A stretch of DNA of 64,000 bases, taken from positions 4,064,001 to 4,128,000 of the forward strand of contig OZ245002.1 of NCBI GenBank assembly GCA_965223415.1. Reading direction: 5' to 3'. The DNA comes from Myxococcota bacterium. Lineage in GTDB: Bacteria > Myxococcota_A > UBA9160 > UBA6930. Shown piece after piece: positions 1 to 64,000 of this stretch. The notes below the pieces were generated by a model that was not told where the DNA came from, did not search any database, and saw nothing but the letters and a program-made list of their open reading frames with translations. The translations under genes were made by a program, and so were the position numbers. The first letter of the stretch is position 1. Each line of letters opens with the position of its first letter.

Positions 1-67
1 TGGGACGCCGCCACCACGGCGAGGGTCGGGAGGGCCAGCAGCACGCCGGCCCACAGCAGCGCGCGCC

Positions 68-71
<4 letters not shown>
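1..71 (-). CDS. N-terminal fragment of an exported protein, possibly CcmH-like; cut by the window edge
   Basis: ATG at 71-69 overlaps the ccmF TGA (ATGA). It reads MRRALLWAGVLLALPTLAVVAAS, which looks like a signal peptide. Identity is inferred from position only. Confidence 0.4.
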
Positions 72-2038
<1,967 letters not shown>

Positions 2039-2044
2039 GCCCGG

Positions 2045-2506
2045 TCAGCTCGAGGTGCCGAGCGGGTCGGAGCCCGGCGGCTCCTGGCCCTCGAACTTGG
2101 ACGGGCACTTGGCCAGCACGTTCGTGGCGTGGAAGGTCGTGTCGCCGTTCGTCGCCGGATGGAGGCGCCCCTCCACGACGACCTCGGCGCCGTCCTTGAA
2201 GAGGTCCGGCGTCTCGAGGCTCGCGTACACGACTGTCATCATCGCGCCGGCTTCGCCGCCGGCGTGGGGCGGTGTGCTCTGAACGCGGAAGCTCACCTGA
2301 CGGGCGTCGACGTCGCGCTCGATCGAGCCGTCCGCCACGTAGCCGTGCACCCGCACCGCGCGGCTGCTGGCGGCCGCCGCGGCCTGGAACTCCTCGAGGG
2401 TCTGGTAGTAGGCGAAGGACGCCTCCTCGACCTGCGTCGCCCCGTACCAGCCGAGCAGCGCCGCCACCAACGCGCCGCCAATGGCGATCTGGATCCCCTT
2501 CGACAT
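2045..2506 (-). CDS. ccmE: Heme chaperone CcmE, Cys-type variant (LAKCPSKF)
   Basis: N-terminal TM anchor, YY motif, PDLFKDGAEVVVEG and C-terminal AKCPSKF. Start refined to ATG 2506 (MSKGIQ). Confidence 0.9.
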   Translation of the reverse strand: MSKGIQIAIGGALVAALLGWYGATQVEEASFAYYQTLEEFQAAAAASSRAVRVHGYVADGSIERDVDARQVSFRVQSTPPHAGGEAGAMMTVVYASLETPDLFKDGAEVVVEGRLHPATNGDTTFHATNVLAKCPSKFEGQEPPGSDPLGTSS

Positions 2507-2596
2507 GGCTCGCAAGCTATCCCCTGGTCTCTCCGCCGTCAAACGGCGGCGAGGCTGAAACCCCTTGAAATCCAATCAGTTGCGCCGGCCTCGTGC

Positions 2597-2625
2597 TTGA
2601 CACGTGGGACCCCCGGGGCTACCCC
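2597..2625 (+). promoter_or_regulatory. Putative sigma70 promoter (TTGACA-N17-TACCCC) of a probably leaderless aminotransferase mRNA
   Basis: Exact TTGACA at 2597-2602, 17-nt spacer, weak -10 at 2620-2625, then 6 nt to GTG 2632. Confidence 0.4.
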
Positions 2626-2631
2626 GGCCCC

Positions 2632-3774
2632 GTGCGCATCTCGCCCCACGTCAACGCCCTCGAGCCCTTCCTCGCCATGGAGCTGATGGAGCGGGCCTTC
2701 GCCCTGGAGCGAGAGGGGGCTTCGGTGGTGCATCTCGAGATCGGCCAGCCGGACTTCGCGCCGCCCCCGGCTGCCATCGCCGCCTGTGCCGAGGCGGTGC
2801 AATCGGGAAGGACCCACTACACGGACAGCCGGGGCCTGCCCGCGCTGCGCGAGGCGATCGCCGCGGACAAGGGGCGTCGCACAGGGGGGTCGGTCGATCC
2901 GGCCCGGGTGATCGTGACGAGCGGCACGTCCCCGGCCATGTTGATGGTCTTCGGCCTGCTCCTCGAGCCCGGCGGCGAGGTGATCGTCCCCTCGCCCCAC
3001 TACCCCTGCTACCCGAACTTCGTGCGCTTCTGCGGGGGCGTGCCGGTCTTCGTGCCCTGTGACCCCGCCGCTGGTTACGCCGTGGACCCGGACGCGGTGC
3101 GAGCCGCCGTGACGCCCCGCACCCGGGCCATCGTGGTGGGCACGCCCGCCAACCCCACCGGGGCCATCCAGTCCCGCGAGACGATGGCCGCCCTGGCCGG
3201 CCTCGGTGTGCCCCTCGTCAGCGACGAGATCTACGACGGCCTGGTCTACGAGGGCGCGCGGGTCACGTCGGCCCTCGAGGTGACCGATGACGCCTTCGTC
3301 CTGGACGGCTTCTCCAAGCGCTACGCGATGACCGGCTTCCGCCTGGGCTACGCCATCGCCCCGGAGGCCGCCATGCGCAGCCTGCAGACGGTGCAGCAGA
3401 ACCTCTTCATCTCCGCCAGCGAGTTCGTCCAGCGCGCCGGCGTCGCGGCACTGGAGCACGGCGCGGCGACGGTGGAGGCCGCCCTCGCGAGCTTGGCCCC
3501 GCGACGGCGGCTGCTGACCTCTGGCCTGCGGCAGATCGGGTTCGAGATCCCCGTGGAGCCCGAGGGCGCCTTTTACGTGTTCGCCGACGCGCGCCGCTTC
3601 GGCGAGGACTCGCTCGCCCTGGCCCACGACCTCCTCGACCGCGCCCACGTCGCCGCGACCCCGGGCATCGATTTCGGCGAGGCGGGCGAGGGGCACCTGC
3701 GCTTCTGCTATGCGGCGTCGGAAGAGGACATCCGAGAGGCGCTCCGGCGCCTCGCCGGCCACCTGGCCGCCTAG
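2632..3774 (+). CDS. PLP-dependent aminotransferase class I/II (AspC-like)
   Basis: Motifs IGQPDF, YTDSRGLPALR, PANPTG, SDEIY and GFSKRYAMTGFRLG (PLP lysine). Start refined to GTG 2632. Confidence 0.9.
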   Translation: MRISPHVNALEPFLAMELMERAFALEREGASVVHLEIGQPDFAPPPAAIAACAEAVQSGRTHYTDSRGLPALREAIAADKGRRTGGSVDPARVIVTSGTSPAMLMVFGLLLEPGGEVIVPSPHYPCYPNFVRFCGGVPVFVPCDPAAGYAVDPDAVRAAVTPRTRAIVVGTPANPTGAIQSRETMAALAGLGVPLVSDEIYDGLVYEGARVTSALEVTDDAFVLDGFSKRYAMTGFRLGYAIAPEAAMRSLQTVQQNLFISASEFVQRAGVAALEHGAATVEAALASLAPRRRLLTSGLRQIGFEIPVEPEGAFYVFADARRFGEDSLALAHDLLDRAHVAATPGIDFGEAGEGHLRFCYAASEEDIREALRRLAGHLAA

Positions 3775-5996
3775 CATCTTCCGGCGGGTGCTACCTCCAC
3801 CGGGATCCCGTTCGCGATGCTGGTGTTCGACCAGGGGTCGAGGGCCTCCTCGTCGGTCAGCACGTTGCTGTTCACGCCGGGCTGGCGGGAGGCGGCGACG
3901 CCGAGGCGTGTCTCCGCCTCGGAGTGACCGAAGCCGTGAGGCAGGCTCACGACGCCGGGCATCATGTCGTCGCTGAGCTCCACCGGTGCCTCCACCGCGC
4001 CCACCCGGGAGCGGACGCGCGCGCGGCCGCCGGCGGTGAGGCCCAGGCGGGCGGCGTCCTCGGGGTGGACGAGCAGGCTGCAGCGCTCGCGCCCCCTGGC
4101 GAGCACGGGCAGGTTGTGGAGCCAGGAGTTCATGTTCCGGGTCTGGCGGCGGCCGACGAGGAGCAGGCTGCCGTCGCCCCGGCCGGCCTCGAGCCGCGCC
4201 CGCAGCCGCGGTAGGTCGCGGAGCAGGTAGGGGTGGGCCAGGGGGATCCGCCGGCCCGGCGTGCGCAGGATGTCCGGGAGCCGCGGCTCCATGGCGCCGA
4301 GGTCGACGGCGTGGGGCACGGCGCGCAGCTTCGCGAGGGAGAGGCCCGGGGCGTCGTCGTCGAAGCCGTCGCCGTAGGGGCCGGCGCGCAGCATCAGGTC
4401 CACCCGTCGCATCGGGCCGGGCTCGCGGCCGAGCTTCTCCCGGGCCAGGCCCGCCGGCACGTGCTCGGCCGGCAGGCCCGGCTTGCCGACGAAGCGCGCC
4501 AGGTCGGCCTCGAAGAGCTGCTCGTCGAGGGCGGCGGCGGGGGTTCCGAGCAGCCGGGCGGCCAGCTCGAGCTGCACCTTCCACTGGGGCCAGGCGTCGT
4601 CTCGGGGCTCGAACACCGCCGGCGACCAGCGGGCGAAGTTCCGCACCGTCGTGCTCTGGGTGAGGAAGTCGAAGTTCTCGTGCTCGAGCTGCGGGGCGTT
4701 GGGCAGGATCACGTCCGCGTGGCGGGTGGTCTCGTTCAGGTAGATGTCGAGGCTCACCATGAACTCGAGCTGGCCGAGCGCCTTCGCGAGGCGGGTGCCG
4801 TTCGGCGTCGAGAGCACCGGGTTGCCGGCGACGGTGACGAGGGCGCGGATCCGCCGTTCGCCCGCCGCGTCGATCTCCTCGGCCAGGGCGGCGCAGGGGA
4901 GCTGGCTCTCGATCTCCGGGATGCCGCGGGCCGCCGTCTTCCAGCGCCCGATCTCGAGCTCCGGGCCCGGCCCGCCCGGCTCGTGCTGCCCCGTGGCCGG
5001 CCGCGGGAACATCATGCCGCCGGGCTCGTCGAAGTGCCCAGTGAGGATGCCGAGCACGTCGACGAGCCAGCTGGCCAGGAGGCCGAACTCCACGGTGCAG
5101 GTGCCGATGCGTCCGTAGCAGCAGGCGCGCTCCGTCGCAGCGAACTCCCGAGCGATGCGGCGGGTCGTCCTCGGCGCGATGCCCGTCGCGTCCGCCACGG
5201 CTTCCGGGGAGAAGGACAGGGCCTCGGCGCGGAGGGCGTCCACACCGTCGGTAAAGGCGGCGAAGCGGCCGAGACGCACGAGGCCCTCTTCGAACACCAC
5301 GTGCACCAGGGCCAGCAGGAAGAGCGCGTCGGTGCCGGGCCGGATGAAGAGGTGCTCGTCCGCCTCGCGTGCCGTCTCGGTACGGCGCGGGTCGACGATC
5401 ACCAGCTTGCCGCGACGGCGGATCGCCCGCAGGCGCCTACGCACGTCCGGCGCGGACATGAGACTTCCCTGGGACACGAGCGGGTTCGCCCCGAGGCACA
5501 GGAAGTAGTCGCAGCGGTCGATGTCCGGGATCGGCAGGATCGAGCTCTTGCCGAAGAGCACGCGGGCCGCGACGAGCTTGGGCTGGTGATCCATGGTGGC
5601 GCCGGAGAAGGCGCGGGGCGTCGCGAGCACGCCGGCGAGAGCCCGGTTGTAGAGCATGGCGCCGACGTCGAAGCCCGTCGGGTTGCCGATGTACATGCCG
5701 ACGGCGTCAGCGCCGTGGGCGTCGCGCACGGTGCGCAGGCCGTCGGCAGCGACGTCGATCGCCTCGTCCCAGTCCAGCTCGGTCCAGCCGCCGGCGGTTC
5801 GCCGAAGCGGCCGGCGGAGCCGGTCCGGGTCCTCGTACACGCCGGAGAGGGCGTAGGCCTTCGGGCAGAGGTGGCCCCGGCTGCGCGGATCGTCCGGATC
5901 CCCCTCGATCCGCAGCACCTGGCGTGGGGCGGGATCCACCTTCACCCGCAGCCCGCACATGGCCTCGCAGATCGGGCAGGAGCGGTGCTTCCACAT
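3771..5996 (-). CDS. Molybdopterin-dependent oxidoreductase (DMSO reductase family) with N-terminal 4Fe-4S motif
   Basis: CPICEAMC...GHLCPK, GANPLVSQ, VDPRRTETA, YLNETTRHADVILP, and a C-terminal molybdopterin-binding domain (HPEDA...PGVVSLPHG). Confidence 0.9.
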   Translation of the reverse strand: MWKHRSCPICEAMCGLRVKVDPAPRQVLRIEGDPDDPRSRGHLCPKAYALSGVYEDPDRLRRPLRRTAGGWTELDWDEAIDVAADGLRTVRDAHGADAVGMYIGNPTGFDVGAMLYNRALAGVLATPRAFSGATMDHQPKLVAARVLFGKSSILPIPDIDRCDYFLCLGANPLVSQGSLMSAPDVRRRLRAIRRRGKLVIVDPRRTETAREADEHLFIRPGTDALFLLALVHVVFEEGLVRLGRFAAFTDGVDALRAEALSFSPEAVADATGIAPRTTRRIAREFAATERACCYGRIGTCTVEFGLLASWLVDVLGILTGHFDEPGGMMFPRPATGQHEPGGPGPELEIGRWKTAARGIPEIESQLPCAALAEEIDAAGERRIRALVTVAGNPVLSTPNGTRLAKALGQLEFMVSLDIYLNETTRHADVILPNAPQLEHENFDFLTQSTTVRNFARWSPAVFEPRDDAWPQWKVQLELAARLLGTPAAALDEQLFEADLARFVGKPGLPAEHVPAGLAREKLGREPGPMRRVDLMLRAGPYGDGFDDDAPGLSLAKLRAVPHAVDLGAMEPRLPDILRTPGRRIPLAHPYLLRDLPRLRARLEAGRGDGSLLLVGRRQTRNMNSWLHNLPVLARGRERCSLLVHPEDAARLGLTAGGRARVRSRVGAVEAPVELSDDMMPGVVSLPHGFGHSEAETRLGVAASRQPGVNSNVLTDEEALDPWSNTSIANGIPVEVAPAGRC

Positions 5997-6005
5997 GCCG
6001 GCAGC

Positions 6006-7601
6006 CTACCGCGGTTGTTCCGTCTCCAGGAAGCCACGGGTATCGGCGCGGAGCGCCGGCGGCGGCCGGATGCCGTAGAAGCGCCAGGCCGCGAGGAGCT
6101 CGGGCAGCGGGCGTCGTGGGCCCGTGGCGAGCCGGAAGGTGGCGTCGGTGCGAAACGCCGTGCAGGTCTCGCAGCGGAAGACGGCCAGCTCCTCTACGTG
6201 CTCGAAGTGCTCCGCCAGGGTCTCCAGGGGAAGGTGGATCGCGAGTACCGCGTCGCGACCGGCGGCGGCGTCCGTCCAAAAGGCGTAGGCGTTGTGGGGG
6301 GCCACGACGGGCAGGCTGTCGCGATCGCGGCCGTAGTACTCGATGACCGAGGCCTCGACCCAGTGGGGCGCGAGCAGCACGGCGCGCTCGCGGGTCGCGG
6401 CGGGCAGCCCGTCCCACGCCGCCAGCGCCTCCGCGGCGAAGCGATCCCACTCCAGTCGGCCCGCGAGGAAGAGAGGCAGGTCCGAGCCGACGTCGCCGAC
6501 CTCGATGTCCGGCTCCTCGCCGATCGCCTCGAAGACCTCCACCACGCCTCGGGGCGAGAGGATCGGGAGTACGCCGAGGGCGCTGCCGATGCCGGACGCC
6601 AGCAGCGCCAGCACGACCACGCCCCGCAGGAGCGGTGCGAGGCGCGGGCGCCACAGGTCCCACACCACCGCGCCGGCAGCGAGGGCGATCGGGTAGGCGC
6701 CCGCCATGCGGTCGACCCGGCGCTGGCCAGCGAAGAGGATGACCGCCAGCAGCACGGCGAAGGCGATGCCCAGGGCACGCCAGGGCCGCCCGGCCCGAGC
6801 GAACAGCAGCCAGGCGAGCCCGGGCACCCAGAGCAGCAGGTTGACCGGGTTCATGCCGTAGGTGTGGATCTCGAGGGCCTCCCCGACGGTGGCGTCCAGA
6901 ATGCCCTCGCGGCGGTTGGCGTAGAACGCGAGGGACGGCCATTCGTTCACCGCGTTCCAGTAGAGGTTCGGCGCCGCGATCAAGAGCGCCAGGGCCGCTC
7001 CCCACCAGAGATGGGAGGCGCGCAGCTGGGCGCGCATCGGGGTGAGCGCGAACCCCACGCCGAGGGCGAAGGCGAACAGCAGGAAGGTGTGCTTGGAGAG
7101 GAGTGCGACGCCCGCGACCGCACCGAAGGCCAGCCATCCGCGGGTGTCCCCGGTGCGCGCGAGCTCCGCGACGATCCACGCCGCGCAGGCCCAGAGCAGC
7201 AGCTCCAGCGGGTTCACAGAGTGGAAGCTCCAGAACACCAGGTCGATCGGGACCACGGCGATCGCCAGGCCGGCGAGCAGCTGGCCGAAGGTGCCGGCAC
7301 CGAAGGTGCGCGCGAGACGTCCCGTGACGAAGACCGTGCCCACCCCGCAGGCGGCCGGGACCACCGCGAAGCCCAGCGGCCCGTCGCCGAACAGCGCCAG
7401 GCTCACCGCCAGGATCCAGGAGGCGAGGGGCGGATGGTCGACGTAGCCGAGCTCGAAGCGCTGGGCGCCGGCCCAGTAGTAGAGCTCGTCGTGGAACAGG
7501 CCCCAGGGCGGGGCGAAGGCGCTCCACAGCAGGACGCCGGCCAGGACGAGGGCGAGGGTCAGCAGGCCGAGATCGGCGGCGCGCTGCCTGCCGGCGCCCA
7601 T
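6006..7601 (-). CDS. GT39/ArnT-like membrane glycosyltransferase
   Basis: FHDELYY...GYVDHPPL, LLSKHT, PNLYW and many TM helices. Start refined to ATG 7601. Confidence 0.85.
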   Translation of the reverse strand: MGAGRQRAADLGLLTLALVLAGVLLWSAFAPPWGLFHDELYYWAGAQRFELGYVDHPPLASWILAVSLALFGDGPLGFAVVPAACGVGTVFVTGRLARTFGAGTFGQLLAGLAIAVVPIDLVFWSFHSVNPLELLLWACAAWIVAELARTGDTRGWLAFGAVAGVALLSKHTFLLFAFALGVGFALTPMRAQLRASHLWWGAALALLIAAPNLYWNAVNEWPSLAFYANRREGILDATVGEALEIHTYGMNPVNLLLWVPGLAWLLFARAGRPWRALGIAFAVLLAVILFAGQRRVDRMAGAYPIALAAGAVVWDLWRPRLAPLLRGVVVLALLASGIGSALGVLPILSPRGVVEVFEAIGEEPDIEVGDVGSDLPLFLAGRLEWDRFAAEALAAWDGLPAATRERAVLLAPHWVEASVIEYYGRDRDSLPVVAPHNAYAFWTDAAAGRDAVLAIHLPLETLAEHFEHVEELAVFRCETCTAFRTDATFRLATGPRRPLPELLAAWRFYGIRPPPALRADTRGFLETEQPR

Positions 7602-7671
7602 CGGCGCTGTGTCTCCCAAGCTCGTCTCCCGGCGCGGGGAGAGCGTAGGCCATGGGCTAGCTTCGCGTCGG

Positions 7672-8322
7672 ATGCAGCTCTTCACCTACCACGGCTCCTC
7701 GGCGAGCTACCGGGTGCGGATCGCCCTCGAGTGGAAGGGCATTCCGCGAGAGGATGTCTTCGTCGACATCCGCGAGGGTGCGCACTTCGCCGACGACTAC
7801 CGTCGCCTCAACCCGAACGCGCGGGTGCCCTACCTCGTCGACGGCGAGGTGCGGGCCGGCCAGGCCCTCGCGATCCTCGAGTACCTGGAAGAGGCCTACC
7901 CGAAGCCGCCGCTGCTGCCCGCCGACGCCGCGGGACGGGCGCGGGTGCGCGAGCTGGCGCTGCTCGTCGTCGCGGACGTCCAGCCGCTCCAGAACATGGG
8001 GCCGATGGCGTTCCTCCACGACCCGCTCGGCGTGGACCGCGACGGCAGCGCGCGCTGGTACCTGCACTGGGTGTCCCGCGGTCTCGCCGCCTTCGAGTCG
8101 ATGCTCGCCGACCACTCGGCGACCGGTCGCTTCTGTCACGGGGATGCGCCGACGCTGGCCGACGTCTGCGTGGTGCCCCAGCTCGTCAACTGGACCCGCA
8201 AGGGCGGCGGACGCCTCGATGATTGGCCGAACCTGGCCCGGGTGTTCGATGCGTGCCAGGCCCTCGAGGCGTTCCAGCGGGCGGATCCGCTGGTGCAGCC
8301 GGACGCGCCGCCGGCCTCGTGA
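7672..8322 (+). CDS. maiA: Maleylacetoacetate isomerase (GST zeta class)
   Basis: SSASYRVRIAL, NPNARVP, AILEYLEE, DVQPLQN and TLADVC motifs. Confidence 0.85.
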   Translation: MQLFTYHGSSASYRVRIALEWKGIPREDVFVDIREGAHFADDYRRLNPNARVPYLVDGEVRAGQALAILEYLEEAYPKPPLLPADAAGRARVRELALLVVADVQPLQNMGPMAFLHDPLGVDRDGSARWYLHWVSRGLAAFESMLADHSATGRFCHGDAPTLADVCVVPQLVNWTRKGGGRLDDWPNLARVFDACQALEAFQRADPLVQPDAPPAS

Positions 8323-9092
8323 CGCCGGGCCGCGAGCCGGAAACCCCGTCGGCCTTCTACTCGGGGCTCGTGGCCGAGCTCTACGACGCGTTGGTGGGGG
8401 AGCGGGCCGCTGCGGGGGCCTACGCTCCGTTCCTCGACCGCAGCGGAACCCCGGCCCTCGAGCTGGCCTGCGGCTCCGGCCGGCCGATGCTGGACCTCCT
8501 CGCGCGGGGCTACGAGGTGGAGGGCCTCGACGCCTCCGCCGACATGCTCGAGCGCTGCCGTGCGGAGGCGGCCGCGAGCGGCCTCGCGCCGACCCTCCAC
8601 CTCGCGGAGATGCAGTCGTTCCGCTTGCCGCGGCGCTACCGGTCGATCTTCCTGGCCGGTGCCAGCTTCAACCTGCTCACCACGGACGAAGACGCCGCCG
8701 CGGCGCTCGGCTGCATGCACGCGCACCTCGAAGCGGGCGGGAGCGCGCTGGTCCCCCTGGAGGTGCCGGACGCCGACGCCGTCGGGCGTCAAGTCGGCCA
8801 GTGGCGGGAGGTCACGGACGCGTCCGGGTGCAGGCTCGCGGTGGAGTGGCGGAGCGGAGAGCTGTCGGAGGACGGGCGCGACGTCGCCCAACGCCTTCGC
8901 TACGAGCGGATTCCCCCGGTCGGCGAGCCGTCGATCGTCGAGCGCACCTGGCGGAAGCGCTCGTGGAGGCAGGCCCCGTTCCGCGAGCTGGCGCTCGCCG
9001 CCGGCTTCGACGAGCCGTCCTTCCGCGCGCCGACCGGCGGCCCGGCCGAGCCCGACGCCGGACTCTTCGTGGCCCTGCTGCGTCCCCGCTAG
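8319..9092 (+). CDS. Class I SAM-dependent methyltransferase
   Basis: LELACGSGR motif I and GLDASADML; GTGA overlap with maiA. Confidence 0.85.
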   Translation: MTPGREPETPSAFYSGLVAELYDALVGERAAAGAYAPFLDRSGTPALELACGSGRPMLDLLARGYEVEGLDASADMLERCRAEAAASGLAPTLHLAEMQSFRLPRRYRSIFLAGASFNLLTTDEDAAAALGCMHAHLEAGGSALVPLEVPDADAVGRQVGQWREVTDASGCRLAVEWRSGELSEDGRDVAQRLRYERIPPVGEPSIVERTWRKRSWRQAPFRELALAAGFDEPSFRAPTGGPAEPDAGLFVALLRPR

Positions 9093-9104
9093 CCTCTCCC
9101 CGGG

Positions 9105-9572
9105 ATGGGCACCTTCCCCCAGCACGGCGGCTGTCTGTGCGGCGACCTTCGCTACACGGTCGCCGCGGACCCCGTCACCCTCTATGCCTGCCACTGCACC
9201 GATTGCCAGCGCGAGACGGGCTCGGGCTTCGCGCTGCTCATGGTCGTCGGCCGCGACGCCTTCCAGCTCGATGCGGGGCAGCCCGCCGCGTTCACCACGG
9301 AGCTCGCCGACGGACGCACGAAGGGCGCCTTCTACTGCGGCCGATGTGTCACGACGCTCTACGGACAGTCCCCCGAGAGCCCGTTCGTGGTCCTCGAGGC
9401 CGGCACCCTCGACGACACCTCCTGGCTCCGCCCCGCCGGCCACATCTGGACCCGCAGCGCCCAGCCGTGGGTCCGCTTCGACGACGATGCGCTCCGGTTC
9501 GCGGAGGCGCCCGGAGACGAGGGCCTCGTGGCGCTGGCCCGCGCGTGGAAGTCGCGGCCGGGGCGCGAGTAG
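9105..9572 (+). CDS. GFA family (glutathione-dependent formaldehyde-activating/CENP-V) Zn protein
   Basis: GGCLCG, CHCTDCQR, FYCGRC and HIWTRSAQPW. Confidence 0.9.
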   Translation: MGTFPQHGGCLCGDLRYTVAADPVTLYACHCTDCQRETGSGFALLMVVGRDAFQLDAGQPAAFTTELADGRTKGAFYCGRCVTTLYGQSPESPFVVLEAGTLDDTSWLRPAGHIWTRSAQPWVRFDDDALRFAEAPGDEGLVALARAWKSRPGRE

Positions 9573-9575
9573 GGA

Positions 9576-9983
9576 GTGGGGCGTCCTCAGCAGGCCGTCG
9601 TCGGTGTGATCCTGAGAGGCCGGCGCGTCCTCGTCATCCAGCGAGGGCCCACCGCCGTTCTTCCCGGGTACTGGAGCCCGCCGAGCGGGCGGATCGAGCC
9701 TGGCGAAACCCAGGAGGACACGGTGGTCCGGGAGATGCAGGAAGAGCTCGGCCTGGAGGTGCGGCCCTGGGCGAAGGTGTGGGAGTGCCCGACCGACGAC
9801 GGTCGTTTTCAGCTCCATTGGTGGCTGGTCGAGGAAGACGGTGGCGACCCGCGTCCCGATCCCGGCGAAGTGAGCGCAACGAAGTGGGTCGATGCCGACG
9901 AGTTCGACGATCTCACGCCGACGTTTCAGGGAGATCGGGAGTTCTTCCGCGCGGTGCTGCCCACGCTCCAGGCCGGCGTCTAG
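9576..9983 (+). CDS. NUDIX hydrolase
   Basis: Nudix box GRIEPGETQEDTVVREMQEELGL. Its stop TAG is the IS630 insertion site. Confidence 0.9.
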   Translation: MGRPQQAVVGVILRGRRVLVIQRGPTAVLPGYWSPPSGRIEPGETQEDTVVREMQEELGLEVRPWAKVWECPTDDGRFQLHWWLVEEDGGDPRPDPGEVSATKWVDADEFDDLTPTFQGDREFFRAVLPTLQAGV

Positions 9984-11079
9984 AGAGCTTCGCGTAATAG
10001 AGTGACAGTGGTATCTTCTGCCGTGGGAGGTGGGGGATGGCACGTCGTGACTTTGAGGGGCTGGAGAAGCGTCGCATGCGCGCGGTGCGGCTGTTCGAGC
10101 AAGGCGAGAGCCAGGCCAGCGTCGCGCGGCGGTTGCAGGTGAGTCGTACGACGGCGATGCGCTGGGCGCAGGCGTTGGAGGAGGAGGGGCGCGAGGGGCT
10201 TCGAGCCGCGGGTCGCGCAGGGCGGAAGCCGCGGCTTTCCGCCGAGCAGCTCGAAGACGTGGAAGTCGCGCTCCTGGAGGGACCGGTCGCGTCGGGCTAT
10301 GCGACGGCGTACTGGACGCTGCCCCGCGTGACCGAGGTGATCGAGCGCGTCACAGAGGAGCGCTTCCACCCCGGTCACGTCTGGCGCCTGTTGCGCAAGC
10401 TCGGCTGGTCACGTCAGAAGCCGACGACCCGGGCGCGGGAGCGCGATGACGCGGCCATCGAGCGTTGGGTGAAGACGACGTGGCCGGTGCTAAGAAAACA
10501 CGCCACAATGCCACGATCGTCTTCCTCGACGAGAGCGGCTTCTCGGAGCGGCCGTCGGTCCAACGGACCTGGGCGCCGCGGGGCCAAACGCCGGTCCTGA
10601 CGCATCGCTTCGGCCACTGGAAGCACCTCTCGGCGATCGGAGCCCTGGCCTACTCACCTCATGGCCGCCGCGCCCGCTTCTTCCTCGGACTGGTTCCCGG
10701 CGCCGTCCGGTCCGAGCACATCATCCGCTTCCTCCAGCGGCTGCACCGCCATCACCGCGGCCTCTGATCGTGATCTGGGACGGCGTCAATCCGCACCGCA
10801 GCCGCGCGACGCTGGCCTTCGCCGAACGCGAGCAGCACTGGCTCACGCTGGTCCGCCTCCCCGCCTACGCTCCTGATCTCAACCCCGTGGAAGGCGCGTG
10901 GTCGTGGTTCAAGCGCACGGTCTCGGCCAACTTCTGCCCTGAAGGCCTCGGCCCCTTGGTTCGGACTCTGCGCCTGGCACGGCGCCGACTGACACGCCGC
11001 CGGCCACTCTTGCTGGGCTTCCTCCACAAGAGCGGCCTTTCCTTGCCCTGACCGTCACTATATTACGCGAGATTCTCTA
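9981..11079 (+). mobile_element. IS630-family insertion sequence with terminal inverted repeats and TA target duplication
   Basis: Left end TA-GAGAGCTTCGCGTAATAGAGTGACAGT. Right end, reverse-complemented, TA-GAGAATCTCGCGTAATATAGTGACGGT. TA at 9981-82 and 11078-79. Confidence 0.92.
10037..11051 (+). pseudogene. IS630 transposase split over three reading frames
   Basis: HTH/winged-helix part (WTLPRV...LGWSRQKP), then FLDESG after a -1 shift near 10490-10499, then IWDG...LPAYAPDLNPVE after a second shift near 10760. Confidence 0.85.
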
Positions 11080-11205
11080 GCCGAGTGCGCCGGTCGGAGG
11101 TGCGGGAGGCCCGGGCGCAGCCCCTGTTGCCGGTCTGCGGGCTCAAGGCCACGCGTAGCGCTGCGGCACCCGCCGTGGATCCCTACCCGCCCACCGGGAG
11201 TGGCC

Positions 11206-12057
11206 TCATGTGGCGGGGGCATGGGCGCGGGCTTGGGTTCGGTTGGGATGGGGGCGCGTTCGGGTTGTTTCGCGGCTTCCTTCTCTCCTGCGGGGCGGGC
11301 GGGTGTCCCGGCCAGCGGGGGGCGCGGTGCCTTGGCCGGCCCTGCTTCGAGAGGGAGACCGGCTAGGACGCGGGATCTCGGCTGGATCGAAGGCTGGCCC
11401 TGCCTTTCGCCAGCCCGTACCGAGGAGCCACGTGTGGGGGTCGGCGATGGCCCGGAGGTGGCCTCCTAGCCTGTTTCGTGCCTCCGCGACGAGAGCGCGA
11501 TTCCGGGCGGTGTGCTTCCACCCCTCGAACCAGCGCCCCGAGGAGGCCGGATCGATCCGCACGGCGGCGTCCCGCCGCCGTGCGTGCTTCCGCCCGTTCA
11601 GGAGCACGTAGCGGAGCGCGTTCCGCACCTGGGTCGGGGTCTTCAGCACGACGTGGTGATACCGGTCCTTCAGGACCGGCCCCGTCCGCGAGAACACCCG
11701 GTTCACCGCTCGGGCCAGTCTCGCACCCAGCGACTTCATCCCCCGCCCGAGCGCGTCGAACCCATGCGCCTCCACGATCAGGTGGACGTGGTCCCCCTGG
11801 ATCGAGTAGTGCACGAGCCGGAAGTCCCCCCGGTCGCAGGCCTTCGCGAAGGAGCGCTCGACCTCGTGCACGAGCTTCGCACGGCGAAGGGAAGGCACGT
11901 CGTCCCGCACCTTGAGCGTGACGTGACAGGGATAGCGGGAGGCCAGCTTCCCGCGCCGTAGGTGAGGCACGTTCGGGTTCGGCCCCGGCTTCCGCCCGGC
12001 CCGTTCTCGCTTCCCGCCCCAGGTGGGCAACGAAAGCTGCTTCGGTTCCCTACGCAT
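11206..12057 (-). CDS. HUH/Y1 tyrosine transposase, REP-associated (RAYT/TnpA-REP-like)
   Basis: HVTL, HYSIQGDHVHLIVEA (HUH), RLARAVN, DRYH and RNALRYVLLN (catalytic Tyr). The tail after ...AEIPRP looks spurious, so the true end may be near 11363. Confidence 0.85.
   Translation of the reverse strand: MRREPKQLSLPTWGGKRERAGRKPGPNPNVPHLRRGKLASRYPCHVTLKVRDDVPSLRRAKLVHEVERSFAKACDRGDFRLVHYSIQGDHVHLIVEAHGFDALGRGMKSLGARLARAVNRVFSRTGPVLKDRYHHVVLKTPTQVRNALRYVLLNGRKHARRRDAAVRIDPASSGRWFEGWKHTARNRALVAEARNRLGGHLRAIADPHTWLLGTGWRKAGPAFDPAEIPRPSRSPSRSRAGQGTAPPAGRDTRPPRRREGSRETTRTRPHPNRTQARAHAPAT
11250..11338 (-). repeat. Left arm of the ~85-bp degenerate inverted repeat flanking the RAYT gene
   Basis: The reverse complement of 11319-11338 is CGGCCAAGGCACCGCGCCCC, identical to 12125-12144. 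Similarity continues outward. Confidence 0.8.
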
Positions 12058-12124
12058 GACAGTGTTGAATCTAGCGATGTATTTTCGATGTCAACCCCAA
12101 GCCGGCAAACATGACGAGCAACCA

Positions 12125-12211
12125 CGGCCAAGGCACCGCGCCCCGACTGGCCGCGATGCTTCCGCGTCGCGTAGGAAAGGAGGACGCCACAGTCCATCCC
12201 AATGCGCCCCC
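12125..12211 (+). repeat. Right arm of the RAYT-flanking inverted repeat, with CGGCCA...TGGCCG hairpin
   Basis: The 20-bp core matches the left arm exactly. An internal stem forms between 12125-12130 and 12148-12153. Confidence 0.8.
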
Positions 12212-12223
12212 CCCCCCCCCCCC
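12207..12223. repeat. C17 homopolymer tract
   Basis: 17 consecutive C between the znuB-like stop and the RAYT promoter region. Confidence 0.9.
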
Positions 12224-12256
12224 GTCTCCGCGGCGTCTCGGGAAGCCGCCTCCGGA

Positions 12257-13066
12257 TCAGGGCCGGAGAGCGCCGCCGCTCCCGCGGCGACGAACCAACG
12301 AGACGAGGAACAGCGCCACCGTGACGAGCGCGATCGTCGCACCCGCGGCCAGGTCGAGCTGGTAGGCGAGGGCGAGGCCGGCCAGGCCGGAGGCGGCGCC
12401 GAGGACCATCGACGTCGCGAGCTGTCCCCGGAAGTCCGCGGACCAGAGCGCCGCGGTGGCCGCCGGCACGACCAGCAGCGCCTCGATCAGGAGCACGCCG
12501 ACCAGGCGCACGCCGAGGATCACCGTCACCGCCAGGAGCACCAGCAGCAGCGTCTCGAGCCGGGCCACCGGATGGCCGTAGGCTCCGGCGATCTCGTCGT
12601 CGAAGGCGACGAACAGGTGCTCGCGGAAGGTGAGGGCGAGGGTCGCGAGGACCGCTACGCCGAGGACACCCAGCACCGCCAGCTCGGCGCCGCTGATCGC
12701 GAGCACGTTCCCGAACAGGAAGCCGAACAGATCCTGCTGGGCGCCGCGCCGCAGGCTCACCAGGGCCAGGCCCAGGGCCATGGCGCCGGTGAAGAAGACG
12801 CCGATCACCGTGTCCTGGGAAAGTGCGCTGCGACGGCGCGTCCAGGCGATCGCCACGGCCGTGGCCACGGCGAACACGGCGCCGCTCCACAGCGGGCTCA
12901 CGCCCACGAGCAGGCCGATGGCGATTCCGCCGATCGCCGCGTGGGAGATGCCGACGCCGGCGAAGGCCAGGCCACGCAGCACGACGAAGAACCCGAGCCC
13001 ACCGCACACCAGGCCCACGCCGACGGCGGCGGCGAGGGCTCTCTGCATGAAGGCCAGCTCGAGCAC
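12257..13066 (-). CDS. znuB: Zn/Mn ABC transporter permease (ZnuB-like)
   Basis: FMQRAL, ISHAAIGG, FLFGNVLA, VGVLLIEALLVVPA; in an operon with the ATPase and the binding protein. Confidence 0.88.
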   Translation of the reverse strand: MLELAFMQRALAAAVGVGLVCGGLGFFVVLRGLAFAGVGISHAAIGGIAIGLLVGVSPLWSGAVFAVATAVAIAWTRRRSALSQDTVIGVFFTGAMALGLALVSLRRGAQQDLFGFLFGNVLAISGAELAVLGVLGVAVLATLALTFREHLFVAFDDEIAGAYGHPVARLETLLLVLLAVTVILGVRLVGVLLIEALLVVPAATAALWSADFRGQLATSMVLGAASGLAGLALAYQLDLAAGATIALVTVALFLVSLVRRRGSGGALRP

Positions 13067-13072
13067 GCTCCT

Positions 13073-13849
13073 TCAGTGCCCCGGCCCGTGGCGCCCGTGG
13101 TGGTCGAGCTCCGCCCGCAGGAAGTCGAACTCGCAGGCGTAGGCCTCCTTCAGCGCGTGGCTGTGCACGACTTCCTCCGGGTGGCCGTGGACGTGCATGC
13201 GGCGGTTGATGCACAGCAGGCGATCCGCCTCGCCGGCCAGGGCGACGAGATCGTGAGAGACGGCGATCACCGCCAGGCCGAGGTCCCGTTGCAGGCGCCG
13301 GCACAGTCGGTAGAAGGCCTGCTCCGCCGGCAGGTCGAGGCCGACCGTGGGCTCGTCGAGGATCAGGAGTCGGGTGCTGGCGCAGAGCGCCTGGGCGAGC
13401 ACCGCGCGCCGCTGCTCGCCGCCGGAGAGGCGGCCGATGGGCCGTTCCGCCAGCTCCGCGATGCCGACCCGCGCCAGGCTCTCCGCGACGGCCTCGCGAT
13501 CGGCGGCGGTGGGTCGGAGCCGCTGCCACAGGCCGCGGCGGCCCATGCGTCCCATGGCCACGACGTCGCGCACCCGGGCGGGGAAGTCGGCGGGCACGGC
13601 GCTGCGCTGGGGCACGTAGCCGATGCCCTCCTCCCGGCGACGGCCCGGCGGGTGGCCGAGCACGAGCACCCGGCCGGCGTCCGGCTCGATGAGGCCGAGC
13701 AGCGTCTTCAGGAGCGTGGTCTTGCCGGCGCCGTTGGGGCCGCAGATGCCCGCGAACTCCCCGGGCGCCACCTCGAAGGCGATGTCCTCGAGCACGGGAT
13801 GGCCGCCGCGACTCACCCGGAGCTCCTCGACGTGGACGACGGCGTTCAT
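13073..13849 (-). CDS. znuC: Zn/Mn ABC transporter ATPase (ZnuC-like)
   Basis: GPNGAGKTT, IGYVPQ, LSGGEQRR, LDEPT, SHDL and a His-rich C-terminus. Confidence 0.9.
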   Translation of the reverse strand: MNAVVHVEELRVSRGGHPVLEDIAFEVAPGEFAGICGPNGAGKTTLLKTLLGLIEPDAGRVLVLGHPPGRRREEGIGYVPQRSAVPADFPARVRDVVAMGRMGRRGLWQRLRPTAADREAVAESLARVGIAELAERPIGRLSGGEQRRAVLAQALCASTRLLILDEPTVGLDLPAEQAFYRLCRRLQRDLGLAVIAVSHDLVALAGEADRLLCINRRMHVHGHPEEVVHSHALKEAYACEFDFLRAELDHHGRHGPGH

Positions 13850-14685
13850 CGGGGCTCTCCCAGGGCGCGGCGGAAGGCCGCCGCGTTGAAGCGAAGCAGC
13901 GCTTCATAGCTCGCGCGGGCCGGATCCGCCGGATCGCCGAGGGGATCCACCAGCTCGGTACCGGCTTCGAGCTCCGCAGCGATCGCGCGGGCGAGGCGGG
14001 GAGGGAGCCCTGGCTCCACCAGGACGGCCCGCACGCCCGCCGCCCGCGCCTCGCGCACGACATGCGCGAGAGTCCGCGGGCCCGCCTCCCCGCCGTCCGC
14101 GTGACGGAGCACGCCCACGGCTTCGAGGCCGTAGCGGGCGGCGAAGGCGCCCCAGCCGTCATGGGCCGCGACGTAGCGCGTGCCCGCGCCGGACAGGTCG
14201 GCGCGCAGCGCACGATCGAGGGCGGTGAGCCGCTTCTGGAACGCGGTCAGGCCGTCGGCATACGCCGATCGGTGTAGGGAGTCCCGGGCGACCAAGGCCT
14301 CGGTCAGCCGCGGCGCCAGCTCGTCGCGCACCGCCAGCGGGTCGAGCCATGCATGGGTTCGTGCCCCGGGGCCCCGAGACAAGACGACCCGGCGCTCCGG
14401 CCCCCGCGAAGCCGCGAGCCGCTCGGCCCAGGCGTCGCTGCCGTCGCCGGCGGACACGAACAGGCACGCGGTCTCCACCCGGGCCACGTCCGACGGCCGC
14501 GGCTCGAAGGCGTGGGGGCTCGCTCCGGGCGGGACCAGTGCGAACGCCTCCACGCGCTCGCCGCCGATCTCTTCCGTCATCCACGCCAGTGGCAGCAGGG
14601 TGGCCGCGACCGTGCCGCACGCCCCCGCAGCGGCGGGGAGCAGGCCGGCGAGCAGCCCGAGCACGAGAGCCAGCCGGCGCGCCAT
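13846..14685 (-). CDS. znuA: Zn/Mn ABC substrate-binding protein (ZnuA/cluster A-I)
   Basis: Signal peptide MARRLALVLGLL, plus GASPHAFEP, HAWLDP, AAHDGW and VDPLG. ATG 14685 overlaps the CDF stop. Confidence 0.85.
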   Translation of the reverse strand: MARRLALVLGLLAGLLPAAAGACGTVAATLLPLAWMTEEIGGERVEAFALVPPGASPHAFEPRPSDVARVETACLFVSAGDGSDAWAERLAASRGPERRVVLSRGPGARTHAWLDPLAVRDELAPRLTEALVARDSLHRSAYADGLTAFQKRLTALDRALRADLSGAGTRYVAAHDGWGAFAARYGLEAVGVLRHADGGEAGPRTLAHVVREARAAGVRAVLVEPGLPPRLARAIAAELEAGTELVDPLGDPADPARASYEALLRFNAAAFRRALGEPR

Positions 14686-15611
14686 CAGCAGACCTCGACC
14701 GATTCCTCGAAGTCCTCGGGCTCGATCTGGATCGTCACGTGCTCGATGGCGAAGCGCTCGCGCAGGAGGTTCTGGAGCTCGCCCAGGAGCCGCGCCGGCG
14801 GATCGCCGTCGCAGCAGGTGACGTGGCAGGAGAGCGACACCATGCCGCTGGTGATGGTCCAGACGTGCAGGTCGTGCACCGAGTGCACGCCTTCGGCCCG
14901 GCCGAGCACCTGGCCGATCTCGTCCACGTCCAGATGCGGCGGCGCGGACTCGAGCAGCACGTCGACCGTCTCCCTCAGCAGGGTCCACGCCGAGGCGAGC
15001 ACGAGCACGGCGATCAGCGCCGAGGCGATCGGGTCCGCCAGGGTCCAGCCGAAGAGCCAGACGCAGGCTCCCGCCGCCATGGCGCCGATGCTGCCCAGCG
15101 CGTCGCTCAGCAGGTGGAGCCAGGCGCCGCGCAGGTTGAGGCTGTCTGAACGGCCGCCGTGGAGCAGGACGAGCCCCACCACGTTCACCCCCAGGCCGCC
15201 GGTGGCGATGGCGAGCATCGGCAGCCCCAGCACGTCCGGCGGCGCGGCGCTCCGCTCCCAGGCCTCGACCAGGATGAAGACCGCGACCACGACCAGCGCG
15301 GTGCCGTTCGCGAGCGCCGCCAGGATCTCCATGCGCCGATAGCCGAAAGTGCGCGCGACCGGCGCGGGGCGCAGGGCGAGCCACAGGGCGAAGAGCGAGA
15401 GGCTCAGGGCCGCCACGTCCGACAGCATGTGACCCGCGTCGGCCAGGAGTGCCAGGGAGCCGGTCCACAGGCCGCCCACCACTTCCGCGACCATGTAGGT
15501 CGCGGCTAGTCCGAGGGTCCACGCCAGGCGCCGCCTCTGCTCCCGCCGGGAGAGCCCGGCGGGCGGCCCGTGGCCGTGCCCGTCGCCCGGCCCCTGTGCG
15601 TGGTCGTGCAT
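14685..15611 (-). CDS. Cation diffusion facilitator (CzcD/ZitB-like)
   Basis: His-rich N-terminus, SLALLADAGHMLSD, TFGYRRMEILAAL, HLLSDALGS, VHDLHVW and HVTIQIE. Start is ATG 15611 or GTG 15617. Confidence 0.92.
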   Translation of the reverse strand: MHDHAQGPGDGHGHGPPAGLSRREQRRRLAWTLGLAATYMVAEVVGGLWTGSLALLADAGHMLSDVAALSLSLFALWLALRPAPVARTFGYRRMEILAALANGTALVVVAVFILVEAWERSAAPPDVLGLPMLAIATGGLGVNVVGLVLLHGGRSDSLNLRGAWLHLLSDALGSIGAMAAGACVWLFGWTLADPIASALIAVLVLASAWTLLRETVDVLLESAPPHLDVDEIGQVLGRAEGVHSVHDLHVWTITSGMVSLSCHVTCCDGDPPARLLGELQNLLRERFAIEHVTIQIEPEDFEESVEVC

Positions 15612-15654
15612 GGGCACATGCTACCTTCCGCCGCCCTCGCTGCCCGGAGACTCC

Positions 15655-16425
15655 ATGGCCGACTTCGAGATCCACACCGTCCTCTGCCTCACCGACAACT
15701 ACGCCGTGCTCCTGCACGACGCGGAAGCCGGCGTGACCGCCGTCGTCGACACGCCGGAGGTCGCACCGATCGAGGCCGCCCTTGCGGAGAAGGGCTGGCG
15801 GCTCACCCACATCCTGAACACCCACTGGCACCCGGACCACACAGGCGGGAACCTGGAGCTCCAGGAGAAGACCGGGGCTCACATCATCGGGCCGCGGAAC
15901 GAGCAGGAGAAGATTCCCGGCATCCAGACCGCCGTGGGGCAGGGCGACAGCTTCGACCTGGGCGGCCACGAGGTCCGCGTGCTCGACGTGCCCGGCCACA
16001 CCGCGGGCGCGGTCAACTACTTCTTCCCGGACGACAAGCTGGTCTTCACCGGCGATACGCTCTTCGCCATGGGCTGCGGCCGGCTCTTCGAAGGGACGCC
16101 CGAGACGATGTGGGGATCGCTCCAGAAGCTGATGGCGCTGCCGAAGGACACGCGGGTCTACTTCGGCCACGAGTACACCGAGTCCAACGCCACCTTCGCC
16201 CTCTCCGTGGACCCGGACAACCCGGACCTGCGCGCCCGCGCCCAGCAGGTGGAGGAGACCCGGGCCGCCGGGCAGGCGACGATCCCGAGCACGATCGATC
16301 TCGAGCTGCGCACCAACCCGTTCCTGCGCGCGGAAGATCCCGGCCTCCAGAAGACCGTCGACCTGGTCGGTGCGAATCCGATCGCGGTGTTTGCGGAAAC
16401 CCGGCTACGTAAGGATAACTCCTGA
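15655..16425 (+). CDS. gloB: Hydroxyacylglutathione hydrolase (glyoxalase II)
   Basis: DNYA, THWHPDHTGG, PGHT, FTGDTLF..GCGRLFEG, GHEYT and TNPFLR. Confidence 0.92.
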   Translation: MADFEIHTVLCLTDNYAVLLHDAEAGVTAVVDTPEVAPIEAALAEKGWRLTHILNTHWHPDHTGGNLELQEKTGAHIIGPRNEQEKIPGIQTAVGQGDSFDLGGHEVRVLDVPGHTAGAVNYFFPDDKLVFTGDTLFAMGCGRLFEGTPETMWGSLQKLMALPKDTRVYFGHEYTESNATFALSVDPDNPDLRARAQQVEETRAAGQATIPSTIDLELRTNPFLRAEDPGLQKTVDLVGANPIAVFAETRLRKDNS

Positions 16426-16430
16426 CGCTC

Positions 16431-16727
16431 ATGGATCGCGGCTGCGCCATCGCCACGGCGGCCCTCGTCGCCCTCGCCCTGCTCCTCGGAGCAGCGCACG
16501 TCCACGAGGTCGTCGTCGGCGATGCACCGGCGATCGCCGTCGCCGAGCATGACGCGGCGCCGGGGCCGTGCCTGGCCTGTGGGGCGTCCGCCCCTGCGTC
16601 GGGCCCCGTTCTCCTGACGGCGTCGCTTGCCGACAGGCACCTGCTCGTTCGGCCCCCGAGCGCCGTCCTTCCCGCGACCCTCCACTTCGAGGACCACCCC
16701 ACGCGGGCACCTCCCGCCTTCGTCTGA
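16431..16727 (+). CDS. DUF2946/CruR-like leader protein (hydrophobic N-terminus, HxH, CxxC, C-terminal RAPP)
   Basis: 98 aa reading AALVALALLLGAAHVHE...CLAC...HPTRAPPAFV*, immediately upstream of a TonB-dependent receptor. Confidence 0.7.
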   Translation: MDRGCAIATAALVALALLLGAAHVHEVVVGDAPAIAVAEHDAAPGPCLACGASAPASGPVLLTASLADRHLLVRPPSAVLPATLHFEDHPTRAPPAFV

Positions 16728-16758
16728 CGCTTCCCTCCGTTCTCTCGACCACCCGAGT

Positions 16759-16782
16759 GCCGGCCCGCCCGGCCGGCGGAGA
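16759..16782 (+). promoter_or_regulatory. GC hairpin abutting the receptor ribosome-binding site
   Basis: GCCGGCC (16759-65) pairs with GGCCGGC (16771-77), followed directly by GGAGA (16778-82) and ATG 16789. Confidence 0.45.
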
Positions 16783-16788
16783 TGCCTC

Positions 16789-18840
16789 ATGCGAATGCGA
16801 CGCCGCGTCGGCGCACGCCCGTTCGTGCTCGTTTCCCTGTTCGTCCTGTCCCTTCCGACCGCCCCGTGGGCCGATGAGCCCGATACCGACGGTCACCACC
16901 GCCACGAAGGCGGTGCTCTCGACGAGATCGTGGTGACGATCTCCGGCCACGAGAAGAGCCGCTTCGACGTCATCCACGGCACCAACGTCCTCGACGGCGA
17001 CGACCTGCGCCGCCAGCTGGAGGCCGGCATCGGCGACACCCTCTCGCGCCAGACCGGCGTGTCCTCGACCGGCTTCGCGCCGGGAGCGAGCCGGCCGGTG
17101 ATCCGCGGCCTCGGCGGCCCGCGAGTGCGCGTGCTCCAGAACGGCGTCGGCACTGTCGACGCGTCGACCACCAGCGAGGATCACGCGGTGGCGAGCGAGC
17201 CGCTCCTGGCCGAGCGCATCGAGGTGCTGCGCGGTGCCGGGACCCTGCGCTACGGCAGCAGCGCGGTCGGCGGCGTGGTGAACGTGATCGACGGGCGCGT
17301 GCCGAGCCGTGTGCCGGAGAACGGGATGGAGGCGGTCGTCGAAGGCGGCTACGGAAGCGCGGCGGACGAGCGGCGCGCGGCCGGCGCGGCCAACGCCGCA
17401 GTGCCGCTGGGCCCGGGCCACCTCGTCATCCACGGCGACGGCTTCATCCGCCGCACCCACGATCTCGAGGTGCCGGGCGGGCGCGTGGAGAACTCGGCGG
17501 TCGAGAGCCACGGGGGGAGCGGCGGGCTCTCCTTCGTCGGCGACGATGGCTTCCTGGGTGTGTCCTTCTCCCGGGGCGAAACGGTCTACGGCGTCCCGCT
17601 CGGAGAGGAAGAGGACGAAGAGGGCCACCACGAGGAGGAGGAACACGGCGACGAGGAGCACGGGCACGAGAACGTCCAGATCGACGGGCGCCAGAACCGC
17701 TTCGACCTGGCGAGCGAGCTGCGTCGCGATTTCGGTCCCTTCGCTGCCGTGGCGGGCCGAGCGGTCTGGGCCGACTACCAGCACACCGAGCTCGAGGGCG
17801 GCGAGCGCGGCACCGTGTTCGAGAACCGCGGCCTCGAGGGTCGGCTCGAGCTGATCCAGCAGCCCTTCGGCGCGCTCGACGGCGTGGTCGGCTTCCAGTT
17901 CCTGACCCGCGACTTCGAGGCGATCGGCGAAGAGGCCTTCGTGCCCCAGACCGACACCTTGCAGTGGGGGCTCTTCGCCGTCGAGGAGCTGCACCTGGAT
18001 CCCTTCACGATCGAGGGTGGGCTGCGCCTCGAGCGCACCGAGTACGATCCGAGCAGGGGGTTCGGCGACGCGAGCTTCACCGGCGTGAGCGCGTCGCTCG
18101 GCGCCGCCTGGGAGCCGACCGAGGAGTGGATCCTGGGCGCCTCGCTCTCGCGCACCGAGCGCGCACCGTCGGTGGAGGAGCTCTTCTCGGACGGGCCGCA
18201 CCTAGCGACGGGGGGCTTCGAGATCGGGGATGCCGACCTGGATGAGGAGGTCGCCTGGAGCCTCGAGCTGACGACGAGGCGCCGGCTCGGTCGGCTGACC
18301 GGGGGGCTCAACCTGTTCTACACGCGCTTCGAGGACTTCATCTTCCAGCAGGAGGCGGGCGGGATCGAGGACGGCCTGCCCATCCGCCTCTACGTCCAGC
18401 GCGACGCCATGTTTCACGGCGCGGAGCTCGACATCGCCTACGAGCTGTTCGAGACCGACGCCTGGACCGGCATCCTCGACCTGGGCGCCGACTACGTCCG
18501 CGGCCGCGAGCACAACGGGAGCGATCTCCCGCGCATCCCCCCGATCCGCGTGCGTGTCGGCGCCGAGGCGCGCAGCACCTGGGTCGACGGGCGCATCGAG
18601 GTGCTGTGGGTCGATGACCAGAGTCGGGTCGCCGACGGCGAGGCGCCGACCGACGACCACACCCTGCTGAACGCGAGCCTCAGCTTCCGCCCGATGCCGG
18701 AGAAGCGCCCCGACCTCTCCATCCTGCTGCAGGGCCGCAACCTCACCGACGAGAAGGCTCGCAACCACGTCTCCTTCCTGAAGGACCAGCTGCCGCTCGC
18801 CGGGCGCGACGTCCGCGTTTCGGTGCGGCTCGCCTTCTAG
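16789..18840 (+). CDS. TonB-dependent receptor, ZnuD-like with a His/Glu-rich loop
   Basis: TonB box LDEIVVT, plug motifs ASRPVIRGLGGPRV and RIEVLRGAGTLRYGSSAVGGVVN, loop EEGHHEEEEHGDEEHGHE, ELFSDGPHLAT, and C-terminal Phe. Confidence 0.92.
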   Translation: MRMRRRVGARPFVLVSLFVLSLPTAPWADEPDTDGHHRHEGGALDEIVVTISGHEKSRFDVIHGTNVLDGDDLRRQLEAGIGDTLSRQTGVSSTGFAPGASRPVIRGLGGPRVRVLQNGVGTVDASTTSEDHAVASEPLLAERIEVLRGAGTLRYGSSAVGGVVNVIDGRVPSRVPENGMEAVVEGGYGSAADERRAAGAANAAVPLGPGHLVIHGDGFIRRTHDLEVPGGRVENSAVESHGGSGGLSFVGDDGFLGVSFSRGETVYGVPLGEEEDEEGHHEEEEHGDEEHGHENVQIDGRQNRFDLASELRRDFGPFAAVAGRAVWADYQHTELEGGERGTVFENRGLEGRLELIQQPFGALDGVVGFQFLTRDFEAIGEEAFVPQTDTLQWGLFAVEELHLDPFTIEGGLRLERTEYDPSRGFGDASFTGVSASLGAAWEPTEEWILGASLSRTERAPSVEELFSDGPHLATGGFEIGDADLDEEVAWSLELTTRRRLGRLTGGLNLFYTRFEDFIFQQEAGGIEDGLPIRLYVQRDAMFHGAELDIAYELFETDAWTGILDLGADYVRGREHNGSDLPRIPPIRVRVGAEARSTWVDGRIEVLWVDDQSRVADGEAPTDDHTLLNASLSFRPMPEKRPDLSILLQGRNLTDEKARNHVSFLKDQLPLAGRDVRVSVRLAF

Positions 18841-18942
18841 TTCCGTCCGATTCGATCCAGCAGGCCGGAGACGTCCGCGGCCCAGCGCTCCCCATCGGAG
18901 AGCACCATGAGCTGATGCTCCGCACGCGCGCTCACGGCCGCC

Positions 18943-20607
<1,665 letters not shown>

Positions 20608-20698
20608 GAGGCGGCCACCCTAGCAACGTTGGCCCCCGGGGGCCCGGATTGCCTAGACTCCTTGCCTCTCGCCCCTCGCGCCCCCGAGGACGTCCTCC

Positions 20699-21519
20699 AT
20701 GAGCTCGAATCCGCGCCTTCCCGGCGATCCGCTGTGGCACGCCATCCGCGAGGACGCGGCCCGCGAAGCCGAGCGCGAGGCGGTGCTGGCGAGCTACCTG
20801 CACGCCACGATCCTGGTCCACGACAGCCTGGAATCCGCCGTCGCCTACCACCTGGCCGGAAAGCTGGACGGGCCGACGGTCAAGGCGATGACGCTTCGCG
20901 AGGTGTTCGACGAGGCCTTCGCGAAGAGCGACGACATCGGCGCCGCCCTGCGTGCGGACCTGGCCGCCGTGCGCGACCGGGATCCGGCCTGCGGCGGGGC
21001 GCTGACGCCGCTGCTCTACTTCAAGGGCTTCCACGCCCTGGCCTCCTACCGCATCGCCCACTGGCTGTGGGGCGAGGGCCGGCGCTCCCTGGCGCTCTTC
21101 TTCCAGAGCCGGATCTCCCAGCTCTTCGACGTGGACATCCACCCGGCGGCGCGGGTCGGCCACGGCGTCTTCATCGATCACGGCACCGGCGTCGTGATCG
21201 GCGAGACCGCCGTAGTGGGCAACGACGTGTCGATGCTGCAGGGCGTGACCCTGGGGGGCACCGGTAAGGAGCAGGGCGACCGGCACCCGAAGGTGCACGA
21301 CGCGGTGCTGATCGGCGCCGGGGCGAAGGTGCTCGGCAACGTGCACATCGGCCACGGCGCCAAGATCGGCGCCGGCAGCGTGGTGCTGATGGACGTGCCT
21401 CCCTACTGCACCGCCGCCGGCGTGCCCGCCACCCTGCACGGCGATTGCGCCGAGGCCGCGAGCTTCACCATGGACCACCGGCTCCAGCCGAGCCTTCCCT
21501 TCGACGGAGAGCCGGACGA

Positions 21520-21523
<4 letters not shown>
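20699..21523 (+). CDS. cysE: Serine O-acetyltransferase
   Basis: RDPAC, YFKGFHAL, VDIHPAA, IDHGTGVVIGETA and TLGGTGK...RHPK. Confidence 0.95.
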
Positions 21524-22497
<974 letters not shown>

Positions 22498-22511
22498 GCG
22501 CACCAGGGCGT

Positions 22512-23186
22512 CTACCTGCCGGGCGAGGCGATGTGGGGGAGGGCGCGGAAGTGCTCGGTCTCGCTGAAGACGGCGAGGGGGTCCCAGCCTTTCATGGAGG
22601 ACATCCGGACGACGTCGGTGGTCATGGCGCCGGTGGGGTCGATGATCCAGGGATCGGAGCCGTCGCCGAACCACAGACCCACCATGTGATGGAGGGCGTC
22701 GCTGCGGCGGCGCACGATGGCGAGGTAGAGCTCGTCCCGCTCGAAGCCCAGCTCGAGGAGCAGCCGGTGGGTCAGGAAGGCCAGGCCGTCGCAGTCGTCG
22801 CCGCCGGCCTCGAGCACCTCGCGCACGGTGGGCCAGATGTCGATGCCCGGGTCCGGCACGAAGTGAAGCTGTGCCTGGCCCTGGATCCATTCGGCGACGC
22901 CCTCGGCCTGCCTGCGACGCTCGCCGCGGAGGAAGGACTCGTAGGCGCCGGCCAGCTCGGGCTCCTCCGTCACCGATGCGGGCTTCGCGTCTCCGGGAGG
23001 CGGCGCATCGGCGCGGGCGCGGGCCTGCCAGTCGAGGATCGGGCGGCGCCAGGGATCGTGGGCGGCCGGCTTCTCGAACCAGCTGTAGTGCCGGACGACA
23101 CCGCCGGGAAGCACGCAGCTGCCGAGCAGGAGGCTCAGCGCCGCGAGTCCGGCGGCGAGGCCCCCCCGCCTCGTCACCTCGCTCAT
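22512..23186 (-). CDS. Lipoprotein with a transglutaminase-like cysteine protease domain (BTLCP/LapG-like)
   Basis: Lipobox LLGSC and a candidate triad from DDCDG, HHMV and WIIDPT. Confidence 0.6.
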   Translation of the reverse strand: MSEVTRRGGLAAGLAALSLLLGSCVLPGGVVRHYSWFEKPAAHDPWRRPILDWQARARADAPPPGDAKPASVTEEPELAGAYESFLRGERRRQAEGVAEWIQGQAQLHFVPDPGIDIWPTVREVLEAGGDDCDGLAFLTHRLLLELGFERDELYLAIVRRRSDALHHMVGLWFGDGSDPWIIDPTGAMTTDVVRMSSMKGWDPLAVFSETEHFRALPHIASPGR

Positions 23187-23231
23187 GAACTCGCATTTCG
23201 GCCGCAGCCGCGCCGGGCTTGAGCGAGGGGC

Positions 23232-24917
23232 TCATGCCTCCGCGAGACAGCGGTCGATGCGGCGGAGCACGCTCTCCCGTCCCAGGATGGCGAGGGTCTC
23301 GCCCAGGGCCGGGCTCGCCGCGGCGCCGGTGAGGGCGACGCGCAGGGGCTGGGCCACCTTGCCCATGCCGAGGCCGTGGGCTTCCGCCACCGCTGCCGCG
23401 GCAGCCTCGATGGCCTCCGGCTCGAAAGGCTCCACGGCGGCCACGGCCTCCCGGAGCTCGGGAAGCAGGGCCCGGCCCGAGGGATCCCCCTTGTCCAGGA
23501 ATTTCCCCACCGCCTTCGGGTCGAAGCCGTACCCGTCGTCCTCCACCAGCGCGAAGGCACCCGGGCCGCCGGGCGCGGTGGGCTCGGCCAGGGTCCGGCT
23601 GCGCGGCTTCATGGCGGCGGCGAAGCGCGCGCGGCCGGGCCCTTCGAGGCGGCCGAGCACGTCCGGTGCATAGCGCGCGCACCAGTCCTCCCAGTGGCCC
23701 TGGAAGCGGGCGTCGTCCATCGTGCCGAGGGTCTCCTGGCTGAACGCCAGCAGCTTGGCCCGGTCGAAGCGGGCGTTGCCCTTGCCGATCCGCTCGAGGG
23801 CGAAGTGCTCCGCCAGGAAGGCCGGGTCGAATCGCTCCAGGTCCTTGCCGTCTCCGTCCTTCCGGCCCGGGCTCCAGCCGAGGAGCGCCAGGAAGTTCAC
23901 GACCACGTCGGGCAGGTAGCCGCCGTGCCGGAAGTCCTCGACATCGATGCCCGGCAGGTCGAGCTCGAGCAGGCTCTCGACCTCGAGCAGGTCGCTGCTC
24001 CCGAGCTGCGACTTCTTGTCGGCGAGCCAGCGGTCGAGCATCGGCAGGTCGACCACGCCGGCGAGCCTCGCGCGCGTGCCGTCCGCATCGGTGGCCAGGG
24101 CTTCGCGCACGGCCATGCGCGCCACCTTGTCCTTGTCCCGCTTCGACATCTTCGAGCCGTCCGGGTTGAAGATGACGGGGAGGTGGGCGTAGACCGGTTC
24201 GCGGAAGCCCAGCGCCCGCTGGAGCGCTACGTGCCGCGGCGTGTTGCCCAGGTGCTCCTGGCCGCGCAGCACGTGGGTCACGCCCATGGCCTGGTCGTCG
24301 ACGACCACGGCCAGATGATAGGTGGGAAATCCGTCGCGCTTGCGGACGACGAAGTCGTCGAGCTGGTCCTCGGGGAAGGCGACGGGGCCCAGGATGCGAT
24401 CCTCGACCGACACCTCCTCTTCCGGCATGCGGAAGCGCACCACGTGGGGCTCGCCGCCTTCGACCCGGGCGAGGGCGGCGTCGCGGTCGAAGCCGGCCGG
24501 GCGGCGGTAGCGAAAGTTGCGCTTGGCCTCGCGGGCCTCCCGGCGCAGGGCGTCGAGCTCTTCCGGGCTCTCGAAGGCAGGGTACGCCAGGTCGCGCTCG
24601 ACCAGCGAGGCGATCGCCTCGTCGTAGCGCACCTTGCGCTCGGACTGGAAGAAGGGGCCCACGCCGCGCGGGTCGCCGCCCTGGCCGTCATGCTCCGGGC
24701 CCTCGTCCCAGTCGAGGCCGAGCCAGGCCAGGTCGTCGAGAATGCCGCGCACTGCTTCCGGCGACGAGCGGGCCTGGTCCGTGTCCTCGATGCGCAGCAG
24801 GAACCGGCCGCCGAGCCGGCGGGCCAGCGCCCAGTTGAAGAGCGCCGTGCGCGCGCCGCCCACGTGCAGGTGCCCCGTCGGCGAAGGCGCGAAGCGCGTG
24901 ACGACCGGTGCGCTCAA
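23232..24917 (-). CDS. gltX: Glutamate--tRNA ligase
   Basis: TRFAPSPTGHLHVGG, LRIEDTD, LRGQEH, KMSKR and PLRVALTG. TTG start at 24917 overlaps the upstream TGA. Confidence 0.95.
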   Translation of the reverse strand: MSAPVVTRFAPSPTGHLHVGGARTALFNWALARRLGGRFLLRIEDTDQARSSPEAVRGILDDLAWLGLDWDEGPEHDGQGGDPRGVGPFFQSERKVRYDEAIASLVERDLAYPAFESPEELDALRREAREAKRNFRYRRPAGFDRDAALARVEGGEPHVVRFRMPEEEVSVEDRILGPVAFPEDQLDDFVVRKRDGFPTYHLAVVVDDQAMGVTHVLRGQEHLGNTPRHVALQRALGFREPVYAHLPVIFNPDGSKMSKRDKDKVARMAVREALATDADGTRARLAGVVDLPMLDRWLADKKSQLGSSDLLEVESLLELDLPGIDVEDFRHGGYLPDVVVNFLALLGWSPGRKDGDGKDLERFDPAFLAEHFALERIGKGNARFDRAKLLAFSQETLGTMDDARFQGHWEDWCARYAPDVLGRLEGPGRARFAAAMKPRSRTLAEPTAPGGPGAFALVEDDGYGFDPKAVGKFLDKGDPSGRALLPELREAVAAVEPFEPEAIEAAAAAVAEAHGLGMGKVAQPLRVALTGAAASPALGETLAILGRESVLRRIDRCLAEA

Positions 24918-26296
24918 CCGGCCGTACCTTCTTTCAGCACGATGCGCACGACGCCCTTCACGTTGGCGCAGGCCGAAGGCGCGTTCTCCACGTGCTCGGG
25001 GATCAGCAGCCGGAACGGGCCCCCCTTGCCCGCCGGCAGGGGCTCGCCGTCCAGGGTGTGGAGGAGCACGCCCTGGCGCAGGGCGTCCAACGGGACCGGC
25101 TCGCTGGTGAAGCCGTCGGCGGCGCACACGACGGCATGTCCGCCGGCCGGCAGCTCGTGGGACGTCCACAGGGCTTCGATCCGAGCGCCGGCGCCGGCGC
25201 GCTTCGGGAAGAGTGTCGACACGTCGGGGATGCTGTCCGGAAGATCCGCCAGCTCCTTGCGTCCGAGGATGCGCACCCGCCCGTCCGGCAGCGCCAGCTC
25301 GATCTCGTGGGTCTTCGCCTCGAGCTCCTCGTCGGACAGCATCGCGTCGCGCAGCCAGGTGGCGGCGCGATCGAGCGGATCGCCGTCGCCCTCGTCGGCG
25401 AAGATCGCGTCGGCCCGGCTGTCCCGGCGATGCAGGCTGCGCGCCTCGTGGAGCGTGCCGCCCGCCACCTCGAGGAGCAGGAAGCCCTCGTCCGTGCGGA
25501 AAATGCCCTTGAAGCGGGCGAGGGGTGCGCCGGCCAGCCCCTGACTCATGCGCAGCACGGCGCGGGACAGCCGCTCGCGGGAGAACACGCGGTCGGGCGA
25601 CCAGCGCCAGGAGCGCGCCCGGAAGCCCTCCGTCGACGCGCCACCGTGACGGTGATCGTGGGCGTCGGCGTGGCCGGTCGCCTCCCGGGAGAGCCGGGCG
25701 CCCTCGTCCTCGGGCCACTCCATCAGCTCGGGCGGCACCTGCCCCCGGGTGGTGCAATGGACGGCGAGGGGGCCGGGCCAGAGCTCGGCGGCGAAGGCGT
25801 CGAAGCGCTCCAGGGCCGCGGCGTCGCACAGGTCCGTGCGATTGGCCACGAGCACGTCGGCGATCTCCGCCTGGTGGGCGACCAGGGCACGCTCCTCGTC
25901 GCTCGCCGCGTCGAGCCGCGCCGGGTCGACCAGCACGATCACCGGGGCCATCTCCAGGGAGGCCGCGTGGGGCGAGCGCCGGATCGTGTCCACCAGGTCC
26001 TGGGGGCGGGCCAGGCCCGTCGGCTCGATGAGCAGGCGGTCGGGGCCGCGCTCGACGATCTCGCCGAGGGCGTCGACGAAGCCCTCGGGTGCCGTGCAGC
26101 AGACGCAGCCGCCCGGGATGTTGGTGATCTCGTAGGGCCGGTCGCCGGCCAGGGTGGCCTCGTCGAGGGAGGCCTCGCCGAAGTCGTTCACCAGGACGGC
26201 GAGCTGCTCGTCCCGGCGGCGGGCGAGCTGGTCTCGGATGAACGTCGTCTTCCCGGTGCCCAGGAAGCCGCCGACGATGTGGACGGGGATGGCCAT
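24914..26296 (-). CDS. COG0523/CobW-family metallochaperone GTPase with an extra C-terminal Oxidored_molyb-like domain
   Basis: GGFLGTGKTT, VNDFG, GGCVCC, IEPTGLA and RFKGIF; C-terminal DGEPLPAGKGGPFRLLIP...NVKGVVRI. Confidence 0.85.
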   Translation of the reverse strand: MAIPVHIVGGFLGTGKTTFIRDQLARRRDEQLAVLVNDFGEASLDEATLAGDRPYEITNIPGGCVCCTAPEGFVDALGEIVERGPDRLLIEPTGLARPQDLVDTIRRSPHAASLEMAPVIVLVDPARLDAASDEERALVAHQAEIADVLVANRTDLCDAAALERFDAFAAELWPGPLAVHCTTRGQVPPELMEWPEDEGARLSREATGHADAHDHRHGGASTEGFRARSWRWSPDRVFSRERLSRAVLRMSQGLAGAPLARFKGIFRTDEGFLLLEVAGGTLHEARSLHRRDSRADAIFADEGDGDPLDRAATWLRDAMLSDEELEAKTHEIELALPDGRVRILGRKELADLPDSIPDVSTLFPKRAGAGARIEALWTSHELPAGGHAVVCAADGFTSEPVPLDALRQGVLLHTLDGEPLPAGKGGPFRLLIPEHVENAPSACANVKGVVRIVLKEGTAG

Positions 26297-26356
26297 GATC
26301 TTCTCTCTCGCGGGGGCAGCCGAGGATAGCCGCTTGCTCCGGCGGGCCGGCGCGCG

Positions 26357-26956
26357 ATGCTCCGCCCGGTGAAGATCCTCTCCGCCGACATCGTGGCCAG
26401 CGCCGTCGACCCCTCCGGCTGGCCGCCGCCGGACCTGCCGGAGGTGGCCGTGATGGGGCGATCGAACGTCGGCAAGTCGAGCCTGCTCAACAAGCTGGTT
26501 GCGCGGCGGCAGCTCGCCCGGACCAGCGGGACGCCCGGGAAGACGCGCCTGCTCCACTTCTTCGAGGTCGGGCTGCCCGGCACGCGCCTGCGGCTCGTGG
26601 ACCTTCCCGGCTACGGCTACGCGAAGGTGTCCCAGCAGGAGCGTCGGCGCTGGCGCCGCATGATCGAGGCGTACCTGGGCGAACGCGAGAACCTGCGGGC
26701 GGCGCTCCTGCTCCAGGACGTGCGGCGGGATCCCGGAGAGGACGAGCTCGACCTGATCGCCTGGCTGGCGGAGCGGGAGATCCCGGTGGTCGTGGCGCTG
26801 ACGAAGCTCGACAAGCTCAAGGCGAAGGAGAAGACGAAGCGTCTACGCGCCCTGGCCGAGGCCCTGCCGGTCCAGGCGGACTGGCGGATCGAGACCTCGG
26901 CGAAGACCGGAGCGGGGGTCGAGCGGCTCTGGCAGGTGCTGCTCACGCTGCTCTGA
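26357..26956 (+). CDS. yihA: Ribosome biogenesis GTPase YihA/EngB
   Basis: GRSNVGKSS, TPGKT, VDLPGYGYA and TKLDK. Confidence 0.95.
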   Translation: MLRPVKILSADIVASAVDPSGWPPPDLPEVAVMGRSNVGKSSLLNKLVARRQLARTSGTPGKTRLLHFFEVGLPGTRLRLVDLPGYGYAKVSQQERRRWRRMIEAYLGERENLRAALLLQDVRRDPGEDELDLIAWLAEREIPVVVALTKLDKLKAKEKTKRLRALAEALPVQADWRIETSAKTGAGVERLWQVLLTLL

Positions 26957-27056
26957 ACGACAGCCCCCAGGCGCGCACCGAGTGGTTTTCGGCACATACC
27001 CAGCACACGAAACGGGTTCCTGGTGCACCTCGCCGCGCAGTAGCCCGGAGAGAAGA

Positions 27057-27136
27057 ACGCAAGAGGGGGGACGTTCCTTGCATCTTGCGCTTTCAGCGGA
27101 AAGCGCAAGATGCAAGGAACGTCCCCCCTCTTGCGT
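27057..27136. repeat. Perfect palindrome with 38-bp arms and a 4-nt loop (REPIN/MITE-like)
   Basis: ACGCAAGAGGGGGGACGTTCCTTGCATCTTGCGCTTTC, then AGCG, then its exact reverse complement; lies between the convergent yihA and cofE. Confidence 0.95.
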
Positions 27137-27143
27137 CTTGGGG

Positions 27144-27902
27144 CTAGCGGAAGAGGTCGGTGGCGGGGTCGCGGAGGAGGTGGGTGGCGACGCTGCCGTC
27201 TCCTTCGAGCGGGAGGCCGGTGGCCCAGACGGAGGGCGTGCCGGCGGCCTTCCCCATCAGCAGGCCGGCGCCGGCGGCGAGCATGTCGACGGTGGCGGGG
27301 GTGGTGACGACGAGTTCGCGGCCGCGGCGGTCGGCGCCGCCGCGGAGATCGTCGATCGGCGCGATGCCGGCGCTGCCGATCGCGACGTCGACGAGGCCTT
27401 CGCGCCAGGGGCGGCCGAAGGTGTCGGTCACGACCACGGCCAGGGGGCCGGCCCCTCTCGCGACGAGCGCTTCGCGGAGGCGCCGGGCCGAGGCGTCCGG
27501 CTCCTCGGGCAGCAGGATCACCACCTCGTCGTCGGGCGTGTTCGACTGGTCGACGCCTGCGTTCGCGCACACGAAGCCGTGGCGGGTCTCGCAGATCAGT
27601 ACCCCGTGGCCGCGGCGCACGACGCGCTTCGTCTCGCGCAGCACCACCTCGATGTGGCGCGGATCCTTCTCGTGCTCCCGGGCGATGCGCAGCGCCTCTT
27701 CGGAGGGCTCGACCTGGCGAAGGTCGACGAGCCGTCCCTCCGCCTTCGAGACGATCTTCTGGCAGACGACGAGCACGCCGCCGCGGAGCTCGACCCCGGT
27801 CTCCCGGGCGGCCTCCAGGTGCAGTGCCGCCAGATCGGCGCCCGGTTGCACCTCCGGCAGGCCCTCCAGGGCCACGAAGGACAGCCGGCGCGGCTCGCTC
27901 AC
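27144..27902 (-). CDS. cofE: Coenzyme F420-0:L-glutamate ligase
   Basis: GLPEVQPGADL, QKIVSKAEGR, HGFVCANAGVDQSN, DTFGRPWREG and DLFR. GTG start at 27902. Confidence 0.93.
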   Translation of the reverse strand: MSEPRRLSFVALEGLPEVQPGADLAALHLEAARETGVELRGGVLVVCQKIVSKAEGRLVDLRQVEPSEEALRIAREHEKDPRHIEVVLRETKRVVRRGHGVLICETRHGFVCANAGVDQSNTPDDEVVILLPEEPDASARRLREALVARGAGPLAVVVTDTFGRPWREGLVDVAIGSAGIAPIDDLRGGADRRGRELVVTTPATVDMLAAGAGLLMGKAAGTPSVWATGLPLEGDGSVATHLLRDPATDLFR

Positions 27903-28549
27903 GGGCGCCGCTCCAGGCCCAGCACGGCCAGCAGGGCGCGGGTCCGGCGGGCCGGCGCGTCGCTCTCGAGCAGGGCCTCGAGGTCGTCGGGCCGGTCCAG
28001 ATCGATCGCGAGGGAGGGCAGGGGGCAGCGGCGGAAGCGGACGCCGGCCTCCTCGGCGGCCGCCTGATGGGCGGCCGCGCTCTCCTTGCCGAAGCGCGAG
28101 GGGATCGCGTCGAAGGGCGCGCGCAGGAGCGCGGCGGTGCCCCCGTCCCGGGAAGGCGCCAGCACCGCCGAGGGCTCCCCGAGCTCCGTCCCGGCCCGGA
28201 AGAGCGCTCGCAGATCCTCCGGCGCCGCGCCGGGCACGTCTCCGAGCACGACCAGCAGCGCCTCCAGGCCGCGCTTGGCGAGGACCGCCGTCGCGCCGTC
28301 CAGGGAGGGGTTCAGCCCCGGGTCGCCGCGCACCATCGCCTCGGCGCCGCCCGCCTCCGCCGCCCGTCCCACCTCCGGATCCGGCGTCACCACGACGCGT
28401 CGGTCGATCTCGGGGACTCCTGCCAGCGCCTCGAGCACGTCGCCTAACATCGCCAGGCACAGCGCCTCGATCGCCGTGCGCGGGAGCGCGCCCAGCAGCC
28501 GCGACTTGCCCGCGTCGAGCCGCTTGATCGGGACCAGGGCGACGTTCAT
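27899..28549 (-). CDS. cofC: 2-phospho-L-lactate/PEP guanylyltransferase
   Basis: VPIKRLDAGKSRL, AMLGDVL, GLN, GDVP, DGGTAAL, FG..S...H and DLDRPDDL. Confidence 0.9.
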   Translation of the reverse strand: MNVALVPIKRLDAGKSRLLGALPRTAIEALCLAMLGDVLEALAGVPEIDRRVVVTPDPEVGRAAEAGGAEAMVRGDPGLNPSLDGATAVLAKRGLEALLVVLGDVPGAAPEDLRALFRAGTELGEPSAVLAPSRDGGTAALLRAPFDAIPSRFGKESAAAHQAAAEEAGVRFRRCPLPSLAIDLDRPDDLEALLESDAPARRTRALLAVLGLERRP

Positions 28550-29484
28550 CGAAGCCGAGCGGCCAGGGCCAGGGTCGTCCCGGCGAGGGAGGCGGCCACC
28601 TCCGGCGTCCGCATCAGCGTCTCGGTCACCTCGCAGGCCATGCCCTGCGCCTCGACGTCGGCCTGCTGGGCGGCGTCGCGGTGGTCGATGACCAGGCCGC
28701 CCAGGAGCCCCGCGTAGTGTCCCGCGACGCCGCGGGCCGATACCTCCACGCCGATGCCGCGCAGGAGCCGATCTGCAGGCCCCTTCACCGGCGCGCCACC
28801 GATGATCGGCGAGATGCCGACGACCGGCGGCGCGCCTTCGCGCAGCGCGCGCCGCACACCGGGCACCGCCAGGATCGGCCCGATCGACACCACCGGGTTG
28901 CTGGGACACACCACCACGATCTCGGCCTCGCCGAGGGCCTCGAGCACGCCGGGCGCCGGCCGCGCCGCCGCCGCCGGCGCCAGGTCGACCGCGGCCACGT
29001 CGTCCGGCGCACCGTCCCGCGCCAGGTACTCCTCGAAGTGCACCCGGCTTCCGCCCGAGAGCTCCACGTAGGTCGGCGCCGGGTCCTCGCTCATCGGCAG
29101 GATGCGCACGTCCACGCCGTAGGCGCGGGTCACCTCCGCCGTGATCTCCGTTAGCCCTGCGCCCTCCCGCAGGCGCAGGCTGCGATGCAGGGCGGTGGCC
29201 AGGTCCCGGTCGCCCAGGCGGAACCAGGTCTCGTGGCCCAGCGCCTCCAAGGCGTCCACCACTGCGAAGCCGTCGCCCTCGAGGCCGTAGCCCCGCTCCG
29301 GGTCCACCCGTCCGGCCAGGGTGTAGGTGACGATGTCGAGATCCGGCGAGACATGCACGCCGTAGAACTCGCGATCGTCGCCCGTGTTCACCACGATGGT
29401 GAGCTCGGCCGGTTCGACGACCCGCACCAGGCCGCGCAGGAACCGGGCTGCCCCTACGCCACCGGCCAGGGCGACCACGCGCAT
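28546..29484 (-). CDS. cofD: 2-phospho-L-lactate transferase
   Basis: LAGGVGAARFL, VNTGDD, SPDLD, WFRLGDRD, PSNPVVSIGPIL and KGPA. Confidence 0.93.
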   Translation of the reverse strand: MRVVALAGGVGAARFLRGLVRVVEPAELTIVVNTGDDREFYGVHVSPDLDIVTYTLAGRVDPERGYGLEGDGFAVVDALEALGHETWFRLGDRDLATALHRSLRLREGAGLTEITAEVTRAYGVDVRILPMSEDPAPTYVELSGGSRVHFEEYLARDGAPDDVAAVDLAPAAAARPAPGVLEALGEAEIVVVCPSNPVVSIGPILAVPGVRRALREGAPPVVGISPIIGGAPVKGPADRLLRGIGVEVSARGVAGHYAGLLGGLVIDHRDAAQQADVEAQGMACEVTETLMRTPEVAASLAGTTLALAARLR

Positions 29485-29494
29485 GGCGCCGGGC

Positions 29495-30106
29495 CTACTC
29501 CGCGCCTTCGTCTCGCGCCCGGAGGGCGGCGCGTTGGTCGCGCAGCGAGCGAAGCTCCTTGAGCCGCTGGGGCAGACGCATCGCGATGGTCTTGAAGGCC
29601 TCGTTCTCGTCGGACGCCAGCGGGCCGCCGGAGTTCGGGTCACTGACCATCGTCTTGAGCGCGTCCTCGTCCTCGCGGATCACGTTCTCGAGCTCGGCGA
29701 TGCGCAGGTCGATGTCGAACAGCGCCACGGCCCGCTCTTCGCGCTGCTCCTCCTGCACCTCCGGATCGACGTGGGGGACGTCGCCGTCTTCGTACCAGCC
29801 CTCCGGGTCGGGAGCGACGGCGCGATCCCGGGACGCCCAGGCGTCCGAGGTGCCGCCCACGGCGGCGCCCGGCGACGTGTCCGAGAGGCCTCCCAGCCGC
29901 CCGCGGAGTGCGGCGGGAATCCGCCCGGGCTCGGTCGTGTAGTGGGCGATGCCGTTCTCGTCGATCCAACGGTAGATGCGCGGGGTCGAGGCGGCGGCCC
30001 CTTCCGGCTCGGCATCCTGGGCCGCGGCCACGAGTGGCAGCGCGAGCACGCAGAGGGCGAGCCCCAGGGTGAGCCAGCCTCGGCGTCGCGCAACGGGACG
30101 TTCCAT
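29495..30106 (-). CDS. Secreted DUF4124-domain protein with a C-terminal coiled coil
   Basis: Signal peptide, then IYRWIDENGIAHYT...P, then an acidic coiled coil. Confidence 0.75.
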   Translation of the reverse strand: MERPVARRRGWLTLGLALCVLALPLVAAAQDAEPEGAAASTPRIYRWIDENGIAHYTTEPGRIPAALRGRLGGLSDTSPGAAVGGTSDAWASRDRAVAPDPEGWYEDGDVPHVDPEVQEEQREERAVALFDIDLRIAELENVIREDEDALKTMVSDPNSGGPLASDENEAFKTIAMRLPQRLKELRSLRDQRAALRARDEGAE

Positions 30107-30260
30107 GGCGCGATTCTTGGGAAGGGGTGGGGGTCCGTCAAGGCGAGGCCCCGTCGGCAGGGTCTCCGGGTTCACGGGAGGTTCAGGCCGCGGGTTCACG
30201 CCCGCCCAAGGCCGACCCGGGAAGTGGCCGGCTTGCAAGGCTTCGGCAGGTCCCCGGCGA

Positions 30261-30276
30261 TGGCACGGCCCTTGCG
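30261..30276 (+). promoter_or_regulatory. Sigma54 (RpoN) -24/-12 promoter
   Basis: TGGCAC-GGCCC-TTGC is an exact match to TGGCAC-N5-TTGC. Confidence 0.7.
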
Positions 30277-30288
30277 ATGACGCCCGCC

Positions 30289-31842
30289 ATGCACGCCGTC
30301 GCACTTCTCTGGATGCTGGCCGCTGCTCCGCCTGCCGAAGGGGCCCCGCCGCTCGCCCTGGCCGCCCACGCCCTCGATCGCCGCCGCGATGCCACCGCCG
30401 TGGCCTGGGACGCCACCCGCGGCCGGGCCCTCCTCGGCCGGGACGACGGTGTCTGGCTCGTCTCGGAGGCCGGCGAGCCTCCGCGGGCGCTGCTGCGGCG
30501 GGGCGCGGTGGTCGATCTGCTGGCGGATCCGGGCGGCGCCCTCTGGGCCGCGACCGATCGGGGCCTGTTCGCCCGCCCGGGCGGCGGGCCCTGGCAGGAG
30601 CAGGGTCTCCCTGCCGGCGCCGGCCGCACCCTCCACCGGCTGGCTCTCGGGCCCGAAGGCGCGATCGCCGCCGCCGGAGAGGGCGGCGTCTTCGTCCGTC
30701 CCTCGGCCGGCCGCTGGCAGCGTCTCGACGGTGCGCTACCCGCCCAGGGAGCGACCGCGCTGGCGTTCCGAGCCGACGGTGACGGCCTGTGGCTGGCCGC
30801 CGAGGGCGATCTCTACGCCGCGACCCTGGACGGCCTGGCGCCGCGGGACGTCCGCCGGCTGCCGCTGCCGGGCGGACGCGAGCCAGTCGCGGACCTGCAC
30901 GCGGATCGGGACGGCGTCCTGGTCCTGACCGAGCGGCGCTTGCTCCACCTCGACAGCGAGGACCGCTTCCGAGTCCTGTCCCTGCCACTCCCGCCCGGCG
31001 CGCGGGCCTCGCGCATCACCCGGGCCCTCGGGCGCTTGTGGATCGCGACCGATCGCGGCGTGCTGGAGGAGGCGCCCGACGGGTGGCGCCGGGCCCCCGG
31101 CGAGCTGGCCAGCGCGGCGGTGCAGGCCGTGGCCGGTCATTCGGGAGGTCTCCTCACCGCCGGCGAGCGCGGCGTTCATGCCCTCTCGGCGGCGCCGGAA
31201 CAGGCCGCTCCGTCCCGGTGGGCGGCCCCGGGCTCGCCGGCCGTCGGCCCCGCGAAGGCAGCGGGTGCGCCTCCGTGGGCTGAAGAGCCCGAGATCGGCG
31301 ACGTGCGCCGGGCGGCGCTTCGGCACCTGGAGCTCGGGCCCGGGCGCACGCGCAGCCTGGCGGCGCGCGCCCGGGCCCGCGGCTGGCTCCCGGACGTGGA
31401 GCTGCGCGGCGCCTACGGCGGCGGCCGGCAGCGCGACGAGGAGTGGGACCAGGCCTTCACGTCCGGCGAGGACCGCCTGTTCTACGACCGCGAGCATCGC
31501 CGCGAGCGGGGCTTCGATGTGCAAGCCGTCCTGCGCTGGGAGCTCGGCGACACGGTCTACCACCCGGAGGAGCTCGACGTGGCGAAGGAGCACCGGGAGG
31601 TGATCGAGCTGCGCGACGAGGTCCTCGACGAGCTGCACCAGCTCTACTTCGAGCGGCGGCGGGTGCTCCTCGCGCTGGTCGCCCATGCTGAGCCCCACGG
31701 TCTCGAGGCGTCGCGGCTGCGCCTTCGTGCCGCGGAGCTGGCGGCGGGCCTCGACGCCTGGACCGGCGGCTGGTGGAGCGCAGCCGCTCCGTCGGGCGCG
31801 TCCCTCTCCTCACCCCCGGAACCCCAGGAGATCCACCCATGA
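30289..31842 (+). CDS. Exported protein with beta-propeller-like repeats and a C-terminal outer-membrane-efflux-like segment
   Basis: Repeated LWAATDRGL / LWIATDRGV blades; C-terminal RARGWLPDVELRG...VLRWEL...LHQLYFERRR. Start is ATG 30289 (alternative 30277). Confidence 0.6.
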   Translation: MHAVALLWMLAAAPPAEGAPPLALAAHALDRRRDATAVAWDATRGRALLGRDDGVWLVSEAGEPPRALLRRGAVVDLLADPGGALWAATDRGLFARPGGGPWQEQGLPAGAGRTLHRLALGPEGAIAAAGEGGVFVRPSAGRWQRLDGALPAQGATALAFRADGDGLWLAAEGDLYAATLDGLAPRDVRRLPLPGGREPVADLHADRDGVLVLTERRLLHLDSEDRFRVLSLPLPPGARASRITRALGRLWIATDRGVLEEAPDGWRRAPGELASAAVQAVAGHSGGLLTAGERGVHALSAAPEQAAPSRWAAPGSPAVGPAKAAGAPPWAEEPEIGDVRRAALRHLELGPGRTRSLAARARARGWLPDVELRGAYGGGRQRDEEWDQAFTSGEDRLFYDREHRRERGFDVQAVLRWELGDTVYHPEELDVAKEHREVIELRDEVLDELHQLYFERRRVLLALVAHAEPHGLEASRLRLRAAELAAGLDAWTGGWWSAAAPSGASLSSPPEPQEIHP

Positions 31843-32507
31843 ACCGCCTCTGGCTCGGCTTCGTGCTCGCCGTCGGCCTCGCGCTGCTCGGTGCGTCCGG
31901 TGCCGCGGCGCTCCCCCTGCTCTCGGAGGTGTACTACGACGCCCCGGGCTCGGACGACGGCCTCGTCTTCGTCGAGATCAGCGGGGCGCCGGGAACCGAC
32001 CTGACCGGCTTCGCGCTGGAGGGCGTGAACGGCGCCGACGGAAGCACCACCACGACGATCGTGCTGAGTGGCTCGATCGGCGCGACCGGGCTCTTCGTCG
32101 TGGCCGACCAGGCGAGCGGCGGCGGCAGCTCGGTGGCCGGCGCCGATCTCATCGCCAACTTCGACTTCCAGAACGGGCCGGACTCGGTGCGCCTGCTCGA
32201 TGCATCCGGGGCGGTGATCGACGCGCTCGGCTACGGCAGCTTCGGCATCGGCCAGGTGTTCGCCGGCGAGGGCATGCCCGCACCGGACGTCGCCGCCGGC
32301 TCGAGCCTGGCGCGGCTCGACGCCTGGCGGGATACGGACGACAACGCCCTCGACTTCGGCGTCCTCGCCAGCCCGACGCCGGGCACGGCCCCGGGCACGC
32401 CGGTCCCCGAGCCCTCCCAGCTCGGCCTGCTGGCCGCGCTGCTGCTCACCCGTCCGCTGGCAAGGCGGCGGCTCGGCACGGGCCGGTCCCCGGCCGGGCC
32501 TGCCTGA
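31839..32507 (+). CDS. Lamin-tail-domain protein with a PEP-CTERM sorting signal
   Basis: Signal peptide, LSEVYYDAPGSD..FVEI, FQNGPDSVRL, DTDDNALDF, PTPG and VPEPSQLGLLAALLL..RRR; SD AGGAGA. Confidence 0.85.
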   Translation: MNRLWLGFVLAVGLALLGASGAAALPLLSEVYYDAPGSDDGLVFVEISGAPGTDLTGFALEGVNGADGSTTTTIVLSGSIGATGLFVVADQASGGGSSVAGADLIANFDFQNGPDSVRLLDASGAVIDALGYGSFGIGQVFAGEGMPAPDVAAGSSLARLDAWRDTDDNALDFGVLASPTPGTAPGTPVPEPSQLGLLAALLLTRPLARRRLGTGRSPAGPA

Positions 32508-32642
32508 GCTCGACCCCCGGACGGCGTTCCCCCCTCGTTCCCCCGGACGACACGCCGTCCCGCCCCGGCGCGCGCACCCCACTCGGCGCGCCGGGGCGTC
32601 TCGGGCCGCATGGGGTTTGGCCCCCGCCCCGGGCGGCGGGCT

Positions 32643-32669
32643 TCAGCGAGCCCCCCCGGGAGCCGATAC
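32643..32669 (+). promoter_or_regulatory. Possible sigma28-like promoter (TCAG-N15-GCCGATAC)
   Basis: Resembles the FliA consensus TAAA-N15-GCCGATAA; a similar element occurs at 62351-62377. Confidence 0.3.
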
Positions 32670-32771
32670 ACCCGTTCGCAGACCTGGAATGCGTTCGGCC
32701 GTTGCGTCGGTTGAAATGGGGGGCGCCGCCCGCGACACTCGGCGCCGTCTCCCGGGGGTGAGAGCGCTCGC

Positions 32772-33368
32772 ATGCTGACGGGCTTCAACACGAACATCCG
32801 ACATCGGGGCGTGTTGTTTCACGTGCAGAGCGAAGACAGCGGGCGCGATCATCCCCACGTGATCACGCACCTCTTCCACGGCGGCAACATCATGGCCTCC
32901 GAGAAGAGCGGCTATGCCGACCGGGTCGACGACTCGGACCTGGAAGGCGTGGTGCGCGCGATCATGGAGGCCCAGCACAAGGCGGTGCTGAAGCGTCTGC
33001 GCGCAGGCGAGTTCGACGACGTGATCCAGGCCCGGCTCGGCGACGAGGTGTTCGGGGACGAAACGGCGCCCCCCGCCGCCGTGGAGGCCGCGGCGGCGGT
33101 CGACGCGCCGTCCGAGACCACCGCCCCGCCGACCCAGCAGGTCGCGGCCGAGCCGCCGCCGGCCGCGGCGTCTCCCGAGGAGCCGCCGCCGGCCGTGGCG
33201 TCTCCCGAGGAGCCGCCGCCGGCCGTGGCGTCTCCCGAGGAGCCGCCGGAGCCCGACGCCGGCCGGCCCTTCGGCGACGGGATCGTCTCGGACAAGCCCC
33301 TGGACGAGGTGATCCTCAACTACCTCGTCTCGAACGCACGCAAGCGCAAGCGCCAACAGGCTTCGTGA
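32772..33368 (+). CDS. Conserved-looking hypothetical protein upstream of ftsE with a Pro/Glu-rich linker
   Basis: Globular N-terminus (TGFNTNIRH...FHVQSEDSG), low-complexity linker, and C-terminal KPLDEVILNYL. Confidence 0.75.
   Translation: MLTGFNTNIRHRGVLFHVQSEDSGRDHPHVITHLFHGGNIMASEKSGYADRVDDSDLEGVVRAIMEAQHKAVLKRLRAGEFDDVIQARLGDEVFGDETAPPAAVEAAAAVDAPSETTAPPTQQVAAEPPPAAASPEEPPPAVASPEEPPPAVASPEEPPEPDAGRPFGDGIVSDKPLDEVILNYLVSNARKRKRQQAS
33151..33248 (+). repeat. In-frame 30-bp tandem repeat, about 3.3 copies (EPPPAVASPE)
   Basis: AGCCGCCGCCGGCCG(C/T)GGCGTCTCCCGAGG at 33151, 33181 and 33211, plus a partial copy. Confidence 0.95.
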
Positions 33369-33399
33369 CCCTGCGCGCGCTCCGGCGCGAGCCGCTTCC

Positions 33400-34125
33400 G
33401 TGAGCCGCCGGGGCATCGAGCCCGCCCATGCGGGCGCCGGCGGGCTGGTGCGGCTCTTCCACGTCTCGAAGTCCTACGTGGCCGGGAGCTGGGCGCTGCG
33501 GGACGTGAGCCTCGAGCTCGGCAAGGGGGAGTTCGTCTTTCTCACCGGGCCGAGCGGCGCCGGCAAGACGACGCTCATGCGCATGATCTTCGCCGACGAA
33601 CATCCGAGCGAAGGGCAGATCATCGTGCTCGGCCGCAACGTGAGCCGGCTCTCCCCGGCGGCGGTGCCGCACCTCCGGCGACGCATCGGTGTCGTGTTCC
33701 AGGACTTCAAGCTGCTGGCGCGGCGGACGGTGGAGGAGAACGTGGGGCTCGCCCTGGACGTGGTGGGCACGCCGGCGCGGGAACGCAAGGCGCGGGTCTT
33801 CGCGATGCTGAAGCGGGTCGGGCTGCAGCACCGCCGCTATCACCATCCGCTCTCGCTGTCCGGCGGCGAGCAGCAGCGCCTCGCCCTGGCGCGGGCGCTG
33901 GTCAACGAGCCCGAGGTGCTGCTGGCCGACGAGCCCACCGGCAACCTCGACCCGGATCTCACCCTCGAGATCATGGACCTGATCGCCGACGCCGCGGCCC
34001 GCGGCACGGCGGTGTTCGTGGCCACCCACGACCACGCCCTCGTCGAGCGCTACGGCCGGCGGGTCGTGCGTCTCGAGGCCGGCGAGCTGGTCGAGGACTC
34101 GCCGGTGCGACGGTCCTCCTCGTGA
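33400..34125 (+). CDS. ftsE: Cell division ATP-binding protein FtsE
   Basis: GPSGAGKTT, LRRRIGVVFQDFKLL, LSGGEQQR and ADEPTGNLD. The start may be GTG 33448. Confidence 0.93.
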   Translation: MSRRGIEPAHAGAGGLVRLFHVSKSYVAGSWALRDVSLELGKGEFVFLTGPSGAGKTTLMRMIFADEHPSEGQIIVLGRNVSRLSPAAVPHLRRRIGVVFQDFKLLARRTVEENVGLALDVVGTPARERKARVFAMLKRVGLQHRRYHHPLSLSGGEQQRLALARALVNEPEVLLADEPTGNLDPDLTLEIMDLIADAAARGTAVFVATHDHALVERYGRRVVRLEAGELVEDSPVRRSSS

Positions 34126-35033
34126 CGGAGCGCTGGCGGGCACGGATCCGCTACGTCCTGCGCTCGGCCTGGAGCGGGCTGCGCGCTTCGCCGGTGACCG
34201 GCGGCGTCGCCGTGCTGACGATCGCCCTGTGTCTCCTGCTGGTCGGCTCCTTCGCGCTGCTGGTGGCGAACATGGAGCGCATCCTCGACCGCTTCGGCGA
34301 GGAGTTCCGGGTCTCCGCCTACCTGGAGGAGGAGCTGTCGGACGAGGAGACGGCCGCGCTCCGGGAACGGCTCGCCGCCGCGCCGGGCGTGGAGCGGGTC
34401 GAGCTCGTGACGAAGGACGCCGCCCTCGAGCGCTTCCGCGGGAGCCACATCGGCCGGGCGGCGCTCCTCGATGGGCTCGACGACAATCCCCTGCCGGCCT
34501 CCCTCGAGCTCGTGCTGGCGCCGGCCCATCGCAGTGCCGAGGGGCTCGAGCGCCTCGCGGCCGCCGCGCAGGGGCTGCCCGGCATCGCCGAGCTCGGCTA
34601 CGGGTCGGACTGGGTGTCCGGCTACGGACGAGCCGTCGGGCTCGTGCGCAGCGTCGCCCTGGCGATCGGCGCGGTGCTGGTGCTGGCGACGCTCCTCATC
34701 GTGACGAACACGATTCGGCTGGCCGTCTACGCGCGGCGCGACGAGGTGTCGATCCTGCGACTGGTCGGCGCGAGCCGCACCTTCGTCGCCGTTCCCTATC
34801 TCCTGGAGGGCGCCGCGCAGGGGCTGGCCGGCGGCCTCCTCGGCCTGGGTCTCCTCTTCGCCATCTTCCACCTGGCGCTGCCCGTCTTCGCCGGCAGCCT
34901 GGAGCTCCTGCTGGGCTACGTGTCGCCGGCCTTCCTCGAGGCGCGGGCCTGTGCCGGGCTGGTCGCCGTCGGCGCGGGCCTCGGAGTGCTGGGCTCCGCG
35001 GCGGCCCTGGGGCAGGGCGGGCTCGAGGGATGA
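34122..35033 (+). CDS. ftsX: Cell division permease FtsX
   Basis: NPLPAS, NTIRLAVYARRDEV, LVGA and PYLLEG. Confidence 0.93.
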   Translation: MTERWRARIRYVLRSAWSGLRASPVTGGVAVLTIALCLLLVGSFALLVANMERILDRFGEEFRVSAYLEEELSDEETAALRERLAAAPGVERVELVTKDAALERFRGSHIGRAALLDGLDDNPLPASLELVLAPAHRSAEGLERLAAAAQGLPGIAELGYGSDWVSGYGRAVGLVRSVALAIGAVLVLATLLIVTNTIRLAVYARRDEVSILRLVGASRTFVAVPYLLEGAAQGLAGGLLGLGLLFAIFHLALPVFAGSLELLLGYVSPAFLEARACAGLVAVGAGLGVLGSAAALGQGGLEG

Positions 35034-36172
35034 GGGCGCCGTGCGTGGCGGCCGCCGCCCTGCTGCTGCTCGCCTCGCCGGCGGCCGCCCGGGACGAGGC
35101 GGTCGAGCTCGAAGATCTCCGGCGCGCGATCGAGACCCGCAAGGAGCGCCTCCAGGCCTACGAGGACGAGGCCAAGGGCCTGTTCGCAGCCATCGAGGCG
35201 GTGGACCGCGCGGCCCGGGCGTTGCGCCGCGACGCCGAGCGCGCGGCCGGCGACGCGCTGGAGGCCGAGCGCAGCATGCGGCGGCTCGAAGCGGAGGCGG
35301 CGGGTCTCGAGGAGCGCATGGACGAGACCCGGCGCGGCCTAGGAAAGCGCGCCGTGGCGCTCTACAAGGCCGGCGAGATCGGCCCGCTCCGCTGGGTGTT
35401 CGGCGAGGGCTCGCTGCGCGATCGCGTCGCGCGGGTGCAGGCCCTGCAGCTCCTGGTCGACCACGACGACCAGCTGATCCGACGCTTCGAGGCGGAGCGC
35501 GCGCAGCTCGACGCGGCCCGTGCGGGAGCCGCCCGGGCCGCGGTGCGCCGCGACGAGGCGCGGGCACGTCTCGAGACCCGCTCCCGGGAGCTCGAAGCCG
35601 AGCGCCGCACCAAGCGCGCGCTGCTCGTGCGCGTCCGCCAGGATCGCGCCAGCGAGCGAGCGCTCCTCAACGAGCTCGAGGCCGCCGCCGCCGAGCTCGA
35701 GGCCACCCTCGACGAGCTGCAGCGCGAGCCCTCGCTGCCCGGAATCCGCGGCCCGTCCTTCGCTTCCGGGAAGGGCCGCCTCGAGCCCCCGGTGCCCGGG
35801 GCCGTGGTGCGCTCCTTCGGGCGGGTGGTCGACGCCGAGTACCGCACCCAGACCTTTCGCAAGGGCGTCGACTTCGAGGTGGCCCTGGGCGAGCCGGTCT
35901 ACGCGGTGGCGGCGGGCCAGGTGCGCTTCGCCGATTGGTTCCGCGGCTACGGACGCATGGTCATCGTCGATCACGGCGAGGGCTGGTTCACGGTCTCCGG
36001 CCACCTGGACGACGTGGAGGTGCAGGTCGGGGAGCCCGTGGGCGCCGGAGATCCGATCGGCAGCGCCGGCGAGACCGGCTCGCTCCTCGGGCCGCGGCTT
36101 TACTTCGAGATCCGCAAGGGCTCGGAAGCCGTCGACCCGGCCGAGTGGCTCCGGCTGGTCCCCGGCCTTTAG
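35030..36172 (+). CDS. envC: Murein hydrolase activator EnvC (coiled coil plus degenerate M23)
   Basis: Signal peptide, long coiled coil, GYGRMVIVDHG and LYFEIR; follows ftsEX. Confidence 0.88.
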   Translation: MRAPCVAAAALLLLASPAAARDEAVELEDLRRAIETRKERLQAYEDEAKGLFAAIEAVDRAARALRRDAERAAGDALEAERSMRRLEAEAAGLEERMDETRRGLGKRAVALYKAGEIGPLRWVFGEGSLRDRVARVQALQLLVDHDDQLIRRFEAERAQLDAARAGAARAAVRRDEARARLETRSRELEAERRTKRALLVRVRQDRASERALLNELEAAAAELEATLDELQREPSLPGIRGPSFASGKGRLEPPVPGAVVRSFGRVVDAEYRTQTFRKGVDFEVALGEPVYAVAAGQVRFADWFRGYGRMVIVDHGEGWFTVSGHLDDVEVQVGEPVGAGDPIGSAGETGSLLGPRLYFEIRKGSEAVDPAEWLRLVPGL

Positions 36173-36239
36173 GTAGACTCGCACGACGCCGAAGACGTCC
36201 TCTCCAATGGTCCCCGAATCTCCGGGCGAGGAGCCCCAC

Positions 36240-37628
36240 ATGCGCCGCAAAGGCAATCGCTTCCTGGTCGGATTCTTCGCCGGCACCTTCCTTGCGTCGC
36301 TGACGGTCTTCTCCGTCGCCGGCACCGGCACCCTGGCCGCCAATCGCTACGAAGACCTCTCGCTGTTCAGCTCGGTGCTGCGGCTGGTCCGCGACAACTA
36401 CGTCGAGGAGGTGGACGAGGCCGACCTCATCCGCGGCGCCGTGCGCGGCATGCTCGCCGAGCTCGACCCCCACTCGTCCTACCTGGATCGCCGCCAGCAC
36501 CAGGAGATGCAGATCGATACCAAGGGCGAGTTCCACGGCCTGGGGATCGAGATCAGCAAGCGGCGGGACGGCTTCATCGAGGTGGTCGCGCCGATCGAGG
36601 GCACCCCGGCCTGGCGCGCCGGCCTGCGCGCCCAGGACCGGATCGTCGCGATCTGCCCGACCGTCGTGCCCGACGACTGGACCGAGCCCTGCCGCGGCAC
36701 CAAGGGGATGGAGCTCCACGAGGCGGTGGCCCTCATGCGCGGCAAGAAGGGCACGACGATCACGATCCGCATCCTCCGCGAGGGCTTCGACGAGCCGGAG
36801 CCCTACACGATCCGCCGTGACGTGGTGAAGGTGGTGTCCGTCGACGGTCGCATGATCGAGCCCGGCTACGCCTACGTGCGGGTGCGCTCGTTCCAGGAGC
36901 GCACGGCGCGGGACCTGGAGAGCGTGCTCGAGCGCCTCCACGCCGAAGCCGCCGGCGGCTTCCAGGGCATGGTCCTCGACCTGCGAGACAACCCGGGCGG
37001 GCTCCTCGACCAGGCGGTGAAGGTGGCGGACCTCTGGGTGAAGGACGGCCTGATCGTCTACACGAAAGGGCGCGTCGAGAGCCAGCAGCAGGAGTTCCGC
37101 GCCCAGGCCGAGGGCGAGGTCGCCTACCCGATGGTCGTGCTGGTGAACGCGGGCAGCGCGAGCGCCTCGGAGATCGTGGCCGGTGCGCTGCAGGACCACC
37201 ACCGCGCGCTGCTCCTGGGCGGCAACACCTTCGGCAAGGGCTCCGTCCAGACCGTCTACCCGCTGGCGGATCGGTCCGGGCTGCGGCTCACCACCGCCCT
37301 CTACTACACGCCCGCCGGTCGTTCCATCCAGGAGGTGGGCATCGAGCCCGACATCGCGGTCGAAGAGGAGATCCCGGAGCCCGACGCCGCCGCCGATGCC
37401 GACGAGCGCGGCGGGCGCGACATCCGCGAGAAGGACCTCGAGGGCCACTTCACCCAGGAAGACGCGAAGCCGGACGCCGAGGACGGCCCCGGCGCCGGTC
37501 GGAATGCGGACGACGTGCAGCTCACCCGCGCCGTCGAGGTGCTGAAGAGCTGGACCTACTTCGACAAGCTGCGCGCCGCCCAGGCGGAGCGGCCGGAGCC
37601 GACGGTTTCGGCGGAGGTGCAGCCCTAG
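36240..37628 (+). CDS. ctpA: Carboxy-terminal processing protease (S41A)
   Basis: LDPHS, PDZ (GLGIEI), LDLRDNPGG, SASASEIVAGALQD and TFGKGSVQ. Confidence 0.93.
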   Translation: MRRKGNRFLVGFFAGTFLASLTVFSVAGTGTLAANRYEDLSLFSSVLRLVRDNYVEEVDEADLIRGAVRGMLAELDPHSSYLDRRQHQEMQIDTKGEFHGLGIEISKRRDGFIEVVAPIEGTPAWRAGLRAQDRIVAICPTVVPDDWTEPCRGTKGMELHEAVALMRGKKGTTITIRILREGFDEPEPYTIRRDVVKVVSVDGRMIEPGYAYVRVRSFQERTARDLESVLERLHAEAAGGFQGMVLDLRDNPGGLLDQAVKVADLWVKDGLIVYTKGRVESQQQEFRAQAEGEVAYPMVVLVNAGSASASEIVAGALQDHHRALLLGGNTFGKGSVQTVYPLADRSGLRLTTALYYTPAGRSIQEVGIEPDIAVEEEIPEPDAAADADERGGRDIREKDLEGHFTQEDAKPDAEDGPGAGRNADDVQLTRAVEVLKSWTYFDKLRAAQAERPEPTVSAEVQP

Positions 37629-37662
37629 CATCGGAGGCGCGCCGGGCGGTGTCGTTCCCGGT

Positions 37663-39180
37663 GTGTTGGCTCGGCTCACACGACGTTCCGTCCCCGCTTC
37701 TCTCGTCGCGGGGGTGGCCCTGGTGCTGCTGGCCGCGGAGCCTCCGCCCGTCGACCTGACGCGCCTCACTCCGACCGAGCGCCTCCAGAGCCTCTCGGGA
37801 GCGCGTCTTCCCGGGTTCTTCCGGGTGCAGGCGGAGGTGTGCCGGGGCGATGGGGTGGCCCGCGCCCGCTACCTAGAAGGCCTCGCCCGTGCGCTGGCCG
37901 TCCCCGGTGCGCCGCTGGCTCCCGCGTATCAGGAGATCGTGGGAGGCTGTCGCTTCGGGCCGCCGTGCTCGTGGCTGCGCGAAGAGCTCGGTCGATGGGG
38001 TCCGAGGGTCGACACCTTCCTGTGGAGGGAGGTCGCGTCCTGTCATCCTCTCGACGCGCCCGGGCTGTTCGACGGGTCCGGGGCGCCGGACGCGGCGGTC
38101 GTCGCCTACCACGCGCGTCGCCCGATCGGCCGTTTCCACTCGCGGCGGCTCGCCGAGATCGTGGCCGCTCGCTACCGGCTCGGAGATCCGGAGCCGCTGA
38201 GGGATGCGCTCGCCGTCTACGGACGCATGGTCCACGAGGAGACCGCGGCGCATCTCCTCGACCTGGCGTCGCGCCCGGCGGAGGACGAGATCCAGTGGGG
38301 GGTCGTGAAGGCTCTTCGGCACCAGAGCGATCCGAGCGTTCGGGAACGCTTCTTTGTCGCGTGTCGAGAGCGACAGCGCGCATCCGTGGAGCGGTGGCGC
38401 GCCCGCGGTGCCCATCCACGCGCCTCACCGCTCCGCTGGGGCGACGATTGCGCTCCCGGCGGGCGCTGGATCGACCGCCCCCGCGCGGCCGCCGAGCGCG
38501 GTCCGCCGGTGCCCGAGCACGCCGGCGGGTTCCCGGTCTGGCATGTGCCGGGCCTCCAGTTCGAGGATGCCTCCCGACTGCTCTGGGAGATGGCCGCCGC
38601 GCTCGCGCCGGACCTGGACGAGGTCGTGTTTCGCGACGTGTGGCCCGCGGTCGACCGGGTTCCCCTCCACCGCGGTCCGGCGCGCTTTCACGGCTTCATC
38701 AACGGGGACGCGATCGCCGTCGAGCTTCCCCTTCGCGACGGCAAGCCGGATCTCGGAGCATGGGCGGCGCTCGAAGCCGAGCTGCTCGCCGCGCTGCCCC
38801 GGCCGCGGCGCATCGACGTCTCGTGGCGGGGCGAGACCCGCAGCTCCGCCTACGAGCCGTCCCGCGAGGCCTACGACCTGGACCGCTTCGTCGAGATCGC
38901 CAACCGCACCCTGGCCCGGGTCGGCAGCGCCAGGCGCATCGAGCGGGCGCCCGAGCCCGGCTGGCTGCGCGTGACTCGCGCCTCCCGGCGTCTCTCCGAT
39001 ACGCTGGCGACGTGGAAACCACCGGGCGATCCGCCGGCGAGCAGGGCCCCCGCGTCTTCCAGGTCTCCGAGCTGGCCGCCGGCATCAAGAGCCTGCTCGA
39101 GGACGAGGTGGGGCGTGTCTGGGTCGTCGGCGAGATCGGGGACCTGTTTCGCGCGCGTTCCGGGCACTGCTACTTCGTGA
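37663..39180 (+). CDS. Hypothetical exported protein, possibly HEAT-like; 3' end uncertain because it overlaps xseA
   Basis: Long ORF filling the ctpA-xseA gap, with a hydrophobic N-terminus. No family recognised. Confidence 0.45.
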
Positions 39181-40424
39181 TGAAGGACAGCGCGGCCCAG
39201 CTCCGCGCCGTGTTGTTCCGCGGCGACCTCGCGCGCATGCCCTTCGATCCGGAGGAGGGCCTCGAGGTGGTGGCCCAGGCCGAGCTCGGCTTCTACGAGC
39301 CCCGGGGCGACGTGCAGCTGATCGTCCGCCGTCTCGAGCCCCGGGGGCAGGGCGCGCTCCAGCTGGCCTTCGAGCAGCTGCGCGGCCGTCTCGCCGAAGA
39401 GGGGCTCTTCGACGCGGCGGACAAGCGCCCGCTCTCGGCCTGGCCCCGTCGCATCGCCATCGTCACGTCGCCCGCCGGCGCGGCGCTCCACGACGTCCTG
39501 CAGGTGACGGGCCGGCGGGCTCCGGGCATTCCGCTGGTCGTGTGCCCGACCCACGTGCAGGGCGAGGGGGCCGAGGCGGAGATCGAGGCCGCCCTCGCCG
39601 CGGCGGGCCGGCTCCCCGAGGTCGACGTCGCACTGCTCGTCCGTGGGGGCGGATCCCTCGAGGACCTGATGGCCTTCAACAGCGAACGGGTCGCACGGGC
39701 GGTGCGGGCCTGCCCGGTGCCGGTGGTGTGCGGCGTGGGCCACGAGGTCGACGTGACCATCGCGGACCTGGCCGCCGACGCCCGCGCGCCGACGCCCTCC
39801 GCCGCCGCCGAGCTGGCGGCGCCGGACACGCTGCCCTGGATCCAACGCCTCGACCGGGAGAGCGATCGCCTCTTCCACGCCGTCGACGCGGCGCTGGATC
39901 GCCAACGCCTCGAGCTGAGTGCCCTGGGCGAGATGCTGCAGCGCTTCGCACCACGCACACGGCTTGCCGCCCAGGGGGAGCGCCTGCGCGCGGCTCGCAT
40001 CGGTCTCGACGCGGCGTGGCAGCGGGAGCGGGACGGCTGGCGTGCGCGGCTCCACGAAGGGCGCGGGCGGCTCGCCCGGAGCGGCGGGGCACTGGCACCG
40101 CTGCAGCGCGGGCCCCTGGGCGCACTCCACGATCGGCTGGATCGGGCGGGGCCGGGCGCCGTCTCGGCGGCGGGCGGTCGCCTCCGCGAGCTCGCTGGCC
40201 GCCTCCACGCCCTCTCGCCCCTGGCCGTGCTGTCTCGCGGCTTCGCCATCGTCCGGGAAGCCGAGGGCGGCGGGATCCTGCGACGCGCCGATGCGGTGGG
40301 CGCGGGCGCCCGGCTCGACATCCAGCTCGAGCACGGCCGGCTCGCCGCGGACGTCGTCGGGCCCGAGTCCGACGCCGGCAGCGCTCCCGACGGCTCGAGC
40401 GAAGAATCCCGAAAGAATGGCTAG
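39012..40424 (+). CDS. xseA: Exodeoxyribonuclease VII large subunit
   Basis: [35 protein letters not shown] and [14 protein letters not shown] start at 39012. Confidence 0.95.
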
Positions 40425-40433
40425 ATTCGCCCC

Positions 40434-40703
40434 ATGGCGGGGCGTACGGCCAAGCGGGCCGCGGACACCACGGAGGGCCTCGATTTCGAGGGGGCCCTGG
40501 CCCGGCTCGAGGAGATCGTCGAGAGCCTCGAGGGGGGCGAGCTGGGCCTCGAGGCGGCGCTGGCGGCCTTCGAGGAAGGCGTGGCGCTCTCCCGGCGCTG
40601 CTCGACCCAGCTCGACGATGCGGAGCGCCGCATCGAGGTGCTGGTCGGCGACGGCGAGGAGCTTCGCACCGAGCCCTTCGACGCGGACGAGGCCGACGCG
40701 TGA
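40434..40703 (+). CDS. xseB: Exodeoxyribonuclease VII small subunit
   Basis: [23 protein letters not shown]...FEEG. Confidence 0.93.
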
Positions 40704-41542
40704 CGCCCGAGGCCTTCCTCGAGGCGACGAAGCAACGGCTGGATCCGTTCCTGGACGGGGCGCTCCCGCCCGCCGACGCGCCCCCGGCGGCCCTCCATGC
40801 GGCGATGCGGCACCTGCTCTTCCCTGGCGGCAAGCGGCTGCGCCCCGGTCTCGCCGTCGCGGCCTGCGAGGCGTTCGGCGGCACGGCGAGCCAGGCCTTG
40901 CCCGCGGCCGCGGCGGCGGAGCTCCTGCACACCTACTCCCTGGTGCACGACGATCTGCCCTGCATGGACGACGACGACGAGCGCCGTGGCCGGCCCACGG
41001 TGCACGTGGCCTTCGGCGAGTCGACGGCGCTGCTGGCCGGCGACGCCCTCCAGGCCCAGGCCTTCGGCGTTCTTGCAGCGGCCCCGGCGCCCGCCCAGGT
41101 GGTGCTGGCGGCGACGCGGGATCTCGCCCATGCGGCGGGCTCCCAGGAGCTGGTCGGCGGCCAGGTGGACGACCTGGCCTTCACGCCCGGCGGCGCCGAC
41201 GAGGAGGCCCGGGTCGAGGCCGTGCACCTGCGCAAGTCCGCGGCGTTGATCGCGGCCTCCATCACGATGGGTGCCCGCTTCGGCGGCGCCGGGGAGGCAT
41301 GGCAGGGCCGCTTGCACAAGTTCGGCCCGGAGCTGGGCATCGCGTTTCAAATCGCCGACGATCTGCTGGATGCGGAGGACGGCGACGAACCCTGCTCGCT
41401 GGTGCGGGTTCTGGGTCCAGAGCGGGCGGGCGAGCGAGCCGAGTCCCTGCTGGACGGGGCCCTCGGCCGGATCGCGGAGCTCGGCCCGGAAGCCGAGCCC
41501 CTGAGAATGCTCGCACGCTATGCCGTGCGAAGGGATCGATGA
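40700..41542 (+). CDS. ispA: Polyprenyl (farnesyl) diphosphate synthase
   Basis: [39 protein letters not shown] and FQIADDLLD. Confidence 0.9.
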
Positions 41543-41571
41543 GGCACCGGGCTCCTGGTGCGGAGGAATCG

Positions 41572-43476
41572 ATGAGCGAAGAGCGGAAGCTGCTGGACGG
41601 GATCGAGACGCCGGAGGATCTGCGCGCGCTCTCCCGCGAGCAGGTCGCCCAGGTGGCGCGGGAGCTGCGCGAGGAGATCGTGCACAACGTCTCTCGCACG
41701 GGAGGACACCTGGCGAGCAGCCTCGGCGCCGTCGAGCTGCTGACCGGCATCCACTACGCCTTCGAGACCCCCCAGGACCGGCTCGTCCTCGACGTCGGCC
41801 ACCAGGGCTACGCCCACAAGATGCTCACGGGCCGGCGGGCCGGCTTCGCGAAGATCGGCAAGGAAGAGGGCATCGGGAAGTTCCTGCGCCGGGCCGAGTC
41901 GCCCTTCGACCACTTCGGCGCGGGCCACGCGGGCACCTCGATCTCCGCCGCCCTCGGCATGGCGCGCGCCTTCGAGCACCAGGGCAAGGACCACTGCGCG
42001 ATCGCGCTCATCGGCGACGGCGGGATGACCGCCGGCATGGCCTTCGAGGCCCTGAACCACGCCGGGCACCTGACCCAGAAGAACCTGGTCGTCGTCCTCA
42101 ACGACAACGAGATGTCGATCTCGCCGAACGTCGGCGCCATGTCCTCCTATCTCTCCCGCAAGCTCTCCGCGCCCATGGTGCGGCGCATGAAGGGCTGGGC
42201 GAAGGAGTTCCTCACCTCCCTGCCCGGCGACATGCTGCACTGGGCCCAGAAGGCGGAGGAATCCCTCAAGGTCTTCTTCTCGCCGGGCCTGCTCTTCGAG
42301 GCGCTGGGCTTCAAGTACGTCGGACCGATCCAGGGCCACCGCATGGAGATCGTGCTCGAGACCTTCGAGAACGTGAAGGCCATGCTGGCCGCGGGCGACG
42401 GCCCGATCCTGGTCCACGCGCTCACCGCAAAGGGCTACGGCTACGAGCCGGCCCAACAGGATCCCTTCAAGTATCACGGCGTCGGCGCCTTCGACGTGGA
42501 GAGCGGCAAGTTCGCGCCGTCGAAGCCCGGCCCGCCGAAGTACCAGAAGGTGTTCGCCCAGACGTTGATCCGCCTGGCGAAGGAGGACGAACGCATCGTC
42601 GGCATCACGGCGGCGATGGCCGACGGCACGAGCCTCGACCTGTTCAAGAAGGAGTTCCCGAAGCGCTTCTACGACGTGGGCATCGCCGAGCAGCACGCGG
42701 TCACCTTCGCCGCGGGCCTGGCCAGCGAGGGCATGAAGCCGGTGGCCGCGATCTACTCGACCTTCCTCCAGCGCGCCTACGACCAGGTCGTGCACGACGT
42801 GTGTCTGCAGAACCTGGACGTGACGCTGGCCATGGACCGGGCCGGCCTGGTCGGCGCCGACGGCGCCACCCACCAGGGCATGTTCGACATCGCCTACCTG
42901 CGCACGCTGCCCAACATCCTGTGCATGGCGCCGAAGGACGAGAACGAGCTCCAGCACATGCTGCGCACGGCCGTCGAGTACGACGGCCCGGCGGCCATCC
43001 GCTACCCGCGCGGGAGCGGCTTCGGCGTGCCGATGGACCCGGAGATCAAGGCCCTGCCGATCGGCGAGAGCGAGCTGCTCCGCGACGGCAGCGACGCGGT
43101 GATCGTGGCCTACGGAACCCTCGTGCACGACGCCGAGGAGGCGGCCGCCGAGCTCGCCGCCGACGGCATCTCCGTGGCCCTCGTGAACGCGCGCTTCGCC
43201 AAGCCCCTCGATGCCGAGCGCATCGTCGCCCTGGCGGCGCGCACCGGCGCCGTCGTGACGGTGGAGGAGCACGTGGGCGTGGGCGGCTTCGGGAGCGCGG
43301 TGCTCGAGGCCCTCTCCGCCGCCGGCGTCGAGCCCCACACCCGCTGCCTGGCGCTCCCGGACCGACCCATCGAGCACGGCAGCGCCGAGGCCCAGAAGGC
43401 GGAGATCGGCCTCTCGGCGGACGGGATCGCGGCGGCGGTGCGGGAGCTGCTCGGAAGGGGCGGAGGCGTTTCCTGA
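41572..43476 (+). CDS. dxs: 1-deoxy-D-xylulose-5-phosphate synthase
   Basis: GGHLASSLG, DVGHQ, GDGGMTAG, NDNEMSI, IAEQHAV, DGATHQ and IRYPRG. Confidence 0.96.
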   Translation: MSEERKLLDGIETPEDLRALSREQVAQVARELREEIVHNVSRTGGHLASSLGAVELLTGIHYAFETPQDRLVLDVGHQGYAHKMLTGRRAGFAKIGKEEGIGKFLRRAESPFDHFGAGHAGTSISAALGMARAFEHQGKDHCAIALIGDGGMTAGMAFEALNHAGHLTQKNLVVVLNDNEMSISPNVGAMSSYLSRKLSAPMVRRMKGWAKEFLTSLPGDMLHWAQKAEESLKVFFSPGLLFEALGFKYVGPIQGHRMEIVLETFENVKAMLAAGDGPILVHALTAKGYGYEPAQQDPFKYHGVGAFDVESGKFAPSKPGPPKYQKVFAQTLIRLAKEDERIVGITAAMADGTSLDLFKKEFPKRFYDVGIAEQHAVTFAAGLASEGMKPVAAIYSTFLQRAYDQVVHDVCLQNLDVTLAMDRAGLVGADGATHQGMFDIAYLRTLPNILCMAPKDENELQHMLRTAVEYDGPAAIRYPRGSGFGVPMDPEIKALPIGESELLRDGSDAVIVAYGTLVHDAEEAAAELAADGISVALVNARFAKPLDAERIVALAARTGAVVTVEEHVGVGGFGSAVLEALSAAGVEPHTRCLALPDRPIEHGSAEAQKAEIGLSADGIAAAVRELLGRGGGVS

Positions 43477-44219
43477 GCCGCTGCCCCCGGCTCGACGAGC
43501 GTGTTCACGGCGAGGGGCTCGCCCCCTCGCGAACCGCCGCCCAGGCCCTCATCCGCGCCGGCAAGGTGCTCGTCGACGACGTTCCCGTCGACAAGCCCGG
43601 CACCCGCGTCTCCCCCGACGCCGCCCTGCGCGTCCGTGGCGCGGCCCGGCGCTTCGTCTCCCGCGGCGGCGAGAAGCTGGCGGGGGCCCTCGACGACCTC
43701 GGCCTCGATCCCTCCGGCCTCACCTGTCTCGACCTCGGCGCCTCCACCGGCGGCTTCACCGACTGCCTGCTCCAGCGCGGCGCGCGCGCGGTGGTGGCCG
43801 TCGACGTGGGCTACGGGCAGCTCGACCTGAAGCTGCGCGGGGATCCGCGGGTGCGGGTGCTCGAGCGGACGAACGCGCGGCACCTGCGCCCCGAGGACGT
43901 GCCCGAGCGCTTCGACCTGGTGACGATCGACGTGTCGTTCATCTCGTCGACCCTGCTGCTTCAGCGGCTGCCAGAGCTGGCGCCCGCCGCCGAGGTGTTG
44001 GTGATGGTGAAGCCGCAGTTCGAGCTGACGAGGGAGCAGGTGGGGAAGGGCGGGGTGGTTCGGGACGAGACGCTTCGGGCGGAGGCGGTGGCGCGGGTGC
44101 GCGAGGCCGCCCGCGAGCTCGGCTACCGGGTGGTCGGCGAGGCGGAGAGCCGGCTGGCGGGGCCGAAGGGGAATCGGGAGGTGTTTCTCCGGCTGCGCCT
44201 TCCCGCGGGGTCGGCCTGA
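43473..44219 (+). CDS. tlyA: TlyA family rRNA 2'-O-methyltransferase
   Basis: S4 domain (RLD...SR), FVSRGGEKL, DLGASTGGFTD, DVSFIS, KPQFE and GPKGNRE. Start uncertain (CTG 43473). Confidence 0.92.
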   Translation: MSRCPRLDERVHGEGLAPSRTAAQALIRAGKVLVDDVPVDKPGTRVSPDAALRVRGAARRFVSRGGEKLAGALDDLGLDPSGLTCLDLGASTGGFTDCLLQRGARAVVAVDVGYGQLDLKLRGDPRVRVLERTNARHLRPEDVPERFDLVTIDVSFISSTLLLQRLPELAPAAEVLVMVKPQFELTREQVGKGGVVRDETLRAEAVARVREAARELGYRVVGEAESRLAGPKGNREVFLRLRLPAGSA

Positions 44220-44274
44220 CCCGGAGCCCGGAGCGGCGCGGATCCCACGATGCCGAGCGCTGCCGTGGCTCGGC

Positions 44275-44290
44275 TGTGAACGAGTTCACA
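44275..44290. promoter_or_regulatory. Perfect CRP-family operator TGTGA-N6-TCACA
   Basis: TGTGA-ACGAGT-TCACA, 111 nt upstream of ATG 44402. Confidence 0.55.
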
Positions 44291-44401
44291 CACCCCGTCG
44301 GCGGTCGGGCGGCACCCTGGGGTCGCAACTCACTCCCCTCGCACGTCGGGCGGGTGCCGAGGTCGGCCGCCCGTTCCGCACGTGCAGAAAGAGGAATCCC
44401 C

Positions 44402-46240
44402 ATGGCACGACTCAGCCCCGGGAAGGAGCGTCTGATCAAGGACGCCCAGGACCTGACGCCCGACATCTACCGCCGCCACGTGGCGCACAGGGCCCGCAAG
44501 ATCCTCACGGATCGACACATCGACATCCAGTCGGCGGACGATCTCGCCGACATCGAGAACGCCATCGCGGCGCACTTCGAGAAGATCGACCAGGGGGCGG
44601 ACTTCCTCCCCGCGAGCTTCCTCCGCGAAGGCGCTGCTCGCGCGGATGCCGTGTGCCGGATCTCCACCGGCACGTCCCTGGGGACGGGCTTCCTGGTCGC
44701 ACCGGGGATCCTGATGACCAACAACCACGTGCTCTCCACCGCGGAAGACGCTGAGGACAGCGTGGCCGAGTTCCAGTTCGAGAGGGGCCGGGCTCCGATC
44801 GTCGTTCCGATCCGCCCGGCAGCGCTCTTCGTGACCCACGAGGCGCTCGACTTCACGATCGTGGCCTGCGACACGTCGGGCATCGAGGGCGTCACCCCGG
44901 TGCCCCTTCTCCGCAACCCGGCGACGGTCGCGCCCAACGAGCGGGTGAGCATCATCCAGCATCCGCGGGGCCGGCCGAAGGAGGTGGCGCTCCACAACAA
45001 CCCGGTGACGCAGCTTCGGGACAAGGTCGTGCACTACCGCACCGACACGGAGCCCGGATCCTCCGGGTCGCCAGTGTTCAACAACGCCTGGGATCTCGTG
45101 GCGCTCCATCACGCGGGCTGGATCGACGCCGGCCGGGCGACCAACGAGGGCGTCCGGATCTCGGCGATCGTCGCTCACCTGCTCGGCGAGGTCGCCCGGG
45201 GCGAAGCGAAGCAGGAAGCCCTGCGGCCCGTTCTCGAGTCCATCCGGGGCACCTCTCCCTTCCTGGGGATCTTCGATCTCTACGGGCTGGGAGAGGACAC
45301 GCGCGAGGTCCAGGTCGATCACTTCGCGGGAACGCCGGACTTCGCCGACATCGGCGTCTGGAACATCGAGCACTTCAATGCGAGTGTCAGCAACGATCGG
45401 GTCGACCGCGTGGCCGATGTCGTGGCCGAGCTCTCCATGGACGTCCTCGGCCTCACGGAGGTGCAGGACGAGGCGATGGACCGGCTCGTCACCCGACTGA
45501 GCGATCGCGGGATGGCGGCGGACTACCAGCTGCTGAACGTCGACGGGCGCCAGGATCTGGCGGTGCTCTACGACCGGGACACGACCCACGTGCGGCTGCG
45601 TCGCGACATCGCGCGCCGCCACGCGAGCCGGCTCGGTGCCGAGACCCCGACGGGGCGGACGGCCTTCCCCCGCGCGCCGCTCTTCGCGGATTGCACCGTC
45701 GGCAACGGGGACGGCGAGGTGCGCTTCATCAAGATCCTCGTGCATCTGAAGGCGTTCGGAGATGCCCAGAGCCGGGCGAGGCGCCGCCTCGCTGCGGAGA
45801 AGCTCGCCGAGATCATCGACGACATCCGGGATCGGGAAGGTCTCCCCGTGGTCCTTGGCGGCGACTTCAACGAGCGGATCGACACTGACGTGCTCTCGGC
45901 GGTGACCGGCTCGCCGGACCTTTTCGCCATGACCAGCGACGACGCCAACACCGACGCCATCTCCTACGTCGGCGACTCGCATCGGTCGCTGATCGACCAC
46001 GTGCTCGTCACCCGCGACGTCGCGCTCGGGGACATCCACGGCGACGACGCGGCCATCGTGCGACTCGATCGGACCGTCCGCGACTTCGCCAGTCGCGTCT
46101 CGGATCACGTTCCGGTCGTGTTCCGCATGGTCCTGCGAGACCAGCCCGTCGACGTCGACGAGGTGCCGACGCTTGGAGACGGCCTCCTGGCACCGGTTCC
46201 GGAAGGCGCCTCACGCCTTCGGCTCGCGTTCGAGGACTAG
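44402..46240 (+). CDS. Trypsin-like serine protease fused to an endonuclease/exonuclease/phosphatase (EEP) domain
   Basis: Protease motifs GTGFL, TNNHV, LDFT, IIQHP and GSSGSPV. EEP motifs WNIEHF, LTEVQ, HLKA, GDFNE, IDHV and SDHVPV. SD AGAGGA. Confidence 0.88.
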   Translation: MARLSPGKERLIKDAQDLTPDIYRRHVAHRARKILTDRHIDIQSADDLADIENAIAAHFEKIDQGADFLPASFLREGAARADAVCRISTGTSLGTGFLVAPGILMTNNHVLSTAEDAEDSVAEFQFERGRAPIVVPIRPAALFVTHEALDFTIVACDTSGIEGVTPVPLLRNPATVAPNERVSIIQHPRGRPKEVALHNNPVTQLRDKVVHYRTDTEPGSSGSPVFNNAWDLVALHHAGWIDAGRATNEGVRISAIVAHLLGEVARGEAKQEALRPVLESIRGTSPFLGIFDLYGLGEDTREVQVDHFAGTPDFADIGVWNIEHFNASVSNDRVDRVADVVAELSMDVLGLTEVQDEAMDRLVTRLSDRGMAADYQLLNVDGRQDLAVLYDRDTTHVRLRRDIARRHASRLGAETPTGRTAFPRAPLFADCTVGNGDGEVRFIKILVHLKAFGDAQSRARRRLAAEKLAEIIDDIRDREGLPVVLGGDFNERIDTDVLSAVTGSPDLFAMTSDDANTDAISYVGDSHRSLIDHVLVTRDVALGDIHGDDAAIVRLDRTVRDFASRVSDHVPVVFRMVLRDQPVDVDEVPTLGDGLLAPVPEGASRLRLAFED

Positions 46241-46325
46241 CGCCGGCGAGCAGCCCCGTGTTGCCGAACCGGCCCTTCCCCCCGCGGGGGATGCCTGCTG
46301 AGGGCAGGGCTTCCGTTCGTCCTCA

Positions 46326-46350
46326 ATCCAGCACCAAACTGGTCCGATAT
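46326..46350. promoter_or_regulatory. Possible IscR/Rrf2-type operator upstream of iscA-iscS
   Basis: 25-bp ATCCAGCACCAAACTGGTCCGATAT with a central ACCA-N3-TGGT dyad and AT ends. Confidence 0.35.
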
Positions 46351-46405
46351 CCTTGGTTCGCTAGCCTTTCCGCTCCCATCCGCCCCTCCGGAGGACAGCC
46401 CCGCC

Positions 46406-46738
46406 ATGGCCCTCGTCACGGTCACCGAAGCCGCCTCGACGCAGATCAAGCGGCTGCTCGATACCGAGGGGAAGACCGAGAGCCATGCCCTGCGCATGAA
46501 GGTGGTGGGGGGCGGCTGCTCCGGGCTCCAGTACCAGCTGGCCTTCGACGACCAGGACAAGGACGGGGACACCGAGATCGAGTCGAACGGCGTGCGAGTG
46601 GTGGTGGACGAGAAGAGCGCGCTCTACCTGATGGGCACGATCCTCGACTACGTCGACTCGCTGATGGAGTCGGGCTTCAAGATCGAGAATCCGAACGCCA
46701 AGACGACCTGCGGCTGCGGGCAGTCCTTCGGAGCCTGA
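46406..46738 (+). CDS. iscA: A-type Fe-S carrier (IscA/ErpA, HesB family)
   Basis: GGGCSGLQY and NPNAKTTCGCGQSF. Confidence 0.93.
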   Translation: MALVTVTEAASTQIKRLLDTEGKTESHALRMKVVGGGCSGLQYQLAFDDQDKDGDTEIESNGVRVVVDEKSALYLMGTILDYVDSLMESGFKIENPNAKTTCGCGQSFGA

Positions 46739-46750
46739 GGGCCTGGGCGC

Positions 46751-47959
46751 ATGAGCGGGGGCTCCCCGCCCGCGATCTATCTCGACCATCACGCCACCAC
46801 GCCGGTGGACCCCCGGGTGATGGAGGTGATGGCGCCGCTGTTCACCGAGGACTTCGGCAACGCGGCGAGCCACACCCACGTGTACGGCTGGCGGGCGGAA
46901 GGCGTGGTGGAGGTGGCGCGGGAGCGCATCGCCGAGGCGATCGGCGCCGGGGACCCGCGGACGATCGTCTTCACCAGCGGCGCCACCGAGAGCAACAACC
47001 TGGCGCTGCTCGGCGCCGTCGCGGCCTCCCGTGCCTCGCGACCCCACGTGGTCTCGGTGGCGACGGAGCATCCGTCGGTGCTGGACCCCTGCCGCGTGCT
47101 CGAGCAGCGCGGTGCGCGGCTGACGCTCCTGCCGGTCGACGGCGAGGGGCTCGTCGATCCGCAGGCGGTGGCGGATGCGATCGGCGACGACACGATCCTG
47201 GTCTCGGTGATGGCGGCCAACAACGAGATCGGCGTGCTCCAACCCACGACCGAGATCGGCGCCCTGTGCGCGGAGCGCGGCGTGCTCTTCCACTCCGACG
47301 CGGCCCAGGCGGTCGGCAAGATCCCCCTGGACGTGGACGACCAGGCCATCGACCTGCTCTCGGTCTCCGGTCACAAGCTCTACGGGCCGAAGGGCGTCGG
47401 CGTGCTCTACGTGCGCCGCCGCAAGGCGGGACGGCGGGTTCGCCTCGAGCCACTCCAGTACGGCGGTGGCCACGAGTGGGGGCTTCGGTCGGGCACCCTG
47501 CCGGTGCCGCTCATCGCCGGGCTGGCGCGGGCGGTGGAGCTGGCCCTGGCCGAGCGGGAGCAGGAGAGCGCGCGGCTGGGGAAGCTACGGGAGCGGCTCC
47601 TCGCGGGGCTTCGCGCCGGCGTTCCGGAAGTGGTCGTGAACGGCCATCCGACCCGCCGGCTCCCGGCCAACCTGAACGTGAGCCTGCCCGGCGCCCGGGC
47701 CGAGGCGCTGCTTCCCGCGCTCCACGACGTGGCGATCTCGAGCGGCTCCGCCTGCAGCTCGGCGCGGCCCGAGCCCAGCCACGTGCTGCAGGCCCTGGGG
47801 CTCGCGGAGGAGCGCATCGCCTGCTCCGTGCGCATCGGGCTGGGGCGCTTCACGACCGCCGAGGAGGTCGACCGCGCCGCGCGCCGCATCGCGGAGGAGG
47901 CCGGGAAGCTGCGGGAGGGCGCCGGGGGGTCCGGGGACCGGGCCCCCACGGTCCGCTAG
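46751..47959 (+). CDS. iscS: Cysteine desulfurase
   Basis: YLDHHATTP, FTSGATESNN, NNEIG, HSDAAQ, SGHKLYGPKG and SSGSAC. Confidence 0.93.
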   Translation: MSGGSPPAIYLDHHATTPVDPRVMEVMAPLFTEDFGNAASHTHVYGWRAEGVVEVARERIAEAIGAGDPRTIVFTSGATESNNLALLGAVAASRASRPHVVSVATEHPSVLDPCRVLEQRGARLTLLPVDGEGLVDPQAVADAIGDDTILVSVMAANNEIGVLQPTTEIGALCAERGVLFHSDAAQAVGKIPLDVDDQAIDLLSVSGHKLYGPKGVGVLYVRRRKAGRRVRLEPLQYGGGHEWGLRSGTLPVPLIAGLARAVELALAEREQESARLGKLRERLLAGLRAGVPEVVVNGHPTRRLPANLNVSLPGARAEALLPALHDVAISSGSACSSARPEPSHVLQALGLAEERIACSVRIGLGRFTTAEEVDRAARRIAEEAGKLREGAGGSGDRAPTVR

Positions 47960-48027
47960 GATCCCCCGTTTCCGACCCCCCGGAAGCGCCGGACCCCGAC
48001 GGCCGGCAGTGAGCGAGGAGACCGAGC

Positions 48028-48648
48028 ATGGCGGAGCAGAAGGCCACCAACATCACCTGGCACGGCGGCCACGTGGAGCGCAAGGACCGCGAGCAGGTGC
48101 TGGGCCAGCACGGCGCGACGATTTGGCTCACGGGTCTGTCCGGCTCCGGCAAGTCGACGGTGGCGGTGGCCGCCGAGGCGGAGCTGCTGAAGCGCGGCCG
48201 CCTCGCCTACGTGCTCGACGGCGACAACGTGCGCCACGGTCTGAACAAGAACCTGGGCTTCTCGCCGGAGGACCGGACGGAGAACATCCGCCGCATCGGC
48301 GAGGTGGCGAAGCTCTTCACCGACGCCGGGGTGATCGTGTTCACGTCGTTCATCTCGCCCTACCGCGCCGATCGGGACCAGGTGCGCGAGCTCTTCGAGC
48401 CCGGCGACTTCGTCGAGGTCTACGTCGAGGCCGACGTCGCCACCTGCGAGGAGCGCGACCCGAAGGGTCTCTACAAGAAGGCGCGCGCCGGTGAGATTCC
48501 GGAGTTCACGGGCATCTCCGCACCCTACGAGGAGCCGGAGAAGCCCGAGCTGGTGGTTCCCACCGCGGGTCGGACGGTCGAGGAGAGCGTGGCCCAGCTG
48601 GTGGGCTATCTCGAAGAGAAGGGCTACCTGGCCTCTCCACAGGGCTGA
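48028..48648 (+). CDS. cysC: Adenylyl-sulfate kinase
   Basis: [32 protein letters not shown] and FTGISAPYE. Confidence 0.96.
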
Positions 48649-48697
48649 GGCGCCGCGGGCGCTCAGTCCGGCTGGGGGGCCGGCCGATGGGGCTTGG

Positions 48698-50476
48698 ATG
48701 AGCGAGCGGAGTCGCTGGAGGAAGCGCTTGGGTCGGGCGGGGCTCGCTGCGCTCGTCGCGGCGGCGACCGGCTGCACGCACCTGCCTGGGCTCCCGGCCC
48801 GTTCCGCCGATCCCGCGGTCGCCGCCGTGCCGACCGAGGGTCCGCCCGAGTTCCACGTGCTGGTGGCCCAGCGCCTCGAGGGCGAGGGCCGTGTCGAGGA
48901 TGCCCTGGCCGCCTACCAGCGCGCCCTCGCCGGCGACCCGGGCTCCGCCTATCTCCACCGGCGCATCGCCGAGCTGGCCGCCCGGGGCAACCAGCTCGAC
49001 CTGGCCCTCGAGCACGCCGAGCAGGCGCTGGCCCGGGAGCCCGACGACGAGGGCATCCGGCTCTTCCTCGGCACCCTCTACCGCTTCCGGCGCGATCCGG
49101 AGAACGCCGAGCGCGTGCTGCGCACCGAGTCCGGCGAGCCCACCAGCACCGAGTCCGCGGCGCTCCTCTACGGGATCCTGGCCGAGGGTGGCCGCCACGA
49201 CGACGCCCGGGAGGTCGCCCGCTGGATGGTCGACACGGTGCCCGAGGCCATGCGCTCCTTCCTGGCCCTGGCCGACGCGGAGACGCGGCTCGGCAACCCG
49301 GGCGAGGCGGAGGCGGTCCTGCGCCGCGGCCTGATCCAGCACCCGGCGGAGCTCAGCCTGTTCGGCGCCCTGGCCCGCCAGCGCCGCGAGCGCGACGACC
49401 GGGAAGGCGAGATCGCCATCTACCGCGAGCTGCTGGGCGAGCATCCCGGGCACCTGGCGACGCTCCTAGCGAAGGCCGACGCCGAGCTGGCCCTGGGCCG
49501 GTCCGGCGACGCCCGCACCACCCTGGAGCGGGTGGAGAAGGAGCATCCCCGCGACCTGCGCACGCTCCTGCGTCTCGGCTTCCTCGACTTCGAGGAGAAC
49601 GATTTCGAGGCCGCCGCCGGCCGCTTCCGCCGCGCCCTCGCCCTCCAGCCCCGCCAGCAGGAGGTGACCTACTTCCTCGGCGTCGCCCTGCGCCGACAGG
49701 GCGACGAGGATGGCGCCCGGGAGGCCCTCGCGCGGATCGGCCGCGACCACCCGCGCTTCGCCGACGCCCGCACCCAGCTGGCCAGCATGGCGGAGGACGA
49801 GGGCGACGTGGCGGCGGCCATCGCCTACGTGGACGAGGCCCGCGGCGCGGCGCCGAACCGCGCCCTGGATCTCTACCTGGGCAGTCTCCAGGCGAAGAGC
49901 GGCGACGTGGCCGGCGCGCTGGTCTTCCTGGAGTCCCTGCTCGACGCCAGCGACGCCGACGCGGACGTCCTCTACAACATCGGCATCATCCACGGCGAGG
50001 CCAGCAACACCGACGAAGCCGTGCGCACGATGAAGGCCGTGATCGGCATGGACCCGAACCACGCCGGGGCCCTGAACTACATCGGCTACACCTACGCCGA
50101 GCGCGGCGAGAACCTGGACGAGGCGGAGAAGCTGATCGAGCGCGCCCTCGAGCAGCGGCCGGACGACGGCTACATCACCGACAGCCTCGGCTGGGTCTAC
50201 TACATGCGCGCACGCCCGCTGGTGGAGGCCGGCCGGGCCGAGGACGCGCGCCGCCTGATCGAGCGGGCCCGGCAGGAGCTCCTGAAGGCGGCCCAGCTGA
50301 CCGGCGGCGATCCGGTCATCTCGGAGCACCTGGGCGACGTGCACCTGCTCGAGGGCGACCGGCGGGGCGCCCTCGAGCGCTACGAGGAGGCCTGGCGCCT
50401 CGGGCCGCGACCCACCGAGCAGCCCCATCTGACCGAGAAGCTCGAGCGCCTGCGCGAGGAGCTCGGAAGGCGGTGA
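48698..50476 (+). CDS. Tetratricopeptide-repeat lipoprotein
   Basis: Lipobox AATGC and multiple TPRs, including ALNYIGYTYA and YITDSLGWVYY. Confidence 0.88.
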   Translation: MSERSRWRKRLGRAGLAALVAAATGCTHLPGLPARSADPAVAAVPTEGPPEFHVLVAQRLEGEGRVEDALAAYQRALAGDPGSAYLHRRIAELAARGNQLDLALEHAEQALAREPDDEGIRLFLGTLYRFRRDPENAERVLRTESGEPTSTESAALLYGILAEGGRHDDAREVARWMVDTVPEAMRSFLALADAETRLGNPGEAEAVLRRGLIQHPAELSLFGALARQRRERDDREGEIAIYRELLGEHPGHLATLLAKADAELALGRSGDARTTLERVEKEHPRDLRTLLRLGFLDFEENDFEAAAGRFRRALALQPRQQEVTYFLGVALRRQGDEDGAREALARIGRDHPRFADARTQLASMAEDEGDVAAAIAYVDEARGAAPNRALDLYLGSLQAKSGDVAGALVFLESLLDASDADADVLYNIGIIHGEASNTDEAVRTMKAVIGMDPNHAGALNYIGYTYAERGENLDEAEKLIERALEQRPDDGYITDSLGWVYYMRARPLVEAGRAEDARRLIERARQELLKAAQLTGGDPVISEHLGDVHLLEGDRRGALERYEEAWRLGPRPTEQPHLTEKLERLREELGRR

Positions 50477-51252
50477 GCCGCCCCGACACGGCCCGGCGCC
50501 GCGCTCGCGCCCCGGTCCTCGGCCTGTTGCTGCTCGCCGGCTGCCGCACCCTCGGCGTGCCCGAGGGCGACGCCATCGCGACCGACGCGCCGGAGGTGCG
50601 CGCGGCCCTGGCCGATCTCGCCGCTCGCAGCGGCGCGCACCAGAGCCTTCGCGGCAGCGCCCGCGTCTCCCTCGAGGGGGCGCGGGGCTCGAGCTTCGCC
50701 CGCCACCTGGTGGTCCTGGAGCGGCCGGCGCGCATCCGGCTCGAGGTGATGGGCCTGGTCGGCCAGCGCGTGGCGGTGCTCGCCACCGACGGCGAGCGCT
50801 TCGATCTCTTCCGCGCCGAGACCGGCCAGGTCGAGAGCGGCGTCGTCCATCCCGGGCTGCTGGGGGAGGTGGCGGGGGTGCCGCTGGCCCCGGAGGAGCT
50901 GGTGGCGCTGCTGCTCGGCGGCCTGGCGGTTCCCGGAGAGGCGCCCCAGGAGGCCCGGCGCGGCGCCGACGGCCGGCTGGCCCTCGCCTGGCCGACCCTG
51001 CGCGCCGTCCTCGACGCGGAGGGCCGGCTCCGAGCGCTCCAGCTCCGGGACGCGGCCGGCGGCGAGCTGGTCGACGTGGCCTACGCCGATCACCGCCCCG
51101 CCGGCACGGGCTCCTTCGCCCACCAGGTCGAGCTGGACTTCGGCAGCCGCGGCCTGCGCGCCGAGGTGGAATTCCGACAGGTCGAGCTCGATCCGGTGCT
51201 CCCGGAAGGGCTGTTCCGCCTCGAGCTTGTATCCTCGTCGCCCGGGGGGTGA
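50473..51252 (+). CDS. LolB-like/DUF4292-type outer membrane lipoprotein
   Basis: Lipobox LLAGC, RPARIRLE, and terminal DPVLPEGLF typical of LolA/LolB-fold proteins; follows the TPR gene. Confidence 0.6.
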   Translation: MSRPDTARRRARAPVLGLLLLAGCRTLGVPEGDAIATDAPEVRAALADLAARSGAHQSLRGSARVSLEGARGSSFARHLVVLERPARIRLEVMGLVGQRVAVLATDGERFDLFRAETGQVESGVVHPGLLGEVAGVPLAPEELVALLLGGLAVPGEAPQEARRGADGRLALAWPTLRAVLDAEGRLRALQLRDAAGGELVDVAYADHRPAGTGSFAHQVELDFGSRGLRAEVEFRQVELDPVLPEGLFRLELVSSSPGG

Positions 51253-51253
51253 G

Positions 51254-53245
51254 ATGCGTCAGGGGGGATGGTTCCAGGCCCTGCTCGCGGCCGTGCTGGT
51301 CGTGAACACCGCGCTCCTGCTGGTGCTCGTGCTCCAGCAGGACAACCGGGAAGAGCGGATGATCCGCCAGTCCGCCCAGTTCCGGGAGCTGGCGGAGAGC
51401 ACCGATCGCGTGCGCGGGGAGCTGCGCAAGCTGACCCGGGCGATCGGGGCGGGGGACCTGTCCGGGCTGCCACGCGACGGCGGGGAGGGGACGTCTTCCG
51501 ACCGCACGTGGCTACATCCGGAGGTTCCGAACTTCCTGGAGCCCCACGACTTCGAGGTCGTGCCCGTGTCGGCGGAGAACACCGACGGGGAGCTCACACT
51601 CTTCTTCTCGCCCAGCGATCCCAAGGGCTTCAACAGCCTGATCGAGAACGCGGCGGACCTGTCCTTCATCGAGTCGCTCGTGTCTGAGACCCTCGCCAGT
51701 CGGATGTCCTTCACGGATCCGGACCGCTGGTACGGGGAGCTCGCAGAGCGGGTCGAGGTGACGGACGATGGCAAGACCTTCACGCTCTACCTCAAGCCCG
51801 GTGTGCGCTGGCATCGGCCGGGCGGAGTCGATCTGACGGATCCGCGCTACGCGTGGTTGGATCGCGATCACGAGGTGACGGCTCACGACGTGGCCTTCGT
51901 GCTCCGCATGATCAAGGACCCGCAGGTCCAGAACGGCTTCATCAAGAGCTACTACGCCGACCTCGAGAGCTGGAAGGTGATCGATGACCATACGCTCGAG
52001 GTGCGCTGGTCGAAGCGGATCTTCACTGCCCTGGCTTCGACGCTCGGGCTCGGGCCGGCTCCGGAGTTCCTCTATGCCTACGACGAAGAGGGCAACCGCT
52101 TCCCGGATGAGACGCTCGGGCTGAACCTCAACCAGCACTGGTACAACAACAAGGGCATCGTCGGGACCGGGCCCTATCGCTTCATGTCCTACGAGCCCGG
52201 TGAGCGCATCGTCATGGAGCGCAACGAGGACTACCACGGTGAGCTGCCGGCGGTTCGGCGTATCGTCTTCGAGATCGTCGCCGACGCGAACGTGCAGTTC
52301 CTGAAGCTCCGCTCGCACCAGCACGACTTCGGCTCCCTCAGACCCTCCGAGTATCGGGACTTCGTGAAGCCCTGGGAGGACGATCCGAGCAAGCCCCGAC
52401 CCGCCGACAATCCGTTCGTCGGTCCGGGCATGGCCAACGACCGGCGCTCCACGCCCGGCTACTTCTACATCGGCTGGAACGCCGACAAGCCGATCTTCGC
52501 CGACGCACGCGTGCGCAAGGCCATGACCCACGCCTTCGATCGACGGCGCCTGGTCGAGAACGTCTTCGTCGGGCTCGGCCAGGTGGCCGCCGGCCCCTAC
52601 CTCGCCGATTCGCCCTACGCGGATCCCTCGATCCGCCCGTGGCCCTTCGACCTCGTGCGCGCCCGCGAGCTCCTGGCCGAGGCGGGTTGGACGGACACCG
52701 ACGAAGACGGCCTGGTCGATCGAGACGTCGACGGAGACGGCGCCAGGGAGCCCTTCGAGTTCACCCTCTTGATCTACGCCTCGTCGAAGGAGATGGACTC
52801 CGTCGCCAACGTCTTGAAGGAGGACCTCCTCAAGGCCGGCGTACGCATGAAGATCGACAAGGCCGAATGGAGCCTCATGCAGAAGCGCATGGAGGAGCGC
52901 GACTTCGACGCCTTCACCGGCGGCTGGGCGATGGGCTGGGACGTCGACCTCTTCCAGATCTGGCATTCGAGCCAGGCCGATCTCCCCAAGGCCTCCAACA
53001 TGATCGGATTCCGCAATCCCGAGGCTGACGTGATCATCGAGGAGCTTCGCGAGACCTTCGACACCGAGGCCCGCGTTGCCCTTGCCCGGCGCTTTCACCG
53101 CATCGTGCACGAAGAGCAGCCCTATAGCTTCTTCTACGTGCGCGAGCGCTACTACACCTGGTGGGACGAGGTTCGCCGCGTGGTCTTTCCGAAGGTCCGT
53201 CCACTGGTCCGGCCGATGGCCTGGTGGGTCGCACCCGAGGTCTGA
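51254..53245 (+). CDS. Peptide/nickel ABC transporter substrate-binding protein (family 5), membrane anchored
   Basis: N-terminal TM plus coiled coil, VTAHDV, VGTGPY, YIGWN, VRKAMTHAFDR and QIWHSSQ. Confidence 0.9.
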   Translation: MRQGGWFQALLAAVLVVNTALLLVLVLQQDNREERMIRQSAQFRELAESTDRVRGELRKLTRAIGAGDLSGLPRDGGEGTSSDRTWLHPEVPNFLEPHDFEVVPVSAENTDGELTLFFSPSDPKGFNSLIENAADLSFIESLVSETLASRMSFTDPDRWYGELAERVEVTDDGKTFTLYLKPGVRWHRPGGVDLTDPRYAWLDRDHEVTAHDVAFVLRMIKDPQVQNGFIKSYYADLESWKVIDDHTLEVRWSKRIFTALASTLGLGPAPEFLYAYDEEGNRFPDETLGLNLNQHWYNNKGIVGTGPYRFMSYEPGERIVMERNEDYHGELPAVRRIVFEIVADANVQFLKLRSHQHDFGSLRPSEYRDFVKPWEDDPSKPRPADNPFVGPGMANDRRSTPGYFYIGWNADKPIFADARVRKAMTHAFDRRRLVENVFVGLGQVAAGPYLADSPYADPSIRPWPFDLVRARELLAEAGWTDTDEDGLVDRDVDGDGAREPFEFTLLIYASSKEMDSVANVLKEDLLKAGVRMKIDKAEWSLMQKRMEERDFDAFTGGWAMGWDVDLFQIWHSSQADLPKASNMIGFRNPEADVIIEELRETFDTEARVALARRFHRIVHEEQPYSFFYVRERYYTWWDEVRRVVFPKVRPLVRPMAWWVAPEV

Positions 53246-53251
53246 CAGGCG

Positions 53252-54700
53252 TTGCGCAGCTACATCGCCAAGCGCCTCCTGCTGATGATCCCGACCTTCT
53301 TCGGGATCTCCCTCGTGGTGTTCGTGGTGATGAACCTCGCTCCGGGGCATCCGGGCGGCACCCAGCTGGCGGCGGACCTGGCGGCGAGCGTGCGCGGCGC
53401 CGACACCCAGGAGTCCCACCGCATCTTCCGCGAGCAGTTCGGCCTGGATCGGCCGGTCCTCTTCAACACCTACATCTGGCTGGAGCGCGACGAGGTCGAG
53501 GCGGCACTGCGGGACCTGGCCGGCCACGAAGGGGCGACCCCCGCCGAGCGGGTGCGTGCCCAGGAGCGCATCGAAGACTGGGGGCGCTGGGCCGTTCCCG
53601 ACCTCGTGGCGGTGATGCGGGAGACGGCCGATCCGCTGATCCGCGATCTCGCGGTGTACGGCCTGCGCCTGGCCGCGAGGCGCCCCCTCGTCGATCCCTT
53701 CGCGAAAGGCCCCTCACCGGAGGTGCGCGCGGAGAACCAGCGCCGCAACGCGGAGAACGAGCGGATCCGGGGAATGCGCTATGCCCTGGACGCCCCGGAG
53801 GAGGCGAAGCAAGCGGTCGTCGCGGAGTGGTCGGCGTGGTTCGACGAGGTGCGCGGCCGGTTCGAGCTCGGCAACGCCGAGCGTGTTCGCGTCTTCTTCC
53901 TCGAGACCCGCTTCGCCCGGTACTGGGCCAACCTCCTGAAGCTCGACTTCGGCGTTTCGCTGGTCACGAAGGAGCCGGTCTTCACCACGTTGATGGAGAA
54001 GCTCCGCTACTCCCTCTCCCTCTCGCTGACCTCGCTGCTGCTCGGCTACCTGATCTCGCTCCCGATCGGCATCCACTCGGCCGTGTACAAGGACTCCTTC
54101 GCCGACCGCACGACCACCGTGACGCTCTTCATGCTCTATTCGCTGCCGAGCTTCTTCGTCGGGACGCTGCTGCTCTTCTGGTTCTCCGAAGGCTCGACGG
54201 TGTCGTGGCTGCGCTGGTTCCCGATCGGTGGGTGGCGCTCGCCGGGAGCCGACGAGATGACGAGCCTGGCGCAGATCCGGGACGTCACGTGGCACCTGGT
54301 GCTGCCCGTGGCGTGCATGACCTACGGCAGCTTCGCGGCCCTCTCGCGCTATATGCGCACCGGGCTCCTGGGCGTGATCCACTCGGACTACGTGCGCACG
54401 GCGCGGGCGAAGGGCCTGCCGGAGCACCAGGTGATCTTCACCCACGCGGTGCGCAACGGGCTCCTGCCGGTGATCACCCTGCTGGCCGGGCTGCTGCCGG
54501 CCATCCTCGGTGGCTCGGTGATCGTCGAGGTGATCTTCGACATCCCCGGTATGGGCCGCTGGCTGATCGAGTCGATCTACCAGCGGGACTACAACGTCAT
54601 CATGTCCGTACAGCTCCTCTCCACGCTGCTGGTGCTGTTCGGCATCCTGCTCTCGGATCTCGGCTACGCGCTGGTCGATCCGCGGATCCGGTACTCATGA
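53252..54700 (+). CDS. Peptide ABC permease (OppB/DppB-like) with a large loop insertion
   Basis: YIAKRLLLMIPT, LDFGVS, YVRTARAKG and IPGMG. Confidence 0.9.
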   Translation: MRSYIAKRLLLMIPTFFGISLVVFVVMNLAPGHPGGTQLAADLAASVRGADTQESHRIFREQFGLDRPVLFNTYIWLERDEVEAALRDLAGHEGATPAERVRAQERIEDWGRWAVPDLVAVMRETADPLIRDLAVYGLRLAARRPLVDPFAKGPSPEVRAENQRRNAENERIRGMRYALDAPEEAKQAVVAEWSAWFDEVRGRFELGNAERVRVFFLETRFARYWANLLKLDFGVSLVTKEPVFTTLMEKLRYSLSLSLTSLLLGYLISLPIGIHSAVYKDSFADRTTTVTLFMLYSLPSFFVGTLLLFWFSEGSTVSWLRWFPIGGWRSPGADEMTSLAQIRDVTWHLVLPVACMTYGSFAALSRYMRTGLLGVIHSDYVRTARAKGLPEHQVIFTHAVRNGLLPVITLLAGLLPAILGGSVIVEVIFDIPGMGRWLIESIYQRDYNVIMSVQLLSTLLVLFGILLSDLGYALVDPRIRYS

Positions 54701-55911
54701 GCCGCCAGCCGAGCGATCGCATCAGCTACTGGGCCGTCGTCCGAAACCAGTTCAAGAAGAACCGGCCCGCGGTGTGGGGCCTCTGGTGTGCGGTCGGGCT
54801 CTTCGTGCTGGCGACCGGGGCGCCGCTCCTCGCCCTCGACCAGCCCTTCTTCTGGAGCGCGCGCGGTGAGACCTCCTTTCCGCTATTCGCGGCGCTCTTC
54901 AACCGGCTCCAGTTCGAGAACGGCGTCGACATCTTCTTCAACCTGCTCCTCGTCCTCTCGCCCCTCTACGCGGGCTTCGTCTTCTGGCGCCGGCGCCGGG
55001 GCGGCTTGCGGCTGCGGGCGGCCCTGGGCCTCTTGGCCTTCCACCTGCTGGCGACGCTCCTGGTGGTGCCGGAGAGCTGGCTCGGGGTGGCGAACCCCCT
55101 CCACCGGGACGCGCCCATCGTCGACTACCGGGGCCAGGAGGCGGAGCTTCGCGCCGCCGGCGAGGACGTGACGGCGCTCTTCCCGCCGCGCCGCATCCAC
55201 TACCGCGAGACGAACCCGGAACGCAGCGTGCAGGCTCCTGGGGCGGCCTTCTGGCTCGGCACCGACCTGGAGGGGCGCGACGTGCTCGTGCGCATGCTCT
55301 ACGGCACGCGCATCTCCCTCACGATCGGTGTGGTGGCGGTGGCCATCTACGTGCTGATCGGCATCGTGCTCGGAGCCCTGGCCGGCTACTTCGGCGGCTG
55401 GATGGACGTGGTGGTCTCGCGGCTGATCGAGGTGATGATCTGCATCCCGAGCTTCTTCCTCATCCTCACCCTCGTCGCGCTGGTGCAGGACCGCTCCATC
55501 TTCCACGTGATGGTCATCATCGGCGTCACGAGCTGGACCGGCGTGGCGCGGCTGGTCCGCGCCGAGTTCCTGCAGCAGCGCGAGCTCGAGTACGCCCTGG
55601 CCGCTCGCGCCCTCGGGCTGCCGCGCTGGCGGGTGATCTTCCGCCACATCCTTCCCAACGCGATGGGGCCGGTGCTCGTCTCGGCCACCTTCGGCGTGGC
55701 CTCGGCGATCCTGATCGAGTCCGGCCTCGCCTTCCTCGGCCTGGGCGATCTCTCGGTGCCGAGCTGGGGCGAGACCCTCAACGCAGGGCGGCTCGAGATG
55801 AAGCTGTGGCTGATCCTGGCGCCGGGCCTCGCGATCTTCTTCGTGGTGAGCGTCTTCAACCTGGTGGGGGAGGGCCTGCGCGACGCCCTCGACCCGAAGC
55901 TCCGGACCTGA
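54697..55911 (+). CDS. Peptide ABC permease (OppC/DppC-like)
   Basis: [27 protein letters not shown] and [10 protein letters not shown]. Confidence 0.9.
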
Positions 55912-55913
55912 CG

Positions 55914-56884
<971 letters not shown>

Positions 56885-56888
<4 letters not shown>

Positions 56889-58348
56889 GCCGCGACGCGA
56901 CGCCGCTGCTCGAGGTCTCGGGCCTGGTGAAGTACTACCCGGTCACCGCGGGCGTGTTCTCCCGGGAGGTCGGGCGGGTGCGGGCCGTGGACGGCGTCTC
57001 CTTCGGCATCGCGCCGGGCGAGACCCTCGGTCTCGTGGGCGAGTCCGGCTGCGGCAAGACCACCGTCGGGCGCACGCTCCTCCGACTCGAAGAGCCCACC
57101 GCCGGCCGCGTGTGCTTCGAAGGCGAGGACCTTGCCGCGCTTCCCCGCGCCGAGCTGCGCGCCGTGCGGCGCTCGCTGCAGATGGTGTTCCAGGACCCGA
57201 TGAGCTCGCTGAACCCGCGCATGACGGTGCGGGACATCATCGGCGAGCCGCTGCGGGTGCACCGCCTGGCCAAGGGCGAGGCCCTCGACGCCCGGGTCGT
57301 CGAGCTGCTCGAGAAGGTCGGCTTGTCCGGCGCCTGGCGGAACCGCTACCCGCACGAGTTCTCCGGCGGCCAGCGCCAGCGCATCGGCGTGGCGCGGGCG
57401 CTGGCCCTGGGGCCGAAGCTGATCGTTTGCGACGAGGCGGTGAGCGCCCTCGACGTCTCCGTGCAGGCCCAGGTCCTGAATCTGCTGATCGACCTGCGGG
57501 CGGAGCTCGGCCTCTCCTACCTCTTCATCTCCCACGACTTGTCGGTGGTGCGGCACATCTCGGACCGCATCGCCGTGATGTATCTGGGGCAGATCGTGGA
57601 GATCGCGTCGGCGGCGCGGCTGTTCGACGACGCGGTGCACCCCTACACCCGGGCGCTGCTCTCCGCGATCCCCGTGCCGGACCCGCGCCGCCAGGTCGAG
57701 CGCATCGTGCTCGAGGGCGACGTGCCGAGCCCGATGCATCCGCCGCCGGGCTGCCGCTTCCACACCCGCTGCCCGGCCGTCATGGACCGCTGTCGCCGCG
57801 ACGTCCCGCCGGCGGTGGAGCTGCCCGACGGCCACGTGGTGAGCTGCTTCCTGGCGGACGCAGCGCCCGCGGACGGCGACTGGCGCCGGGCTACCGCCGA
57901 GCGCCGCCAGGCGGCCGAGGCCGCCCACGCCGAGTCGCGGCGGGTGGAGGCGACCGAGGAGGGGCCGCTCCGGGCGCAGGCCTCCCTCGGCGTGGAGCCC
58001 GAGCCGCCGCCGCCTACCTGGCTCACACGCCTGGTCCCGGCGGCTCTTGCGCTCGCGGCCCTCGCGCTCCTGATCGCCGCCTGGCCGGGAACCCGCGCGA
58101 CCCGGGCCCGGGAGGAGCACGCCGGCCTCGCCCGCGAGATCCACGCCTTCGCCGACGCCACCGGCGCCTGGCCCGAGCGACTCGGCGATCTCGGCTGGCG
58201 TCTCTACGAGGTGTTCGACGACGGCGAGCCCGTCGATCCCTGGGGCCGGCGCTGGGACTACTCGGCGGGGGAGGGTGGCTTCCGCCTGCGCAGCGCGGGG
58301 CCCGACGGAGCCCCCGGCAGCGACGACGACGTGGGCGGCGCGGGGTGA
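56885..58348 (+). CDS. Peptide ABC ATPase (OppF) fused to a TM helix and a GspG-like C-terminal domain
   Basis: [21 protein letters not shown] and GCRFHTRC, then [18 protein letters not shown], then DPWGRRWDY...[15 protein letters not shown]. Confidence 0.85.
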
Positions 58349-60324
58349 GGCCCGCCGTCGGCCTGCTGGCGTTGCCGCTCCTGGCGCTGCTCGGCATCGG
58401 CCTCACCTTCCGTGCCTCCCTCCAGGACCGCGCCGACTTCACCTTCGTGAACGGCACCGAGCCCACGACCCTGGATCCGGGCCTGATGACGGGGCAGCCC
58501 GAAGGCCGCATCGGCTGGGCCGTCTTCGAGGGGCTCACGCGACGCGATCCGGCGAGCCTGCGTCCGGTGCCGGGCGTCGCCCAGCGCTGGGACATCTCTC
58601 CGGACGGGCGCACCTACGTCTTTCACCTGCGAGCGGACGCGCGTTGGAGCGACGGGCGCCCCGTCACGGCCCACGACTTCGCCTACGCCTGGCGGCGTCT
58701 CCAGCTCCCGGAGCTCGGCAGCGAGTACGCCTACCTGCTCCACGGTGTCCGGGGCGCCGAGGCCCTGAACCGCTATGAGGCCCAGGCCGAGGCGCTACGG
58801 GGGCCGGTGCGCGCCGCTCTCGAAGCCCTGTCTTCGGAGGCGACCCTGCCCCCGGCCTGGGCGGACTTCGTCGGCCGACACGAGCTGGTGTCGACGGTGC
58901 GGGGCACGCGGGATCCCGTCCTCCTCGCCGGCCTGCGAGCGCCGCCGGCGGATCGCTCGGCCTTCCTGGCCGCCCTCACGAGGGAGGCCGATCGCCGCAG
59001 CGCCGAAGCGTCGCACGCCCGCGATCACTTCGGCCGCGACCTGGGCGTCTACGCCCGTGACGATCGCACCCTGGTGGTCGAGCTGGTGGCGGCGATCCCC
59101 TACTTCCTCGAGCTCACCGCCTTCTACGCCTCGTTCCCGGTCCCGCGCTGGGTCGTCGAGGTTCCCGGCAACGAGAGCGACTGGTTCCTGCCCGGGAAGA
59201 TCGTGTCGAACGGCGCCTTCGAGCTCGAGGCCTGGCGGATCGGCGACCGCGTCCGTCTGCGGCGCAGCGAGACCTACTGGGATCGCGCCAACGTGCCGTC
59301 GCGGACGATCGACGCGCTGCCCCTCGAGAACGTCACGACCGCGCTCAACCTCTACCTCTCCGGCGACGTGGACTGGATCCCCCGCTACCCGAGCGATCTG
59401 GTCGACGCACTGCGGGAGCGCCCGGACCACTACGACCACGCGGGCTTCATCACCTACTACTACCGGATCAACACCCGGCGCCCGCCCCTGGACGAAGCAA
59501 AGGTGCGCCTGGCCCTGGCCCTGGCCGTCGACCGGAAGGTCATCGTCGAGGAGGTGCTTCGCCTCGGCCAGCGGCCCGCCCGCCACATCGTGCCGCCGGG
59601 CGTTCCGGGCTACGAGCCGCCGCCCAGCGCCCTGGGCTTCGATCCCGCCCGGGCCCGGGCGCTGCTGGCAGAGGCCGGCTTCCCCGGCGGCGAGGGCTTC
59701 CCTGAGATCGGCATCCTCTACAACACCCTCGAGAGCCACAAGAAGATCGCCGAGCTGATCGCCGACCAGCTCGGTCGCCACCTGGGCATCTCGGTCAAGC
59801 CCTACAACCAGGAGTGGCAGTCCTATCTCGCGACGATGCGGTCCGGCGAGTACGACCTCGCCCGGGCCGGCTGGATCGGCGACTACCTCGACCCCAACAC
59901 CTTCCTCGACCTGTGGGTGACGAACGGCGGCAACAACCAGACCGGCTGGAGCGACGCCGGCTACGACCGCCTGATCGCCGCCGCCGGCGACGTCGACCGC
60001 TACGCCCGCGAGCCCTTCTTCGAGGGCCTCGCCGAGCCGGAGCGGGCGCGGGCCGCCCTGGCCCGGGCGCGGGAGGCCACCGACGTGCAGAGCCGCCGCC
60101 GGGAGCTCGCGGCCCTGCGCCTCCAGCTCCTGCGGGAGGCCGAGCGCATCCTCGTGGAGCGCGAGGTGCCCGTCCTCCCCATCTACTTCTACGTCGTCTC
60201 GGGCATGGTGCGCCCCGAGGTGGAGGGCTTCTACAGCGAGCTGCTCCAGCCCGACGGTCGCCGCCTGCCGAACCTCCAGGATCTCCATCCCCTGCGCTCG
60301 ATCCGCGTGCGGGGGCCCGGGTGA
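58345..60324 (+). CDS. Oligopeptide ABC substrate-binding protein (OppA-like) with helical insertions
   Basis: [40 protein letters not shown] and VLPIYFY. Confidence 0.9.
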
Positions 60325-61436
60325 TCTCCGCCCTGCTGGCCGCCGGAGCCCTCCTCGCGATCGCGTCGATCGCGTTCCTGCCCCACGCAGTGACGCGCAT
60401 CCTGGGCGCGTCGCTGCTCGCCGGGCTGGTCTTCGTCTTCCTGCGTCACCTCACCGGCGACGCGGCGGCCGCGCTGGGCTGCGCGGCCCTGGCGGCTGCG
60501 GCCTGGCGCTGGCTTCCCGCCGCCGTGCTGCGGCGGGTCTCCTTCATGATTCCCTCGCTGGTGCTCCTGATCGGCGTCACCACTTGGCTCATGTACCTGG
60601 CGCCGGGCAATCCCTTCGCCCAGGAGAAGGCGATCGCGCCCCAGGTGGAGGCGGCGCTTCGGGAGCAGTACGGCGTGCCCGAGACGCCGCTCGCCTTCTT
60701 CGGCGTCTACATGCAGCGCCTCCTGGGCGAGGGCTCCCTGGGGCCCGCTCTCAAGGTGAAGGGTCGCAGTGTGCTGGACCTGCTGCTCCCGGCCCTGCCG
60801 GTGAGCCTCGGCCTGGGTGGGCTCGCGCTCTTCCTGGCCGTCGCCCTCGGCGTGGCGCTCGGTGTGCGCGCCGGCACGCGGCCGAACTCCCTCGCGGACC
60901 ACGCGAGCATGGGCCTCGCCCTGGTCGGCATCTCCCTGCCGAACTTCGTGATCGGTGCCGGGCTCATGATCGTGCTCGCCCTCGGCCTGGGCTGGCTGCC
61001 GGTCGCCGGCTGGGGCGGCTTCCGCCACGTCTGGATGCCCGCCATCACCCTGGCGCTGCCCCATGCCGCCACCATCGCGCGACTGGCCCGCAGCGGAACC
61101 TTGGAGGTGATGCAGGAGGACTGGATCCGCACCGCGCGGGCGAAGGGGCTCGCCGAGCGCCACGTCGTGTCCCGCCACGCGCTGCGCGTCGCCGTGCTGC
61201 CGGTGGTGTCCTACCTCGGACCGGCGGCCGCCGGCATCCTCACCGGCTCCTTCGTGGTGGAGACCCTGTTCGGCATCCCCGGCATGGGCCAGTGGTTCGT
61301 GAAGGGCGCCATCAACCGCGACTACTCGATCGTGCTCGGCACGGCGCTCTTCTACTGCGGCTTCATCACGCTCTTCAACCTGGCCGTCGACCTGGCCCTG
61401 GCCTGGCTCGACCCGCGGGCGCGGGACGCCACGTGA
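60321..61436 (+). CDS. Oligopeptide ABC permease (OppB) with extra N-terminal TM segments
   Basis: APGNPF, ISLPNFV, IRTARAKG, IPGMG and NRDY. Confidence 0.88.
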   Translation: MISALLAAGALLAIASIAFLPHAVTRILGASLLAGLVFVFLRHLTGDAAAALGCAALAAAAWRWLPAAVLRRVSFMIPSLVLLIGVTTWLMYLAPGNPFAQEKAIAPQVEAALREQYGVPETPLAFFGVYMQRLLGEGSLGPALKVKGRSVLDLLLPALPVSLGLGGLALFLAVALGVALGVRAGTRPNSLADHASMGLALVGISLPNFVIGAGLMIVLALGLGWLPVAGWGGFRHVWMPAITLALPHAATIARLARSGTLEVMQEDWIRTARAKGLAERHVVSRHALRVAVLPVVSYLGPAAAGILTGSFVVETLFGIPGMGQWFVKGAINRDYSIVLGTALFYCGFITLFNLAVDLALAWLDPRARDAT

Positions 61437-62308
61437 GCGCGCCTCTGATCGAGACGGCCGGCCCCTGGGTGCGCGCCTTCCGGCGGCTGCGGCGACACCG
61501 CGCCGCCATGGCCGGAGCCGCGATCCTCGCCTTCGTGCTCTTCGCCTGCTTCGTGCTGCCGTGGCTGCTCGGTCTCGACCCGAGCGCCACCGCGCCCGAG
61601 CTGCGTCATCAGCCGCCGTCCTGGCGGCACTGGTTCGGAACCGACGCCCTGGGCCGCGATCACCTGGCCCGCACGCTCATGGGCGGGCGCGTGTCGCTGC
61701 TCGTCGGCCTCGCCGCCACCGCCGCGTCGGTTACCCTGGGCGTCGCCTACGGCGCGGTGGCCGGCTTCTACGGCGGTCGCGTCGACGAGGCGATGATGCG
61801 CATCGTCGATTTCTTCTACGGCATCCCGTACATGTTCCTCGTCATCCTGGTGATGCTGATGTTCTCGGAGACGGCGCGAGGCGAGGCGCTGCCCGTCTTC
61901 CTGGCACTCGGCCTCGTGCAGTGGCTTACCATGGCGCGCATCGTGCGGGGCCAGGTGCTCACCCTGCGCGATCGCGACTTCGTCCTCGCGGCGCGGGTGC
62001 TCGGCGCCGCCGATGGTCGCATCCTGCTGCGCCACGTGCTCCCGAACGTGATGGGGCCGGTGGTGGTCTACGCCACCCTCACGGTGCCGGCGGTGATCCT
62101 GCTGGAGTCCTTCCTCTCCTTCCTCGGGCTGGGGGTGGAACTCTCCTGGGGCCAGCTCGTGGCCGAAGGCGTGGCAGTGGTGAACCCGATCGAGTCTCCC
62201 TGGTGGCTGCTCGCCTGGCCCGCGGCGTTCCTGGCGGCCACCCTTTTCGCCCTGAACTTCCTGGGTGACGGGTTGCGGGACGCATTCGACCCGAAGGGCG
62301 CTCCCTGA
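61433..62308 (+). CDS. Oligopeptide ABC permease (OppC)
   Basis: HWFGTDALGRD, GGRVSL, ARIVRGQ and GDGLRDAFDPK. Confidence 0.92.
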   Translation: MSAPLIETAGPWVRAFRRLRRHRAAMAGAAILAFVLFACFVLPWLLGLDPSATAPELRHQPPSWRHWFGTDALGRDHLARTLMGGRVSLLVGLAATAASVTLGVAYGAVAGFYGGRVDEAMMRIVDFFYGIPYMFLVILVMLMFSETARGEALPVFLALGLVQWLTMARIVRGQVLTLRDRDFVLAARVLGAADGRILLRHVLPNVMGPVVVYATLTVPAVILLESFLSFLGLGVELSWGQLVAEGVAVVNPIESPWWLLAWPAAFLAATLFALNFLGDGLRDAFDPKGAP

Positions 62309-62402
62309 AGCGGGCGTCGGGGGGCGAATCCCCCGGGCGCCGAGGCGCCTTCAGCTCCCGGTCGGCTCCACCGATGCAGAACGCCGGGGGGCTGTCTCGA
62401 CC

Positions 62403-63113
62403 ATGCAGAGAATTGGAGAGGTCCTCCTCGCCGCTGGACTGATCAGCGAGACCCAGCTCACGGCCGCGCTCGGCGAGCAGGCCCGCTGGGGCAACCGACT
62501 CGGCGAGACGCTCGTCCAGCTCGGCTTCCTCGCCGAGCGCGACCTGATCCGGGTGCTCTCGGAGCGCTTCGGCCACCAGGGAATCGATCTCGCGGGCCGC
62601 CAGATTCATCCCGACGTCGTCGCCACCCTGCCGGCGGAGATCGCCTCGAAGTACGGGTGCCTGCCGGTGGCCCGGGAGCGGCGCGCGACGAGCGACGATC
62701 TCTACCTGGCCATGGAAGACCCGTCGAATCTCGTCGCCGTCGACGACGTGAGCTTTCGGACCGGCTGCACCGTCCACCCGCTGCTCGCAGGGCCCGTCCA
62801 GCTGCGCATGGCCATCGCCGCGTGCTACGAGAGCGGGCCGCTCGAGGGGCCGGCCCGGCTCGAGTTCGCGAGCGAGCCTGCGGCGGAGCCCGACCGCGCC
62901 TTCGGGGCCGAAGCCCTGTCCCAGGAGCGCTGGCTCGATGACATCGTCGAGCAGCTCGACGGGCCCGGTCGGGCGTCGGACGGGGCTCGCGAGGGCGACG
63001 CTGGCCGGGTTCCGACCCGGAAGATCCTGCAGGCCCTGACCCGGCTGCTGATCGCCAAGGGCGTCCTCACCCGCGAGGAGCTGATGGCCGAGGTGAAGCG
63101 GCTGGCGGACTAA
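62403..63113 (+). CDS. Standalone MshEN/GspE-N-terminal domain protein (candidate c-di-GMP receptor)
   Basis: Tandem RIGEVLLAAGLISETQL..AL and RLGETLVQLGFL motifs, plus LAMEDP. No ATPase domain. Confidence 0.85.
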   Translation: MQRIGEVLLAAGLISETQLTAALGEQARWGNRLGETLVQLGFLAERDLIRVLSERFGHQGIDLAGRQIHPDVVATLPAEIASKYGCLPVARERRATSDDLYLAMEDPSNLVAVDDVSFRTGCTVHPLLAGPVQLRMAIAACYESGPLEGPARLEFASEPAAEPDRAFGAEALSQERWLDDIVEQLDGPGRASDGAREGDAGRVPTRKILQALTRLLIAKGVLTREELMAEVKRLAD

Positions 63114-63187
63114 CGCTTCCTTGCGTACCCGGCCTTCGCTACAACCACGCTTCGCGCGCACTTCGCGCGACACCGGGAGATCCGTCC

Positions 63188-63496
63188 ATGCGCCTCGAGT
63201 ACAGCTTTTCCCTGTCTGACGTCAGCGTCCCGCGGCTGTCGGTGGAGGCGGTCGAGGGCATCGGCAAGCTCTTCACCCTCGCCACCCTGGTGCTGAACAT
63301 TCTCGACGTGCGGGACGAGGTGGAGCTGGTGTTCCACGGCCTCAACCCGGACGATCCCGCCCGGAAGATCGAGGCCTTCCAGAAGATCGTGGCGGGTGCC
63401 GCGAGCGGGCCGGCACTGGCCTACAGCGAAGGCAGCGGCGGCGCGGTGCCCGGCTCCTCCTCCTACTACCAGTGGGTGACCGTCACGAAGGGCTAG
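63188..63496 (+). CDS. Small hypothetical protein
   Basis: SD GGGAGA, GC3-rich codons, 102 aa. No family recognised. Confidence 0.6.
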   Translation: MRLEYSFSLSDVSVPRLSVEAVEGIGKLFTLATLVLNILDVRDEVELVFHGLNPDDPARKIEAFQKIVAGAASGPALAYSEGSGGAVPGSSSYYQWVTVTKG

Positions 63497-63568
63497 CCCC
63501 GACAATGGGTGACCGTCACGAAGGGCTAGCCCCGACAATGGGTGGTGAGCGTCACGGACGACTAGCCC
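63473..63568. repeat. 33-bp tandem repeat: two exact copies plus a degenerate third
   Basis: TGGGTGACCGTCACGAAGGGCTAGCCCCGACAA at 63473-63505 and 63506-63538; variant GGTGAGCGTCACGGACGACTAGCCC at 63544-63568. Confidence 0.92.
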
Positions 63569-64000
63569 TGGCGACGTCGCAGTCGCGGCCCTGCCAGCGA
63601 TGGCGGCGGGCCAGGCTGGCTCGCACGATCTCCCGGAGGGCGCGGGCGCGGCCGCCGGCGAAGGACTCGAAGGTCGCGTAGCGCAGGAAGGCCCGGCATC
63701 TCGCCTCCGCCGGCCAGGCGTCGGGGAGCGAGGCGTTCAGCTCGGCCAGCGCCCGGAGCCGGCGACGTTCCGGGAGCCGACGGCGGAAGCGCAGGCCCTC
63801 CAGGTCGATCAGCACCGGCGGCGCCCCCGGCGCGTCCGGGTGAGCGAAGAGATGGCTGGCCTTGAGGTCGCCGTGGTCGATCCCGCGCAGGTGGAGCCCG
63901 GTGAGCCACGGGCCGAGCTGGCCGAGCGCCGGGAGGCGGGCAGCCTCCGGCAGCGCCAGGAGATCGCACGCCGGCGAGAGGTCCTCGAGCACGAGCCACG
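63552..64000 (-). CDS. Lipopolysaccharide kinase (Kdo/WaaP/InaA family), C-terminal part; cut by the window edge
   Basis: LH..GIDHGDLKASHL, LIDLEG and LAELNAS. Confidence 0.8.
   Translation of the reverse strand, partial: WLVLEDLSPACDLLALPEAARLPALGQLGPWLTGLHLRGIDHGDLKASHLFAHPDAPGAPPVLIDLEGLRFRRRLPERRRLRALAELNASLPDAWPAEARCRAFLRYATFESFAGGRARALREIVRASLARRHRWQGRDCDVARASRP

Follow-up and report, generated by a model that had tools for sequence, protein, structure and literature searches.

A candidate metal-sensing arrest leader of the CruR/CutF (DUF2946) family preceding a ZnuD-like receptor gene

Organization of the leader-receptor locus

Within the 64-kb window, meaning the whole stretch of 64,000 nucleotides analysed, a gene for a ZnuD-like TonB-dependent receptor of 683 amino acids (16789..18840, forward strand), assigned by the Pfam plug and barrel models, NF038289 and PDB 4rdr, is preceded by a small ORF of 98 codons and a TGA stop (16431..16727, forward strand), which from its translation, conservation and profile links is a candidate CruR/DUF2946-type arrest peptide. 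The encoded product starts with a hydrophobic segment (residues 6-22, 16446..16496; by eye, Arg3 followed by 17 hydrophobic residues), which in sequence and alignment resembles an export signal or an N-in membrane anchor, and continues with HVHE (His23 and His25, 16497..16508) and CLAC (Cys47 and Cys50, 16569..16580), both candidate metal-binding motifs conserved in alignments. The predicted stall site, RAPP, is formed by residues 92-95 (16704..16715, codons CGG GCA CCT CCC) and is followed by AFV and the TGA codon, with CCUCC at 16710-16714 lying inside the RAPP codons. By analogy with the toeprint of CruR (PMC12992588), Pro94 would occupy the P site and Pro95 the A site of the stalled ribosome.

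The spacer between leader and receptor (16728-16788) comprises 61 nt and includes a post-stop pyrimidine tract, TCCCTCCG (16732..16739), which is the anti-SD partner in the minimum-energy fold, and a 7-bp GC hairpin (GCCGGCC/GGCCGGC with a 5-nt loop, 16759..16777; arms 16759-16765 and 16771-16777), stacked under the anti-SD:SD helix. This hairpin abuts the SD sequence GGAGA (16778-82) of the receptor initiation region (16778..16791), whose ATG occupies 16789-91. Both the ORF with its signal-like N-terminus, HVHE, CLAC and RAPP three residues before the stop, and the spacer with its pyrimidine tract, hairpin, GGAGA and ATG 16789, were thus located where the initial annotation had placed them. 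A C-rich, G-poor tract (16640..16760, forward strand; C 0.50, G 0.21) extends from the 3' end of the leader to about the middle of the spacer.

Upstream on the same strand lies gloB, encoding hydroxyacylglutathione hydrolase (15610..16425; TIGR03413, E 4e-95), for which Met16 at 15655 is the probable start, the match to the model beginning only at residue 21. Its stop codon is located 5 nt before the leader ATG, a proximity also distinguishing this locus from that of CruR, so the leader is not clearly the first gene of an operon, and co-transcription with gloB or translational coupling to it is possible. Divergently transcribed and adjoining the leader-receptor unit is a gene for a ZitB-like CDF metal exporter (14685..15617, reverse strand), and further along the reverse strand are genes for an ABC ATPase (13073-13849) and a ZnuB-like ABC-3 permease (12257-13066).

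Conservation of the leader and its relation to DUF2946

The leader family was found by inspecting the DNA upstream of receptor homologues. The conservation of HxH, CxxC and RxPP upstream of receptor homologues, which the initial annotation had proposed as a check, was observed, as leader-type ORFs are present in 11 of the 12 relatives' loci (L013 being the exception) and share the same layout of a membrane segment, HxH, CxxC and R[AGP]PP with 1-6 further residues. In the 12-row leader alignment A1, which served as the source of the search profile, C47, C50, R92, P94 and P95 are invariant and the hydrophobic N-terminal stretch is aligned in all rows. The CxxC motif is likewise invariant in the leader alignments A2 and A3, and R92, P94 and P95 in A2. 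H25 is conserved in 90% or more of A1, as is H23 in A2, with HxH also present in the DUF2946-scoring leader set.

Such conservation above all addresses the possibility that, at 72% G+C, the genome has produced this ORF by chance. Single-sequence searches reveal no homologue: the leader protein alone gave no Pfam match even at E<=10 and none in NCBIfam, the sole hit of a word-indexed protein search was the query, and six-frame translations of 41 related genomes gave matches at chance level only, with the best foreign E of 0.0015 due to low-complexity Ala/Pro sequence. The motif set alone is also within chance expectation, as 214 of 46,256 stop-to-stop ORFs of at least 60 amino acids in a six-frame translation of this genome end in R[AG]PP plus up to 7 residues and 5 of them carry CxxC 38-50 residues upstream, the other four being Arg-rich junk frames. 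It is the conservation at related loci that places the leader above chance, along with the 79 proteins matched by its profile and a coding-like GC content by codon position (0.82/0.56/0.86). A chance ORF is hence a most improbable explanation, already contradicted by conservation.

Using the A1 profile, 79 proteins were retrieved at E<=1e-3 among 1.84 billion representatives, and every one of them contains CxxC, a gap of 41-48 residues and RxPP. The tail after RxPP measures 1-7 residues in 77 of these matches and 10 and 16 residues in the other two, and a tail of three residues, as in this leader, is the commonest length (29/79). CruR-type leaders have been reported as poorly structured. The CxxC-RAPP gap of 41 residues in this leader is the sole such value among the 79, whose mode is 44-46. 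In CruR the gap is 45 residues and is conserved within one or two, and the spacing mutants of Roy et al. were -1, -2, +1, +2 and +5, but not -4 (PMC9426467).

Relationship with the established family could be traced by profile methods. PF11162 is reached by only four of the 12 leaders of the subfamily, with a best E of 0.0067, and by 45 of the 79 leader-profile matches at E<=1, with 6 of 78 passing its gathering score of 23.7 bits. Comparison of A1 with A3 by hhalign gave a probability of 97.2% and E 4.6e-11 with HxH, CxxC and RAPP in register, a figure that is not independent because A3 is drawn from A1's own matches. The proposed DUF2946 membership is thus supported through the detection of homology by profiles, with no HMM match from the leader alone, and the leader can be regarded as a probable member of the CruR/CutF family. 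Since the Pfam DUF2946 model misses them, leaders of this subfamily go unannotated. In the ESM Atlas, the clusters nearest to the leader protein are unnamed, one of them carrying DUF2946 on 13% of its members, which serves as a lead only. A weak DUF2946 match elsewhere in the genome (2617723-2618046) is overlapped by longer, enzyme-sized ORFs and was judged spurious by eye.

CruR (Bp2923) of Bordetella pertussis is the prototype of DUF2946/PF11162 and has been experimentally shown to work (PMC9426467), including its arrest and toeprint (PMC12992588). The leader resembles CruR in being a small upstream ORF that encodes an export signal, the invariant CxxC and a RAPP followed by just three residues, situated directly before a TonB-dependent receptor gene, and in having a G+C-rich spacer with a C>G tract running into it from the 3' half of the ORF. 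The two differ in that this leader is unseen by the Pfam model and has the shorter gap, and in a spacer of 61 nt as against 162 nt in CruR. CutF of Rhodobacter capsulatus is also a Sec-targeted leader of the DUF2946 type (PMC9973294; bioRxiv 10.1101/2025.02.05.636593), although it contains CxxxC and a PPP-type end instead of CxxC and RAPP. With SecM, ApdA and ApdP, the leader shares the C-terminal R-A-P-P core, whose third and fourth codons occupy the P and A sites (PMC12992588), an N-terminal localisation signal and control by exposure of a downstream RBS (PMC7897499, PMC10951233 and PMC10987492). However, those peptides monitor Sec/YidC and are freed by the pulling force of translocation, whereas the conserved His/Cys ligands and the metal-transport target point to metal sensing by this leader.

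The same export-like N-terminus and His/Cys ligands, together with the conserved position beside the receptor gene, could alternatively mark a small exported metal-binding protein, a periplasmic chaperone or receptor partner, functioning in trans with an incidental RAPP. This explanation is improbable, because conservation is limited to the membrane segment, HxH, CxxC and RxPP (mean column identity 34% in A1 and 14% in A2), while RxPP keeps a fixed distance from CxxC and a fixed place near the C-terminus. CruR and CutF are moreover undetectable as stable proteins, according to PMC9426467 and PMC9973294, and the Pro-Pro site is encoded by rare CCT codons. CCT accounts for 11 of 24 Pro-Pro codons, as compared to 14 of all 407 Pro codons across the 12 receptor genes, and in this receptor gene none of the 31 Pro codons is CCT or CCA. 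In a phylum sample of 26 leaders, which includes the leader of this window and four of the 12 relatives' loci, codons read by eye show CCTCC at the Pro-Pro site in 15.

Sequestration of the receptor SD and the level of control

In the minimum-energy fold of 16700-16810, GGAG of the receptor SD (16778-81) is paired with CUCC (16735-38), and this fold has a z-score of -2.25, with 4 of 200 shuffles folding as well. As read by eye from dot-brackets, the spacer fold at each of the 12 loci contains a local GC hairpin. In the free mRNA, the probability of the receptor SD being unpaired is 0.05-0.17, which ranks second lowest among the window's 14 candidate starts that carry an SD, where the median is 0.29. 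The mean for matched anti-SD/SD duplexes is -15.6 kcal/mol as against -12.2 for mismatched ones, and none of 20,000 permutations reached the observed mean; the anti-SD/SD pairing thus covaries among relatives. The pairing of the stall-site window with the SD region is equalled by 59 of 79 other windows of this ORF. A search of Rfam with 15500-17500 at E<=1 returned nothing.

When a stalled ribosome was masked in the model, the mean probability of an unpaired SD over the 12 loci rose from 0.09 in the free mRNA to 0.31, and a ribosome at the stop codon gave 0.22. At this locus the stalled ribosome raises the value only from 0.05 to 0.10, or from 0.17 to 0.22-0.27 in a longer context, since the partner of the SD lies after the stop codon, 24-28 nt past the P site and outside the stalled ribosome. 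The initial proposal of an anti-SD with an adjoining hairpin stands as far as the folding is concerned, where the SD is paired with CUCC, and is weakened by the small extent of modelled unmasking by a stalled ribosome at this locus. With a ribosome at the stop codon the SD is opened to 0.19-0.33, no less than by the stall, and hence the opposite logic, in which metal induces the stall and the receptor is off, would fit the locus equally.

Weak modelled SD unmasking also lends weight to an alternative in which the main effect of the stall is on the transcript, which would terminate prematurely or decay within the C-rich spacer, as in CruR. The GC skew of -0.43 at 16661-16760 is the most extreme of 6,390 100-nt windows of the 64-kb window, so that the tract at 16651-16770 resembles the cruR rut region, and the GC hairpin could serve as a pause site. 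By Roy et al., the C>G signature is tied to Rho (PMC9426467). However, in this one-contig genome, rated 97% complete, PF07497 gave no match, the best score for TIGR00767 was 56.6 bits against a cut-off of 509 bits, and the Rho protein of a relative of the same order as query reached at best 46.6 bits with 28% identity. The genome appears, from these searches, to be without Rho factor, which separates it from the CruR system that acts through Rho and adds weight to the anti-SD and hairpin proposal. No intrinsic terminator was found by a scan of 15400-19000, and covariation of the anti-SD with the SD argues in the same direction. Control at the transcript level is consequently considered unlikely, although with somewhat more in its favour than a protein acting in trans. 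The extreme C>G tract is left unexplained by the SD-unmasking model. The scan of 15400-19000 revealed no promoter either; by inspection, TTGAC was seen 38-51 nt before the leader start in 6 of 10 relatives with upstream sequence.

The two known cases differ in their output, which is Rho for CruR (PMC9426467) and SD unmasking for CutF (PMC9973294), and the pairing of the receptor SD with an anti-SD in leader-proximal RNA resembles the latter. With CutF, however, a copper-induced stall turns on a detoxifying multicopper oxidase, whereas the target at this locus is an importer, for which the logic expected from CruR would be receptor on upon arrest and off upon metal binding.

Metal identity and the proposed switch

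The receptor scores 381.5 bits (E 9e-114) against NF038289 for ZnuD, below its cut-off of 950 bits, and hence is a ZnuD homologue rather than an equivalog. Its best solved relative is ZnuD (4rdr, E 3e-65), which matches across plug and barrel, while the 12 other solved chains among the 13 matches at E<=1e-5 cover the plug only, at about 1e-9. His/Glu-rich stretches are found at residues 34-40 (HHRHE at 36-40) and about 273-294. The neighbours of the leader-receptor unit, at this locus and in relatives, include CDF, ABC-3 (ZnuBC-type), ABC ATPase and CobW genes, with the CDF exporter gene adjoining the unit divergently in at least four relatives' loci. The earlier description of the target as a His-rich ZnuD-like receptor beside zinc ABC and CDF genes was therefore borne out, the receptor being homologous to ZnuD and its zinc-gene neighbourhood being conserved.

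On this basis the metal sensed by the leader is most likely zinc. Copper sensing by the same arrest leader, with the ZnuD-like receptor importing copper or being shut down against mis-metallation, is not the favoured explanation but is the most serious of the alternatives, since the experimentally studied DUF2946 leaders are all copper-responsive (PMC9426467; PMC9973294; bioRxiv 10.1101/2025.02.05.636593) and CxxC is a classic motif for Cu(I). Within the phylum, HxH and CxxC are also present in leaders of the same clade that precede non-ZnuD targets, so this ligand set does not single out zinc. What speaks against copper is that the only full-length solved relative of the receptor is a zinc receptor, that its match to the copper receptor model TIGR01778 reaches only E 5e-11, and that none of the neighbours at this locus or in relatives' loci is a copper ATPase, multicopper oxidase, PCuAC, Sco or PepSY_TM gene. 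Bordetella CrtA is absent from the 13 solved matches, although the PDB copy used may not contain it. The same evidence sets the locus apart from that of CruR, where the receptor belongs to the CrtA family and a PepSY_TM gene is next.

ZnuD/ZnuK-type receptors repressed by Zur, such as Neisseria ZnuD (PDB 4rdr) and Caulobacter znuK/L/M (PMC4176598), are likewise ZnuD homologues with His-rich stretches, and the receptor described above shares with them its placement beside ZnuBC-type and CDF genes. It differs in its regulatory setting, as only one Fur-family gene, Fur-like, is present in the genome, and no Zur-type box (GTTA-N5-TAAC, one mismatch allowed) is found in the 64-kb window, a weak negative given 0.5 expected. 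The genome thus appears to lack a separate, dedicated Zur, which fits the suggestion that the leader stands in for Zur, and control would then be post-transcriptional, via the leader. A different Zur operator in this phylum is possible.

Taken together, the locus is best explained by a CruR-family metal-sensing arrest leader that probably responds to zinc and controls translation initiation instead of working via Rho, an explanation to which we assign a probability of roughly 0.6. We infer ribosome arrest, the metal, the compartment of its sensing and the sign of the response, and they would be joined as follows. The nascent leader peptide would be directed to the membrane by its hydrophobic N-terminus and would offer His23/His25 and Cys47/Cys50 as a metal site, while the ribosome translating it would be arrested by its own peptide at Arg-Ala-Pro-Pro. 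In the free mRNA, the receptor SD and start codon would be locked in a long-range helix, whose partner strand is formed by the last codons of the leader, the stop codon and the CCUCC tract, and which would be clamped by the GC hairpin. A ribosome parked at or beyond RAPP would open this helix and allow translation of the ZnuD-like receptor, and binding of metal to the nascent chain would alter the dwell time of the ribosome at RAPP. The most likely logic combines CruR-like sensing, in which metal ends the arrest and the receptor is off, with a CutF/SecM-like translational output.

To our knowledge, metal-sensing arrest peptides have been demonstrated for copper only, in two proteobacteria, whereas leads pointing to Myxococcota would put this leader in a different phylum, as the initial annotation suggested. 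The leader design is already published, and at this locus it stands before a ZnuD-type zinc receptor gene in a conserved zinc neighbourhood. A more far-reaching version can be put forward only tentatively, namely that HxH and CxxC form a zinc-sensing Cys2His2 arrest peptide which, with Zur and Rho apparently absent, might be the main switch of outer-membrane zinc uptake, purely by RBS unmasking, and the first non-copper member of CruR/CutF. If the leader does sense zinc, nascent-chain metal sensing would reach beyond copper and zinc uptake could be governed without the textbook repressor, and the apparently Rho-less background would provide a natural test of the switch working by translation alone. 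A search for related loci that started from the receptor gave a single Alteromonas locus (33% identity), and the analysis does not draw on it.

The leader ORF and its family

The 98-residue ORF at 16431-16727 (forward strand, ending in TGA) encodes, as described in the initial annotation, a signal-like hydrophobic N-terminus beginning after Arg3, HVHE at residues 23-26, CLAC at residues 47-50 and RAPP at residues 92-95, followed only by AFV and the stop codon. Its G+C content by codon position (0.82/0.56/0.86) is coding-like for DNA of 72% G+C. The motif set alone proves little. R[AG]PP with at most seven further residues at the C-terminus occurs in 214 of 46,256 genome-wide ORFs of at least 60 aa, and CxxC placed 38-50 residues upstream is found in five of these, the four besides the leader being Arg-rich junk frames. 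Taken singly, the leader product gave no Pfam match at E<=10 and no NCBIfam match, recovered only itself in a word-indexed protein search and yielded only chance-level matches against 41 related genomes.

Comparison of loci is more informative. A further 12 genomes from the same family and order carry homologues of the downstream receptor (35-54% identity, tblastn), while the five congeners yielded none at E<=1e-50. The anticipated conservation of HxH, CxxC and RAPP upstream of orthologous receptors was indeed observed, with an ORF of the same layout directly preceding the receptor gene in 11 of the 12 relatives' loci (the exception being L013): a hydrophobic segment, HxH, CxxC and R-A/G/P-P-P located 1-6 residues before the stop. 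In the alignment of 12 such leader products, invariance is limited to C47, C50, R92, P94 and P95, with H25 conserved in at least 90%. Searched against 1.84 billion representatives, a profile built from this alignment retrieved 79 proteins (E<=1e-3), each matched over its full length and each carrying CxxC and RxPP separated by 41-48 residues. RxPP takes the form RAPP in 66 of them, RGPP in 11 and RPPP and RSPP in one each, with a tail of 1-7 residues in 77 and of 10 and 16 residues in the remaining two.

The DUF2946/CruR family is defined by an export signal, CXXC and RAPP three residues from the end with a 45-residue spacing (Roy et al., PMC9426467), as compared to 41 residues in this leader, the shortest gap among the 79. 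The suggested search against DUF2946 (PF11162) missed the leader product itself and touched four of the 12 subfamily members weakly; among the profile-retrieved proteins it matched 45 of 79 at E<=1, and six of 78 passed its gathering score over their full length. Alignment of the subfamily with nine DUF2946-scoring proteins by hhalign gave a probability of 97.2% (E 4.6e-11) with HxH, CxxC and RAPP in register, a figure that is not independent evidence because the nine proteins were drawn from the subfamily profile's own matches. Because of these PF11162 matches and this alignment, the leader is placed as a divergent member of the CruR/CutF superfamily.

Elsewhere in the phylum, in other genomes, leaders of the same CxxC/RxPP family were also observed in front of a different kind of gene. 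At L062, L066, L074 (in congener G004) and L076, L077, L078 and L079 they precede a signal-peptide protein without a Pfam domain rather than a TonB receptor, in most cases with a coiled-coil-like segment after the signal peptide, and these proteins look like a second, uncharacterised target class.

On the 5' side lies gloB (region 15610-16433), whose product is an enzyme with a metallo-beta-lactamase fold; only 5 nt separate its end from the leader ATG, so that leader and gloB may share a transcript or be coupled in translation. The relatives checked instead have the leader directly divergent to a CDF gene, and TTGAC lies 38-51 nt before the leader start in six of ten relatives with upstream sequence. 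At L012 (genome G028) an AT-rich perfect 11-2-11 inverted repeat, ATATTGTATGG-GC-CCATACAATAT, is located about 75-110 nt upstream of the leader ORF and represents a candidate operator; no such repeat is present in the window.

The predicted stall site and the receptor Shine-Dalgarno

The 61-nt spacer between leader and receptor (16728-16788, forward strand) contains the post-stop tract TCCCTCCG at 16732-16739, a 7-bp GC hairpin at 16759-16777 and GGAGA, the Shine-Dalgarno (SD) of the receptor, at 16778-16782, ahead of the ATG at 16789 that opens the 683-aa TonB-dependent receptor, an arrangement matching the initial annotation throughout. The proposed masking of GGAGA by a pyrimidine anti-SD and a hairpin is borne out by the minimum-energy fold (z-score -2.25), in which GGAG pairs with the post-stop CUCC and is stacked on the GC hairpin; the same fold pairs the receptor AUG region with the last codons and stop codon of the leader. 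Of 14 candidate starts in the window that bear an SD, only one is predicted to have its SD more strongly sequestered.

In models of free mRNA the SD core of the 12 loci is predominantly paired (mean probability of being unpaired 0.09); this value rises to 0.31 when the RNA under a ribosome stalled with its P site on the first Pro codon is masked, and to 0.22 with a ribosome at the stop codon. The anti-SD in most relatives consists of the Pro-Pro codons and the tail codons themselves. Duplexes between stall site and SD average -15.6 kcal/mol for matched loci as compared to -12.2 kcal/mol for mismatched pairs of loci, the matched mean being reached in 0 of 20,000 permutations. Codon choice follows the same line, with CCT used for 11 of the 24 Pro-Pro codons and CCA for two, against 14 and 11, respectively, of 407 Pro codons in the 12 adjacent receptor genes; in a phylum sample of 26 leaders, 15 have CCTCC within their Pro-Pro codons (codons read by eye). 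From the matched pairing and the CCT codon choice it follows that the predicted stall site doubles as the anti-SD, as would be the case in a switch of the SecM/CutF type, where the start of the next gene is freed by a ribosome parked upstream.

At the locus in the window there are two CCUCC elements, one in the Pro-Pro codons (16710-14) and one after the stop codon (16734-38), both on the forward strand. A stalled ribosome would not cover the second, and hence the modelled unmasking is weak: the probability of an unpaired SD changes from 0.05 to 0.10, and with longer context from 0.17 to 0.22-0.27, with that of the AUG changing from 0.35 to 0.52-0.75. Furthermore, 59 of 79 other windows of the leader ORF do no worse than the stall-site window in pairing with the SD region. 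In the model a terminating ribosome opens this SD at least as much as a stalled one, and an opposite sign of regulation, in which a metal-induced stall would block coupling, may fit this locus equally well. A CruR-like sensing logic with a translational output is the favoured reading.

Rho and Fur-family regulators in the host

The C>G skew of the tract 16651-16770 ranks first among 6,390 windows, and such tracts have been tied to Rho loading by Roy et al. (PMC9426467). In the genome of the uncultured host, closed in one contig of 5.83 Mb and rated 97% complete, no Rho gene was matched by PF07497, and the best scores were 56.6 bits with TIGR00767 (cut-off 509 bits) and 46.6 bits at 28% identity with a Rho protein from the same order. 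With no Rho found, the skew cannot be explained further than by Pro and pyrimidine codon content. Rho was found in 16 of 16 genomes of the order's other families and in ten of 24 of the same family; in the other 14 (genera g2, g4, g5, g6 and g9, and four of five congeners) it counts as not found rather than absent, the assemblies being incomplete. A clade-level loss of Rho may have occurred.

In the host, as in all five congeners, a six-frame search with the Pfam FUR model revealed a single Fur-family gene, with no separate Zur, PerR or Irr paralogue detected in any of these six genomes. The host gene (G000:C1:2611542-2611892, reverse strand; L041:1459-1902) looks like Fur, being nearest to Fur in NCBIfam and scoring only 46 bits with Zur. 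The 64-kb window contains no GTTA-N5-TAAC box, even with one mismatch allowed.

The receptor, its neighbourhood and the putative metal signal

The designation of the target as a ZnuD-like receptor beside zinc ABC and CDF genes holds. On the NCBIfam ZnuD model the receptor reaches 381 bits (E 9e-114), short of the 950-bit equivalog cut-off; TIGR01778, a model for copper receptors, matches it at no better than E 5e-11. In a comparison with solved structures, the match to Neisseria ZnuD (4rdr) spans plug and barrel (E 3e-65), and the remaining 12 are confined to the plug (about 1e-9). The window further encodes a CobW-type GTPase, a ZitB-like CDF exporter and an ABC pair of ZnuBC type. In relatives, the leader-receptor unit is divergent beside a CDF gene at L045, L046, L048 and L049, with ABC-3 or ABC ATPase genes nearby at L045 and L046 and CobW genes at L044 and L045; no copper genes were seen near the unit in the relatives' loci examined. 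Gene neighbourhood and receptor class are therefore the two lines that suggest zinc as the sensed metal. Copper is the metal sensed by all characterised leaders of the CruR/CutF family (PMC9426467, PMC9973294), and HxH together with CxxC is also present in clade leaders ahead of other targets.

Upstream ORFs with RAPP or RGPP ahead of TonB receptors are reported to occur widely among Gram-negative phyla (PMC12992588, a paper in which the word zinc does not occur), and DUF2946 genes are listed among Zur-affected genes in Caulobacter, with no leader-receptor link drawn in the part of that report consulted (PMC4176598). No published link of a CruR-type leader to zinc uptake was found in the literature covered; such loci may be listed in the supplementary tables of Roy et al. 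and of the EMBO Journal paper. The locus is distinguished by its ZnuD and zinc-gene context, by a leader subfamily missed by Pfam, by a host in which neither Rho nor a separate Zur was found and, as a tentative lead given by the Atlas neighbour of the iPGM gene, by a probable Myxococcota origin.

Two further features were observed in the zinc locus. Between the ABC ATPase and CDF genes, about 0.8 kb (13850-14684) of 72-83% G+C holds no ORF with coding-like G+C by codon position and could represent either a structured non-coding region or the remains of a decayed gene, for example that of a lost ZnuA. Adjoining the ZnuB-like gene are transposase-like ORFs (HTH_33/HTH_23, with a weak IS200-type Y1_Tnp match) at 10037-10600 (forward) and 11206-12057 (reverse), near a local G+C dip at about 12030-12120, which hints at a past rearrangement of the locus.
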